Below, in pieces: positions 1 through 64,000 of a stretch of 64,000 nucleotides of DNA. Both the position numbers and the translations under genes were made by a program. How positions within the stretch are numbered: position 1 is the first letter of the stretch; the number at the start of each line of letters is the position of its first letter. The DNA is taken from the IMG/VR virus record IMGVR_UViG_3300027963_000035, positions 186,001-250,000 of that record. One strand, given 5' to 3'. Under the pieces are notes generated by a model, which was not told the origin of the DNA, made no database searches, and worked only from the letters and a program-made list of their open reading frames with translations.

Positions 1-140
1 TTTATTCCTCAAGTAATTAGAAATATACTGGGGTTTGTTTGTCTTTTATTTTCTGGTTATTTATTGGTGACTGTACCGATACCGATAATCCAACTTTTTT
101 GTTTTATTTCAATTATTTTTTCATACGCATCTATAAAAAT

Positions 141-180
141 AAAAAAACCCACTAGGCTCAATTAAGAACCTAGTGGGTTT
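141..180 (-). terminator. Intrinsic terminator
   Basis: Inverted repeat AAACCCACTAGG/CCTAGTGGGTTT followed by a T-run on the minus strand, just after the 206..898 stop. Confidence 0.75.
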
Positions 181-205
181 GAAATGAGGATACTAGTTCC
201 GTTTT

Positions 206-898
206 TTAACGGAAGATGCCACTCTTGTTCACAATATCGCAAATTGCGAACTTGCTTGCGGTGGGATCATCGCCAAGGCTAGGGTTGGCAATAGCAATCG
301 TGCTAACCTTCTCCAAATAACGATTAACAACAACCGGATCACTCACCTTGCGGAAAAGATCATCAAGGGTTCGCTCACCGGCCGTATACTTAACCGTACG
401 ATCAAGAAGATCACCAACATTGAATCCACCATGCTCTTGAAGAACTTCAATAATATTCTGGACTGTTTCCTCATTATCAAGAACGCTTTTCTTGAAACTA
501 ACAGTCTCCTTGCACTCAACATCAATGCCCATTGATTCAAGATCACTAACCGTGCCTTGATCCAAAGTGCTAACGCTACGGCGGCAATCACATCGTGCAG
601 TAGCAATATCACCATGACCCTCAATACTTTCAGGCTTGGCTCCATCACGAATACCAATCTCGGCAAACTTGGCCCGAATCTGCTCCTTGAGTTCATCCTC
701 AAAAATCTTGAGTTCATTTTCAAGCATGGCCTTAGCCTGCTTCAAAGCACTGACCTTATCGAAAAGATTTACACCATCAACACTACTGGTAGTATTGAAA
801 TCAATCTTTTCGTAATCCTTCTTCTTACTAGCGGCACTGGTCGCCTTAGTATCAACAACGCCACCGAAACCACTACCGGAAGTCTTAGCCTTAGCCAT
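206..898 (-). CDS. Hypothetical phage protein
   Basis: 230-aa ORF with the promoter-like motif upstream and a terminator downstream. Confidence 0.7.
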   Translation of the reverse strand: MAKAKTSGSGFGGVVDTKATSAASKKKDYEKIDFNTTSSVDGVNLFDKVSALKQAKAMLENELKIFEDELKEQIRAKFAEIGIRDGAKPESIEGHGDIATARCDCRRSVSTLDQGTVSDLESMGIDVECKETVSFKKSVLDNEETVQNIIEVLQEHGGFNVGDLLDRTVKYTAGERTLDDLFRKVSDPVVVNRYLEKVSTIAIANPSLGDDPTASKFAICDIVNKSGIFR

Positions 899-952
899 TG
901 TATTTTTATCCCTATATGATTTATCTTGCTACACGGAACACCCGCATAGCAC

Positions 953-972
953 CACCGTACCAGAAAGAAACT
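953..972 (-). promoter_or_regulatory. Conserved 20-bp phage promoter-like motif (1)
   Basis: + strand caccgtaccagaaagaaact; overlaps the TAG stop of the upstream ORF. Confidence 0.7.
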
Positions 973-1252
973 ACTTCGAGTTAATAGTCAAACTACCAAT
1001 AAAAGGCTTCAGTTTAAGTTTAGCCAATTTTGTAGTAGAACCAAGTTTAATATCAGAATCTTCTGAATGAACCACAATACCAACATTTTTCTTATCTGTA
1101 ATCATCCACAATACTTGTTTAGGATGATCTTCCCATTCAACAATCTTAGATTGTTCCAATAGCAATTGAACTTTAGCTTCTTTGCTTAATTCGATCACAG
1201 ATGGAATATCTGGTTGAACATCTGGATTATGAGGATCAGTCATTTTGTTTCC

Positions 1253-2590
1253 TTACTGTAAGTCATTGTATCGAATAACATCACCAAAAGGAGGCTTAAC
1301 ATCACTGGTCAATACCCACAATGTATTGAACTTTTTAGGATCTTCTCCAAATTCCCCATAACCATCTGTGAAAAATACACAATAATCAGGGCGAATCTTT
1401 TTGTCAACAAGATGCTTGAACACCGGAACGAAATCAGTCCCGCCACCACCCTGCAAACAAGGCAGGGGTTGATTGCTATTAATCCAACGACCAGTGTAAA
1501 CATCTGCATCGCAGTCCATAAAGTAAATATTAGCATTCAATTGCTTTCGGATACCATCAAGTTCCGAAATAGCATTTTTGAGATCTTCTTCACTCATGCT
1601 GCCACTTGTATCAATGGCGTATGCAATCTTAGGCTGATTAGGCCCGTGATAACTCGGGAACACGAAATCACGATCAAGGAATCGCTTGTTAGGCATACTC
1701 CAATTAGTATCGGCCTTGGCAAGACGGTCAGTTCCAAACCTGAGTTTCTCACGCAACTTACTAAGCCAATCAATCTTGGGACGAAGATGACTGACAATCA
1801 TACGCTCCATACCAGCAGGAAGCAAACCCTGACTCTTACTGATGTTGAAGGCGTCCGAAACTGCTCGACGTACATAGTCTTTCATTTCACGACTAATTTG
1901 TTCCTTATTCTTACCGTTCTTCTTAGGAAGAGGAACTCGTCGCTCACGAATATCTACATACTTCTTGCCATCACCATCACCATCTTGATTATCTTCGCCT
2001 TCATTTTCATCGAACGATTCAATAAAAATATCAATCTTGATTTTTGGAAGTTTATCGGCTTCCTTTTCAATGATATTGTAGATTTGCTCAACATTCATCT
2101 TGTCATACTTGTTCTCAGATGAATTAACATCCCAATTCTTATCAAAGCAAATCTTATCAATGATTGGAAAATACTCTTTGCTTCCAAACTGATAATACAA
2201 GAAAAGATTAATCGCATAGTCTGCGGCCTTATTCCACAGAACATGATTTCGATTCATAATTCTTGAACTATGTTCAAAAATAAAGTGACCAATCTCATGT
2301 GCAACAAGAAACAAGAATTGCTTATTGTCAAGAGAATTGACGAAATTGAGATTAAAGATGATATGGCCGTTCTTATCAATACCAGCGGTAGGGATAAAAT
2401 TATCATCCTTGGTCAAACTATATCGACACCTTTCACTAACACTTCCAAAGAATGGAAAATGATGAGCGAATCCAAAGATAATAACATCAAGTTTCTTTCG
2501 GAAACTATCCTGTTCTTCTTTGGTGACTGTGGAGAATAGATCGACTACTTCCTTCTTAGCCTTACTCTTTTTTGCAAGTGCTTGTGACAT
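1253..2590 (-). CDS. Metallopeptidase-like plus VWA domain protein (DUF2201-like)
   Basis: HEIGH zinc motif, AADYAIN, C-terminal MIDAS DTSGS...GGGGTDF...FTDG. Confidence 0.85.
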   Translation of the reverse strand: MSQALAKKSKAKKEVVDLFSTVTKEEQDSFRKKLDVIIFGFAHHFPFFGSVSERCRYSLTKDDNFIPTAGIDKNGHIIFNLNFVNSLDNKQFLFLVAHEIGHFIFEHSSRIMNRNHVLWNKAADYAINLFLYYQFGSKEYFPIIDKICFDKNWDVNSSENKYDKMNVEQIYNIIEKEADKLPKIKIDIFIESFDENEGEDNQDGDGDGKKYVDIRERRVPLPKKNGKNKEQISREMKDYVRRAVSDAFNISKSQGLLPAGMERMIVSHLRPKIDWLSKLREKLRFGTDRLAKADTNWSMPNKRFLDRDFVFPSYHGPNQPKIAYAIDTSGSMSEEDLKNAISELDGIRKQLNANIYFMDCDADVYTGRWINSNQPLPCLQGGGGTDFVPVFKHLVDKKIRPDYCVFFTDGYGEFGEDPKKFNTLWVLTSDVKPPFGDVIRYNDLQ

Positions 2591-2666
2591 TGTTATTTCT
2601 TCCTGATTATTTCGATTATTCCGCTCAGTATTCCGAGTAATGACATCATTGTAGTATGTTGCTCCT

Positions 2667-3725
2667 TTATGCGAGCATCATGCTACTGGAAATAAGTTCC
2701 TGATTCTTTTCAAGCCACTTACTCACCATATCGCTCTTGTAGCAAAGATCACGAATCTTATCATTGGTCAGAACACGACGAATAAACAACGCACCCGGCT
2801 CAGGACTAATATCAATTACGACCTTCATGCAGTTATCAAGAATCTTAGCAGGAGTCTTGCTAGAAAGCAAGGTGCTTGCAAGATTATTAGCAACAGCATA
2901 ACTGACGCTGATCCTCTTGTTATCTTCCTTCCACTTACTCTTTCCGGCAATAAGATCTTCCATGTTGGGAAGATTCTTGCAAATATCAAGATAACTCAGA
3001 AGTTCAGTAGCAGGACTTCCGACACAGGCACGAATATCGGCAAGATTCTTGCTACCGGCAAACAAATGCTTGCTGACATACCCCCAACTACGAGGATTCG
3101 TACTCACGCTATATTCATCGCTTCGATCTTGGAGAAGCAAATCCTTCCTCCAACTAATGAAGCCGATAACATCCTCATGAACATTGCTCTTGATTGCCCA
3201 ATCAACCCAAGTATCATAATCTGGAGTGTAATCATAGACCGCAAATCGGTCAAGAAGGGCTCCACTAAGAGGATGAACATGGCACTTATCTTCTGCCCGA
3301 TTACCAGCAGCAACAATATACCAATCCTTGCCAAGATGGTGAGGCCCAACCTTGCGGTCAAGAACCAACTGCAATGCCGCATTTTGAGTTGATGGGGGAG
3401 CAGTATTAATTTCATCAAGGAAGATAATTCCTCGACCCTGCCACGGGATGAACTCTGGCCTAACCCATTCAACATGGGTTGCAGTCCCCTTTTCATTCTT
3501 CTGAATGATAGGGAGTCCACGAAGATCAATACTGTCGAGGATATTAAGGCGAAGATCAATCATCATATCATCATCGCCATCACGACTCTGATGAACCTGT
3601 TCGCTCTTACCAATGCCGGGAGGGCCAAAGATCATCATAGGAAGATTGATGTTGCGATTACGACGAACAACATCAGTGATTCGGCCGTTGATAAGATTCT
3701 TATGAAGATTCAATCCGTCGCTCAT
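2667..3725 (-). CDS. MoxR-like AAA+ ATPase
   Basis: Walker A GPPGIGKS, Walker B IIFLDE, AAGN and LLDRF motifs; adjacent to the VWA gene. Confidence 0.88.
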   Translation of the reverse strand: MSDGLNLHKNLINGRITDVVRRNRNINLPMMIFGPPGIGKSEQVHQSRDGDDDMMIDLRLNILDSIDLRGLPIIQKNEKGTATHVEWVRPEFIPWQGRGIIFLDEINTAPPSTQNAALQLVLDRKVGPHHLGKDWYIVAAGNRAEDKCHVHPLSGALLDRFAVYDYTPDYDTWVDWAIKSNVHEDVIGFISWRKDLLLQDRSDEYSVSTNPRSWGYVSKHLFAGSKNLADIRACVGSPATELLSYLDICKNLPNMEDLIAGKSKWKEDNKRISVSYAVANNLASTLLSSKTPAKILDNCMKVVIDISPEPGALFIRRVLTNDKIRDLCYKSDMVSKWLEKNQELISSSMMLA

Positions 3726-3789
3726 TATTCAACCCTTGTAAAGTGGAAATTAGATTATCGCCAATAACCCTTGGCGACCTGCACTGGTC

Positions 3790-3809
3790 AACCGTACCGG
3801 AGGGAAACT
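3790..3809 (-). promoter_or_regulatory. Conserved promoter-like motif (2)
   Basis: aaccgtaccggagggaaact upstream of the AAA gene. Confidence 0.72.
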
Positions 3810-4151
3810 TTACCAAAAATTACTCATCCCAACTATCCCAACTATCTTCTTCTTTTTTGAAATATTCTTCAATCCACCAACCAACCCAGTTATTGATTTC
3901 TTTTTTCTTTTCTTCACTAAGATTTTCATACTTTATAAAACTACCGAGGAGATCATTTTTTCCATCGGCACTATAGAGTGTCATTTTAAAAGTATATCCA
4001 TAAATATCTGTATATCCACCTTCTTTTGGAGAATATTCTGTTTCTGGTTCGTAAGGAATATACTCGCAATCAACATCGCAAACAAAACTTGCGAGAATAT
4101 TTTCTCCGAACAATTCACCATTATCAGTTTCGATAATAACTTCACGAATAC

Positions 4152-4730
4152 TCATGCTTCATCGTCTGTTGGGATATCATAGACATCTTCGTAGTCATAT
4201 TGATGGCAATTTTCCTCGATTTCATCGTAATATTCACCAAACAATATGTCAGAAAGACTTTCGCTGACCGATACCCTCGCACCAGTACCATTTGCAGCCG
4301 TACATTCGTTCCACTCTGGCTCATTGTTATGATCAATTTCAATATCGCAACAGTAATCATCTGTTACGAAGTATTTAATTTCTTCTATATTTTCTTCCGA
4401 CCAAGAACTTGAATAACCTGGTGAATAGCAAAGGATAGACTCAAGTTCTTTTGACTCATTTTTTGTTACAAAATCAATATAAGCTTTAACAAATCTTTTG
4501 TTCATACTATTGTAGGTGTTCTCAATCATCCTCAAAAGTATTTCACTATGCAGTCTATCGCAAAGTCGGTCTTTTTTGATCTTCACAGCATACAGACAGG
4601 CATACTTTGGGGAAACTGATGAAAAGACTAGCCCTTCATCTTCCCCGGAGTATGATCCTTTCAAAACATTGAGAGCATACAAGTATGCAAATTTTGGATT
4701 GAATTCTATGTTATATGTGAAATTTCTCAT
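4152..4730 (-). CDS. Hypothetical protein with shared YA-x-KxRL helical module
   Basis: YACLYAVKIKKDRLCDRLHSEILL resembles segments of other ORFs in the window. Confidence 0.55.
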   Translation of the reverse strand: MRNFTYNIEFNPKFAYLYALNVLKGSYSGEDEGLVFSSVSPKYACLYAVKIKKDRLCDRLHSEILLRMIENTYNSMNKRFVKAYIDFVTKNESKELESILCYSPGYSSSWSEENIEEIKYFVTDDYCCDIEIDHNNEPEWNECTAANGTGARVSVSESLSDILFGEYYDEIEENCHQYDYEDVYDIPTDDEA

Positions 4731-5567
4731 TCATCATCAATGATAGATGGTAAGAATATCATCCACAACACGAACAAAATAACTGTGGGAGATCTTACAC
4801 TTGGTCAATCCATCTTCTTCGATATTAGACCAAATATTGATTCTATAGTTATATCCGAAAACATTTACAACCTTGATCTTGAAATAATTCTTTGGCTTTT
4901 CAACCTGCTTGAAAAGCAAATTAAGAACTTGGTCGTCACTGATACTAACCGCCTCATTTTTATCCATGTTTTCCTTTACTTTTTCAGCTTTAAGCTTCAC
5001 TGTATTTATCCTTTCTTTAAATAAACCTGTGAGGTTTACAAACAAAAAATCTTAAAATCTTACCCAAATTATACTCGTTTTTGCTCTTGATTATCTTAAC
5101 AGTATCGTGGTCTAGTATCTTGACTTTATCATCTGGGCTCATTGTTAGTTCGCACATTTCGCCCCAAAAAAGACCTAATTCACTATCATGATATTCTATG
5201 TCATGGCAAGGGCTATAAAGTCGATCTTCATTATGATCAATTTCTATAAAAATATGATCGTTATTAAAATGCTCCAGAATTTCTTTGAGTGAAATTTCTC
5301 TAAAACAATCTATGCCCTTATTTTTAGCCATTTTTTAGATAAAAATTGCCTTTGATGGCTACTACTTGATCATTCATTTCTTCAATGAATCTACCAATTG
5401 TTGTATGAGAAGGATCAATTTGTAGATGTATCGACTGTTCTAGACTTAACTTCACACCAGTTTTAAATAATTCATAGTAATAAGACTCCCCTACGCCAGA
5501 GGATAACAACCTTTTGCAAAGTTGCACATAATCTTCGGCAACCATGAATTATTTCTATTAAAAATGT

Positions 5568-5879
5568 TTATCGAAGTTGTTCCGAAAGCACAGTATATGC
5601 TGCAATAATTTTTTTAGCAACTATCGGATCACCACCTCTATCTGGGTGGTGAATTTTCATTAGATTTCTATACGAATTATTCAGCATTTCAATGGTGGGC
5701 ATTTCATTAAAACCCATCACAGAAAGAGGATTATTATTCTTGATTTGCTTTCTGGCTTCATCAAGATTCATCTTTTCTGTAAAAGTTTGGTTCCACTCTT
5801 TTACATTTCCCCTGCCGTGTGAATCGTCATAGGTTTTATAGCGAGAAAAAATATCACTAAAGTTTCTTTTCTTAGCCAT
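5568..5879 (-). CDS. DnaJ (J-domain) protein
   Basis: C-terminal YRNLMKIHHPDRGGD...IIAAY with HPD motif; start placed at ATG 5879. Confidence 0.8.
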   Translation of the reverse strand: MAKKRNFSDIFSRYKTYDDSHGRGNVKEWNQTFTEKMNLDEARKQIKNNNPLSVMGFNEMPTIEMLNNSYRNLMKIHHPDRGGDPIVAKKIIAAYTVLSEQLR

Positions 5880-6113
5880 TTTCTTTCCTGAAACTATCCA
5901 GCATTTTAGTTCGTTGTTTTTCACTATCTCTGATTAGATCAACAACCTTGCCAAGATTTGTGTCAAGGTTTGTTTCAATTCTTTGGATTTCTCTTTGGAT
6001 TTCTTTGAGCCTATCTCTCAATAAAACGAAAGGCTTGAGAACGTCCTCGACTAACAAGTTTGTGATTTCAGAGGGGATAAGCATTTAATTTAATTTAACC
6101 AAATCAAGCAAAT

Positions 6114-6195
6114 TGAACCATAGGGAGTCGAACCCTTCCTTACCGGCCGCCCATTAGAAGGAACTGTTAATAAGACAGTTGGCTGCGAATAGTTC
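6114..6195 (-). ncRNA. D-armless tRNA-like RNA
   Basis: Acceptor-like GAACTAT/ATGGTTC-A, AACTGT-CTTATTA-ACAGTT arm, CCTT/AAGG long arm, T-arm AGGG-TTCGACT-CCCT; about 23 nt downstream of promoter motif 3. Confidence 0.55.
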
Positions 6196-6218
6196 TACAT
6201 TTGTTCAGGACAACCCAC

Positions 6219-6238
6219 AACCGTACCAGAGGGAAACT
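6219..6238 (-). promoter_or_regulatory. Conserved promoter-like motif (3)
   Basis: aaccgtaccagagggaaact. Confidence 0.72.
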
Positions 6239-7032
6239 TGATCCTCTTGATCCTAGTCGCTACTATCGCAACCATAAATATTGCCACATTCACTGCATTC
6301 ATGAACGTGCCAACAATTTCCAAGATGCTTAATACCTCTGTAATTACATTCTTGGAAACTCAGTTCGTGATATTTGTGATCACAACCAAAATGAAATACA
6401 CGAACTTTACCCTCCCAATAATCATTGGTAATAGCATATCCATGATGTTCGTCAATGTAATACAAATTGAAATCATGATAAGTATCCCGGCCTTCATGAA
6501 GAATTTCACCGGTCTTTTCATCTCTAGTAGACAAACTCTTAATTATGAATTGGCGAAATTCTTTATGGAAGAAACTATGGACGCTAAAATATGGACTTCT
6601 GGCCCATTCTTTCTCTGTGATTTCTCTCAGGTTAGGAGGGGCATCATTATATCCACCAAACTTAGTTGAGTCAAATTCTGCAATGGTTGTCATTTTAATT
6701 TCTCTTTTTAGTACCAACTTACAAGTCGATGACCATTCATAGCGTGTGCTATCCACATTTCAACGAAATCTTCGTACTCTTTTTCGTCAATGGGATATTC
6801 AAAATACTTCTTTGCCTTACCATACCCAACATTGCGAAGAATGTCTGCGACTTTCATCACATCATCAACTTCAATAATGTCTGAGTAAAGACTTACTCCT
6901 GTCAATTTTTCTACAAAACTATTGTAGACCTTGCCACGAAAACTTTGATTTCCATTACCGCTACAAATGCCGCCACTAACATTATATTCCCCATCAATGT
7001 TTGCTGGCTTTCCATCTTCCATTTGCCAGTAA

Positions 7033-7725
7033 TTATCCAATCCCACTAGTATTCTCCTTCAAGAAATCTTGACCATAAGTTTCAATCCAGCACTTAGCAG
7101 GATTATAATAACTTTGCTGCTTTGCCATCGCACTCAACAATATTTTTTTGTGAAAATCCTTCTTATCTTTTTCTTTAAGAATCTTCATATATTCTTGTAT
7201 CTTAGTATATCCTTGGTCTAAAATCCATTTTTCTGCCATCTTCCACCTTCTATTTTTCAAGAAGGTTTTTGCATAATCAACATTCCTGCTTGAACAAGCA
7301 ATCTTATTTTCAACTGACTTTTTGAGTCTTTCTTTTGAAATGTTTTTTGCATAAAGAAAACTATAATTAGTATCCCAACGGGGATTAAAAATAGATCCCT
7401 CTGCTTTATTATTCTCAGCGAGTTTGAACCTTCCCTTGATAACAAACCTTGAATAAGAGTAACTGCTATATGCTTCTTTTGCGATAATAGATTCTGCTTC
7501 CGGCCAACGCTTTTTCAATACATATCGAGCATAAAGATAACTACTTCGGGGACATTGAAGAATTGTTTTCTCAGCCTTGGGCCAAGGCTTCATCAGAACG
7601 TATCGAGCATATTCACATGCCTTATGTGCTGCTTCGTATTTGTAAGGAATAGCATTAAGAATAATATTTTCTGCTTGCTTATTCTTCCTTGAAACATACA
7701 TATCAATTCTAATTCTCATACTCAC
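7033..7725 (-). CDS. Helical repeat protein (YARYVLKKRWPEAE family)
   Basis: About 24-aa repeats similar to those of 33518..34396. Confidence 0.65.
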   Translation of the reverse strand: MSMRIRIDMYVSRKNKQAENIILNAIPYKYEAAHKACEYARYVLMKPWPKAEKTILQCPRSSYLYARYVLKKRWPEAESIIAKEAYSSYSYSRFVIKGRFKLAENNKAEGSIFNPRWDTNYSFLYAKNISKERLKKSVENKIACSSRNVDYAKTFLKNRRWKMAEKWILDQGYTKIQEYMKILKEKDKKDFHKKILLSAMAKQQSYYNPAKCWIETYGQDFLKENTSGIG

Positions 7726-8241
7726 AATCCTTGCTTGTAATTAAGTGTATTATTTTCCCAATTTTTATTCTTTTCAAAACTACTCAATATCTTCCACTTA
7801 TCATATCTTGATTTCAAAAGTGGAAAGTCATCCATAAAGAAATAGAATCCAATATTCATTGGACATTTTCCGAATTTATGACCGGGACAACCACTACCTG
7901 TATGGAATCCCCTGAATCCTTTATAGCCAAAAAGATGCTGGTCTGCGTCGGTGAGATGCCCTATACGGCAATATGGATTTTGATTAGAATTTACAAGACA
8001 ACTAATACTACCGATCCAGCCGTTATATCCCGTTGGTATATGTTTCTTATAACCGCCCCAATTAGTTTCTTCATTCAAAGGAGATCCATGATAATTGCTA
8101 ACGGTATCAAATCTTAATTCTATTTTAAGATTTGATATTGCGGTATCATAGAATTCTTTCGATTTAGTGACAAGCATATCGCCAAGATCACTAACCCGCT
8201 CCAGATTAAGCCGGATATAATCGGAGTTTTCCATATCCTCA

Positions 8242-8261
8242 AACCGTACCGGAGGGAAACT
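8242..8261 (-). promoter_or_regulatory. Conserved promoter-like motif (4)
   Basis: aaccgtaccggagggaaact, 7 nt from ATG 8234. Confidence 0.72.
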
Positions 8262-8266
8262 TCCGG

Positions 8267-8479
8267 CTACTTTTGGAAAACGTTTATAATATCCCCGATA
8301 TTTTCTATCTGAAGAATTTCGTCCTCGGTCAATCTCTTGCCTAATTCTTCTTCTATGGCAAACAGCATTTCAACTTTAGCGAAACTATCTTCCACTAATT
8401 CTGAAAGATTAGTATCTTTGCTAACTTCCTTGTCAAACTTGCTGAAGATGATATCTTTAATTCTTTCTTCCATTGACAT
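8267..8479 (-). CDS. Acyl carrier protein-like
   Basis: Small acidic protein with LVEDSFAKVEMLFAIEEELG (ACP DSL/helix II pattern) and IENIGDII. Confidence 0.75.
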   Translation of the reverse strand: MSMEERIKDIIFSKFDKEVSKDTNLSELVEDSFAKVEMLFAIEEELGKRLTEDEILQIENIGDIINVFQK

Positions 8480-10340
8480 CCCTGTATTCTATGTCTTTGA
8501 GAATTTCTCGCTGTGTTTCAATTAGTGTGTCGGCAACACCACAAGATGAATCCATATTTCGTTTCCACTCATAATGCTTTTCAACACGCTTGACATTATA
8601 TCCACGTTCAAGACAAAATTTTTGAAGTTCTTGAAATTTCATAGATATCTCCTATTACAAATTATCAATATTTTTTTCAATGAAATCAGCAATATCATTG
8701 AATGAATATTCACCATCATTCATTTCAGTTAGGTATGCTTTGCCAAGCAAATCGCTTTTGACATATCCAATATCCGATCCGATTCCTGCCCAATTTCGAA
8801 CCTTTTTAGATAAAGCGCCAGTGCTGCCGTCAAAAGTATGAATGCTATCTTTATCGCTTAACTCGCCAATCCACATCAAAGATTCTTCGATATTTTCTTC
8901 TTTATTAGATTCATAGTAAATTTCACAAAGAACGCCCAAACAACAGTGGGAGGTTTTACCTTCTACGGTTCTTTTAAGATAATTTTTACCCTGAGTATAG
9001 TCACCAGATCGTAATGCTTCGGCCCACTTTTCTGCTATTTCTTTTTTCATTTTATTTTCTTAATCAAATCCTAACAGAATATAAAATCAAATATCTGTAT
9101 ATAAGTTGGAGGACAAAATGAAATACAGATTGTTAGTGATTTTTTTAGTTTCTTTTTTAATTGGATCGTTTTCCCTTAATGTGATTCACTATGAAGCCAT
9201 GATTAGAGCAGAAAACGATAAAAAGTTCAATGAAAATTTCTATTCAGAAATTATAAACAAATTACATAAGAGAATAATAGAGTCAGAAATTTAATGTATT
9301 GGGTTTATTTTTTCCACCAATTGGCATCATCATTGTCCTCGTTGTGAATATCTAATCTTTTTGATTCTAGTTTGACTATTTCATAAAGAGCATCTAATTG
9401 GTCTGAAAGAATATCTACTCTTTTAGATAAGAGACTATTAATTTCATCTTGTAGTTTCATTTCTTTTTGAATATTTCTAGATAAAATCGCAACTGTGCAG
9501 ACAATGCCGATCAGATAACTGATGATGAAAATCAAAATGTCTGTGGTTGTCATTATTACTCTATAAGCACTTTAATCTGGGCATTCAATTATTAGATGGG
9601 AATCGTCATTGGCGTAACATTCTACTTGAGTTTTTTGATTGATAAGTGTTTCTGTAGTATTTCGTGCAAAAACTCTTAACAACTCCCTTAGATCATCTAC
9701 ATCCAGGTCTGTTTTAATACGGAAACAATAATGACGATAAGTTTGAGACTTTATTCTTTCTATTGCACCGTCAAGATTTTTACTGAGAAGAATTAAATGA
9801 TCTTTTATTTTCCTGACACATTTTAACTCTTTTTTATCAAGATGCCAATCAAAATAAACTACACGGATCTTTTTCTTTAGAAATTTTTCAATTTCTTTTA
9901 GATCTTTTTCCACCGCTTCTTTCAGCAGGGTTTTTGGGTCAACGAAATTGTCAAGTAGTTTTTTATTCATTTACTTGAATTTTGTCATCTACAATAAAAG
10001 AATCAATAAATTTAGCCAGTTCTTTTAGTTCATTTCTGGTGATCGGAGGTTGAACATAATGGCTGCTTAAACTAATGTTAAGATTATCTCCATTTTCCTT
10101 TAAATGAAAAATGAAATTTTGGCCGGTGTAAGTGTGCTTGGTTTCCATTAGTTATCATCCTTAACAATTTAGTAACTGCACTCTTTTAGGTCACGCTCAA
10201 TAGTCTTTTCAATTAGTTCATTAATAAATTCTAAATCATAAACTTTCATGTTGTATTCTTCCATGAGTTTAAGAATTTTTTCACCTAGTTCGCAGAAATT
10301 GTTTTCCATAACCTAGGCTCCTAGTAAGGACATTGGGGCG

Positions 10341-10718
10341 TTAGACTGAAACTTCTTCTTCGTCTTTCATTTCAAAGACTGTGGGGGCTTTAAAATCCCT
10401 ATTTCCCGTCATCCAACTCTTGATCTTCATTTCACGAAAGTAATCACTAACTGTGGGGATAAATCCCAAATCTTCTTTAACGTGCTGTTCACCAATAAAA
10501 CGAACAGGAATTTCTCTGCCGTTACTATTGGTGATTGTAATGCCGAAAATCTTTTCACACATAAAGATTCCTTCGCTATGATGCCTTAAAGCACGATGGC
10601 GAATATCGGCCATATGACTCTTGCTTTCATCAAACCAATCATGAATGGCCTGATAATCGGCGGGAATTCCTCCCCACTTTTTAGCACTACTGATAGAGTG
10701 ATGATATGGGTGAGACAT
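10341..10718 (-). CDS. Conserved His-rich phage hypothetical protein
   Basis: HPYHHSISSAKKWGG...HRALRHH...GEQHVKEDLG. Confidence 0.6.
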   Translation of the reverse strand: MSHPYHHSISSAKKWGGIPADYQAIHDWFDESKSHMADIRHRALRHHSEGIFMCEKIFGITITNSNGREIPVRFIGEQHVKEDLGFIPTVSDYFREMKIKSWMTGNRDFKAPTVFEMKDEEEVSV

Positions 10719-10993
10719 TACTTCAGCCTCTTGTTCTTAGGACGATTATCGGCAATGGCAGTATTGCCGTGAATCTCACTAGGATCAAGATTACAACCGT
10801 TCAAAAGATGCTTGCAATATCGGCGGCTACAATATGCAGGGCAAGAACAACCCCAACGACCAGATTCCTTATTCTGTGCAACAATATAGATGCGATTGCT
10901 GCTTTCGCTGCGAATCTGAATACGGTTAGTCCACTGTGCATTATCTGGCAGACTAACACCACCAGCCGGCATACGAATCGTAATATCACTCAT
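10718..10993 (-). CDS. SWIM zinc-finger protein
   Basis: CSCPAY...CKH motif. Confidence 0.7.
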   Translation of the reverse strand: MSDITIRMPAGGVSLPDNAQWTNRIQIRSESSNRIYIVAQNKESGRWGCSCPAYCSRRYCKHLLNGCNLDPSEIHGNTAIADNRPKNKRLK

Positions 10994-11032
10994 TTATTTT
11001 TCTCCTGTATTTGTGAAGTCTACCCGATACCA

Positions 11033-11052
11033 AACCGTACCGCAGGGAAACC
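11033..11052 (-). promoter_or_regulatory. Conserved promoter-like motif (5)
   Basis: aaccgtaccgcagggaaacc. Confidence 0.68.
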
Positions 11053-11072
11053 AGGAGGGCAAGGAGGGGGGA

Positions 11073-11687
11073 TTATATTTCAAGACTACAAGTTTCTAAT
11101 TCATTTAAGCATCTAAAATTAGTTCCATTGACTGTCATTTGCCAACTCTTATGGTAGTGTCCAAAATACCAACTTTTTGGTTGGTAAATATTAAACAATT
11201 CTTGCAAGAAATATCCTGTTTGATTTTGATACATCTGAGTATGTGGATCCAACAAATAAGGAGAAATAGTTTCCGGACAATCATGCGTGAGCATAATATC
11301 CGGCTTGATGCTTCTATAAAGTTCCCTAGCCTTCATGAATTGTTCAACAGACACTTGTTCTTCTGACCACCAATCAATTCCGATAGTTCTGTATTGTTTA
11401 TCAATACTATATGCTCCACGGTAGTAGAAAAAATCTATTCCGTTGAAATTAACCATGTATCCATAGTCGCCAAGATAATGTGGAATATTAATTATTTTTG
11501 AATAGTTATCGTGATTACCGCCGACAATAACAAACTTTTTTGGATCGACATTATCTAATGTAGAAAAATCGAAACCCAGGTCGCCAATTTGGACTATGTA
11601 TTCATGACGATCTTTCTCACGAATTATTTCGTGCATACGTCTATATTTGCCGTGAACATCACCCAAAATAGTAATAATTTTTTTCAT
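11073..11687 (-). CDS. Calcineurin-like metallophosphoesterase
   Basis: GDVHG, GDLG, GNHD, THD and FGHYH motifs. Confidence 0.88.
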   Translation of the reverse strand: MKKIITILGDVHGKYRRMHEIIREKDRHEYIVQIGDLGFDFSTLDNVDPKKFVIVGGNHDNYSKIINIPHYLGDYGYMVNFNGIDFFYYRGAYSIDKQYRTIGIDWWSEEQVSVEQFMKARELYRSIKPDIMLTHDCPETISPYLLDPHTQMYQNQTGYFLQELFNIYQPKSWYFGHYHKSWQMTVNGTNFRCLNELETCSLEI

Positions 11688-11694
11688 AAAAAAT

Positions 11695-11760
11695 AAAATA
11701 ACCCTCCGCACGAACCTATTAGGGTCACGAACCTATTAGAGTGTCGTGCGGAGGGTTTTT
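11695..11760. terminator. Intrinsic terminator-like hairpin
   Basis: AACCCTCCGCACGA/TCGTGCGGAGGGTT stem with A/T runs on both sides; contains a duplicated cacgaacctattag. Confidence 0.65.
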
Positions 11761-11774
11761 AACAATAAATTAGA

Positions 11775-12182
11775 TTAGCGATAACGGCGGCAGCAATACC
11801 ATTTGCCATTATTGCCTTGTGCATAACCTACGTCAACAGTCGTGAGGTTGCTATTAGCATAGCAGCAGTTGTTGTATGCGGCCTGTTGGGAGGAACCGCT
11901 CCCGCAACCCTCATACCCGCTGTTGCCTCCCCAGTGACCAACACGGCCCGTACGAGCCATGATTTCGGCAACACCCTGAGCCGAACTGGTATCGCTATAA
12001 CTTCTGGTTGGAGTTTCAGAAGTATAACTATATTGCCGTGGGGTATCTCCCCCAGTATAACTGTATGTCTTTGGGGCAGAATAAGTCGGGGTATTATAGG
12101 TGTTATAACTGCGTCGAGGACGAGCGTGAGCAACACCACTAATCAGAACACAAACAAAAAGAGCAGCAACAAGACGATTCAT
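11775..12182 (-). CDS. Secreted Cys/Tyr-rich protein
   Basis: GGAGG RBS, signal peptide ending AHA, CC motifs. Confidence 0.6.
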   Translation of the reverse strand: MNRLVAALFVCVLISGVAHARPRRSYNTYNTPTYSAPKTYSYTGGDTPRQYSYTSETPTRSYSDTSSAQGVAEIMARTGRVGHWGGNSGYEGCGSGSSQQAAYNNCCYANSNLTTVDVGYAQGNNGKWYCCRRYR

Positions 12183-13117
12183 ACTAACCTCCATGAAATG
12201 AAACATATGGTATGATATGTTTCCTCCTAATCAAACTCCCCATACCGGGAACCAGAATACTGTAGTGTATTGAATCAATTTTGGCAAGTGGAATAAATTG
12301 TTTTGCCCATCTTACCTAACCTATTCAAAATTCCGGTTCGATGGGTTCATATGCGTCATATTGACTCATAATATCCGTACGAAATTTACCCAACTTTTCT
12401 TTTTTACAACTAGAACAGCATTTAGTCAATGGAATATTATATCCATCGTAGATCCACTCGCTAATCTTACCGCTTCCACAATTGCATTCGTGGCTTTTTA
12501 CATTAGGTTCATTCATTACATTTCTCCAAGAAAGTCTCGGAGCATACGGGCAGTCTCAATAAAATGCAAGCCCTTTGCGTGGGCTTCTTCTATGATGCTG
12601 TCCACTCCATCATAAATGCTCTCTGGATAATTCGCCAGAATCTCATAAAGAGGAAGTGTGCTGTATTCATTCTCAAAATACCAATCGGTTTTGTTTTTGT
12701 ATTCGGCAATATCAAGATTATTCATTACAAATACCTTTGAATAAGACGATCAATCATTCCAAATATAATCCAAGGAATTGGACTCAAGGCAATGCCAATT
12801 GAAAACAAAATAGATAATACAGAAATAATAATTAACGAATACATCCCGTACTCCAATTCTTGGGCATACTTTCAATCTTGCAACCAAAACTTTCCCAACG
12901 CCCCACAGTCCAAGGAAACTTGCTTTCGCTTTTAACGTAGACTTCCCAACCACGCTGGTAGTTCTTGATTGTACCCTCAATCTTACTGCTCATTTCCTCT
13001 GTGGCAGGGGATGCAGTATCATACCGGAGCATATCCAGTGGAAATTCACCATTACCAGTAATTTTAGCGTACTTCATATCAGTCTCTTAAAAAAAGTTTT
13101 AATCTGTTCCTACCAAC

Positions 13118-13137
13118 AACCGTACCCGAAAGAAACT
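13118..13137 (-). promoter_or_regulatory. Conserved promoter-like motif (6)
   Basis: aaccgtacccgaaagaaact, back-to-back with a sigma70-like promoter. Confidence 0.7.
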
Positions 13138-13165
13138 TGACTCTTTTGGACTGACCTGCTATATT
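13137..13165 (+). promoter_or_regulatory. Sigma70-like promoter for csrA
   Basis: TTGACT-17 nt-TATATT with extended -10 TG. Confidence 0.55.
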
Positions 13166-13212
13166 GTTTTTGTTGTCTGATTTTTCTAAAAATAAAACAA
13201 AAGGAACATACA

Positions 13213-13395
13213 GTGCTAGTGCTGTGCCGCAAGGAAAGCGAAAAAATTCACATCCCAGAATTAAACGTAACGATTACCCTTGTAAGTGTCGAGGGAAATA
13301 GAGCAAGGATAGGCGTGGAAGCCCCAAAGAACTGTAGTATTGTTAGAGAAGAATTGTTAGTTGACAACAAGCCTTGGGTCAAAAAGACTCGATGA
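13213..13395 (+). CDS. csrA: Carbon storage regulator CsrA homolog
   Basis: MLVLCRKESEKIHI...RARIGVEAPKNCSIVREEL matches the CsrA pattern. Confidence 0.88.
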   Translation: MLVLCRKESEKIHIPELNVTITLVSVEGNRARIGVEAPKNCSIVREELLVDNKPWVKKTR

Positions 13396-13427
13396 GATTT
13401 TACCACTAAAAAAAGGAGACAAAAAGA

Positions 13428-13577
13428 ATGAAAAGTAGATATTTGTTTATAACAGCAGCATTTTTAAGTTTTGTTTTGAGTGTAACCATATGGTTTTTAT
13501 TTAAAAATGAAAATCAAGCTATTTTTGTTGGAATATGGGTTCCTAGCATATTGTGTCTAGGGAGGTATTTCGATTAA
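13428..13577 (+). CDS. Small membrane protein (49 aa)
   Basis: AGGAG RBS, two hydrophobic segments; below the ORF-track size cut-off. Confidence 0.6.
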   Translation: MKSRYLFITAAFLSFVLSVTIWFLFKNENQAIFVGIWVPSILCLGRYFD

Positions 13578-13669
13578 TGGATAATTTCTTTCTTTTTATA
13601 ATGGGAATAGCAATAACCCTAATCTGTGGTATGGGGGTATTAGTTTATTGCGTTGCCCTAGGGTTATAA
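13577..13669 (+). CDS. Small membrane peptide (30 aa)
   Basis: TAATG coupling to the previous ORF; hydrophobic. Confidence 0.5.
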   Translation: MDNFFLFIMGIAITLICGMGVLVYCVALGL

Positions 13670-13683
13670 AAAAGAGCAAAAAA

Positions 13684-13776
13684 AGGTTGCGGTTATTGAG
13701 CCAGCCGGTGGAGCCGACTTTCGGGCGAGGCTAAGGGTGCTGGCCCGTTCTGAGTGAGTCCACTAATATTCAACCT
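13684..13776. ncRNA. Candidate structured RNA with possible pseudoknot
   Basis: GC-rich; AGGTTG/CAACCT, GCCAGC/GCTGGC, AGCC/GGCT stems and crossing GTGGA/TCCAC. Confidence 0.4.
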
Positions 13777-13778
13777 AT

Positions 13779-13819
13779 AACTGAAAGAAAGCCGTTAATC
13801 ATATGACTTTCTTTCAGTT
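13779..13819. terminator. Terminator hairpin between convergent genes
   Basis: AACTGAAAGAAAG/CTTTCTTTCAGTT followed by a T-run. Confidence 0.6.
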
Positions 13820-16202
13820 TTTTGTTTCTATAAAAATATGATGCCCTAATGTAATCAAATTTTCAAATCCCATTCCATCGAGATTAGATGGATCATCTTT
13901 ATATTGCCAGTAGGGGCTGATTTTAGGATCATAAAAAAGTCTATGTCCAGAGGGTTTCACAAAATTATATGAAACCTCAACGTTTTTGCATTGCACCCAT
14001 CCGCAAACATCCCTCTTTTGTTTAGCAAAAACTTTCTCTGCTGTTTTTGATTCATTTTTTAACGTACATCCCATAAGCAATAATTGAACTTTATTGGGAT
14101 CATGATATTCAACTGAATTCGTAATTATGTTGCGAATCTGCCAATGCTTATAATTCTCCCCAGCACCCAAATGAAATCGAACTTTAAGCATAATATTACC
14201 TGGCTTTTTCTTCTTTATTAGATCTTACCGATAAGATTACGATTCTATTATTTAAGATTTCTATATGGTTTACTAATTTATCATTCTGATATTCTAGTTT
14301 CTTATTCTGGTATTCTAAATCACTAATTATGTTTCTATACTTAATGTAATTTTTTTTCTGATTATATATTGTTGTTCTCTGATTGTATATTATTACTCCA
14401 AGGAAGACATAAAATAGAATTCCTATAAATATTGTTATAAAAACTTTATGGAATTTCATGTCCATAAGCTCTTTCTGATTTTGATTAATCTGATCATCAT
14501 ATCTTCATCTTCTTTATCATATTGTTCTTCGATGCTTGTGAGTTTATCGAGACTCTCTCTTATAATCTCTTTATCTTTTATCCTACTCTCGCAGATTTCG
14601 CTCCACTTGCTAATATCGTGAGGATGTTCACGATATGGTCTAACGTTTTTCCACCAATTATAAATTTCTAAGATTTCTTTAGAAGATTCTGCTTGGGGTG
14701 TTGGCTCGCCGTAACCCTCAGTATATTCTTTCTGGTATCCATTTTCTTCATCTTTTTTAAGACCCATCGCCCAATTAAGATATTCGATACCGCCTTCTGC
14801 GGATCTCTTATATTTTCCTCTTTCTTTTTTATCTTTGCTTAGATAATTTATCCAAGAAAGTTCATCTTCCACAAATTCAGATAATTCAGTAAACAAACCA
14901 TAGAGTATCTTTTCATCTACTTCATGATAATGTCCTGGCTCTAGGCCGGTCTTTAAATAATGAGTCTTATCTACAAACCTATTATTTAAATAAGTTTTTA
15001 TGGAATTGTAGAGATCTGACGGGTAAAATATAAAGTCTTGAAGATTGCCAAGAAGAGTATCGGAGAGATAATATCTAATCGGTCTTTTGTTCTCTTGTTC
15101 CTTTCTCCAATCTTCCCAACCTTCCATTGTGAGTCCAAGAGGCTTATCTTCACCTCTAACCCAATTTGCAAATTTGCTACAAGTCCAGTAATTGAATCTG
15201 GTTCTTAACATAGTGAAATTTTCCAAAAAAATTAGTATCGCAGTTCCGTGTAGACCACTGCGTAATGTATATTAAATTTAACTTACACTCTATTGGCTGT
15301 CGATAACCTCAACCCAGTAACAGTATAGTGATCGACCACTATTTTTTTGTTACCAACAAGATAGTATTGTTGTATATACGGGTACTAATTTTTAGTTTGG
15401 AACAACGACCTTTCTTTGAAGTGTTTTTTTGCAATATTCAAACATACGAATTCCACTAATATCTTTGTTGTTTTTCAAGTCAAAGATTCGATAAAGTCTG
15501 TGAGTGCGGTTCTTAAAATTGGAATCTTTTTTTAATTTTTTAGGGCACTTAAAACGAGGCTTGTATAATTTAAGAGAATTATAATAATGACGCAAAACCG
15601 TTTGTTTAAAATGCTCCCTAGCGAAGAACAAGAGATTGGGTTTTTTGTATTTATCATAGTATTCGACTATAGCATAATCCATGCCTCTAACTATAGAAGC
15701 CTTATAGGCATTTAAGACTTTTTCAAGGTCTAGATTATTTTTTAACTGAATATGTGTGTTATTTTTTACGAAATCCAAGAACTCTCCTGTTACAGGAACA
15801 AAAGAACCTAGCATTTTTTCTTTTTTGCTGATTTTGTGCGGCATAGTTCTTTTGCTTTCGACAGTATTTTTTCTATTTCAACTTCAATGAAACTTAACTT
15901 ATCAATTGATTGTCCTGCCACAAAGCCTCTTTTTATTTCTTCTTCTCTATGCTTCTTTGAATATCTCGGACTTATCCAACGATATTGTTCATTTTTTTCA
16001 TAATCCCAAACAGTCATCTCATAAACAGTTTGCTTGTTAGCATCAAAAACCACACCAGTAGAGCAAATAAAATTTTTGCCCCTTTTCTTATCATTTGAGA
16101 TTATGAAAGCATTTTCTCCATAACAATCCCAAAGAAATTCAGCCCCATCAGTAATTGAGTAATTGACACTGATCAGATAATCTTTTAGGGTGATCTTAGT
16201 TT

Positions 16203-17054
16203 TCATTTTAGATAGTAGGCTTTATACTTTTTTCTGTATTTTTCAGATACTTGCCAAGCAACTGTTTGAAAATAATTTGCAAGTTCAGGACTAACGCTAA
16301 CCGTAGACCCCGATTCAGTAGTAACTTCACAAGGCAATCCCTTTGGATCTAATCTATGAATTATACTGTGAAAAACACATGCTGTCAAATAAGCCCCGGT
16401 AGGATTTTCATGAACTTCATCAAGAAATAATTCAAGATCTGGTTTTTCATTACGAACTATTTTCCATGCTTCGCCAACAAAACAAACTTCGCTATAGGTA
16501 TTGTCCTTCATAGCTTGAATTAGTTGTGAAGTCAAACTTCCCTGAGCCCATAAATTACTTTTATGTGCCCAAACCAAGTATAATATCGGAACAGATTTAT
16601 TGTCAATTAGACTACAGAATTTCTTTACATATTCTTGATATAAATCCGGGTCTGTGTATGGTCGCTGACTAATATCTTGCAATACAACAAAATTACTCAA
16701 TTCACTTGTTATTACGTTTTGAGCATCAGGGCCACTCCAATGACCCTCTAAAGATTGACCCCCGACAGCAACCACTTTAGTTTGTATATCTACGCCCACT
16801 GTTTTTGCAAATTCAACAATAACTCCTGGAATATCGGAGAAGTATGTATGGCTGTTGCCAACAAAGACTATTTTTAATTTTTTGCTATAAGGAGCATTAT
16901 CTAATTTGCGCTGTCTAAGCCAATTTAGATGAACAACGTAATCAGCAGACTTTCTTGTTGCTTGAACAGCACTGAGAACCAGCCCAGATAAAACTGCAAT
17001 GATGGTTATGCTAACCAGCAGTTCAACAAGGGTGGTTCCACGCTTATTCATCAT
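16203..17054 (-). CDS. Prepilin-type N-terminal (DUF1559-like) protein with SGNH-hydrolase-like domain
   Basis: RGTTLVELLVSITIIAVLSGLVLSAVQATRKSA, then VFVGNSHT and DEVH. Confidence 0.75.
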   Translation of the reverse strand: MMNKRGTTLVELLVSITIIAVLSGLVLSAVQATRKSADYVVHLNWLRQRKLDNAPYSKKLKIVFVGNSHTYFSDIPGVIVEFAKTVGVDIQTKVVAVGGQSLEGHWSGPDAQNVITSELSNFVVLQDISQRPYTDPDLYQEYVKKFCSLIDNKSVPILYLVWAHKSNLWAQGSLTSQLIQAMKDNTYSEVCFVGEAWKIVRNEKPDLELFLDEVHENPTGAYLTACVFHSIIHRLDPKGLPCEVTTESGSTVSVSPELANYFQTVAWQVSEKYRKKYKAYYLK

Positions 17055-17135
17055 ATGGAAATTCTTCTACACAAACCAACTCATGATATTCATCAGATGG
17101 ATTATCAAACCAAGGTTGTAAGTCAGGATATTCCA

Positions 17136-17777
17136 TTACTTCAACTTTTCAATCAACTGTCCGACAGTCATATCCTTATCTTGCCGACGAAGTTCAAGCA
17201 TCATAGATTGCTTGACCTTTTTCTGCTCATTGACATATTTCTTAATATTACGATCCCCTGGGTGGCTAAAAGCGAACAAGGTAATTCTCTTATGTAGTTG
17301 ATCGAGAATTTCCCACTTCTTTTCAGTCTTGATTCGCTTGCCAATTTTACCCTTATTAATATCATCCATCAGCCACACAACAATACCGGGCTTATTAAAA
17401 TCTACAATTTCACCCTTAAGCCTAATAATAAGTTTAGTGTAGGCGTAACTATGTCCCCACCACCCCTTATCAATAGTCATCTTTTCTTCTGCTTTATGGA
17501 AGCGATCTTTAATCAAGTTGGTATAAACATAGATTAATGTCTTGGTTCGCCCCCAACCTTTTTCTCCAAGAACCTTAGTGTTAATCGGGGCATTAACGAT
17601 AACATCTTCTGCTTCCGGCCAACGACCCTTAATTATATACCTCGCATAATCAACACAACATTGAGCATCTTCAAGGATAATATTTTCAAGATCCTTGTTT
17701 CGCTTTCCTTCATTGAGGGCGGTTATAAGTGCTTCTTGACTAGGTGAGAGTTTAGGGGCAGCCTTAGTATTATTCAT
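17136..17777 (-). CDS. Helical repeat family protein
   Basis: YARYIIKGRWPEAEDVI repeat unit. Confidence 0.55.
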   Translation of the reverse strand: MNNTKAAPKLSPSQEALITALNEGKRNKDLENIILEDAQCCVDYARYIIKGRWPEAEDVIVNAPINTKVLGEKGWGRTKTLIYVYTNLIKDRFHKAEEKMTIDKGWWGHSYAYTKLIIRLKGEIVDFNKPGIVVWLMDDINKGKIGKRIKTEKKWEILDQLHKRITLFAFSHPGDRNIKKYVNEQKKVKQSMMLELRRQDKDMTVGQLIEKLK

Positions 17778-18295
17778 TTTATAATTATTGGTTGAGTGAT
17801 TATTGTTGTTAAGATAATTTGCGTTAATGAAGCCTGTGCGGTGATGCCGAGCCAGATTTATATTATTCAAAATCACCTGCCTTGTATTCGTAGTCAGGAG
17901 AGTCTACTGTTTCTGTTACACGGTAGCGATTATAAACAATGATCTTATCATTATCTAGATCAAATGTAATTTCGCCCTCGCAACCATCGTTGTTAAAATT
18001 CACTTCATCATGACTTTCAAGAACACTCCAAATACAACTATCCAGAATGTTTTTAGTCTCATGAAGATCTTTGCTTATATTTTCAAGGTCTTCGCTTTGC
18101 GGTCGGCCTTTTTCACTAAAACTATCCAAAAGTTTAGGATTTTTCAAACTACACTTAGCATAGGCGTTGCAGTCGTAGAAATCATTGAAACTATCTCCAC
18201 TTCCCTCATAAGAGATAGTAATGAATCCAGTGTTGGGATAATTCTTTTTAAGACTCGCCAAAATTTCTGACTTTTTCATTGGATTTTTCATAATA

Positions 18296-18736
18296 TTATT
18301 TTAGGTGTTCAATAATTTTTTCTGTAATCGGAACGGTCAATCCTATGTTTTCATCGGTTTGAAAAAAACTTCCTTCAATACAAGCATCATCAAAATCATC
18401 TAATATTGCAAACTTTTGTGCTTGATTGTTATTTAGCCATGCCTGTATTTCTTCGTTTCTCCTGACCCATCCACCTTCTGTCCATCCTTCTGACCTTTCA
18501 ATTACGGGAGTGCAATCAAAAAGTTCAAGTCCATGTTGACTGAGTGCTTGAATAACAATATTTTTATCTTTTTCTTGAACTCTCCAAGTTGAAGAAAGAA
18601 CAATTTTTGCTTCTGTTTCTCTGACAATTCTTGCGACAAGAGCCACAAGAATGTTATCAATAAAATCAAAACCAAACTTTTTTATTGTTTTTGGAGTGTT
18701 TAGAACCCCATCAACATCTAAGAAAATGATTTTCAT
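18296..18736 (-). CDS. HAD-family phosphatase (RNA-repair-associated type)
   Basis: IIFLDVDGVLN, IVLSSTWR, FAILDD. Confidence 0.8.
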   Translation of the reverse strand: MKIIFLDVDGVLNTPKTIKKFGFDFIDNILVALVARIVRETEAKIVLSSTWRVQEKDKNIVIQALSQHGLELFDCTPVIERSEGWTEGGWVRRNEEIQAWLNNNQAQKFAILDDFDDACIEGSFFQTDENIGLTVPITEKIIEHLK

Positions 18737-18757
18737 TTTGGCGTCCCCACAGTCTCA

Positions 18758-18777
18758 AACCGTACCGGAGGGAAACT
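18758..18777 (-). promoter_or_regulatory. Conserved promoter-like motif (7)
   Basis: aaccgtaccggagggaaact; overlaps the upstream TAG stop. Confidence 0.72.
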
Positions 18778-20052
18778 ACTTCTCAAAACAACCGTACCCA
18801 GCCATATGCTCAAATGTTAATAATCCATTTCTTGGGCTTTTGGCATTAGTGCAAACTCCCCAATTATAGCCAAGTGAATCTTTGTTTGAATTACTTTTTA
18901 CAAAATGTTTGCACCCAAGACTACAATCAGGATAGTCTTTGGTTTTATCTTTCCATCGTTCAATTTGTCCTCCATACTCAAAATAATCGGTAGGAAGAAT
19001 CTTTAAGTCTTTTAGGTGTTCCATTTTACTTCACTATTTTTTGGTTCATATCTTTGAGAAATTGAAATTGATTTTTAACTTTTTCTTCTACTTCCTCTAG
19101 AGGAAGATTTGTAGGAACACCAAAATAACATGCGGTCTTCATAATATCAAGCCAATTTTGATCCAGTGGTGTATAACAACCAGTTTTCACCATATTTGCG
19201 TAAACCTCTTTGGTAGAAAAAATTTGATTGCAAATTATTTTAGGAGCAGGGTCCAAAGTAATATCATGATTGATACCATTTGAATCTATTACCCAAGCAT
19301 GCTCAATAAAAATACCACTTAATCCAATCACAATACCTTCCGCATACAATAGTTCAATTACATTCTGGTCAGTTAATAGTTTTTGACTATTTGCAAAGCA
19401 CTGTTTGGCAGCAGGCCGAAAGTGAGCAAGACTTATTGCTTTCTTGATATGCTCCGGATGATGCTTGTAACTTACTGGAGACCAGCCGTTTTTCATCAGT
19501 TGATGAAAAGTTTTAGCAACTCTCTTGTTCAAACTTTTTCTCCAATAAATTGAAAGTAAGCTTTTACAAAGTAATCTTTTAAAAAGTAACCATTGGGAGC
19601 TTCCAATGAAAGAAGAAGCATTTGTTTGTGCATATCTTCTGGAAGTTTGCCTTTTGAAATATTAATGGCATAAAAATAATTTTTCATTGGAATATAGGAA
19701 AGCTGAAGTGCAAGGCTTTCACATTCTTTTACACAGTATTTCAAGGAGCGTTCCACTCCCTTTGACCAAGAATCTGTCCATTTAACAAGATCGCCGCTGT
19801 GGGCACAATCATAACCGATCCACCAAATATTTTCCGGCAGGCCGTTTAAATGGCCGGAAAATGTAACACCACCATGAACAGTTAAGTATTCATCAATATC
19901 AGTGTTTTCCACCCCATAGTAGCCGCTATCTTTTTCTACACCCACATAACCACAGCGATATTGTCCATTTTGGTTAAATATTACAATGGCTCTAAGACCA
20001 GCCTTTGTAATCCAATCTTTTTCAATTTTCATGATAGGTATAAATGCCCAAA

Positions 20053-20086
20053 CGCTAGGCCCATAAATTTCTCTATGGGCCTAGCG
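20053..20086 (-). terminator. Hairpin, possible terminator
   Basis: CGCTAGGCCCATA/TATGGGCCTAGCG. Confidence 0.5.
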
Positions 20087-20440
20087 GATCTTGCGGGCTA
20101 ATTTTGTAGGGAGTTAATTATGTTGACTTCAGTCAACCTTAATGTCCTTGGTGTGAGTCTCAGGAACACCATATGCGTTCTTTGCAGTAAACTTGAGCGT
20201 CACAGTATTGCCATTGACCTTAGTGGAGAACTCATGAAAAACAAGGGTGTCGGGATAATTCACCATTCCCCGAACAATTTCCTTTGCCTTAAGAATCTTA
20301 TCAATATCAGAGTCGCTAATCTTGATGGGATCAGAAGCATAAGAAGTGTGAACCGAAGCACAAGCAACGATCATCAGGATAAAAGCAGCAACAATCTTCA
20401 TATCTGTAGTCCTTTGATTTTTGGTTGGAGGCTGAGACCA

Positions 20441-20460
20441 GACCGTACCAAAAAGAAACT
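20441..20460 (-). promoter_or_regulatory. Conserved promoter-like motif (8)
   Basis: gaccgtaccaaaaagaaact. Confidence 0.7.
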
Positions 20461-20514
20461 TTAGGTGCAAGTTTGATGGTTTTTAAAAAATTTTATAAAA
20501 TAATACATAAACAC

Positions 20515-21222
20515 ATGGAAGTAAAATCTAAAATATTAGTTTGCATTGCATTTCACTATGTTGAAAAAAGGATAGATTACGTAAAACAATTATTGAATAA
20601 TTACGCTACCTACAAAGCGGATGTTGATATTATTGTAGATTCTAATAAATATATAAATTTAAACGCTAAAGTATGTGTGCATAATTTAGAGCATCCTTAT
20701 CATTTAACATGGGTGCACAGAAAACACTTTATAGATAATATTGATAATTATGATTATTTTATGTATGTTGAAGATGATATGTTGGTGACCTACGATGCAT
20801 TCAATGAATACATATCAAATTTTGATGAATTATGGAAATTGGGACGTGTTCCATCTTTTATTAGAGTTGAACATCACAATGGAAAGAAATTCGTAACTGA
20901 CATTACCAGTCAACAATCAATTAATACAACATCAGTTAATGGTAAATCTTTCATGACTTTATCACAACCATATCATGCTTTTTGGATTATGCCGAAGAAA
21001 CAACTAAAAGAAAGCATAACTCCAAATTTTACCAAGCTAGATACATCAAGAGAAAATGCTGCTTCTTATCCTATGTGGGGATTAGGTAAAACTCCCATGG
21101 TTAGAATAGAAAACAATCAAATAAGCGAATTGTGCTATTCATATCACTTGGCCAACAATTACGCCTCTGATCCCAATACCTACTTTGGAAAGATAGAAGT
21201 CAAAGATATAATAAAAAATTAA
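20515..21222 (+). CDS. Putative glycosyltransferase-like protein
   Basis: YDYFMYVEDD motif typical of GT-A-like proteins. Confidence 0.5.
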   Translation: MEVKSKILVCIAFHYVEKRIDYVKQLLNNYATYKADVDIIVDSNKYINLNAKVCVHNLEHPYHLTWVHRKHFIDNIDNYDYFMYVEDDMLVTYDAFNEYISNFDELWKLGRVPSFIRVEHHNGKKFVTDITSQQSINTTSVNGKSFMTLSQPYHAFWIMPKKQLKESITPNFTKLDTSRENAASYPMWGLGKTPMVRIENNQISELCYSYHLANNYASDPNTYFGKIEVKDIIKN

Positions 21223-21486
21223 TTAGATTTTGAAAAAGAAGTATATCCCTCTATAAATCCTTCAACTTCTTCTTTTGATTTTAAGAAGGTTGTGCAATTG
21301 GCATAAACCATATTATCATCAATTGGAAACATGTTTTCTTTCGCAGAGAAGGCTAGTTTGCCCTCTTTTAAACCACTTTGATAAAGTGCTTGTTTTTCTT
21401 CTATAGTGGATCTAGATATCCTAGTTTCCAAAAAGAAAACAAAAAGGATGCCAAGAACCAAAGAAGAAGACAAGATCAAGACTGAT

Positions 21487-21963
21487 TTATTTGGAAGCAT
21501 AGTATACTCCAATTCTGTCCGTACTCTCGTTAAAAAGTTGGTATTGAACTATGTTTTCAAAGCCCCATCTTATGAAAGATTCTTCGCAAACCTTCTTTGT
21601 AGCAGGACAGTGATACTCAAAAGCGATTTGCTTGACAGAAGGCAAAGAGGGAATATCTCTAAAGTATATCTCGGCGCCCTCTATATCACACTTAATTACT
21701 TCTGGCTCATATTTTAAAAAATATTCCAGATCTTTTGAGGATCTTATTGCCTTGGCATAAGATACAAACCTATCGTTATCAATATTTTCTTTACTTAAAT
21801 CTACACCAATAACCTTAAGTGCGCCTTTATTTAAAAACCACTGGGCGGTGGATATTGATGAATAAAATTTGCCACAACCCAAATCCAAAACAACTTTATC
21901 TTTAAAATCTAAAAAAGACCAGTGTTCATCAGGTTCTTCAGTTTGTATTTTTTTTTGAGACAT
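21487..21963 (-). CDS. SAM-dependent methyltransferase-like protein
   Basis: VLDLGCG and IKCDIEGAE. Confidence 0.7.
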   Translation of the reverse strand: MSQKKIQTEEPDEHWSFLDFKDKVVLDLGCGKFYSSISTAQWFLNKGALKVIGVDLSKENIDNDRFVSYAKAIRSSKDLEYFLKYEPEVIKCDIEGAEIYFRDIPSLPSVKQIAFEYHCPATKKVCEESFIRWGFENIVQYQLFNESTDRIGVYYASK

Positions 21964-22058
21964 AATTGTGCTTTCTAATGAGTTTATTATAGCTTGGGTG
22001 GTAAGTTTTTCAAGTATAATATAACGCATAAAATGGAGGGCTAAATACTATATAAATT

Positions 22059-22721
22059 ATGAAATCAAATCATAATTTATGTCCTTCTTGTGGACGAGCT
22101 CTTAAAGGAACAAGAAGAAAGTTTTGCTCTACTGAATGCGTACTAAAATCAAGTAATTCAAAACATCAAAATTACAAAAATCAGCACAGACGGGGCGTTT
22201 CAAAAAAAATGCAATTAATGAAGATGAAGGGAATGTCGTGTAAGGTATGTGGATACAAAAAGAACTATGCAGCCATGGCCTTTCATCACAGAGATCCAAA
22301 GAAAAAATCACACGGTCTTGACTCTAGAGCATGTTCAAATATGTCTTGGAAGTCTTTAGTTCTGGAGGCGGAGAAGTGTGATTTGGTGTGCATGAATTGT
22401 CATATGGAAATTCATCATCCACAATTTGAGGCCGAAAATGCAAATAAAATAATGGATGATTTCGTTCAATTCAATCAAACCGAAGTAAATCAGCACCTTC
22501 TTAAACCCATGAATTGCGAGCGATGCGGCGTAGAATATCAACCCGATAAACACAAAAGAAAATTTTGTTCCGATAAATGTTATCGCTTAAACTCTAGAAG
22601 AGTAGAGCGGCCCTCCAAAGAACAACTTGAGAAAGACTTGTCTGAAATGAATTTTGTAAAGGTAGGCAAAAAATATGGTGTATCAGATAATGCAGTGAGA
22701 AAATGGCTTAAGAGCTATTAA
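22059..22721 (+). CDS. Free-standing HNH homing endonuclease with Zn fingers and C-terminal HTH
   Basis: CKVCGY...FHHRDP...CDLVCMNCHMEIH; extra CxxC pairs; YGVSDNAVRKW. Confidence 0.85.
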   Translation: MKSNHNLCPSCGRALKGTRRKFCSTECVLKSSNSKHQNYKNQHRRGVSKKMQLMKMKGMSCKVCGYKKNYAAMAFHHRDPKKKSHGLDSRACSNMSWKSLVLEAEKCDLVCMNCHMEIHHPQFEAENANKIMDDFVQFNQTEVNQHLLKPMNCERCGVEYQPDKHKRKFCSDKCYRLNSRRVERPSKEQLEKDLSEMNFVKVGKKYGVSDNAVRKWLKSY

Positions 22722-22723
22722 AA

Positions 22724-22762
22724 GACACGAGGCTGCTTGATATTGTCAAGCAGCCTCGTGTT
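22724..22762. terminator. Hairpin between HNH gene and tRNA (probable terminator)
   Basis: GACACGAGGCTGCTTGA/TCAAGCAGCCTCGTGTT. Confidence 0.65.
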
Positions 22763-22765
22763 ACG

Positions 22766-23029
22766 TCCGAAGGGTGGGATTCGAACCCACAGTCTACAAA
22801 TTCAAGTTTGTGTGATTTTCACCACTCCTTGGACTTTGTCTTCACCATATCTTACGATTTAGGTGGTCGCCGTTAAGTCTCTACACGTTCCCTTACGGGC
22901 TTCGCTCGGCATTGCCATATGCTCACGCATTTAGGTTTCACCGAATTTGACGACATCCCATACGAAGTTTCCAATCGTATGGCACGAAAATTCATGAGTT
23001 TGTTGCATTAACCGTTTTGCTACCTTCGG
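22766..23029 (-). tRNA. tRNA with CAU anticodon (probably Ile2, possibly elongator Met) containing a group I intron
   Basis: CCGAAGG/CCTTCGG-A acceptor, ACAAA-CTCAT^AA-TTTGT anticodon arm, GTGGG-TTCGAAT-CCCAC T-arm; 16 nt downstream of tilS. Confidence 0.88.
22803..22993 (-). ncRNA. Group I intron (IC3-like), 191 nt, between tRNA positions 36/37
   Basis: P AAATTCGGTGAAAC, Q GCAATGCCGAGC, R GTAGAGACT, S AAGACAAAGTCC; 5' exon ends in U, terminal G. Confidence 0.88.
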
Positions 23030-23045
23030 AAATTAACCAACTGTG

Positions 23046-23699
23046 CTAGTCTAGAATTACCGTCTTATTCTTCAAGTTTTTTTCAATTCTCCTTGAACAA
23101 TATTTTTCTAGACTTAACTTTTGTTTTTTCATTTCTGGAATGATTGTTTGACGAATCCAATTTCTTCTGCTTCCTTTGACAACCTTATTGGTTTCGTCCT
23201 CCACAGTATAGCAATTCCATTTATTCCTGTCAACGTACTCTTGAAAATCTTTTTTCTTACTTAATAGAAAAGGATGGATGATCTTGAATCCATCGAACTC
23301 GCTAATTAATTCAAAAGGATTGTGATTGGGTTGTCCACGAAAACAATTAATTAAATAGCTTTCCACATAATCATTGAGATGATGAGCAGTGATTACATAA
23401 CCTTCGTAATCCACAACCTCTTTATAAAAATTTAAGCGGGCCTCCCTGCAATCTTTTTCTGTTTTTAAATTTTGGCCCTTACCCACAATGCCCTTTAATC
23501 CTAATTTACCACAAAGTTCATGGAACTTATTTTCCATGGCATGGTTCTGTTCTCTTAGATTATGATTAAAGTGCAATGGAGTAATGTTGTATCCCTTGCT
23601 TCTCAACCAAAATAAAGAAGATACGCTATCGACACCCATGCTTACGGCAACATAGCAATGAGTTTCTTTTGAAACAATTTCTTTAATGATCTTGATCAA
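23046..23699 (-). CDS. tilS: tRNA(Ile)-lysidine synthetase (catalytic domain only)
   Basis: PP-loop AVSMGVDS, HFNHNLR, REARL, TAHHLNDYVE, EDETN, RNWIR. Confidence 0.88.
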   Translation of the reverse strand: MIKIIKEIVSKETHCYVAVSMGVDSVSSLFWLRSKGYNITPLHFNHNLREQNHAMENKFHELCGKLGLKGIVGKGQNLKTEKDCREARLNFYKEVVDYEGYVITAHHLNDYVESYLINCFRGQPNHNPFELISEFDGFKIIHPFLLSKKKDFQEYVDRNKWNCYTVEDETNKVVKGSRRNWIRQTIIPEMKKQKLSLEKYCSRRIEKNLKNKTVILD

Positions 23700-25284
23700 G
23701 ACTGAACCTTTTTAAATTTTGGTAACTATTAATTCGCTGCCTACTCTCTTTAATGTCCTGTTCCACTTGCTTCCAGAATTCTTCATCAATGCACTTGGTC
23801 ATAGTTCCCCAAGACACAACCTTATAAATTGTGTTCTTGGTTTCGAATATATTTTTATCTTTATCGAAACCGATTGGGCGACTAGGCATCAATTCCGTTC
23901 CATCCACAACGCCATGAATACGCCAAGTGTCTCCATCTGACCTCATTTGATTGAAATAGCAAGCCTTTTCAATCATCCTGACTGGCTTTTCACTTATCTT
24001 TTCTGTTAGTATATCGTTCATATTCAGGGATGTCTCCATTCTCCTTGATTTTTAGATCTTCATAATCTTCGGCTACTCGTCTATAAAACTCTTGCTTTAT
24101 ATTGTCTAATACACCGGTGATCATGGCGACTTTAGTATAAGAGACATCTCCCATCACATTAGAAACTACTCTAGAGAAACAATAGTTTATATTTCCAAGA
24201 AGTTTTAATACTTCTTCATTAGTTAATGGTTCTTTACTAAATATATTACCATCATCTACGGTTCTTTTCAAGGCCATAACCATAGTGCTGATTGAATTGT
24301 CTAATAGCTTTCTATTTTCTTCTGATATGTAAGGCATCTTTTCCTCAAATTAAAGGTTGGTTCAATTATGCAAAAATAGATGGAGATGTCTTGCTTTTCA
24401 AGAACTCTATTATTTCATCAAAACATTTTTCGCATAGATCAATGTCATATCTGGTTCCATCTTTACCACTAGAATATCCCCAATCTGCACTTAGGGATGC
24501 ACTTTCATAGTTACCCAATTTATCTTTGCATGAGTTCCCACAGATATCGCAAAATGTATCTTCGTGAACTTCAATACTTTTATATTTTTTCATATTCCTA
24601 CCTTTAACTTTATATTAAAAACGTCCCCATTATCTGACGTTGAAACCCTAAATACGGGAAACAGAGGTCAAGGACGTTACCCTTGGCGATCAACTCAAAG
24701 GTGAGTGTTAATTCACTTCTTCCCCAGTATTATAGTCAATAACTGACTTTTTACAAGCCTCTAGCATTTTCTTCAAGTTGTGCTTTAATCCTTCGACATT
24801 ATCTGACACGGGAAGTGATATTTTACCAATGTTTACAATGTCTAGATTTTCATCATGATATACATCATGCACAGTATAAGTAATATCAATTCCTCCCCCA
24901 GGAATCTTGGTTGCTTTTTTAATGACACGGTAATTCCACGACATTATTGTATTCCTTTAAAGTTTGTTTTTTCAATAATGAATACGCAAGAAACTTCATA
25001 TTCTTTTTTGAAATAAGTATTCTTTATCGTGCTCAAGTTTTTGAAACTCTCCCAAGAAAACAATATAGCATAATGGCCAAGGCAAAATATCTTTAACCAT
25101 TTTATAATGATAAAGACAGTCTTTGGTAATTACCATAAAGTGCGGGATTCTGGTCTCTGGTCTGCATCTAACTATAAATCTTGGATTGTTTTTTCTTTCA
25201 GTCCACAATAAAACAAATGCACCAAAAAGACAGTTTCCGTACTTCATATTACTATCTCCATCTTCCTTGATGGATTATACTACA

Positions 25285-25959
25285 TCATCTAGATGATTTC
25301 CACAAATTTGGATCAAATAGTTTCATATTCTCGAAATCTCTATTACATTCTATCAAAATATCTCTTTTTACAAAAAACATATCGAATTGTCTTAATTGTC
25401 CCTCATAGTAAATATTATCCACTATGTCAAACAATTTAAAACCATGTTGTTCTATAAAATTAGAACGTTCCAGAAAATCTCTCGGGTGCATCTCTATCTG
25501 TATAACAGAACAGTATTTTAGAGTTTCAACTGCACCTTTTAATATTTCTAATTCGGCATCATCGACATCTAATTTTAGAAAGTAAGGTTTTTTAAAATCG
25601 GTGTCTTTTAGTACTGAATCTAGCTTTTTAGCCTGCATTACACGAAAATTTTTACAATCTTCTTTTGTTATTCTTGAATGTTTAATTTTTTTATTTTCAT
25701 CAAGACTAATTTTCATTTTCACTTCACAGTCTTCTTCATATAAAGGAAAACTATAAAGTTTGTGTTGAATATCTCTGTATGTATTTTCTATAATTGGCCG
25801 AAATTCTTCTATTGGTTCAAATAAGATGTGAGTTTTATCTGAGAAAAAACTTCTCAAAACAGGAGTGTCAATAAATACTCCCACATCTATTATTGTTTCA
25901 ATAGGAATATTGAATTTTTTTAATAATGAAAAACAATATTTTTGTTGTAAATGTTCCAT
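25285..25959 (-). CDS. FkbM-family methyltransferase
   Basis: IIDVG, FEP, LKLDVDDAELEILKGA. Confidence 0.8.
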   Translation of the reverse strand: MEHLQQKYCFSLLKKFNIPIETIIDVGVFIDTPVLRSFFSDKTHILFEPIEEFRPIIENTYRDIQHKLYSFPLYEEDCEVKMKISLDENKKIKHSRITKEDCKNFRVMQAKKLDSVLKDTDFKKPYFLKLDVDDAELEILKGAVETLKYCSVIQIEMHPRDFLERSNFIEQHGFKLFDIVDNIYYEGQLRQFDMFFVKRDILIECNRDFENMKLFDPNLWKSSR

Positions 25960-26601
25960 GGTCTATGACCTACTGTCGTTTAGGATATTTCCCTTTTTAT
26001 CCTCTTGCCAACAACGATAACCATTCTTGCTGAAATAATTCTTGAGTTTATCCCAAGCACCCTTACTTGATTTTAGACTATAACTAAGTCTGAGAACTCT
26101 CTTTTTATTCTCTTGACCATAATCACAATATGTTGCAACAACCCAATCCCTTGCTGACTTACTGGCTTTAACAGAACTCACAACAAAAAGTCCTTTCTTG
26201 TTTAGTGGTTGATTCAAACAGATTTTGCTATAGATTCAAAATTAACATTATAAAGTGTGCCATCCTTGTTTCTGTATAATAACCTTGGATCTTCTGATCT
26301 GATCCATAAAAATGTATTAGGTAATTGAAAATTTGGATTCGGTGATTCTGAAAAGTTTTCAGATGTTGGCGACTCTGCCAGTCTTATGTCTATGGTTTTA
26401 GATGGTAAGTGTTTTGACCATATCTGAAAACTTCCATCAAATCCAACTTCAATAGGTTTCATTTTTTCCATTAAAAGAGCTTCTTAAAAAGGTGACTGTG
26501 ACTGCTCATGGAGTCTGTGGAAGGAGAAGCGGGAAACGGGCGGGAGAGGGCCAACGGTGGGGAGAGAGAGGCACTAGGGAGAGGGCAGAGGAAAAATAAA
26601 C

Positions 26602-26683
26602 TGGTTGATGCAGGATTCGAACCTGCGAAGCTAATAGCATTTGATTTACAGTCAAACCCCTTTGACCACTCGGGAAATCAACC
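26602..26683 (-). tRNA. tRNA-Tyr(GUA)
   Basis: GGTTGAT/ATCAACC-A acceptor, TTTGA-CTGTAAA-TCAAA anticodon arm, long variable arm, GCAGG-TTCGAAT-CCTGC. Confidence 0.92.
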
Positions 26684-26969
26684 TATATTATTTAAAGTAG
26701 ACTTCAGTAGCAGCACCCAAAGCAATTGATGATCCTGCTACAACACCAAATGTAAGGAGACATTGCCAAACAATTTCTCCTGTCAATCCACCCCAAATAC
26801 CTGCAATTGCAATAACAGCAGAAGATAAAATCAAAAAGCAAAGGGTGGAACCAACGATCTTTTTTATTTTTAGATTGTTGTTGTTATTGACGATTTTTTT
26901 CATGTTTTCCTTTAGTTGAATAAAAATTTAAAACTCTACTATATATATAGTATAAAGAGTTTTAAATTT

Positions 26970-27428
26970 ATGAAATACACATACACACATGAAACTTTAA
27001 AAGAACTTGTTGAAAGTTCAACATCAGTGAGACAAGTTCTTTTTAAATTAAAATTAGTTGCTGCCGGTGGTAATTACGCCACAATAAAAGCATATATTAA
27101 GAAGTTTAATTTAGACACTTCTCACTTTAAGGGTCACGGATGGTCTAAAGGGTTTGTTCTACCACCAAAAAAACCAATTGAATCATATCTTGTTAAAGGA
27201 AGTAACACTCAAAGTTTCAAACTAAAAAAGAAGTTAATTAGAGAAAAAATCTTTGAACATAAATGCATGAATTGCAAGAATACTCATTGGCTTGGGAATT
27301 TAATTCCAATAGAACTTCACCATAAAGATGGAGATTCTTCAAACAATGAGCTTTCTAATTTAGAAATTCTTTGTTACAACTGCCACGGTTTGACACCAAA
27401 CTTTCGTGGTAAAAACAAGAAAAAATAA
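26970..27428 (+). CDS. Free-standing HNH homing endonuclease
   Basis: CMNC...IELHHKDGDSSNNELSNLEILCYNCH; lies between tRNA-Tyr and tRNA-Leu. Confidence 0.88.
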   Translation: MKYTYTHETLKELVESSTSVRQVLFKLKLVAAGGNYATIKAYIKKFNLDTSHFKGHGWSKGFVLPPKKPIESYLVKGSNTQSFKLKKKLIREKIFEHKCMNCKNTHWLGNLIPIELHHKDGDSSNNELSNLEILCYNCHGLTPNFRGKNKKK

Positions 27429-27429
27429 A

Positions 27430-27716
27430 TGCCAAAGGCGGGGGTCGAACCCGCACAGGATGTTATCCCGAGGGATTTTCTTACCACTATAGTTTTCACT
27501 ACCCTTGCGGTTTGTAGTCTGGACTTTACCTTCACCATAACTTCTCAGTTTTAGGTGCTGCCCGTCAAGTCTCTACACCTTCCTGATTTCTCAGGCTTGG
27601 CTCGGTATTAGCAGTTAAGCCTTCACCGAATTTGAGCAGTTCTGCTCTAAAAGTTTCCTTTTAGGCACTCAATTTAATATCAAGTCCCTTGCGTCTGCCT
27701 ATTTCGCCACTTTGGC
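27430..27716 (-). tRNA. tRNA-Leu(UAA) with group I intron
   Basis: GCCAAAG/CTTTGGC-A, AGGGA-CTT^AAAA-TCCCT, long variable arm, GCGGG-TTCGACC-CCCGC. Confidence 0.92.
27480..27681 (-). ncRNA. Group I intron (IC3-like), 202 nt, after U34
   Basis: P/Q/R/S core, P1 ACTT/GAGT with U-G pair, terminal G; same site as cyanobacterial/plastid trnL(UAA) introns. Confidence 0.9.
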
Positions 27717-27775
27717 TTTTTAAAACCAAACCCAAATAAATTTTCAAAGAACAACCAGCAATCGTCACTCCCTCC

Positions 27776-27795
27776 AACCGTACCGGAGGGAAACT
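27776..27795 (-). promoter_or_regulatory. Conserved promoter-like motif (9)
   Basis: aaccgtaccggagggaaact, about 60 nt upstream of tRNA-Leu. Confidence 0.72.
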
Positions 27796-27868
27796 TGGTT
27801 TTTCACTTTAACACACTTTTAAACTTTTTTCAAGTAGAATTTCTAATACTTTTCTGCATAACTATCAT

Positions 27869-29188
27869 TCATTTTACACCTTTAAGGTAATTTTTATATT
27901 CTTCTAAGAAAATCTTTTCTTCATTCTTTGGATTAGAATTAGAGTGGCCTTTTGCTTGAACAACTTTGTTATTTTTAATTTCAATTGTTACTAGTGGTTT
28001 TTGAATTTCAGAGTTTAACCTTAAAAACAAAATAGTAGAATTCTTATTAGCGATATCTTCGTCATAGCTTGCAACGCAATGATTTAGCTTTATTCCTTCT
28101 TGAATTAAATCCTCGTGTTTAACTGGGGCTATTACGCTATACCTTTCATTTTTATATTCATATTTTTTAAAAGTTTTGCAAACTTTAGAGAACCTATTTT
28201 TAAAAGTTCTACTTTTTAAGACCTCATAATTTTTGCTAGTTATATCATGAAGTGTTTTAAGATATCTTGGATACTTATCAAAATCATTTTTCATTTGAAC
28301 GTTCATTTTTGCATAATCATGAAGAATTGATAATGCATCTTCAATATCTTCAATTCCCTGATTAGGCAACCCCCTGCAAATATAATCTGTTAATTTAAAT
28401 TTGTCATAACCCATCTTTATTAAGATATTAAAATATTCATCGTGCATATCTGGAAACCGATTATAGTTGTCAATTGCATACTTTATCACATCTACATTTT
28501 TAACCTCGCACCACCGTTCCAGAGTTGCATAATCGACTAATCTCATATAATCAGCCGGAACACTACTATATTCAGCAACCATTGTATCTAATTTTTCAAT
28601 ATAGTAATCCAAGCTATACTTTTTAAAATCACTTATAGTTTTAATATTATAATCAAAATAGATTTGTGCGAATTCTAGATGGTGGAATTTTTCTTTATTT
28701 TTTTGTAAAAAGTCCCACTTTGCAAATTTTTCAAAATCCCCCATAATCACAGGATTATTTAAAATACTAAAAAGATCGCTCCTATCAGGTACATAGTAAT
28801 CTTCACGGCTGGTGATAATGAAGAATAACTGAATCCATTCTTCTTTGCACAATTTATAAATATCTTTATCTCTCGCCAATCCAGAAAGATTGCCAGATGC
28901 AAATTTTATACATGACTTAGGATTTTTAATAAGAGTATTTGTCTCTGCGTCATAGAACTTATTATCAATCAGAGAATATTTAACATTTGTTTTGTTGCTA
29001 AAATTAAAAATTAAACTTTTCTTGTCCTCAGACTCACTAACACTTTTCAAGTATTGATAGTGCTTAATTTTTGATTCTTTTTTCTTCTTTTCAGCTAAAT
29101 GTATTTGGTTTATAAGTTCTTTGGTTGTGAAACCATTAACTTGTATAGTTGCTGTTTTCTTGCCATTATTAATTTTGATTGTTCTCAT
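27869..29188 (-). CDS. PcfJ-like domain protein
   Basis: C-terminal LKTLHD...DLIQEGIKLNHCVASY...ILFLR...LVTIEI; start moved to ATG 29188 to exclude the array. Confidence 0.78.
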   Translation of the reverse strand: MRTIKINNGKKTATIQVNGFTTKELINQIHLAEKKKKESKIKHYQYLKSVSESEDKKSLIFNFSNKTNVKYSLIDNKFYDAETNTLIKNPKSCIKFASGNLSGLARDKDIYKLCKEEWIQLFFIITSREDYYVPDRSDLFSILNNPVIMGDFEKFAKWDFLQKNKEKFHHLEFAQIYFDYNIKTISDFKKYSLDYYIEKLDTMVAEYSSVPADYMRLVDYATLERWCEVKNVDVIKYAIDNYNRFPDMHDEYFNILIKMGYDKFKLTDYICRGLPNQGIEDIEDALSILHDYAKMNVQMKNDFDKYPRYLKTLHDITSKNYEVLKSRTFKNRFSKVCKTFKKYEYKNERYSVIAPVKHEDLIQEGIKLNHCVASYDEDIANKNSTILFLRLNSEIQKPLVTIEIKNNKVVQAKGHSNSNPKNEEKIFLEEYKNYLKGVK

Positions 29189-29215
29189 TTTACTTGTTAT
29201 GGACACCCTGTTCGT

Positions 29216-29890
29216 TATTAAAATCAGAGGGTTTTGGTTCACTCTCGCACATTGTTAAAATCGCACAGCTAGGTTCACTAAACCATCATGTTAAATCTTC
29301 TTATTTGGTTCACTCTCGCACATTGTTAAAATACCGGCACTAGGTTCACTCTTCACGCATGTAAAATCAGATTTTATGGTTCACTCGACAACTATGTTAA
29401 AATCGAAGGGCTAGGTTCACTCTTCATCTATGTTAAAATCAAGCAGGTTGGTTCACTCAACTACCTTGTTAAAATATCGAATGATGGTTCACTCACCAAA
29501 TTTGTTAAAATTCCCGACTGTGGTTCACTCCAGAGGTCTGTTTAAATCCGGACATATGGTTCACTCGAATGCGGTGTTAAAATCGCCGTTTGTGATTCAC
29601 TCACTATACATGTAAAATCTCTCACATTGGTTCACTTAACTACCTTGTTGAAATCGTCGGGCTTGGTTCGCTCCGGCAGTATGTAAAAATCCAGTCTGAT
29701 GACTCACTCAACGTTCATGTTAAAATCGTTAATAATGGTTCACTTCTCGTCCTTGTTAAAATCAAGCAGGTTGGTTCACTCCGGCAAAATGAAAAAATCT
29801 GGGCTTCTGGTTCACTCATGGACGCATGTTAAAATCAAGGAAACTGGTTCACTCTTGACTTTTGTTAAAATCTCAGCCACTGGTTCACTC
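29216..29890 (-). repeat. TIGR-like dual-repeat guide-RNA array (36-nt period, 19 units)
   Basis: + strand [TGGTTCACTC]-N8-[TGTTAAAATC]-N8; first box at 29235, 29271, 29306, 29342 ... 29845, 29881; spacers variable. Confidence 0.88.
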
Positions 29891-31831
29891 CAGTTAATTT
29901 TCAACTTGTTCAAAACTCTATACCCAGACTTTAACTTATTGATTATCATTTAGTAAAAGTGTGCATTATTATGCACTTTTTCAATTCTTTTTCAATTTCT
30001 TTAACACTCATTTTGAAATAATGGGATGGTATCTGTAAGTAATCTCCTACAATAAATTCAAAAAGCATTAATTTACCTTTTGAATTTTTTAGATAAATTT
30101 CTAGTGGTGAATCGTAACAACCACTATTGATTAATTCAACTGTCACTAGGGGCGTACCATCGGTTTCTAAATTACCCACGTTATCAACAATCATGTGATT
30201 AGGGGTAAAAGGTTTGTGCTTCCATTTTTCACGATTTCCATTTTCATCAACAACGTCAAAACATTCACATATAACTTTTTTTATTTGATCGATTTGCTTT
30301 TTGGAAGATTTAACTATAGGCTGTGGGTCGTACGCATCCTCTCCGAGTAAACTGAAGGCGGTGCATGAATCACACTCGCACATTTCGGTATAATAAATTT
30401 TATTTAATTTCATTTCTTTGTAACTTTTTCGTCCCTATAAATTTTTGTGACTAATAATAAGATTTAAAAATCACACGCCCCGTCCTCTACAGGATCCATG
30501 TATTCCAGCAAGGGAGTTATTCTATCCTCTGCCATTTCCAGTATTACATCTTCGTCAACGTCTTTTCCTATAACTTTCTTACTTACTATATGAAGATTGT
30601 ATATTTCGTAGAAACAATAACCTTCGCCGTTGTATTCATCGGTTTGTACCGTCAAATCCATTTTTATATCAACCTCGACAAACGAATCTAGGCCGATGAG
30701 AAATTGTAAGTGTATAATTTTGCCGCCCGAAACAAAACCATCTAACTTTCTTTGAATTTTTTGTGTTACGCAAGTGTTGAGAACATCCTTAAAATTTGAT
30801 TTCATAATTATCTTTTAGTCTCCTTGTTGGTCTTGTCGCTATTTCGTGGCTAGAAATCTTTTCCTGTAAATTTTTGCTCGTTCGGCGTCTTTGTTTTTGA
30901 GTCCAGTAGGTACAATTAGTCTACCGTGCCATCCTTCTGGAGCCTTTATATTGGCTTCTACGCACAATCTAAGGACTTTCGGTAGGAGATTACACTCCAA
31001 GCCCCGCAGTTCACCATAGGTGAAGGTAAGGAAAAGGGCTTGTTGCATGATTTTGTGGGCTTCGTGGATTGTTACATCTTTATTTGACAATCTACTTGAT
31101 AAGAGATGTTCTATGTTTCTATCGTATTCTTTTACAAACTCGTCGCACGAAAAGATTATTTTTGCTGCTTTTTTCCTAAAAGATGCGGGTCCGTTTTCAA
31201 AGACGTTAGTTGCCCATGCACGGAGTTTGTTTGCGAGTCTAATTGCTGTGTCCATGTTTCTTCTCAATAAACTGCACGTACCTAGACTTTAACTTATCAA
31301 ATAAAACTATAAGGTTTTAATGAATAAAAAGTTAAAACAACTCCAACATTATAAGCAGAACTTGGATCTGTTTTTATAACCTTAAAAACATTATGATCAA
31401 TTAATTTAAGAACATCTTTTGAGGAAAGACAACGCATACAATTTTTTCCATCAAAAATTCCAACATCATTCTGTTCGACTTTATCTATTTCTATTTGGCA
31501 GAGAAAGTATTCTTCTTCATCTTTAGACATATCAACTAAAAATTTTTCATTTATACTGTTTAGGACATCGCCTAAAGTGAAATCTTTAAAAAAATTTAAC
31601 TTTTTATTCATTGTTTACTTACCCGGACATTGACTTAAACAGTTTTTCAATAATCTGTTACTCTGAGCCACTATTATCTAAACTCTGAAAAAGTGCATCA
31701 ACATCTTCAATACTATATGTGTAGTTAAAATGACCATTATCTTTAGCGTGTTTCATATCTTCTACAAGATTTTCCAAAGCATCCAAGATAATTTCCATAT
31801 CATGCTTTTCAATATAGTAATTCATGTTTTT

Positions 31832-32755
31832 CTACTTCTTCAAATACTCATCAATATCCAAAAGATTTGGCTGAATGATATGATGGGTGTGTCCCAAATG
31901 AGCCATGACATAAGGCTTGGGGCAATCAATTCCTTCAACCTTGCACCAAAGTTCATGGACATTACTCAGGAACAACTTAACCACCCAACGCCTTGCCATA
32001 GCATCCACATGACCATCTGGCAGAATTCCACTCTTATACTTAGCGATAACTTCCTTGTTCTTGAAGTTCTTTGAATTCAAGACAGAATCAGCAAGTTCCT
32101 TGAATCCGCCTTCAAGGTTCTTTTTTACAAGAAACTCCTTCTGGGTCTTGTAAAGCTTACCATAGAAGCACTCCTCCTTACCAGAGAACTTCATGAAACT
32201 CTGCCCGACCTTCCAGCACAGGGTTTTAAGGCTGGCGTTCCAGGGACGCTTTTGACCCTTTTCCCACTTACTTGTGGGATCGAGACCAGCATAACGCCAA
32301 ATAGCACCAGCGGTCTTTGCCTTATTGATGTCAATATGAGCAACAAGACCAGCAGTAATCACAGGACCGATTCCGTAAACCTTATCCTTCAAAATCTTTG
32401 CAATCAAAAAACTATCAGTCCAGTGATCCATAGCCCGTTTGATTTGAGTTTCAAGAACTTCTGTTTGATCGTTCAAGAAACTAAAGAGTTCATGAGGCTC
32501 TTTATCCTTGCCAAAAGCGGTGATCTGATTGGTGCTTCGCTTACGATTCTCTTGAATCATATAATAGTAATCAACAATATACCTCACTTCATCCTTGGTG
32601 AGGGTCTTAATCTTATTAGTGAGATCTTTATTGAGCCTAGCAACAGTCCCAAGACTTGTCAGGCTATCTGGCATTAGGCTATCTGCAATCTTCTTGCTTG
32701 AAATGCCCTTGCCGCAAGTGGGACACTTCTTCTTTGTTACACTTTCCTTTGACAT
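31832..32755 (-). CDS. Nop/IS110 C-terminal-domain protein without nuclease domain (TasA-like)
   Basis: Coiled-coil region then VYGIGPVITAGLVAHID...AIWRYAGLDP...WNASLK...HVDAMARRWVVKLFL; no DEDD/RuvC or HNH domain seen. Confidence 0.8.
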   Translation of the reverse strand: MSKESVTKKKCPTCGKGISSKKIADSLMPDSLTSLGTVARLNKDLTNKIKTLTKDEVRYIVDYYYMIQENRKRSTNQITAFGKDKEPHELFSFLNDQTEVLETQIKRAMDHWTDSFLIAKILKDKVYGIGPVITAGLVAHIDINKAKTAGAIWRYAGLDPTSKWEKGQKRPWNASLKTLCWKVGQSFMKFSGKEECFYGKLYKTQKEFLVKKNLEGGFKELADSVLNSKNFKNKEVIAKYKSGILPDGHVDAMARRWVVKLFLSNVHELWCKVEGIDCPKPYVMAHLGHTHHIIQPNLLDIDEYLKK

Positions 32756-33186
32756 ATTATTTTATCTTTCTATGAAATTATGGGGATCACTACTTCTGCA
32801 AAACGTCCCAGCCCCAAGTATCTGTTCGTTCGGCTGGTGCAACCAAAATAACATCGCTATTGTACTTGTTGCCCTTATGGTCTTGTTCACCCTTGGCTAA
32901 AAGAACCATACAACAAATTACATTACCCGACTTGTTAAACCCATACAGGGGGATTCCGCCCTTGTCGATAGGCTCGTACCATCGTTTGCCGGGAGGCACG
33001 TTGAACGTATTGGTTGTAGTGGGCGTCAATACACGTTCAACATTTCCCTGCCAATTAAGACTCAAGCAGCCGTGACACTGCTCAAGAAGATGAACGTCAC
33101 CAACAACTTCCAAATTACCAATCATTACTTGCTTTTTAGTAACTGTTTTCATGTTTTGTTTCTTTTGTTTTATGGAGACTACTCTC

Positions 33187-33206
33187 AACCGTACCGGAAG
33201 GAAACT
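33187..33206 (-). promoter_or_regulatory. Conserved promoter-like motif (10), upstream of the TasA-like gene and array
   Basis: aaccgtaccggaaggaaact. Confidence 0.72.
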
Positions 33207-33517
33207 TGTTTGTTTTATTATTTGTCAGAATCAGTTAGTTCAATATCTGCCTCAACTGAGTCATCCACGGGGTCGATGCTATGAATATCATAATCACAGG
33301 GAAATCCACCGTGACCCTCCATAACCTCTTCCCACTCAAGTTCAATATCATCATCATTAATCATATCGAGATCAAAGTTATCTTTAATATCTTCTACGCT
33401 ATCTGCAATTACCACAATCGTGGCACGTTCCCTAACACTAGGGACTTCACGCTCAATAGTAATTTCAAATTTAGGCATATTAATTATTTAATGGGAGGTT
33501 TGGGAGGTTCGCTACCC

Positions 33518-34396
33518 TCAAACCGTACCGGAAGGAAACTCGAGTGTTTCAAAAACACTTTCAAGTTCTTCTGATAATCTTCCTTTGATTACTTCGACTG
33601 CATATTGATAAAGAAATTCTGGACTAGTCTTGATGACTTCTTCTGCTTCAATCCATCTTCCTTTAATTACATCTTTAGCGTAACCACAGGCATACTCTGG
33701 ACTAGTTTTTATGGTTTCTTCTGCGTCAACCCAGCGACCTTCGATTACGTCTCTAGCATAATAATAGGCATATCGTGGATCAGTTTTAATAATCCCTTCT
33801 GATTCGATCCATCTGCCTTTAATTATATCTTTGGCGTAAAGATACATATAGTGGATTAAAACCCTCTCAGCTTCAATCCATCTATCTTTTAGGACATCTT
33901 TGGTGTAATAGTAAACATATGCAGGACTAGTTTTAATAATTTTTTCTGCTTCAATCCAGCGATCTTTAATTATATCTCTAGCATAGAGATAGGCATAATA
34001 TGGGTCAGTCTTAATAATCTCTTCTGCTTCATTCCAACGATTTTTAATTACATCTCTGGAATAAAGATAAGCATACTGGGGATCACTCTTGATAATCTCT
34101 TCGCACTCAATCCACCGTCCCTTGATAACATCTTTGGCATAATGATGGATATATTCTGGACGGCTATTCTTTATGATTTCTTCAACTTCAATCCACCGGT
34201 CTTTAATTACATCCCTAGCATAGCAGTAAGCATAATATGGTTCTGTCTTAATAATTGAAAACAAAGCTGTCTTTTGAATATTGTTGGGCTTTTCCCCATT
34301 AATCATAGTTCCATTTTTAATGAAACAATCAACATCCTCATAAGTAACGTTTGAGATGAACTGGTGATATTTTTCTGAGTAACTAGTCATTTTCAC
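33518..34396 (-). CDS. Tandem 24-aa helical repeat protein
   Basis: About 9 copies of IIKTxPxYAYxYARDVIKxRWIEAE. Confidence 0.8.
   Translation of the reverse strand: MKMTSYSEKYHQFISNVTYEDVDCFIKNGTMINGEKPNNIQKTALFSIIKTEPYYAYCYARDVIKDRWIEVEEIIKNSRPEYIHHYAKDVIKGRWIECEEIIKSDPQYAYLYSRDVIKNRWNEAEEIIKTDPYYAYLYARDIIKDRWIEAEKIIKTSPAYVYYYTKDVLKDRWIEAERVLIHYMYLYAKDIIKGRWIESEGIIKTDPRYAYYYARDVIEGRWVDAEETIKTSPEYACGYAKDVIKGRWIEAEEVIKTSPEFLYQYAVEVIKGRLSEELESVFETLEFPSGTV
33521..33540 (-). promoter_or_regulatory. Conserved promoter-like motif (11)
   Basis: aaccgtaccggaaggaaact, forming the last codons of the repeat gene. Confidence 0.7.
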
Positions 34397-34456
34397 CTCA
34401 CAACTCTATTTCAGCTTCAACTTGATAGTCAGATATCATTTTGGTTCTGCTTTTGT

Positions 34457-34645
34457 TTATCCCGGTATTTCACTCTCTAATCTATACAGCATTTCAAACA
34501 AAGGATCAAAATTTCCTTCATTCACTAAATCAATAGGTTTTTTACCGTTAAAAGCTTTATTTGGGGTTTGCAACCAATCGTTTGCATATTCTTCCTTAAC
34601 AATAGAAGATAGCCTTTCTTTGAATTCAGTAAATTTTTCGGTCAT
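34457..34645 (-). CDS. Xre/MbcA/ParS-type antitoxin C-terminal domain protein
   Basis: ANDWLQTPNKAFNGKKPIDLV; start ATG 34645. Confidence 0.72.
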   Translation of the reverse strand: MTEKFTEFKERLSSIVKEEYANDWLQTPNKAFNGKKPIDLVNEGNFDPLFEMLYRLESEIPG

Positions 34646-34664
34646 TGTTTTTTTCTTTGGCCAG

Positions 34665-34764
34665 GGCGAATGGGTGGAATCGAACCACCACAAGGGCATT
34701 TGTTTGCCTACTCTGCTGTCGCAGTTCGGAACTTCCCTCACGCTACCACTACGCTACATTCACC
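34665..34764 (-). ncRNA. tRNA-like RNA with expanded or replaced anticodon domain
   Basis: 8-bp GGTGAATG/CATTCGCC stem, D-loop AGTGGTA, T-arm GGTGG-TTCGATT-CCACC; sigma70-like promoter TTTACA-16-TATACT 7 nt upstream. Confidence 0.65.
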
Positions 34765-35127
34765 ATGATGAGTATAATCAAAAATTTTATTTTGTAAAGA
34801 TCTTCACTTCCTATTATACCTTTTAGTCATGTCAATATTTTTATAACTATCTTTAAGAAGACCTTCAAATATATCAAGTGAACATTCGTAAATTAATGGC
34901 GAAAGAGATAAAATAAAAAGTACAACCATTAATATCGATGCAACTTCTACACCAAATATAAAAATATTAAAAAAATATACTGGAAAAAGTAAAATCATGA
35001 ATAACATAAAGAGTTTAGAAGATCTGTCTCTTCGACGCCATTTCATATTGCATCGAAAATTTTCGTTTTCTTCGATTAAACGGTCTAATTCAGGAACGTC
35101 ACTCATTTTTTGCTCCAAGCTCCATTA

Positions 35128-35240
35128 TTTGGCCGTTATTTTGGCCACTTTCCCGAGCGGGAAATTTTCTAGTATTTTGGCTTAAAATTACCATAAATGT
35201 ACCGAGCGGGAAAATTCACTTTGGCCGTTATTTTGGCCAC
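35128..35240. repeat. Intergenic direct and inverted repeat cluster
   Basis: tttggccgttattttggccac x2 (35128, 35220); ccgagcgggaaa x2 (35153, 35202). Confidence 0.7.
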
Positions 35241-36934
35241 ATCTATGAGGTTTTTAATGTTTTTCCCATTGTTCTCTCGTCCAATTGATATCGTATTTAT
35301 ATTTATGCTTCTTAGCTAGATCTAGGAAATCTTTTATACATACAAATAAATTATAGTGATCACTAGAGTTAACTTGACCCCATAGAGGCAAACCAAAGCA
35401 TTTTGAACTACAGATATCTTTTATTTCTTTTATTTTAAATATGTTACAAACAATATAAATCAATTCAAAATTGCTTTCGTAATAAAATTTTTCTAGGGCA
35501 CCGGTTTTTTTTATTTTGTTAAATTCTTTGAATCTTTTAGCATACTCTAACCTATTTTGCGGCAAAGAAGAGTCAGCAGAAATATTACAAACTCTTTTGC
35601 ACAAAACATGGTTTCTATACTCACTGTTTTTGGAAATTTCTTTCCAAGAATCTTCACCAAATAAAGAAGGTAGTTCGGATTCTTTGACTCCAAAATAAAA
35701 AACCAAAGGTAAATGATTTTTTATTTTAACCTGCTTTAATAGATCTACTGTCTCACTGAGTCTATGAACTTTATCGGCGCTTGGTTTTCTTTTTAAATTA
35801 AAACAAAACTTTGTAAAAAGATATGGGTCTACAACCCAAATCTCCTTCATTTTTGAATTTATGATTTTTCTAGCGGTAGAGGCGGTTATTCCATATTCTT
35901 CTTTAAAAGAACTGTAATTATTTTTTATTAAGTAGGCACGATGTACTTTTGATAAAACATCTTTTTCAACAAAAGAAAAGAGAGGATTTTTAGATTTAAA
36001 TTCTTCTTCAGTTAATTGCTTTTCATGCCAAGGCCGAGAAAGTGATTGAAGCACTAGTTTTGTGCTAAAGTAGAAAAAAGTATCCCATTTGCGAATAACT
36101 TTATTTTTATGAATAGCAACCACAGATTTACCTTCTGTGGTGATTTTGATTTTTTCATCCATGTTATTCCTCTAAAGTAATGTGTTTAGGCCTATTGTTT
36201 CACTTAATTCTTTTCCGTTGCCATCAACAAACTTACAGATTTTATATTTCATTAGTTACTATCCTTTCTCCAAAAAAGAAATTAAATACAATATTGAAAC
36301 GAATGTTGTTCCTTCAACTATAGGAAATAGTGCAAAATAAATGGGGTATTTATTATTAACAAACAAAGACATTATTCCACAAACTAAACAAACTACTGGA
36401 AAACTTAAAAACAAAAATGATACTATATGATTCGATATTTTTTCATTTTTTCGCCCAATGTTAAATCTTAATGATCTTCTTATTGTTTGCTCCATACAAA
36501 AACCCAAATTATATTCATCAAAACTATTGGAAGTGTAAATATTGATGCAAATAGTCCTGCAACTACGATAGATCCAAAACCATCAAAATCATTATGAACC
36601 TCGGGATTACATCCCTCTAATATGCAAAAAATTCCAAAAAACCAAGATATTAATAACGCAAGTTCCATTCCATACATAGGCATAATTGGAGGAAAATCAA
36701 CATTTGTTGGTTTTGTTAACAAGCAAAACAAACAAAACCCAATATATATTAACAAAAAACCCCATACAATTTTTTTCATTTTTTATCCAACTGTTCAGCA
36801 AACTCCCAAGGAACATGATACTTATTATATAAGTCTACTACTCTCTTTGGAATGTATCCTTCATCTTCGCCGTATGCTTTTATTATCTCATGTAACGCTT
36901 CAATAATTTCGTCTTTATTCATAATTAAAACTTT

Positions 36935-37534
36935 TTATTCAATCCAATTATTTTCAATAATTTCATAAATTAAATCTTTTTGCTTGTCAGTAAACTTCCA
37001 TCTTATATTAACATTTTTATCTGCCCAATCTTTGGGATTGCTACCTTTTTCTTTTGACATAGCCATCCAATCTGCACACATTTCTGCAACATCAATGTCT
37101 GGCATCTTTGTTGCATCTACTATTTCTTTGGGTGGCTTATCACGGTTTTCTCTGTTAATTAACCCTGTTTTTGTTGGGCCATGATATTCAGGATGATGCG
37201 AATTGGTTGTTATATGATGTAAAGTAGCCTCTGACATTTTATCTAAAATTTCTTGAGGCACTTTAAATTCTTTATTATCATCTTTGCACTTGTATTGCCA
37301 AGAAATGAAAAGATAAGGAGTATATTCTGGTTCTTCAAATTTACTATCATCATGAACCTTTTTTCGTTCTTTTAGCTCAGAAAACCTATTTGGATCATAC
37401 TCTGCAATTTTATTGCAAAATTTTCCTACTAAATCTATATGGTATTTTGTTCGTTTATCAAAATGATCTTTCATTTCCTGTGTAATCATCTGATTATTTT
37501 TATTTTTATCCAACCATTCGTTGAAATTTTTCAT
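36935..37534 (-). CDS. HD-like phage protein (DUF5662-like)
   Basis: HDDSKF, HHITTNSHHPEYH, EMCADW. Confidence 0.6.
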   Translation of the reverse strand: MKNFNEWLDKNKNNQMITQEMKDHFDKRTKYHIDLVGKFCNKIAEYDPNRFSELKERKKVHDDSKFEEPEYTPYLFISWQYKCKDDNKEFKVPQEILDKMSEATLHHITTNSHHPEYHGPTKTGLINRENRDKPPKEIVDATKMPDIDVAEMCADWMAMSKEKGSNPKDWADKNVNIRWKFTDKQKDLIYEIIENNWIE

Positions 37535-37721
37535 TTTTATTTCCTATTTCATTTATAAGTTATACGTTTATAGTCTGACATCAGAAACAACTTCATAGGT
37601 AGTATGACAAAGTTTCTTTGCTTCTGCAAGTTCTTTTACAATTTCCTTTGAGCGATTATGCCAATAGGTCACATTATTTTTTGCAACATCGGCATTTTCA
37701 TAACGAATAGCATGACAGTTT

Positions 37722-37847
37722 CTCCACAACCAGAAAAATAAAGGATCTTTTTGTTGAACAAAACTCCACAACCAGAAAAATAAAGGATCTTTTTGTTGAA
37801 CAAAACTCCACAACCAGAAAAATAAAGGATATTTTTGTTGAACAAAA
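37722..37847. repeat. 42-bp coding tandem repeat x3
   Basis: Encodes FVQQK(D/Y)PLFFWLW x3 in ORF 37568..38140. Confidence 0.85.
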
Positions 37848-38809
37848 AATCCACGAAATTCTCCATTGCTGTAGTACTGCTCGACAACTCTAAATTTGAT
37901 TTTTTTATAAACTTCTACAACCCTATTTTTAAAGGGTTTAAATATATATTCATTTTTTTGAGCTTCATCAAGAGTAATAGGATAGAAATGACAATCTTTA
38001 TACAGCCAAAAAAATAATGGATTTTGTTTTTGGATAAAATATCCAGTAGATCCAGAGGGATAAATTCTTTTAATAATTCTAGTGCGATTGAACATTTTAT
38101 TTACCTCTTGTAATATGTTGTTTAGTGGTTTAATTTTCATTTTTTTAATATCTCTTTTTTATAATATTCTAGGTATTCAATAGCCCAAATATCTTCTTGC
38201 TTCCACCTGTCGATGTCCGTTTCTTTAGACCAATTTTTATATTCATCTGAGTCGTAGTTTTTATTTTTTAATATATCAATAGCCTGTTCTATTGTTGAGT
38301 TCTTAGAAAATGCACTCATGATCTTACGTGCCGTTCCTCCCCAATGTTTTAAGTTGGGTGTGCTATCTATTCCAAGATGTTCTTCCGCATAGCATTTTGC
38401 ACAAGTTTGAGGCTCATAAACACAATCTCCACAATGACTACTTTGTAGTTCTTCTATAAAATATTTTATAGATTCTTCGTCGTATTTTGTTTCGATAAAT
38501 TTTTCAGAGATATCACGTAATTTATTTTGGATATTATCTAAATTAGTTTCTTTTTTTTCTCTTATATCAAATTCAATCCAAGAAACACTTTCTCCAATCA
38601 TGTCCCATTTGTATTTCCAAAACAATAACTGTTTTTCAGTATCGTCAAGAAATACTTTACTTGCTAATGGGTTTTCATTATATTCTATTTTCATTTTCTA
38701 ATTTCTCAAGCCTTTTGTAAATTTTTTTAAATCTAAAGGCAGTTGCCCAAGAATCTATGTAAAGGTAAGCAATTATCATTATATAAAAATATTTAAATGA
38801 TTCAATCAT

Positions 38810-39160
38810 TTAAATAAATAGGGAAAGATCAATTCCCTTGTCTCTTTCTAAATTATGAGCATAAGCAGTTAAAGTACCGTCTGGCTTTTTGTCATTAATT
38901 AAAATTCTTGAGCCTGTAGGAATTCCGCAAACAATTAGATCAAATTTAAGGTTGTGATATTGAAGAAATTTTTCTATTCTTTCTTTGTCTTCACAAGTTC
39001 GTGCAGTGGTAATAATTACAAAATCTTCTTCTTTTACTATTTCTTCAAAGAAAGATTTTGTAGTTGAAAGAATAAAGTCTTCTGAACTCATGTGGCTTTT
39101 TTGAGTCACAAGAGTGCCATCAAAATCTATGAACCATGTTTTAGGTTGATTTTTAGTCAT
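38810..39160 (-). CDS. HAD-family phosphatase-like protein
   Basis: FIDFDGTL, ITTAR, LINDK. Confidence 0.72.
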   Translation of the reverse strand: MTKNQPKTWFIDFDGTLVTQKSHMSSEDFILSTTKSFFEEIVKEEDFVIITTARTCEDKERIEKFLQYHNLKFDLIVCGIPTGSRILINDKKPDGTLTAYAHNLERDKGIDLSLFI

Positions 39161-40956
39161 TATAATTCCAACATTCTACTTTTTTAATTTGATTTGATTT
39201 ATCAAACCATTTATCTCCTTCAATGTATTTGTTTGCTTCTTCTACATTAGAAAGTTTAAGAATAACTCTATAAGAACGTAGTCCAATTTTTTCAAATGTA
39301 TCCAAATAACGCCAAAATAACCACCCCTTTTTCTTGACTTGATACCATTCTTTTCCGTTACCATCAACAAATTTACAAATTTTGTATTTAGTCACTTTTC
39401 TACCCAGGGTCTTGCGAGTAATAAGCCGGTGTTCGATCATCTTGCAGAAAATCGTATTGCGATGCAATTACAGCAAAATATATCCCTAATGAGCCGTTTT
39501 TTGATCTTCTTCCTTCACAACATCCATAAATATTTTTTTCTAAATCATTGTAAAAATTATACCTCAGTGATTGATCTACAAAATATTTCATTTCTTCTAT
39601 AATGTTTGATTTATGATGATCCATCTTACAAAATGGAATGTAAATATTTAATTTTTTTGCTCTTTCTAGCATTTCAGACTTAGAAATAACACACAAATTT
39701 TTTCCTTTGTATATTGTCTGGTGTTCTTTAGTTCTTAAATATGCACCGTATGAATTTTTAAAAACTAAAATTCCAGCCATTGTTGGCAACAAAGATTTAA
39801 TAAGACTTCTTCTGTTCATTTCTTTTCTCCTTGGTTGTTTTTTTCCATCTCAGAGTTTACTTCACCCTTCAGCATAACTAAATCCAATCTAATATTTTTT
39901 ACATCTTCACTTATTTTGTATGAAATAAAAGTCATTATGAATGCCAACATCATAATGATAATCGTGATAAATAAAATAATTGCTTTAAGTAATTTATCGT
40001 TTTCGTTCATTTCTTGTCTCCGTATATAAATTTCCACTCTGATAAGTCTGTATCAACACCAGCAGCATCCCTAATACCATAAATGGTCTTGGGATCATGG
40101 TCGTATTTATGATTACGAATTTCTTTGGTTATTCTGAAGTTCATAATAGGTTGTGTTCTTTAAGAGTTTGATATAAATTTTTTACTTCTTTTTCGTCCAG
40201 CCTTATTTCGCTGGGGTCAGTATTGTTATAACTAAATACTCTGACCAAGTAAGGTTTATTTTTCAAAAACTCATTATAATGAATCTCAACAATATCATAT
40301 TCAAGATTCAGAGTTCTTACTAGAGTTTGCATTTAAAACTCTTAGCGATATGCCGCTCATTGAACATTGTATATGTCAAATGGGCCAAAGAATCCTCTTT
40401 CTATGATTTGATTGACAAACAATTTAATATCCTCAATAGAAGGGTTTCCTGTTTCATTTTCAACTTCTATTGTTATTAGAGTTTTCATAATTTTTCTTAT
40501 ATTAAAACCTAATCACTTTATAATCATTACCAACTTTACAGTTTATACTTCCATGCAAACCTGGGAGGATGATATTAGCAATGATTAACTCTGCCCCAAT
40601 TACTTTATTCTTACTGTAGACTTCTTGGGCTATTTTAACATCTTCTAAAGAGGCAGGACGAGATCCTCTTTCATTAAAGTCTTTGATAACCTTAGTTCTA
40701 TTCTCATCATTAGAACTTGAGCAATCGTCTAAGATTTTTTCTTCTTCTTCTGAAAACTTTGGAGAAAGTCTTTCAATCCATTTATCATCTATCAAACAAA
40801 GGCATCGTGTCATTTTCCCTCCTTGGAAAAATGTTAGTGGGTGCTAATAGCATACCAGAAATTTTTGTTTCGTCAATAGAAAGTTACATCATGATTGAAT
40901 TTATTTATAAAATTATGGTTCAATGCATATATATAAATATATTAAAGGTTCAAGTC

Positions 40957-41523
40957 ATGAAAGTAAAAGATAAAATATTAGAATTAAGGGCATTGGGATA
41001 TTCATATAAAAAAATCCAAGATGAGATCAAGTGCTCAAAAGGAACAATATCGTATCATTGTGGTGAAGGTCAAAAAGAAAAATACGCCAAAAGACGTAAA
41101 TCAAACAGATCTAAACAGCATCCTTTGATTCGCAAGATTGAAAATTTTATTTATGATAAATACTACAAACCTGTTCCGAAGAATAGGCATATTCATACAT
41201 TGCACAAAAACCTGAAGATAAGGATAGAAGGATTCTCTAGAGTTAACAAGGAGTATGCTGGCATGGAATTTACAATTAAAGATTTTTTAGATAAGGTTGG
41301 AGATAATCCAACATGCTCATTAACTGGAAAACCAATTGATTTAATGAAACCTAGAACATATCAATTGGATCATATAATCCCAAGATCTAAGGGGGGAGAA
41401 AATACTCTAAATAACTGTCAGCTTGTTCTCAAGGAAGTCAATTTAGCAAAACATACTTTAAGCTCAGAAGAGTTTGTTAAATTATGCAGAGAAGTTGTTG
41501 ATTATCACGATAGAAAAAACTAA
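40957..41523 (+). CDS. Free-standing HNH endonuclease with N-terminal HTH
   Basis: YQLDHIIPRSKGGENTLNNCQLVLKEVNLAK; TATAAATA (T4 late-promoter-like) at 40932-40939. Confidence 0.85.
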   Translation: MKVKDKILELRALGYSYKKIQDEIKCSKGTISYHCGEGQKEKYAKRRKSNRSKQHPLIRKIENFIYDKYYKPVPKNRHIHTLHKNLKIRIEGFSRVNKEYAGMEFTIKDFLDKVGDNPTCSLTGKPIDLMKPRTYQLDHIIPRSKGGENTLNNCQLVLKEVNLAKHTLSSEEFVKLCREVVDYHDRKN

Positions 41524-41562
41524 TCAAAGTTTGTAGCTCTTTATATTCAAACCAGCTTGTAG

Positions 41563-41703
41563 CTCCGTGACTTGGATTTGAACCAAGAACCATTCGATTA
41601 ATCCACTGTTTGGGCATTGAACCCAACATAAATTGCCAGCTTTTTTGAGCTTCAATTCAGTGGCTTTTTACAGTCGAACACTCTACCGTTGAGTTATCAC
41701 GGA
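41563..41703 (-). tRNA. tRNA-Asn(GUU) with a 69-nt insert in the anticodon
   Basis: TCCGTGA/TCACGGA-G acceptor, intact D and T arms, TTCGA-CTG[insert]TTAA-TCGAA. Confidence 0.8.
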
Positions 41704-41768
41704 ATAATTAGCACAAAATATTAATAGTAAATACTTTGCACTTTTCTAAACAAAACAAAAAAACAAAA

Positions 41769-42045
41769 TGACCCAGCCAAGGATCGAACTTGGAACCTAC
41801 AGCTTAGCGGTACCACTATAGTTTTCACTACCATTACTGTTTGTGGTCTGGACTTTATCTTCACCATTGTCTTTCAACTTTAGGTGTCGCCTGTTAAGTC
41901 TCTACACCTTCCTAATTGCTTAGGCTTGGCTCGGTATTAGCAGTTAAGCCTTCACCGAATTTAAGCGATTCTACATTAAAGATTTCTCTCTAAGCACTCC
42001 TATTTCACGAAGGCTGTTGCTCTTATCCAATTGAGCTACTGGGCC
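41769..42045 (-). tRNA. tRNA-Arg(UCU) with group I intron
   Basis: GGCCCAG/CTGGGTC-A, ACAGC-CTT^CTAA-GCTGT, CCAAG-TTCGATC-CTTGG. Confidence 0.9.
41808..42009 (-). ncRNA. Group I intron (IC3-like), 202 nt, after U34
   Basis: Core nearly identical to the tRNA-Leu intron; IGS TAGGAG can pair with exon CUU (P1) and CUA (P10); terminal G. Confidence 0.9.
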
Positions 42046-42869
42046 AAAAATCAACCTAAATCAAACCAAAATCAACCTTTAAACCTTTATCCCCTTTTTT
42101 ACAGTTTTAGGACTGGTTTTTTACTTGCATTTAAAATACAATTGGCAAATTGTACCAGTTCTTCAACTGAATTTCCACAGGGGTTTGCATTTGATGAACC
42201 AACGACTTCTTCATTATCATTATAGTAAACTTCTTGAATAATGAAATAGTCTTGCATTTCACCAATATTTACTACTCGGTAATCAGAGTTCACATTAACC
42301 TCCTTGATCTGCTGTTTCCTTGTATTTATTTTTCATTTCATCCGTGACTTGAAACTTTTCCAACTTCTCAAGAAAACCTAATTTTTCTTCGTTGGTTAAT
42401 GGCTGATCAATTTTATTTTTACCAAGGTCGGTGCTATAGTATGGCGTTAATGGCTTTGCGATTTCAAAGCAATTGAAAATAACTTCTGGCAAGTCCTTTG
42501 GATTCTTAACTAGCCTTTCAAGATTATTCTTGATCTTGAAAAGAGCAGAACTAAGATATGCCTTGTGATCTAGTTGATTGATATAAATTTCTTTATTTGC
42601 TTCAAATAGGCTATTCAACTTGAGAATAGTCTCTTTGATTTCCTTATCGTTATCAATGTAGGACATTTTTTGTTTTCTTTAAAATATTAATTTCGTCGGA
42701 GATTCTTCTAAATGCTTCTTTTACACTCTTGAAAAGCAGAACCTTATCTTCTGTTTTGCTATAAAGTTCGTATTCTTCATCTTTTTTTTTAATGATGAAG
42801 CCGTTATTGGTTGCGAACTTACTCAAGTCCTCAGAATTTAATTCTCTCATATTTTTTTATAATAAAAAA

Positions 42870-42968
42870 CCCCCTTGCTCGGAGTCTCGGCATATCTGGT
42901 TGTGCAGGAGAACCGTGATATGCTACGTTGACCGTGCGGGTTGAACACGGGAGACACGAGCAAGGGGG
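42870..42968. ncRNA. Three-way-junction structured RNA or extended terminator
   Basis: CCCCCTTGCTCG/CGAGCAAGGGGG plus GTCTC/GAGAC enclosing GCATATC/GATATGC and CCGTG/CACGG hairpins; T-run on the minus strand. Confidence 0.5.
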
Positions 42969-42983
42969 TGGCGGGACAAGCAG

Positions 42984-43364
42984 TTACCGTACCGAAACGG
43001 AAGTACGGCTACGACTTCTCTTGATTACATTCCCATTGAGTCGCTTGCGACTAGTCTCAACGGTATCCGTCGACTCTTTAACCTGCTGGCAGTTCTGGCA
43101 GGTTACGTTCTCGGTATGAGTGCGGGAACGGCTGAAAGCCCTTTCACGCTTGCAGCAACTATCACAGTTGTTGATGCAACCATCATTACAACTATTGCAA
43201 CTGTTGCAGCAATTAGCGATTACAACTGGCGTAGCAGTTGTAGAGGCAATGCTATCAGTCCTGAGAACCGAAACTGATGTATCGGTGCTATCAATACTTG
43301 TCTGGCCGGCATACGATCCAGCACAAACCACTAAACAAGAAACAAAACTAAGAAACTTAATCAT
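42984..43364 (-). CDS. Secreted Cys-rich protein
   Basis: Signal peptide; CCNSCNSCNDGC repeats. Confidence 0.55.
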   Translation of the reverse strand: MIKFLSFVSCLVVCAGSYAGQTSIDSTDTSVSVLRTDSIASTTATPVVIANCCNSCNSCNDGCINNCDSCCKRERAFSRSRTHTENVTCQNCQQVKESTDTVETSRKRLNGNVIKRSRSRTSVSVR

Positions 43365-43475
43365 ATCTACTCCTTTGGTTAAAAATCGTCCTCGAACAGT
43401 GAGCATTGTAGCAAAAAGAGAATCCGGGTCAAGAGAAAATTCTGGATTTTTTTGAATTAAAAGATAGATAATATT

Positions 43476-43847
43476 ATGCTAGATCTTATTTTGGACAAAA
43501 TAAATAAAAAATACCCATTCGCTAATGTTTCTGCATTTGAAGCAAAACATAACATCGAATTGGAGACCATCAGAATACCAGAGGAAAAACAAAACTCTGG
43601 AGTTGGATCAGATATAATCAGAATGTTGCAGAGTTATGCAAAAGAAGTTGATAAGCCTATTGTGATCAGACCAGAGGCAGATAAAGGCAAGAAAGAAGCT
43701 CTAAATAGATTCTACAAAAAATTAGGATTTGTAAAGAATAGTGGTCGTAATATGGATTATACTCTCAGTAGCCCAATGGCATCCACCATGTATTGGAGAG
43801 AGAGTTTTAAGAACTGGCTATTTAATATCGAAAATATAAGAGACTGA
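43476..43847 (+). CDS. GNAT-like protein
   Basis: QNSGVGSDII...LNRFYKKLGF acetyl-CoA-binding-like motifs. Confidence 0.6.
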   Translation: MLDLILDKINKKYPFANVSAFEAKHNIELETIRIPEEKQNSGVGSDIIRMLQSYAKEVDKPIVIRPEADKGKKEALNRFYKKLGFVKNSGRNMDYTLSSPMASTMYWRESFKNWLFNIENIRD

Positions 43848-44176
43848 GCGGTTTGCCGGTCGTCTACGATTTCCCGGAAAAAATTAGTTATTTGAAATTA
43901 AAAACAACACATAGAAAACAAAAGACTAGGTGAAAAGCTAGAAAAGCCAAGATTAGTCCAGATGCAATTAAAAACGGACTCACGAAATTGACATATTCGG
44001 CTATTTCTCTTACTCTTTTTTCAGTTGTTTTGCCCTGAACGGCTAAATAATTCAACTGGACATCGTTTATGTCCCCATTAACATATCTCATCGCCAGTTC
44101 GTATTCTTTTTCTGTGTAGGTCATCTCCCTATTATACAGAAAATAAAAACAGACTCAAATATCTAAATAAAGTATC

Positions 44177-46051
44177 ATGAATTTTAAGAACTGGTTCTTT
44201 TTAAACGAAAATATAGCTTCCGACTTTGATACGTACCTGGCTAATTTGGTCAAATACGCCAAACCAGAAGAAAAAAGATATTTGGATGCTCATCCTCAGA
44301 TAGTGTCATTTCCTCCTAAAGATATCATAATTCAGGTTTTAAAAGAAAAGAATCTTGAAAACTTTAATTGGTTTAGTTTCTCAATGGGTTATTGGAGCGT
44401 AAAAAGATACAGAAAAGAAGATTTGGAAATTTCAATCAATGTTGCCAAAAAAATGATTGATAGCGGTAAATTGCCTAAAAGTGAAATAGGAGTTAAAGGT
44501 TGGTTTAAGGTTGGACAAGAAATCAAAGAAAAAGTTGAAGAATACATAAAATCAACCCAAGAAATAAGCAATAGACAAGAGAGAAAATTAAGAAAAAGTG
44601 GTGAGACACTAGAGGGTGATGATAAGCTAATAGAATTGGTTGCCACAGACGCTGATTTAAAACTTTATTTTCTACCGGCTTTGGGAAGTGGGACAGAACA
44701 CGGATTGCCAAAAGATGAAAATGAAATAAAAGCCAGAAAAAGAATATTATGCAGTTATGGTAAAGGGACCCAATGGTGTACCGCAGCACCAGATGGAGAT
44801 TATCATGAAAGCTACTTAGGAAATAATATTTATATTATCCATGATAAAGATAAACCAGTGTATCAATTTGTAAATTGTTTAGATGAGGGAGAAGATAGTC
44901 ATCAATTTATGGATGTTGAAGACAACCATGTTGAAGAATTAGATGTGAAATATTATGACTTTTTAAAGAAATATGCAAACGGAGCAAGCAGTTGTTATAA
45001 CATCAGGTTAAAATTTGATAGTTCCACATTTTTGAATCCATTAATAGATAAAGATCTAAAGAAAAATATATCAGGCCGGAATTTAGCGGAAATTATTAAC
45101 AACAACTCAGGAGTGTATCGTAGAGATGATTTTTTCAAGATAGCATCTATGATCAAGGACTTAAATATTAATTTTGATGCATTTAATATACGTGATTTTC
45201 TTTGGAATATAGATTCATTAAATATCAACAATCCTGCTATCAAGAAAATGGTCGCTGACCATACGGGTGAATTGGTAGGAGCACAAATTCATGATCTTAT
45301 TGCTAATTCGCCGCCACTGGCGAAAGCAAAGTCGCATTCGGGAAATAGCAGGCTTGATACAAAATTAGATACATATCAAATGGTGGATATTATTGGTAAA
45401 AACAATCTAACTAAAATGAATGTGGTTCATATAATTGGAATTATACAAAGGTCTACAAATAAAACAGAAATGGCAAAACTATTAGGGACTGAATTAATAA
45501 GTAAATTAAAAACAGACCCAGCAGAGATTGTGGGTTGGATTGTTCATTCGGATAATATCAAAGAAACACTTAATATTCTCGGAAAAGAAAACATTAAAGG
45601 CTTGCTTCCAAGTGAAGTTGATACTGTATTTAGGAGCAAATATCTTCGAGCAAGAAATTCTCGAGAAAATATGGAATATCTGGTGAAAGAGTTCCTGGAT
45701 GCTGGATTGGTGTTCAATATGGGCTCAGTTTCTGCGATACTTCTTAACGAACACCCACAGTCGTGGTGGCGAAGCGACAGGCCATCTGATTACATGTTCA
45801 GAATGATCAAGATGCTTGGTAAAGAAAATGTAAGTAAATTATGGCATGACTCTATAAGCAGAATGTTTAATGAAATTTATGAAAAAAAGGGAATCGAAGG
45901 TCAAAAAGAATTAGCTAAATTATTGAAAGATTATTATCTGCATCCCGATAACAATAAGAGCATGAACCAAAAGCATACAGACTATAGAATGTCGGACTAT
46001 GCCAAAATAGAAAATCTAATTAATAAGCACTTAGATCAAGTGGCAGTCTAA
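44177..46051 (+). CDS. Large hypothetical phage protein (possibly late-expressed)
   Basis: 624 aa; YGKGTQWCTA motif; TAAATA upstream. Confidence 0.6.
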   Translation: MNFKNWFFLNENIASDFDTYLANLVKYAKPEEKRYLDAHPQIVSFPPKDIIIQVLKEKNLENFNWFSFSMGYWSVKRYRKEDLEISINVAKKMIDSGKLPKSEIGVKGWFKVGQEIKEKVEEYIKSTQEISNRQERKLRKSGETLEGDDKLIELVATDADLKLYFLPALGSGTEHGLPKDENEIKARKRILCSYGKGTQWCTAAPDGDYHESYLGNNIYIIHDKDKPVYQFVNCLDEGEDSHQFMDVEDNHVEELDVKYYDFLKKYANGASSCYNIRLKFDSSTFLNPLIDKDLKKNISGRNLAEIINNNSGVYRRDDFFKIASMIKDLNINFDAFNIRDFLWNIDSLNINNPAIKKMVADHTGELVGAQIHDLIANSPPLAKAKSHSGNSRLDTKLDTYQMVDIIGKNNLTKMNVVHIIGIIQRSTNKTEMAKLLGTELISKLKTDPAEIVGWIVHSDNIKETLNILGKENIKGLLPSEVDTVFRSKYLRARNSRENMEYLVKEFLDAGLVFNMGSVSAILLNEHPQSWWRSDRPSDYMFRMIKMLGKENVSKLWHDSISRMFNEIYEKKGIEGQKELAKLLKDYYLHPDNNKSMNQKHTDYRMSDYAKIENLINKHLDQVAV

Positions 46052-46423
46052 TTTTGGTTTATCTTTCTTAGTTTCTTTTTTTACTTTTAAAACATTCAAA
46101 GCTTTTACACTCTGCACTGATTTTTTTGCTTGATTAAGATTATCAGCAGAACCTTGATCAAAAAGTTCTTGGGCTGAATGTAGATTTTCTATAGAGTATT
46201 CCAATTCTATTTGTTCTTTTATATTTCCTTCTTTATCTAGAGTCTGCTTTAGTGTTTTAGGAACACTATAGCAAGCAAAACACATTTTTGGATATAGATT
46301 GTTATCTACAAAAGGTTTGTTTTTGTGACTAGTAACTACAAGATCCATCTTTTGTTGACAAATTGGGCATTTCATACTATTATTATACTGTGGATAATAA
46401 AATAGTCAACAAAAAATGGGGAT

Positions 46424-47164
46424 ATGAGAATATTAGTAGTTGGCGAATCCTGCTCTGATGAATACATCTACGGGACATGCGAAAGAGTATGTCCAGAAGC
46501 TCCTGCATTGTGTTTTAAAAATAATGGAAAGAAGAACTCGACAGATGGCATGGCAGCAAATGTCGTTAGAAATATTCTTTCTTTATTGCCTTCTGCAGAT
46601 GTGGATTTAATAACAAATAAACAAAAGATAATAAAAAGAAGATTTATTGATACAAGATATAACTCAATAGTCTTTAGAGAAGATATTCACGATAATTGCG
46701 AAAGAATAAACACTAAAAAATACAAACATCAAAAATATGATGCAATAGTAATATCAGATTATAACAAAGGGTTTTTACAAGAACCTGATTTAGAACTTAT
46801 ATGCAAAAACAGTGCTGTTAGGTTCGTGGATACAAAAAGAAAACCAAAAGATTTATCCTTTATTGACTTCTTGAAGGTAAATCAAAAAGAATACCTGAAT
46901 AACATTCAAGGCTTAAAATTCCCTGACTGTTGCCACCTAGTAGTTACAGACGGGGAGAATGGGGCAATACACTTCCACAAACAAAAAATAAAAAAATATC
47001 CAACAAGGAAAGTTGAAATTAGAGATGTTTGCGGCGCAGGAGATACTTTTCTTGCCGCCCTTGTTGTGGGCTACCTAAAAACTAATAAAATAGAAAAGAG
47101 CATAAGATTCGCAAATCAATGCTCTTTGAAGGTAGTCCGTCAATTTGGAGTATCAACTCCATGA
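46424..47164 (+). CDS. PfkB-family heptose-7-phosphate kinase (RfaE/HldE domain I-like)
   Basis: ERVCPEAP, GMAANV, ISDYNKG, DVCGAGDTF. Confidence 0.85.
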   Translation: MRILVVGESCSDEYIYGTCERVCPEAPALCFKNNGKKNSTDGMAANVVRNILSLLPSADVDLITNKQKIIKRRFIDTRYNSIVFREDIHDNCERINTKKYKHQKYDAIVISDYNKGFLQEPDLELICKNSAVRFVDTKRKPKDLSFIDFLKVNQKEYLNNIQGLKFPDCCHLVVTDGENGAIHFHKQKIKKYPTRKVEIRDVCGAGDTFLAALVVGYLKTNKIEKSIRFANQCSLKVVRQFGVSTP

Positions 47165-47550
47165 AAACAATCTGGACTAACGGATGCTACGATATTTTGC
47201 ATATAGGCCATATTAGGCTTATGAGATATGCAAAGAGTCTTGGAGACAGATTGATTGTTGGAATAGACAGCGATCAAAGAGTTTCTTTATTAAAAGGCAA
47301 AGACAGACCTTTTAATAAAGAAGAAAATAGAAAAGAATTTCTTCTCACTATCAAATACGTGGATAATGTCTTTATATTTGATAGTGAAGAAGAGATGAGG
47401 AAACTATTATATGATCAACAAGTAGACATTATAGTTGTAGGTAAAGAATATGAAAACAAAAAAGTAGTAGGATCAGAATTAGCAGAAGTTAGATTTTTTG
47501 ATAAGGTTGAAAATTATTCAACCACCAATGTTTTTTTAAACTCCAGATAA
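47161..47550 (+). CDS. Nucleotidyltransferase (RfaE/HldE domain II-like)
   Basis: TNGCYDILHIGH, GIDSD, KGKDRPFN, YSTT. Confidence 0.85.
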   Translation: MKTIWTNGCYDILHIGHIRLMRYAKSLGDRLIVGIDSDQRVSLLKGKDRPFNKEENRKEFLLTIKYVDNVFIFDSEEEMRKLLYDQQVDIIVVGKEYENKKVVGSELAEVRFFDKVENYSTTNVFLNSR

Positions 47551-48249
47551 CTATTAAGATATTCCTTGTCTTCGGATTCTTTTTTCTTTCCAAAACAATT
47601 AAGAATATGAAAATCCTCAATGTTCTTTGGAAGAACATCCTTTAAAACATGAACACTATAGAGATAGGCTTCCCTCATGTTTCCCTTTTTAAGGAAGATC
47701 TTATCCTCAGTTTCTTTACTTAGCCTTCCATGATCAAAGGCATAATATAAAGCCCACTTTGGATCAAATTTTGATGCAATCTTAGCCAGAACAGATTCAT
47801 CCTCTAACTTATTTCCGGCAGCAAGATCGAGAATAAACCTATTAAATTCTCTATTGGGCTTAGTTGTATAACTGGGCGAGGTGTAATCCGATCTTAGAAG
47901 AGAGTTTTCATCTCCGTATCCAAAATCTTTGCCTACTTCTTCAATTAAACTCGCACAAGCCTGTACAATTTCCCTATCTAGCTTCTTACCACTAGGATTG
48001 TTACTTACACCATCATAATCCTCTAGTTCATCATCATAGCAATCTTCATAAGGACTCCAAGAATAACCATTGACGCTTTCAAGTCTTACACTATCGTAGT
48101 AATTGCTATCATCATATTCATTGGTTACAGAGAAGCCAATTGAATTAAGCTCGGGAACACTCCTGAACAATGAACTGATAAGTTGCCTATCGCTAATGAT
48201 ACTCTTGAGAGTTTCCCTGATATCGTTATTCTTATAAAACTCGAGCATT

Positions 48250-48879
48250 TTAAAACCTATACTTCCTTGAAGGATGACGGAATTTTATTTGCCAACTATT
48301 ATTGCTTTTTTGACCAGCACAATCCTTTAGGACGCTATCTCTCTTTTTTAACACAAAGCCTTCATCAACATCTTTATCTTTGATATTGTTGAAGAGATCT
48401 AGGATACCTTCTTCGATATTTTTTGCAAGCCAAAATCTTGGCTCAATTTCAAAGTGGCTGTATTCTTCTTTTTTATTTTCAGGATGGAAAATATCTCTCA
48501 GAAGATTCTGCCGTTCAGTAAAAGTCTTTCCATAAAGTTCTTCGGAGTTATGGACGATAATATCAAAGATATAAACAGTGTCCTTGATGCTGGTTGTTTT
48601 GCTGTGAATTACTTCACCAACAAGAACGTGCCACTTATCGGCCGGAAGATACTTTGTGAAACAATCCCTAAAATAGTTGGAAAATTCCCACTGTTTATGG
48701 TTATCATTGTGGCGAGTCATTGCAATAAAATCTTTGGGATGATTGATTGCAAAGATGCTACAAGTGCCATTCTTCTTGTATTGCCCAGTATACCCCGACT
48801 TTTCAAACACCGGGATTCTATCCGGCGGCAGGGCATTTTCCGGGCGAGGCGGATAAAGATATTTAAAACTATCGTACAT
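48250..48879 (-). CDS. Minimal ATP-dependent ligase/capping-fold nucleotidyltransferase
   Basis: KKNG (motif I), VGEV, IFDII, EGFVLK, QIKF; no OB domain. Confidence 0.7.
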   Translation of the reverse strand: MYDSFKYLYPPRPENALPPDRIPVFEKSGYTGQYKKNGTCSIFAINHPKDFIAMTRHNDNHKQWEFSNYFRDCFTKYLPADKWHVLVGEVIHSKTTSIKDTVYIFDIIVHNSEELYGKTFTERQNLLRDIFHPENKKEEYSHFEIEPRFWLAKNIEEGILDLFNNIKDKDVDEGFVLKKRDSVLKDCAGQKSNNSWQIKFRHPSRKYRF

Positions 48880-49091
48880 AATTACTTTACTTTACATACT
48901 CCAAGTATTCATTTTCAACAAGGCAATCCCTACAAACCTTTTCCTTTGTATACGCACCGCACTCGCTGCAAAAACTATTCTTGTTATTAACGTAATTCTT
49001 CTTAATGACCTTTTCAAGAACCTTCTGGTCGATCCAATCTTTATCTTTCATGTTTCTCTCTATTGTTTTTTGAGTCTCTCTGACAAGAGAC

Positions 49092-49111
49092 TACCGTACC
49101 TGAGAGAAACT
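49092..49111 (-). promoter_or_regulatory. Conserved promoter-like motif (12)
   Basis: taccgtacctgagagaaact. Confidence 0.65.
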
Positions 49112-49649
49112 CTTCTTGATAAAATTCTTTGGCTTTATGTAATCTGTTGCCATTAAACGCACAAAGATTCGTCGGCCATCCTTTTCGCAAACAACACCTT
49201 TATGGGGATCTTTACTGGAGTATACAACAAAAGTTTCCTCGGGCACTTCAAAAGATTCTTTGTCCTTTAGAAGTAGCTCCAGAAATTTATTCTGCTCATC
49301 TCTCGAACTTGGAAAACCCTCTAAATTAAATTGTTCTTTAGGGAACAAAGTTCTATTTGGCCCGCTAACCCAAAGACAATATTGATTATTGCTTTCATAT
49401 TCACCATCAACATGATAGCGAACATCGACACAAGTCTTTTGATTTTTCTTGTGGTCTTTAATGATTAGATCCACAAGATAATATTTATGATCATTATTCA
49501 GATGAGTTTTCATTCTGAGTAGTAAATCAGAGAATTCAGGGAAGTCTTTCACGAATTTGTTAAATGAATAGTCTTTAACAAAGACTTCGCCAGACTTTGA
49601 TTTGAATTTATAGTTTTCTAGAATTTGCACGGCTTCTCTCCTGAACAGG

Positions 49650-49669
49650 AACCGTACCGGAGGGAAAGG
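49650..49669 (-). promoter_or_regulatory. Conserved promoter-like motif (13)
   Basis: aaccgtaccggagggaaagg. Confidence 0.65.
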
Positions 49670-49675
49670 ATTTCT

Positions 49676-50272
49676 TTAACTATCGTCTTCAATAAGTCCT
49701 TGGGCAAAGTCGTCTCCAAAACCTTTTTGACTATAATAAATAAATATCCATTGCTCGCCTACTTCTCTGCCGTCGAACCCATAATCCTTTAATAATTTAT
49801 ACCACCAAGATGGACTATTTTTGTTGTCTTTTATAACTACTTTACATTTTTGTCTTGGGGTGCCTTGGCTGCCTAGTTTTTCGAATATTCTAGAGAGTAA
49901 ACTTTCGATTACTTTTTTTGCATCCTTTTTTGTATTTAAAATCAAGATTTGATAAAATGTATTTGTTGAAGCAAAGATGACAAAACCTATTATTTCTCCA
50001 TCTTTATCTTCACAAACCAAGCCGAGCATATTAGGATCGCTTAAAGAATCCTCCAAATCTTTCTTTATTCGCTTCTTTTCAGATTGGGCCTTACCACGAC
50101 AAGCTATTTCGGCAACAGCCTCTATATCCCTTCTTATCATCCACCTGGAGGCGTATATGGGCTTCGGCTTATTTACTTCATCCAATAATTTAAAACTGGT
50201 GGCTCTATTGAATAGCCCCTTTTGTACTATTGGATTTCCTTGCTCGCTATAGAATTCAAAATAAGACAGCAT
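49676..50272 (-). CDS. RimI-like GNAT-fold protein
   Basis: RWMIRRDIEAV...GLVCE...IIGFVIF...ILIL. Confidence 0.5.
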   Translation of the reverse strand: MLSYFEFYSEQGNPIVQKGLFNRATSFKLLDEVNKPKPIYASRWMIRRDIEAVAEIACRGKAQSEKKRIKKDLEDSLSDPNMLGLVCEDKDGEIIGFVIFASTNTFYQILILNTKKDAKKVIESLLSRIFEKLGSQGTPRQKCKVVIKDNKNSPSWWYKLLKDYGFDGREVGEQWIFIYYSQKGFGDDFAQGLIEDDS

Positions 50273-51083
50273 AAATATTATAATTTTCCTTTATAATATT
50301 TATGCTATCGGTATTTAAAACGAAAAAATTAATCCTTGTATGGAATTATTTTTTTTCTGACAAAATACAAATTTATGAAAAATCCACAAAAAGCAGAAAA
50401 AATATTGCTCACTCCTGGATATGTGGTATCTTGGAGGGGATTAATAAACAAACTCACAAAGAGACTAATCCAAAAACTACTACATTCGTGACACAACAAA
50501 GCTGTTCTTATGTATGGAACTTTTGCCACCATGTTCCTAAAAGGAACACTTGCATCAGTATCGCTCCAACCATAAGCAACTCCCAAACAAGTTATTAAAT
50601 AGATTAAAAAAATCATAGAAAATATACTTTTAGTGAATCTCCATTTTCTACAACACTAAATGCACGGAAATACTTCCCACCACTTGTAATTTCTTGTGCA
50701 AAAGTCTTCCAAGCCTCATCTCCCTTACTGACAGTCAAAATCCTACCTGAGTAATTATTGTCAATTCTCTGAGTTTTTATTTTTTGAAGCTCAGTATTTA
50801 GAGAATTGGGGTCTTTAATATACTTGTTAAGTACTCCTGGAGACTCCTCTAATTTAGTTGTAAAGAACTTGACCACTCTTCCTCTGCAACTGCAGTTTGG
50901 ATTTGTTCTAAACGTAACTAAATCTGCAAGAATATCTGGGAAATCTGATTTAAGTGATTCAAACGTTGAATCATCTTTCATTAAAATTGGTAGCGCATCA
51001 TTAACATTAGAAACATCAATCATTTTTTACTCCTTTTTTTAAAAGAATTGTTAAGTTTAATATAGTCTTTTTTAAATCAAAAA

Positions 51084-51374
51084 TCAAGAAAGAACTGCTT
51101 TTATTGATTGCGGTTCCATTAGAACCTTATCTCTTTCGCTATCATCATAATTTGGGACGGGTACGCCAGTGCCAGATAGCAATACTCTGTCGCCAACCTT
51201 GAATCCGTAATCTTCTTTAAGCATTGGTCCAACCGCCAATACAATTGCCTGGAAATCCCGCATTGTCTTAGAGGCTTCATTTAAAATAATCTTTGTACCA
51301 AGCATTTCTTGGGCACTTAAAAGTTCAAGTAATACTTGATATCCACATGGTGAACACTGTTTAACTTTGCTCAT
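51084..51374 (-). CDS. GroES-like co-chaperonin
   Basis: PCGYQVLL, KIILNE, VLAVGP, FKVGDRVL, IKAVL. Confidence 0.78.
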   Translation of the reverse strand: MSKVKQCSPCGYQVLLELLSAQEMLGTKIILNEASKTMRDFQAIVLAVGPMLKEDYGFKVGDRVLLSGTGVPVPNYDDSERDKVLMEPQSIKAVLS

Positions 51375-52729
51375 ATTTTCTTTCTTTCTTTTTAAATTAA
51401 TAAAGTTCTTCAAATATTATAGTGTAAAATTTTATTTTAGTAAAGAGTAAATTTCAAAATTATTATCAGAAGGATAAATACTATGTAGTTCAAACTTTTA
51501 TCAAGGAGGTAAAGATGAACAATAACTTAGAGATTGTGGATTCAAGCAAGGATAAAGAAACATTTGTTTATTATGTGTCAAGAATAAACAAAAAAATTCC
51601 TTGGCCAAGCAATTCAAACATTGCTGTATTTGCTCTAAAGGATGAGCCAAATAGAGACCAATTAATCAAGCGTTTTAGAATGCTTACAATAGGAGACAAC
51701 AACGTTAAAGTAGTTGCAGTAAACAATCCATTTGCAGAAAATGTTTATAAAAGCGATGAAGATAAATAAAAAAAAAGGTATCCAGATCACTCTGGGTACC
51801 TTTTTCTATAAACTTTTTCTAATAAACTTGTAAATTCAAATTTATTTTCTGCTTCTTCTGTTCTGAATCCACGTTCATCAACATGAATGTAGTCTGAATG
51901 GCTGCATATCCATTGCGGACCCAATATAAGAATAAGGCAATATGCTGCCTCTTCTGGATCTGATTGGTCTGTGATGAGTGATTTATTTCTATATTTTACA
52001 TAGTATTTTGGCATGTGCTTATTGTAGCACATTTAATATGTTTAATCAATCCATCATAAGAGGATTAATACTTCTCAGAACTTCCTCCCTATCCAAAGTG
52101 ATGGTGACTCTCTGGCCGGAGGTTTGCCATTCAACCCAAGCACGGCAACAGCCGCATAGAGGCTCGTATTCTTCGCATGGAGGCCCAAAATAACTCTGGA
52201 CTTCGTTGTAAGTCATTGGGAGGGTAACATCAACATGATTGATGCTATGACCGTATTTTGCTTTAAGTGCCTCCAATTGTTTTTTGGAGCCCTCCATGAG
52301 TTTATTTTTTTTATTTTTTTTAGCCATTATGTTAACTTTAATAATGCTCCCTAGTCACCCATGAGTCTATATCGAGACCAAACTCAATACCAATTTCACA
52401 CAATTTGGAAAAAACTTTGTTTTGATTTTTGGTAAATTGATCTTTATTGCCCCAATAATTACCATCTTGTATGTTGCCGATAACCAAGTCGGCTAAATAA
52501 CGAAGTTCAGTTTTTGTTAATTCTAATTCGGTGGTTTTCATTAATTCTCCGTAGCATCATCAATATACCAATCATATTCTCCATCCTTGGCAAATTCTTT
52601 CAAATCACCACTAAGACTATCAATAGCAAAAGTAGCGTCCTCGCTATTAGCATCTTTAATTTCGGGGAAATCAAATACTACATAAACTTTCATTTTATCA
52701 CCTGAATATAACTTGTTATATTTAATATA

Positions 52730-54055
52730 TCACTCTTTGAAAAGCAGACCACGATCCGCTAACAGGCTGCAAATCTTTTTCATATCTGCTTTTTTGGGCT
52801 CATTATTTCCACGAGCCTTGAACTGAACAATGTTCTTTCTTGCAACTTCAACATTATAAATCATTTCATTGGTATTCTTGTCCATGACTGCAAATACAAC
52901 TGTCTTGGCCTTCAAAACATTGTCAGCATAACCGTGGATGCAGTTCTGCATAATATTAGTCCACTCTTTGAGATCGTAATTTGTATTGGGCATCAACAAT
53001 CTCATATCGTCAACTTCATGTTCATTGAGACTCCAAAAGTCAGGGAAATTTTCCTTGATTTTAAGATCGAATTCGGGATCCTGCAACTTGGCAGTTTCCT
53101 TGTTAAGATAGTTAAGGATTTCATCTGCGTTGTTTACAAGACCAACCTGTTGAACGTCCAGGTTAATGGTTTCCTTCAACCTTGGGTATTGATCCCCGAT
53201 TTCAATGAATGCGGCCTGACGAGTTGAACTCTTGAGAAAATTAAGGATTTTCTTTTGGTTGTAAGATCCGTCTTTTTCTCTTGTGTAATCTTTAATAAAA
53301 CTATTCAAACCGCTATAGCCGGCAATATCTCCGAAGTCAACGTTAAAGATATTCTTTTCAATAACTTCATAAAGATTGTCTGCATGAAGAGCATCCTTGA
53401 AGGCTTCTCCAAAAAAGAAAAACCTATAGTCCAAGAAATTATTATCAGGCTTGAAAATATTCTGCAGTGCAAGTTTCTTGAGTTTCTTAGCACTAAATCC
53501 GAAAACACTTTCAAGAACCTCATCAAGATTTTTACGATTGCTAAATGCTGTGAAATATTTCTCGGGACAATTAGCAATATTATAAAAATGAATATGAGAA
53601 TCAGATTGATTCTTTTTATTCAAAACACTATTTGTCTGATCTGAATTGTTGTTTGAATAAATCAGATAGAACCCATCCTCGGTAACAGGATAGGCACTGT
53701 TCTCAATAAGAGCCTGAATCATTTCAGAGGCAGCATGATCATCGACCCTATTCTTTAGATTATACCAGAAGTTGAAAAGACTTTTGAATACCCAACTTGT
53801 TTCTTTGAAAAGAAGAAACTGATTGCCCAATATGCTCGGGATAGGATCCTTGCCATAATGGACAAGTCCATCAATAACCGTGAAACCATCTTTATTGAGA
53901 TTCTTGGTAGGATTAATAGCATCCGCAACCAATTCAAACTTACCTTCATTCAGGTATGTCTTAATCTTATCATACCTATAGTCATTATTGCTAATGGTAT
54001 AAGTTTGACCCGAAGTATTTATAACAATTGAATTGGAAAGAAGATAGTATTTCAT
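52730..54055 (-). CDS. rIIB-like N-terminus fused to PcfJ-like C-terminus
   Basis: LFNFWYNL...YPVTEDGF (rIIB-like) and MQNCIHGY...YNVEV...IVQFK (PcfJ-like); follows rIIA. Confidence 0.6.
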   Translation of the reverse strand: MKYYLLSNSIVINTSGQTYTISNNDYRYDKIKTYLNEGKFELVADAINPTKNLNKDGFTVIDGLVHYGKDPIPSILGNQFLLFKETSWVFKSLFNFWYNLKNRVDDHAASEMIQALIENSAYPVTEDGFYLIYSNNNSDQTNSVLNKKNQSDSHIHFYNIANCPEKYFTAFSNRKNLDEVLESVFGFSAKKLKKLALQNIFKPDNNFLDYRFFFFGEAFKDALHADNLYEVIEKNIFNVDFGDIAGYSGLNSFIKDYTREKDGSYNQKKILNFLKSSTRQAAFIEIGDQYPRLKETINLDVQQVGLVNNADEILNYLNKETAKLQDPEFDLKIKENFPDFWSLNEHEVDDMRLLMPNTNYDLKEWTNIMQNCIHGYADNVLKAKTVVFAVMDKNTNEMIYNVEVARKNIVQFKARGNNEPKKADMKKICSLLADRGLLFKE

Positions 54056-54393
54056 GATTTCTTAGAGTTAATATAAAAGATCAATTCTTTTAGGATTTTT
54101 TCGTTTTCCTCGTCCACCTGCTCTGGTGTCATACCGTACCGGAAGGAACCTTTCGGGCTTATACCCGCACACAGCATCAGCGGATATTTGTCGTTGATCC
54201 TATCCTCCAAGACATTCAATTCCTTCATCAAGGACATTAAATTTTCTTTGACCTTGTAGTAGTTCTTAAATATATCACATTCGATTTTATCTTTATATTT
54301 TTCAAGTCTAAAAGTATGTTTAGTTTGAAAAAATTCATCGTTCTTATCAAAGCTTCTTCCACCACAAACGATTGTCCATATTTCTTTGATCAC
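54052..54393 (-). CDS. Small paralog of the rIIA C-terminal segment
   Basis: LEDRINDKYPLM...ELIFYINSK vs LENEINSKYPLL...DLVFYINNK. Confidence 0.6.
   Translation of the reverse strand: MIKEIWTIVCGGRSFDKNDEFFQTKHTFRLEKYKDKIECDIFKNYYKVKENLMSLMKELNVLEDRINDKYPLMLCAGISPKGSFRYGMTPEQVDEENEKILKELIFYINSKKS
54132..54151 (-). promoter_or_regulatory. Conserved promoter-like motif (14, intragenic)
   Basis: taccgtaccggaaggaacct upstream of 52730..54055. Confidence 0.55.
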
Positions 54394-54404
54394 GGCTTAT
54401 CTCC

Positions 54405-56579
54405 TTAGTTCACCTTGGACTTATTATTGATATAGAATACAAGATCATTCATTTCCCTATTCTTACGACCAGCCTCATCACGATCATGACCGTGACCATA
54501 ATATCCATAACCATAATTCATGCCGGTCGAGATACACCTCAGAAGCGGATACTTTGAGTTGATTTCGTTCTCCAATTTATTCATCTTATCAAGATTGCCA
54601 TTAATTGTGGCATACTGTGGGTAGAGGCTGATGATACGGTCGGGGATATCCGCACGAGCAGCAGGCCTACCCGTTTCCTTGATTCCACCCTTGATTTCAA
54701 AGTATTCCCTGAGTTTGGGACATTCGACTCTATCAATGAACTTCCTCATAAAATCAAGAGTGTTGCTTGCTTGACGATAAACAAAGTTCTCAATAACCTT
54801 ATCATCCACTTCGATATAATCAGGAAAACTCTCAATTACATCTTCGTAAGTATGAACATTGTCCGCAGAACCAACGATCAAGGCATAATCCTTCTTAGAA
54901 CACTTGATCACGGTATATTTGCCGTGATTGATGATAAACTTGACATTATCTTCAAAAGTTTCATCGTGATACATTTCATCGCCCGAGAAAGGAACGACAA
55001 CGAATTCACTAGATGAACTTTCGATTTCATCGAGAGTAACATCCTTCTTAGTACCAGAAGCCAATTTCTTGCTGCTGTAGGCACTACTAAGCATAATCTC
55101 CCGATAACTAATCTTGCCAGCCTCTCTCTTTTGCTTGTAACTCACCCTGTTGTGGGGAAGATCAAGCATATATTTAGCACCAAGATGTTCCGTAAAACGC
55201 TTTTGCTGATCGGTGTTATAACCTTCGATGCAATATACCGCAGTAACGCTCTGGTTGTCCGCAAAATACTTCTTGATCTTTTCTTTGATAGTATATCTTG
55301 GGTTTCGACCATCATCAAGAATAAAACAAGACTTCAAGGCTTGATCAATCTCAATAGGATGGTTTTCCTCAATCTTCAATACGCTTCGAGTCTTCTGTTG
55401 CTTGAGGTGATACTTATTGATACGGCAACCATCAAAACTCGTAGAAACAAGACGACCGCTATTATACTTATAATCAAAACCATCCTTCTTGAAGGCAAAC
55501 TCAATCTTTGTTGGAAGTGATGCAAAGTTAAAGATACACTTCACACTAAAGTAGAACTTGATATATTCTTCAATAGTGGCAAAATCCTTGCCAAGTTCAT
55601 CATCAACACAAGATACAAGACTCTTGATGGCCTCACCGCAAATATCATTTACCTTCTTCTTGCTATCATCCTTGTCGCTAACACTTTCACGAGTAGCACT
55701 GATTTCAAGAATTCCGTTATCAACTTCAACAAAACTCATATGAGTTGCATATGAAGAATTCCTGAGAGCATTTACATTGGCAGAAAGTTCATGAGATGCA
55801 AATTTATTGATGCTATATGGGATCTTATCAATAAGGACAAAGATGTCAGCGTGATAAGAATCAAAAAGACGCTTGATGAAATCATCCTTATGAAGTATAA
55901 ACCAATTGCCGTTCTTGAATGAAATATTCTTACTAGAATCTAGCCAAGAAGCAGGAATCTCCAGTTTGGTGATTCCCTTCAATTCCGGCTTTACATCCCA
56001 AAAGAAAGTGCAGCGATAAACAGCATAGACAAACTGTTCAATATCGGACTCACGAATTGGAATCTGGACTTCGACACCATTGGGTTCATTGGTGTCATCC
56101 TCACTAATGAGTTCAAGAGTACCATTGCTATTCTTGCCGGTATGGGCAATATATGAACGAAGCTTACCATTGTAGTAACTAAGAATGGTAAAACTATCGG
56201 TGTATGCCCATGCACTTTTGGCTCCGATGCCGAAACCACCAGTCTGGACATTATCGGCACGTTTTGTGCTGCTTCCATAATTGACGAAAACATCCTTGAC
56301 ACGTTCCGGACTAAGACCAGTACCATAATCCCTGATCTTAAGAACGCTATCCAACTTGGTGGGAAGCGTAACAGAAACCGGAGTATCACTATTGCCTGAA
56401 TCACGGTGGCTATCCCGTGCATTGCAAAGATATTCCTGAGTCAGAGTCCGAATAGGATTTGCATAAAGCCTATTTCGGAGGATATCAATGATAGTGCTAA
56501 CATCGCCAATTCCAAATTCAATGGATTCGGCATTAAAGTTGTTAGTCTTGAGATTGGAACCGTTCGTATTGATCTTCAT
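54405..56579 (-). CDS. rIIA: rIIA-like GHKL ATPase protein
   Basis: LYANPIRTLTQEYLCNARDSH, IRDYGTGLS, YGSSTK, GGFGIGAKSAWAYTDSF. Confidence 0.82.
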   Translation of the reverse strand: MKINTNGSNLKTNNFNAESIEFGIGDVSTIIDILRNRLYANPIRTLTQEYLCNARDSHRDSGNSDTPVSVTLPTKLDSVLKIRDYGTGLSPERVKDVFVNYGSSTKRADNVQTGGFGIGAKSAWAYTDSFTILSYYNGKLRSYIAHTGKNSNGTLELISEDDTNEPNGVEVQIPIRESDIEQFVYAVYRCTFFWDVKPELKGITKLEIPASWLDSSKNISFKNGNWFILHKDDFIKRLFDSYHADIFVLIDKIPYSINKFASHELSANVNALRNSSYATHMSFVEVDNGILEISATRESVSDKDDSKKKVNDICGEAIKSLVSCVDDELGKDFATIEEYIKFYFSVKCIFNFASLPTKIEFAFKKDGFDYKYNSGRLVSTSFDGCRINKYHLKQQKTRSVLKIEENHPIEIDQALKSCFILDDGRNPRYTIKEKIKKYFADNQSVTAVYCIEGYNTDQQKRFTEHLGAKYMLDLPHNRVSYKQKREAGKISYREIMLSSAYSSKKLASGTKKDVTLDEIESSSSEFVVVPFSGDEMYHDETFEDNVKFIINHGKYTVIKCSKKDYALIVGSADNVHTYEDVIESFPDYIEVDDKVIENFVYRQASNTLDFMRKFIDRVECPKLREYFEIKGGIKETGRPAARADIPDRIISLYPQYATINGNLDKMNKLENEINSKYPLLRCISTGMNYGYGYYGHGHDRDEAGRKNREMNDLVFYINNKSKVN

Positions 56580-56629
56580 GTTATGGATCTCCTTGTAAAA
56601 ATTTTATTTGTCCGTCGCTGACAACATTC

Positions 56630-56649
56630 TACCGTACCAAAAAGAAACC
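56630..56649 (-). promoter_or_regulatory. Conserved promoter-like motif (15)
   Basis: taccgtaccaaaaagaaacc. Confidence 0.68.
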
Positions 56650-56658
56650 TCCCTCAAA

Positions 56659-57672
56659 TCAATCTAGGAGGGCAATAGCTTTATCATTCTCACCAGACAT
56701 AAAGAACTCAAAGAAATTTTCAATATCATTTGGCTCGAGAACACAGATTTTCATGATGAACTCAGGAAGAGAAATCTTTTCATTTTCTCTATACTGCTTG
56801 ATCAGGCAAAGAATTTTACGCCAAACTTCTGAACCAATTTGGATATATCTTGGTTCATCGCTTCTTTTATCAGCAAAACTATAAACAATTTTGAGTTCTT
56901 CTTCTGAAATATCTCTGCTACCATGAAGTGCAATACATTCAATTGCACCCTTCACTAATTCTTGGCAAAGAACTGCAAATGTTCTAGCGGCCGCAACAAC
57001 AGAAGGTTCATCTGAATCTTCTTCGTATTCCACCTTAGAACTACCCTGAACCAGCATGGAAGGATCCATCTTATCAACTATAGCTGAATAGTCAATCTTC
57101 CAATAAGAAAAAACTGTACCCACACTGATTTCATCATACAATTTAATCAATTCAGGGGATACTTCATCCAATTCATTTTTCACAAGATGGTGCATTGTAT
57201 AAAAAGCATGAATGCTGGCACCTTGGATAATTGAATTGATCAAGATCCTTTTATTGATCAGATCTTTGATATTTTGATCAAGAGAATCATAATCTACATT
57301 TTCAGGGAAGCTTTCTTCGGTATTATTTACTTCAATATTTTCATCATCATTGAGACTCGCATCAAGCAAATCTTCTGGAATTTCAAATGCTTCACAAACT
57401 GCCTTGATTGCAAGATCCCTAAGAACTTCTTCTTTGCCCTTTTCAACTTCAAGGGCTTTAAGGAAACTCATCGTCAAATTATTATGGTCAAACTTGATCC
57501 CAAGATTGTTCATTCTATCTTGAACAAACTCGTAACTACTCTTACTGAGATCGTGACCGAAATATACTAGATTCCTATTTTTCTTGAATACATGAAATTC
57601 AGAATCATTCTTCCTGAGATTAGTCCAAAAATTTCTAATACCAGGATTCACATGCAAAGAATTATTATACAT
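56659..57672 (-). CDS. Conserved large-phage hypothetical protein
   Basis: 337 aa; INKRILINSIIQGA...ELVKG. Confidence 0.6.
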   Translation of the reverse strand: MYNNSLHVNPGIRNFWTNLRKNDSEFHVFKKNRNLVYFGHDLSKSSYEFVQDRMNNLGIKFDHNNLTMSFLKALEVEKGKEEVLRDLAIKAVCEAFEIPEDLLDASLNDDENIEVNNTEESFPENVDYDSLDQNIKDLINKRILINSIIQGASIHAFYTMHHLVKNELDEVSPELIKLYDEISVGTVFSYWKIDYSAIVDKMDPSMLVQGSSKVEYEEDSDEPSVVAAARTFAVLCQELVKGAIECIALHGSRDISEEELKIVYSFADKRSDEPRYIQIGSEVWRKILCLIKQYRENEKISLPEFIMKICVLEPNDIENFFEFFMSGENDKAIALLD

Positions 57673-57814
57673 ATTAGTTTTTTGGTTCGGGCATCACAGT
57701 TGGTTTCGGACTCTTAAAAGGATCGCTGCTGGGTGTCTTATCGGGGCTTCTAACTGGCGTTTTTACAGGGGCAGTAGTTGTAGACATTTTTTCCTCTTTG
57801 TCGGGACAGGGGAC

Positions 57815-57834
57815 AACCGTACCAAAAAGAAACA
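57815..57834 (-). promoter_or_regulatory. Conserved promoter-like motif (16)
   Basis: aaccgtaccaaaaagaaaca. Confidence 0.68.
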
Positions 57835-57901
57835 CGGCAGGGACTTTGAGCAACAAATAAACCTTTGAGCATACCAAAAATAATGGTGATCTGTCAATGC
57901 T

Positions 57902-57951
57902 AAAAAAAATAATCCCCCATTGGTCGCAATTAAGATGACCAATGGGGGATT
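57902..57951 (-). terminator. Intrinsic terminator
   Basis: AATCCCCCATTGGTC/GACCAATGGGGGATT plus T-run. Confidence 0.75.
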
Positions 57952-57973
57952 GGATTTCAGTTATTTTACAAAC

Positions 57974-58243
57974 TTACTTCTTGCTGCGAATCAGCTTCAG
58001 AATTTCGTTTGCTTTTTCAACAACATTTGGGCGACCACTGCCACTGAACTTACGAAGGTCAACACCTTTCTGGCGTAACTTACTAGCTCTTTGGCTCACG
58101 GCACTAGGCTTGAGGCCAAGATGGTCTGCCACTTCACCAATAGAGCCAAAAGCAGGATTCTCATACGCTCTGAGGAAATTCTCAATGGTGACGTATGTTC
58201 TCTTATCGCCGGCTGTTTTCTTGGACATGGTGAAATCCTCCAT
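57974..58243 (-). CDS. Small HTH DNA-binding protein
   Basis: GEVADHLGLKPSAVSQRASKLRQKGV. Confidence 0.72.
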   Translation of the reverse strand: MEDFTMSKKTAGDKRTYVTIENFLRAYENPAFGSIGEVADHLGLKPSAVSQRASKLRQKGVDLRKFSGSGRPNVVEKANEILKLIRSKK

Positions 58244-58391
58244 TTGTCTCTAGTTCTTTCGCATACCACACAGATATGCTCTTCAGATCAACGATACACA
58301 ACAAAAAACAAAAGACAAGGGGCTATCTAGAAAAAAATTTTCTTCTGTGGATTCTTGAGATTTTTCTGTTGTGTGTGGCGGACACTTATAT

Positions 58392-59144
58392 TTAGACAAC
58401 AAAAGAATTGTTATTAAGATCGATTTCGTTTCTAACCTTTTTGAATTTCAAACCAATTATTACGTTTTTTGGATCATGATAACGCATATCATATTCATCC
58501 CCGCTAATAACCTCATGATCAATAAACTTTTCAGGCAACTTATCTTTAAAAACCACAGCCACTCTAGTATTATCAATATTGATTGCCTTTTGACATTCTT
58601 CAATATTATTTCCACTATATGAAAAAGTTAGATCATAATTATGATATTTCTTAGTTAAAGCAATTCTTCGATAGATCTTGCTGTACTCATAAAATTGGCA
58701 GTCACTAAATATCTCGAGAATATTCTTATCTCCAAGCGTAAAGATTTCAGGAGATAAATCACTTGTGTTATTTAATCTTATACTAAAATTATATCCAAGT
58801 TTCTTAGCCTTACTTCTTGTTGATTCAATTTCATCAATCATCCAACTCATGAAATAATCACGCTCTTGAAAAAAGAGCCTTGTCTTTGCAATTCTAGACT
58901 TATTGATATTATTCTGCTTATGATCTATGCGATTAAGTCCAGATTCATGCAAGCAAGCAATTGTGCATTCTTTTGTTCTTCCTGCACAAACTTCAAATCC
59001 AGATGTATTTGCAGGAGATAAATACAAAGAATATGTAAGTTCGTTATATTTAAATGCCTTAGAATGCTTGGCAGTCATATTGACGCTGCCCAAGTAACTA
59101 ATGCCAGTTTCTTTGATTGCTTTGCTTTTGTTTTTGTATATCAC
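58392..59144 (-). CDS. GP88-like phage protein
   Basis: CAGRTKECTIAC, IRLNNTSDL, FYEYSK, YDLTFS, GDEYDMRYHD. Confidence 0.75.
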   Translation of the reverse strand: MIYKNKSKAIKETGISYLGSVNMTAKHSKAFKYNELTYSLYLSPANTSGFEVCAGRTKECTIACLHESGLNRIDHKQNNINKSRIAKTRLFFQERDYFMSWMIDEIESTRSKAKKLGYNFSIRLNNTSDLSPEIFTLGDKNILEIFSDCQFYEYSKIYRRIALTKKYHNYDLTFSYSGNNIEECQKAINIDNTRVAVVFKDKLPEKFIDHEVISGDEYDMRYHDPKNVIIGLKFKKVRNEIDLNNNSFVV

Positions 59145-59179
59145 AATTATTGGTTCCGTCCGTGGAGAGGTCGAGTCTT

Positions 59180-59199
59180 CAACGTACCAAAAAGAAACT
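59180..59199 (-). promoter_or_regulatory. Conserved promoter-like motif (17)
   Basis: caacgtaccaaaaagaaact. Confidence 0.6.
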
Positions 59200-59421
59200 T
59201 TTGTTTTTACTATCTTATTTTTAGGAAGATTTTTAACAAAAAGGAATTATATGCCAGCTATTTTGCCACAGGATATGAGCGAACTAAAAAGAATCGCAAC
59301 AAACACATATGAAGAAGAGAAAAGGGATCAGATTCTCCGAATTATAAGAGGAATCAACGAACTTGAAAGCCAAATCAGAAAACTGCAGATAGAGAATGAA
59401 AGCCTCAAGAAGAAAGACTGA

Positions 59422-60507
59422 TCATTCTTCTTCTGCTTTAAACTTTAATTGTGTTTGCTGGCACTCTTCTTTTGAGATGTCATTCCTAACACCCAAATAA
59501 ATAGGTTGATATAGAGAACCAGATTGCTTTCTGGCGTAGAGGTATTTTACCTCTACGATTTCACCCACATTCGGTACATCGAAATTAACAGGAATGGTTA
59601 CATTTCCGGCCTTCACAAGTTTCTTTCCCTTGTAAAGACCAATAGCAGCACTACGCTTTTTATTAATTTCGGTAACCACACAACTACACGTACTATAAAA
59701 CTTGTACTTCAAATAGTTTCCGCCACTTGCAGGGCGACCAATATTATAGTGAGCATCAATATGCTTGAAGACAACTCCTTCTTTGTTTTCTTTAAGCAAA
59801 CTGTCATAAACCTCACGCTTGTCTTTCTTTTCAAGATAAAGAGGAGTATGAATAATATTCTCAGATTCAATGTACTTAAACAAAGTTTTGAGATATTTCA
59901 TCCTCTCAATTAAACTTTTCTTCCTAAGACATTCACTGCGATATTCGAGAATATCAAAAACGTGCAAAGTCTCACCAATCAGTTCACCATCAACTAAGAA
60001 ATTATCATCAAACTTAGTGACAACATTCCAAATCACAGTAGGAATGCTGATCCTTTTGCCCTTACGATTAATTCCGTGGGGAGACTGATCCTTTTCCTTA
60101 CCCAACATAAACCGGACACCATCAAGTTTATGTTGGAGAGCCCAATTATCATCATTAATAAGCTTTTCAGCTTCATCTTGACTAATTGGATTTAAGAGAA
60201 CGCACTGTATCTCATTGGGAGTATCAGGCAGATCATCACTCACAACAGGAATTTCAGAGGGATTGGCATTTTCAACAAACCTATATCCCTTGCTCGTTTT
60301 TTCCTTTACAAGATTATTAAAAATAGTCTTGGCATCTTCAAGAGTAGTTGGACTTTGGGTTTTACTGCCTGTTTTCAAGGCACTTCCCCTGCGTCCATAA
60401 CTAAAATTCACAACATATCCACTGCTGATATCTTCAATGGTGGTGTGATAAACTTTGTCGCTGGCGCCTTCTTTATAATACAGATTGGCAGATTCGATCA
60501 CAGACAT
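59422..60507 (-). CDS. WGR-domain ATP-dependent DNA ligase
   Basis: SDKVY...YGRRG...EKTSKGY (WGR-like), KLDG, DGE, FDIL, EGVVFK, C-terminal OB-like region. Confidence 0.85.
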   Translation of the reverse strand: MSVIESANLYYKEGASDKVYHTTIEDISSGYVVNFSYGRRGSALKTGSKTQSPTTLEDAKTIFNNLVKEKTSKGYRFVENANPSEIPVVSDDLPDTPNEIQCVLLNPISQDEAEKLINDDNWALQHKLDGVRFMLGKEKDQSPHGINRKGKRISIPTVIWNVVTKFDDNFLVDGELIGETLHVFDILEYRSECLRKKSLIERMKYLKTLFKYIESENIIHTPLYLEKKDKREVYDSLLKENKEGVVFKHIDAHYNIGRPASGGNYLKYKFYSTCSCVVTEINKKRSAAIGLYKGKKLVKAGNVTIPVNFDVPNVGEIVEVKYLYARKQSGSLYQPIYLGVRNDISKEECQQTQLKFKAEEE

Positions 60508-61001
60508 TATGATTCCTTTATTATTCAATTCCATTCGTGAGAACATTTAAGAAATAAATTAGAAAAATTACCTTCACTACCATATGTTTTACCAAATTCA
60601 ACCCATTCTTTAAGAATAGCAGTATCTTCGGAAAATCTTTCTATTTCCGAATAATAGCCTGTTTCATATGGAAGAAACTTGCTGCAGTGAGTCATTGTTA
60701 TTGCTTCTATCTTTTTAACAAAAGATCCATCTTTTTCATAAAGACTCATCCAAGATTCAGCAACAAAAAGATACTCAACAAGTTGTTTTTCAATTATCTG
60801 ATATCTGATAAAGTCGGCAAATTTTTCTTTATCATCAGGCGAATTAAAATCTGCTGAATATACATTGATTTCAGAATCTGTATATTCAGCGATAAGAGCC
60901 GGGGATAAATACCCGTCTTTTGCGAAATTAATTCCTGCGCAATTTTGAAATACTTTTATTTTATCACTAAGCATAAAATCTCGATTTGATTTATTAAAAG
61001 A

Positions 61002-61036
61002 TAAGACCCGCCCTAAATTGATTAGGGCGGGTCTTA
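61002..61036 (-). terminator. Intrinsic terminator
   Basis: TAAGACCCGCCCTAA/TTAGGGCGGGTCTTA. Confidence 0.72.
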
Positions 61037-61105
61037 AGCAGATAACAGGAATTGAACCTGTTCCACAACCACCTTGTTGCAGGCTCCCCACCTCTGCTGT
61101 AACGA

Positions 61106-61384
61106 TCAACCAGCCGCAGCGGCCAGAATAGCATTACAGGCGGCAACGTCAATACGGCGACCGACAGTACCAGCCTTGGTGAACTTCGGAACCTTGACAC
61201 CACGATCACGGAGAGCCTTGCAACGCAGGCTGACAGCACCAGCGGTCAGACCGAGTTTATCGGCAACTTCCGACTGCGTACCACCAGCAGCAGCCACCTT
61301 GGCAACCGTAGTGAGGAACGTTTCCATATCAACACTCTTCTTACCAGCACGACGACCACGAACATACTTCTTAGGACGAGCCAT
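61106..61384 (-). CDS. Small HTH DNA-binding protein (paralog of 57974..58243)
   Basis: SEVADKLGLTAGAVSLRCKALRDRGVKVPKF. Confidence 0.75.
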   Translation of the reverse strand: MARPKKYVRGRRAGKKSVDMETFLTTVAKVAAAGGTQSEVADKLGLTAGAVSLRCKALRDRGVKVPKFTKAGTVGRRIDVAACNAILAAAAG

Positions 61385-61449
61385 AATTACACCTCTTTTA
61401 AAAACTATTCTTTGTGCCAGCCTCACATGAGGACTGTCGCACGACCAAC

Positions 61450-61469
61450 AACCGTACCAAAAAGAAACT
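61450..61469 (-). promoter_or_regulatory. Conserved promoter-like motif (18)
   Basis: aaccgtaccaaaaagaaact. Confidence 0.72.
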
Positions 61470-61552
61470 TAAAGGATTAAAAAGGTTCCGTTTCAGCGGG
61501 AAACCCAATAAGACTCTAACCTCTCTTGACACGATCAATCGTCACAACAGTC

Positions 61553-61572
61553 AACTGTACCCAAAAGAAACA
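61553..61572 (-). promoter_or_regulatory. Conserved promoter-like motif (19, degenerate)
   Basis: aactgtacccaaaagaaaca. Confidence 0.5.
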
Positions 61573-61624
61573 AAAAGTCCAGAAACTTTTTCAAAAAAAA
61601 ACAAATGACAACACAGAATATATT

Positions 61625-62290
61625 TCAAAACTTAGAAAATGCCTCATTAACCAAAATATCTAACCTATTTTTTACACTAAAAATATCATATCTTGCTATA
61701 ACTTTGTTTTTTATTATGCAATCTTCTGTTTTTATAACTTTATCTAATTTTTGATATAGTAAATGAATCCAATCATCGCAATACCAATTCTTGATTTCAT
61801 TAGGATAAAAATAACCTAACCTGTTGACATGTTCCATGCTAACAAAAGGGTTGGTGCAAATACCATAGACGCTAGAGCAGTCTTGGGCATGACCTAATCC
61901 TATCTGTTTATTGGCGTTAATGTATTCAATAAAAGAATCTATGAAATCTAATCTGGATAGATTGAGATCATCTCCATTCACAAAAAGATAATCAGCATTG
62001 TAGAAATTCTTAGCTATAATTGATAATTTATTGACTATTTCAACATAACTTTTTTTAGGATTATCTATAAAAAAATAATCAAAGTTATTTGGAAGCAACT
62101 TCTTCAGTTCTTCTAAATTATTTTTGTAAAAGATATCATCACCATCAAATCCAATTAAAAAATTATACTTTTCAATATCAAATTTTTTAATGGATTTATA
62201 GTACTCGGAATATAAAGTAGAAGATTCTACGCTTTTATAATCGCACTTATTTGAAGTTGATGGTATTAAAAAACAAACTTTGTTTTGCAT
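61625..62290 (-). CDS. Glycosyltransferase-like protein
   Basis: LIPST, YLFVNGDD, NWYCDDW. Confidence 0.65.
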   Translation of the reverse strand: MQNKVCFLIPSTSNKCDYKSVESSTLYSEYYKSIKKFDIEKYNFLIGFDGDDIFYKNNLEELKKLLPNNFDYFFIDNPKKSYVEIVNKLSIIAKNFYNADYLFVNGDDLNLSRLDFIDSFIEYINANKQIGLGHAQDCSSVYGICTNPFVSMEHVNRLGYFYPNEIKNWYCDDWIHLLYQKLDKVIKTEDCIIKNKVIARYDIFSVKNRLDILVNEAFSKF

Positions 62291-62353
62291 CTAACTAATA
62301 TAGTTTACTACAAAAAATACCATTTTTACCTTTTGTGATAAATGTATTTTACT

Positions 62354-64000
62354 TTATAGATAATAAATTCCTGGGGAACCTATATTGCCAATCCCTGCTG
62401 ACCGGTATGCACCTAATACTCCATTTGAATTCAATGTCCCAGCAGCATTCGAAATCAAAGTTCCATTAGAGTCATACCGCCAATAGAAAGTAACCCCAGT
62501 TGTGGCTACTGCAAAATTAGATAGCGGCAATGGCGGCACTCTTGTAACTTCTGATCGACTTGAATTGTATATTACAACTCCGTCCCCATTGGCCCCGAAA
62601 CTTACTCCACTACCAGAATAAGTGGCAATTTTTACTCCACTTCCTAAACTCCAAAAACTCTTGAATGCTGGAACCGCCGTATTCGGGGTTGCAGTTTCTA
62701 TACAAACAACTGATTCTCCTGCGGATATAGTTGTCCATCCGCCATAAGGAACAAGTGATACTGCACTGGAGTATAGGAATGAATCGTCGTCCATCTTCCA
62801 ACCAGTAATATCAACAGGCAAACCTCCAAAATTTGTCAACTCGAACCAGTCTCCAGTTCCACCCGCTCCACTTGAACTCATGACTTCCGTTATTCGAATT
62901 ATTCCAGGACCCAGTGTTGATGTAGGTGTTGATGTAGGTGTTGATGTAGGTGTTGATGTTGGGTATGGTGGCAAAGTTGTCGGCACATCTTGATTATCTT
63001 GATTAGTTTGTGTGGGAGTCGATGTTTGTGTGGGAGTCGATGTTTGTGTGGGAGTTGATGTTTGTGTGGGAGTTGATGTGGGTGCAGGTGGTAAATAAAA
63101 GGGACGAGAATATGCTGTGTGTAATTTTACATATGCACCACCACCTTCAGCTGCAGTATAGGGGAATATAAAAAACTGTAATCCTTCCGAGTAATCGGAA
63201 GTTAGGCTTCTTAGGTCGATTGTTACTGTGCATTCACTTATTGCGCCATACATAATACAAGAACCTAAATCTTTGGAAGGATCCGTTAAAGGATAAGATC
63301 CATAATAAACAAGATACGAAACATTGGAGATATTATCATTTCCAATATTGGATATAACACAATCCCAAGATAAAGTAACAAAATTACCATCTTGAACCGC
63401 CGTAAAGTTATTTGGTAAGTTTGGACACTTTAAAAACTCTGTTATCTCGCCTTGGCGACTTTGTAAGAAAGTGATTATTAAATTTTTAGAATTTAAAATA
63501 GACTGTTGTGTTGTTCCTATTGGATTTTTCTTATCACTTAATAAACTTGCTATTTTTTTGTCATACACGTAATTAACATAACTGTAAATATCATTAAATA
63601 CTGTGTCATCCTCTTCAAATGTTGATGTTTGTATCCAATTATGAAAGCTTAGCAACTCAGATATAAAAATATCTAAAGTTTCTCTATGAGAAAGACATTG
63701 ATCAAAGAAATAAGAATTATTAAGTGTGTATTGAAAGCCCATAGTCTCAAAAATTAAACCTGATCCATCGAAGTACGTGTCTGCTCCCCAAGGTAATAAT
63801 CTAAATTTTCCACTTGAGTCGCTATGATAAACGCTATTATTACCAAAAGAAACATAACCATCATTGTGGCCGCAATAAAGCTCTATAACACAATACTTCA
63901 TCAGCTGTTCGATATGTGCACAAGTTAACATATTATTATACCAACTTAAACCTTGTGGATTCTTGATCGAGTCTTCCACATACGAGAATGATTGAACTCT
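62354..64000 (-). CDS. Multidomain surface-type protein (CotH-like part, FN3-like, PT-rich linker, lamin-tail-like domain); 5' end outside the window
   Basis: HNDGY...FRLLPWGADT; VTLSWD; TSTPTQ repeats; ITEVM...DWFELTN...DITGWKMDD; frame stays open to the window end. Confidence 0.6.
   Translation of the reverse strand, partial: RVQSFSYVEDSIKNPQGLSWYNNMLTCAHIEQLMKYCVIELYCGHNDGYVSFGNNSVYHSDSSGKFRLLPWGADTYFDGSGLIFETMGFQYTLNNSYFFDQCLSHRETLDIFISELLSFHNWIQTSTFEEDDTVFNDIYSYVNYVYDKKIASLLSDKKNPIGTTQQSILNSKNLIITFLQSRQGEITEFLKCPNLPNNFTAVQDGNFVTLSWDCVISNIGNDNISNVSYLVYYGSYPLTDPSKDLGSCIMYGAISECTVTIDLRSLTSDYSEGLQFFIFPYTAAEGGGAYVKLHTAYSRPFYLPPAPTSTPTQTSTPTQTSTPTQTSTPTQTNQDNQDVPTTLPPYPTSTPTSTPTSTPTSTLGPGIIRITEVMSSSGAGGTGDWFELTNFGGLPVDITGWKMDDDSFLYSSAVSLVPYGGWTTISAGESVVCIETATPNTAVPAFKSFWSLGSGVKIATYSGSGVSFGANGDGVVIYNSSRSEVTRVPPLPLSNFAVATTGVTFYWRYDSNGTLISNAAGTLNSNGVLGAYRSAGIGNIGSPGIYYL
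62914..63081. repeat. Coding tandem repeats (12-bp and 18-bp units)
   Basis: tgttgatgtagg and gtttgtgtgggagtcgat units encoding PTST / PTQTST. Confidence 0.8.

Follow-up and report, generated by a model that had tools for sequence, protein, structure and literature searches.

Half-spacer reuse and array turnover in a probable dual-repeat TIGR guide array of a freshwater jumbo phage

A dual-repeat array at positions 29244–29889 (minus strand) of the window, a stretch of 64,000 nucleotides from an IMG/VR virus record (IMGVR_UViG_3300027963_000035, positions 186,001 to 250,000), was found to reuse several of its half-spacers with different partners. It probably encodes the guides of a TIGR-Tas system carried by a freshwater jumbo phage, with reuse arising through recombination at the repeats and a spacer GC content of ~48% set by the system. 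The source record is a 251-kb virus of 35.7% GC from freshwater metagenomes.

The type of system is already known, namely dual-repeat TIGR-Tas (Faure et al. 2025, PMC12045711), in which TasH from Salicola phage CGphi29 is the closest relative with a solved structure; what is new is the comparative evidence on array evolution. The origin, expansion and spacer gain of TIGR arrays are given as unknown in PMC12045711 and a September 2026 preprint, and natural targets as not yet findable. The closely related arrays of this phage lineage allow array evolution to be read directly. The rules that emerge are that whole guides shuffle and re-paired guides are rare, that point change is slow relative to rearrangement, that a small core of guides is retained from one lineage to another, in some cases in swapped form, and that spacer composition would be set by the system rather than by the donor. 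None of the TIGR literature examined describes the asymmetry between loop and edge repeats, the fidelity of half-spacers to their slots, the A/B swaps or the invariance of spacer composition.

Array architecture and predicted transcribed strand

Strictly periodic repeats occupied positions 29208–29890 of the window, with a period of 35–37 nt. Two repeats, AGTGAACCA and ATTTTAACA, alternated with 9-nt spacers, as in the published definition of dual-repeat TIGR arrays: two distinct alternating repeats of 8–12 nt, spacers of ~9 nt and a unit or tigRNA of ~36 nt (PMC12045711). Read on the minus strand, each of the 18 regular units (35–37 nt each) consisted of the edge repeat AGUGAACCA, a 9-nt spacer A, the loop repeat AUUUUAACA and a 9-nt spacer B, with every spacer made up of 8 variable nucleotides and a ninth that was mostly G. 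A degenerate nineteenth, terminal unit at 29208–29243 (minus strand) comprised an edge repeat, a 10-nt spacer, the loop variant AUUUUAAUA and a decayed edge.

Both repeats of dual-repeat TIGR arrays carry a 5' box D and a 3' box C (CCA-like, with a final A), and their edge and loop motifs covary (PMC12045711). The same features were present in both repeats here. The edge repeat had the form AG-UGAA-CCA and the loop repeat AU-UUUA-ACA, each with a terminal CA that includes the conserved box C adenine, and the closing pair covaried from G-C in the edge to U-A in the loop, as expected from the published structure. The central UGAA of the first repeat, together with a possible extra U-A pair, resembled the Salicola phage edge repeat AGCGAGCCA, and the A/U-rich second repeat resembled the loop of the Salicola phage array. 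As a separate observation, the edge repeats of units 14, 16 and 18 (29421, 29350 and 29279) ended in CCT rather than CCA and had lost the box C adenine; each was followed by a spacer beginning with AG, and these variants were retained in the related arrays L004 and L029.

Several features together point to the minus strand as the strand of the array RNA. In the relative L003 (Tas 93% identical), an array of ~46 units begins 5 nt past the tas stop and on the tas strand, and a short array also follows tas in L006 (Tas 47% identical) and L120 (80% identical). In form, the repeats agree with the AG....CCA of the array in Salicola phage CGphi29, which itself lies downstream of tasH, and all genes neighbouring the window array are on the minus strand. 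The best promoter-like site (TTGAAA, 16 nt, CATAAT; 29968–29995, minus strand), a consensus match only, is located ~80 nt upstream of the first edge repeat. The plus strand was also considered as the RNA, since it begins with UG as TasR repeats do, and was rejected in view of where the L003 array lies, of the repeat pattern in the Salicola phage and of the box C adenine.

The Tas protein and related systems

The tas gene (31832–32755, minus strand) encodes a protein of 307 aa with a coiled coil and a Nop domain and without a nuclease domain. It matched NCBIfam NF052498 TIGR_Tas at 184.7 bits (cut-off 100), as a Nop-domain Tas does, and the best matches in the PDB were SpTasH chains (E 1.4e-16) and 9mty (E 8.6e-12), the latter deposited under the name of an IS116/IS110/IS902 transposase C-terminal domain. 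The Tyr/His pair of tigRNA processing was retained as Y282 and H289, H289 corresponding to H296 of SpTasH, which processes pre-tigRNA (PMC13421893). The HNH catalytic residues H54 and H58 of SpTasH aligned to R40 and D44, and Pfam and NCBIfam profile searches gave no HNH or RuvC family match in Tas, the nuclease domains of TasH and TasR. The N-terminal 40 aa, with a single CxxC, were shared only with the closest relatives; the homologues, 2,286 in number, were mostly of 260–290 aa. The missing HNH histidines, the lack of an HNH or RuvC match and the absence of this N-terminal segment from most relatives place the protein in the TasA type.

By analogy with the published systems, the minus strand would be transcribed and cut inside the edge repeats into 36-nt tigRNAs, for which the retained Tyr/His pair and the promoter-like site are indirect evidence. 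Each tigRNA would guide a Tas dimer to an 18-bp DNA site with 5'-[spacer A][reverse complement of spacer B]-3' on one strand. TasA and dead-TasR proteins bind and repress according to a 2026 preprint. As the Tas described here has no nuclease domain, repression is predicted over cleavage, and binding and repression of the site would be the most likely outcome.

The system shares with that of CGphi29 the 36-nt units with two 9-nt repeats and two 9-nt spacers, the AG....CCA form, an array on the tas strand, a Nop-domain Tas with the Tyr/His pair and carriage by a phage. It differs in that the identity of Tas to SpTasH is only 24% and the catalytic histidines of HNH are missing, that the loop repeat is AU....ACA instead of AG....CCA (a covarying change), and that a 1.5-kb insertion separates the array from tas. 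Like box C/D guide RNAs with Nop5/Nop56/58, it would place two guides between box C/D elements on a Nop-domain dimer, with a counting rule from the box to the fifth paired base; unlike them, it has no k-turn consensus (RUGAUGA/CUGA), no L7Ae and no fibrillarin, the targets of TIGR systems are DNA, and the units are arrayed in tandem.

CRISPR arrays are likewise tandem repeat-spacer arrays of guide RNAs whose units are lost and reordered by repeat recombination. However, they have one repeat type of 23–55 nt and spacers of at least ~30 nt (criterion 26–72), and no cas genes, Cas1-Cas2 or leader-end polarity were seen here; the two 9-nt repeat types, the 9-nt spacers and the absence of Cas1 from the three phage records exclude a CRISPR-Cas identity. 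The RNA-binding domain is distantly related to that of the IS110 bridge RNA recombinases, but Tas has no RuvC and serves an array of many guides rather than a single bridge RNA. An IS110 bridge-RNA transposase, a family defined by a RuvC-like DEDD domain together with a Tnp domain, was rejected on scores below the cut-offs, with 20.9 bits against 21.3 for the weak match to PF02371 and 26.7 against 140 bits for NCBIfam IS110 NF033542.

Reuse of half-spacers within the array

Three exact 8-mers occurred twice each among the 36 spacers. On the plus strand these were TCGCACAT at 29245 and 29316, AACTACCT at 29459 and 29638, and AAGCAGGT at 29441 and 29764. In the minus-strand reading they correspond, respectively, to ATGTGCGA, spacer B of unit 18 (29245–29252) and unit 16 (29316–29323, RNA AUGUGCGA); AGGTAGTT, spacer B of unit 12 (29459–29466) and unit 7 (29638–29645, RNA AGGUAGUU); and ACCTGCTT, spacer A of unit 13 (29441–29448) and unit 4 (29764–29771, RNA ACCUGCUU). 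All three pairs kept the same slot and the same orientation, and the partners across either flanking repeat differed.

The three exact pairs compared with 0.017 expected, and at least three were obtained in 0 of 5000 column shuffles. The reuse of half-spacers with different partners, as put forward in the preliminary description, was therefore well above chance. The near-copies that the same description had listed beside them did not stand out: CGGCAGTA/CGGCAAAA differ by 2 mismatches and TTCACGCA/TTCATCTA by 3, and four pairs with 2 mismatches were observed against 3.7 expected (P = 0.5).

Turnover among related arrays

Arrays with the same repeats were recovered by a pattern search of IMG/VR and JGI metagenomes, and one more through a Tas homologue, giving a comparison set of eleven related arrays with 145 distinct units. 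All arrays derive from short-read metagenome assemblies, in which mis-joins at repeats are possible in principle.

Of the 18 units, 10 were intact between the window array and its near-identical relative L004, and these differed by 1 substitution in 180 nt. Another two were chimeric, with a different partner, and the remainder were missing, moved or replaced. Arrays of close relatives differed mainly by rearrangement at the repeats, new A/B pairings included. The two kinds of repeat behaved differently: half-spacers had retained their loop-repeat partner in 58 of 68 comparisons but their edge-repeat neighbour in only 26 of 88 (odds ratio 13.8, p = 2e-12), so that 10/68 loop junctions against 62/88 edge junctions were broken, these counts being distinct sequence comparisons and not independent events. 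Given that the two repeats are equally short, this asymmetry implies either that whole A-loop-B guides are gained and moved or that re-paired guides are mostly lost. It also provides an independent confirmation of which repeat is the loop. The direction of rearrangement is not rootable in the comparisons of the window array with its relatives.

The few re-paired guides involved ACCTGCTT, AGGTAGTT, ATGTGCGA, AGCCCGAC, AGCCCTTC and AGGACGAG. In the window array, unit 7 is AGCCCGAC–AGGTAGTT (guides are written as spacer A–spacer B) and is followed by ATGTGAGA–TGTATAGT. In L004 and L029, ATGTGAGA–TGTATAGT comes after TCATTCGA–AGGTAGTT, and AGCCCGAC is paired with AGGTGATC. A single loop-to-loop deletion would explain unit 7 from these arrangements, apart from two single-base differences, a loop T/C and a ninth base G/A. 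Reuse was also seen in L120, an independent array at 80% Tas identity, in which two B half-spacers were each used twice.

The L004-type order was found independently in L029, and the order of L011 in L017, L018 and L021. Identical stretches common to the re-paired units were at most 28 nt. The independent recovery of unit orders and these short shared stretches argue against assembly artefacts. Reads from other samples gave fragmentary support, consisting of one rearranged contig, in which the array units stand in a different order, and of variant joins at low depth. The latter come from run X1, probably the source sample, where 140-nt contigs covering 29718–29781 showed alternative unit joins at a depth of 2–3 against 32, and such low-depth joins suggest coexisting array variants.

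These comparisons support a model in which the array is reshaped as its own 9–10-nt repeats recombine or slip during replication. Most breaks fall at edge repeats, duplicating, deleting or reordering whole guides. Rare breaks at or beside the loop repeat combine the A half of one guide with the B half of a different one and leave one half-spacer with two partners, and duplicated units in addition diverge by point changes. Recombination, on this evidence, mostly shifts whole guides, and half-spacer re-pairing is rare. The earlier proposal that guides diversify by recombination at the short repeats was accordingly upheld as to rearrangement and new A/B pairings, but needs amending in that it is mainly whole guides that move.

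Conservation was concentrated in few guides. Three of them, ACCTGCTTG–AGGACGAGA, TCAGACTGG–TACTGCCGG and TCATTCGAT–AGGTAGTTG, were nearly alone in spanning deeper lineages. The reused half-spacers ACCTGCTT and AGGTAGTT are part of these three guides; ATGTGCGA was found only in the window array, L004 and L029.

Swapped guides and a possible origin from targets

Single half-spacers never changed slot alone, as recombination between like repeats predicts. Just four 8-mers occurred in both slots, and they are the halves of two guides in which A and B are swapped as a pair. The guide ACCTGCTTG–AGGACGAGA stands as written in the window array, L004, L020 and L022 and in swapped form in L003; for TCAGACTGG–TACTGCCGG, the window array, L004 and L029 have the form as written and L011, L017 and L018 the swapped one. 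L003 and L022 are close relatives with many units in common, yet ACCTGCTTG–AGGACGAGA sits at a different array position in each and with its spacers in the opposite order. Under the published geometry, which agreed with TaTasR tigRNA1 and the oligo it targets, a swapped guide specifies the same double-stranded site, and swapped guides are functional in vitro (PMC12045711). Recombination between like repeats is unable to yield A/B swaps, so the recombination model is incomplete. At minimum, the swapped conserved guides would be natural evidence of selection on the 18-bp duplex site. The preferential retention of loop-repeat partners and the persistence of two pairs in swapped form lend indirect support to the prediction that both spacers of a unit act on one DNA site together.

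An alternative that bears on these swaps is a target-driven origin, in which guides are made or remade from real 18-bp targets without regard to orientation, or in which targets share a half-site. It would account for two guides being swapped across lineages while specifying the same double-stranded site, for their four 8-mers being the only ones in both slots, and for the differing positions and orders in L003 and L022. Two further details fit with it. The unusual ninth base A accompanies AGGACGA[AG] into the other slot, and unit 14 of the window array and unit 10 of L004 have the same spacer A and B spacers that are overlapping 9-nt windows of the 12-mer AGGTAGTTGTCG. Against this origin, the target searches described below found no anchor for it, most of the turnover is explained otherwise, and duplex-templated formation of an A-loop-B unit takes one half from each strand, which no known mechanism does. 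Candidate machinery was not found either: Cas1 (PF01867) and reverse transcriptase were both absent from the records of this phage and two relatives (762 kb in total), with control genomes positive for Cas1, and none of the neighbouring ORFs tested resembled an acquisition gene. This agrees with the absence of a Cas1-like acquisition gene remarked on in the preliminary description. We regard a target-driven origin of the reuse as unlikely. A combined reading, in which TIGR guides are shuffled and are also remade from the same double-stranded target in either orientation, is somewhat less improbable and is offered tentatively; if true, the swaps would be the footprint of an orientation-blind, target-templated writing of paired guides.

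Searches for composite targets

A scan for sites of all 145 distinct guides covered 762 kb of this phage and two relatives with the arrays masked and allowed 0–2 bp between half-sites. No site with 0–1 mismatch was found. Sites with 2 mismatches numbered 25 in the true geometry, 17 in a wrong geometry and 10 with shuffled partners, which is no difference from the controls, and a site for guide 4 at 23182–23200 (2 mismatches, 1-bp gap) was likewise at control level. The records scanned are an estimated 50–75% complete, so that sites for self-targeting may lie in the remainder. For the three most conserved guides, IMG/VR contained no exact composite site. The enrichment of composite targets that had been anticipated was thus seen neither in the three phage genomes nor, for exact sites of the three conserved guides, in IMG/VR. 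That the targets are foreign, as the preliminary description supposed, would therefore be a default assumption.

In 185,579 species genomes guide 4 had 32 exact matches, against ~35 by chance. Fifteen of the 32 were one homologous site at codons 9–15 of rpsL in Marinilabiliaceae, in Carboxylicivirga, Saccharicrinis and two Bacteroidales MAGs, with both natural variants of the guide represented. No other guide matched within the 8-kb rpsL loci, and the site showed no conservation in other Bacteroidota. Guide 12 was at chance level in 41 genomes of Marinilabiliaceae, and guide 6 had no site with at most 1 mismatch in 400 Bacteroidota. The rpsL match is probably due to chance; if a related lake host exists, the phage could silence the host operon that starts with rpsL by means of its most conserved guide. 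The three conserved guides are the best handles for natural targets.

Duplication and drift

A different explanation is that unit duplication and point-mutation drift alone produce repeated half-spacers, one half staying as it was and the other mutating away. Duplication with divergence does occur in these arrays. In L003, units 19–23 and 28–32 form a duplicated block with 0–4 changes per unit, and a graded family of guides combines ACCTGCTT/ATCTGCTT/ATTTGCTT with AGGACGAG/AAGTCGAA/TAGATGAA. Within the window array, units 4 and 13 have spacer A in common and still agree at 4/8 positions of spacer B, for which the test of differences confined to one half was not decisive (P = 0.077); these two units may be a duplicated and diverged pair.

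The other two reused pairs do not fit drift alone. Units 7 and 12 have an exact spacer B and differ at 8/8 positions of spacer A, with all 8 differences in that one half (P = 1.6e-4), and units 16 and 18 differ by 0 in one half and 5 in the other (P = 0.026). The orthologous spacers of the window array and L004 have accumulated only 1 change per 180 nt, yet two units have a wholly different partner, and the re-paired partners in these two arrays are exact copies of spacers found elsewhere in the array. On these grounds, duplication and drift as the sole source of the reuse is very unlikely, and recombination at the repeats is preferred.

Spacer composition

The 36 variable 8-mers had a GC content of 46.9%, compared with 35.7% for the genome (251 kb) and 31–33% in the 2-kb flanks, which confirms both the number of 36 spacers and the figure of about 47% against AT-rich flanks first obtained by a hand count. 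The excess was significant against random genomic 8-mers (z = 3.7, P ~2e-4). Spacer GC was 46–53% in 12 related arrays whose loci have 35–40% GC, and in Salicola phage CGphi29 it was 48% in a locus of 58% GC, so that the comparison covers two array families. The profile of GC by position was equal in slots A and B, being low at positions 1 and 4 and high at 3 and 6, and position 9 was G in 83–86% of spacers and never C.

The suggestion that the GC richness of the spacers was inherited from foreign DNA of higher GC, copied from the host or from competing elements, draws on the difference between 46.9% and 35.7% and on the lack of 0–1-mismatch matches in the 762 kb of this phage and two relatives, but it is the least likely of the explanations considered, since CGphi29 spacers at ~48% are poorer in GC than their own locus, the equal slot profiles and the missing C at position 9 point to constraints of the complex, and no exact site of the three most conserved guides was found in IMG/VR. 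A foreign source, to which the GC richness had at first seemed to point, is therefore not indicated by it. The value of ~48% is probably a property of TIGR systems, which may stem from short RNA-DNA duplexes and a symmetric protein dimer.

Insertions and other features around the array

The tas gene is adjacent to the array, as in TIGR-Tas systems, at a distance of 1.9 kb here against 5 nt in L003. A segment of ~1.5 kb between the two (29890–31392, minus strand) contains three small ORFs (29946–30413, 30464–30805 and 30839–31267, all minus strand) without a match in family searches. By blastn synteny, the flanks of the window array are 98–99% identical to those of L004, and the segment is absent from L004. 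Because it is missing from this 99%-identical relative, the segment is taken as an insertion outside the system, and its three ORFs were rejected as system parts on the same ground. A fourth small ORF (31297–31611), also without a family match, is mostly common to L004. On the downstream flank of the array lie a PcfJ-like gene (27869–29188, minus strand), which was likewise rejected as part of the system as it is missing from the near-identical L004, and an ORF resembling an HNH homing endonuclease (26916–27428, plus strand).

The L004 array is itself split by a separate insertion of 2.4 kb (L004 7428–9799). The differing insertions at the array borders of the window and L004 indicate that these borders are insertion hot spots. 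Partial copies of units 1–3 stand on either side of the 2.4-kb insertion, as if it had been inserted by recombination within the array. In L119 (Tas 86% identical), no array was found within 6 kb downstream of tas; it may be elsewhere or have been lost.

Several further elements were observed in the window. A group I intron was identified by Rfam at 22810–23003 (minus strand; 59.2 bits, gathering score 50). An odd ARAGORN tRNA call (22765–22832) with an undetermined anticodon overlaps the intron, and the two may represent an intron-bearing tRNA gene. An element of ~200 nt at 27473–27722, present in two copies in L003, is 75–88% identical to sequences of 735-kb uncultured megaphages, Agrobacterium phage Atu_ph07 and a Pelagibacter phage and has neither an Rfam family nor a tRNA call. 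Off-diagonal blastn matches to L004 and L003 revealed internal repeats at 33618–34255, 71–74% alike, in the ORF at 33518–34396 (minus strand). Two more tRNA genes are located on the minus strand, one of 99 nt by Rfam at 34665–34763 and a tRNA-Tyr at 26602–26683.
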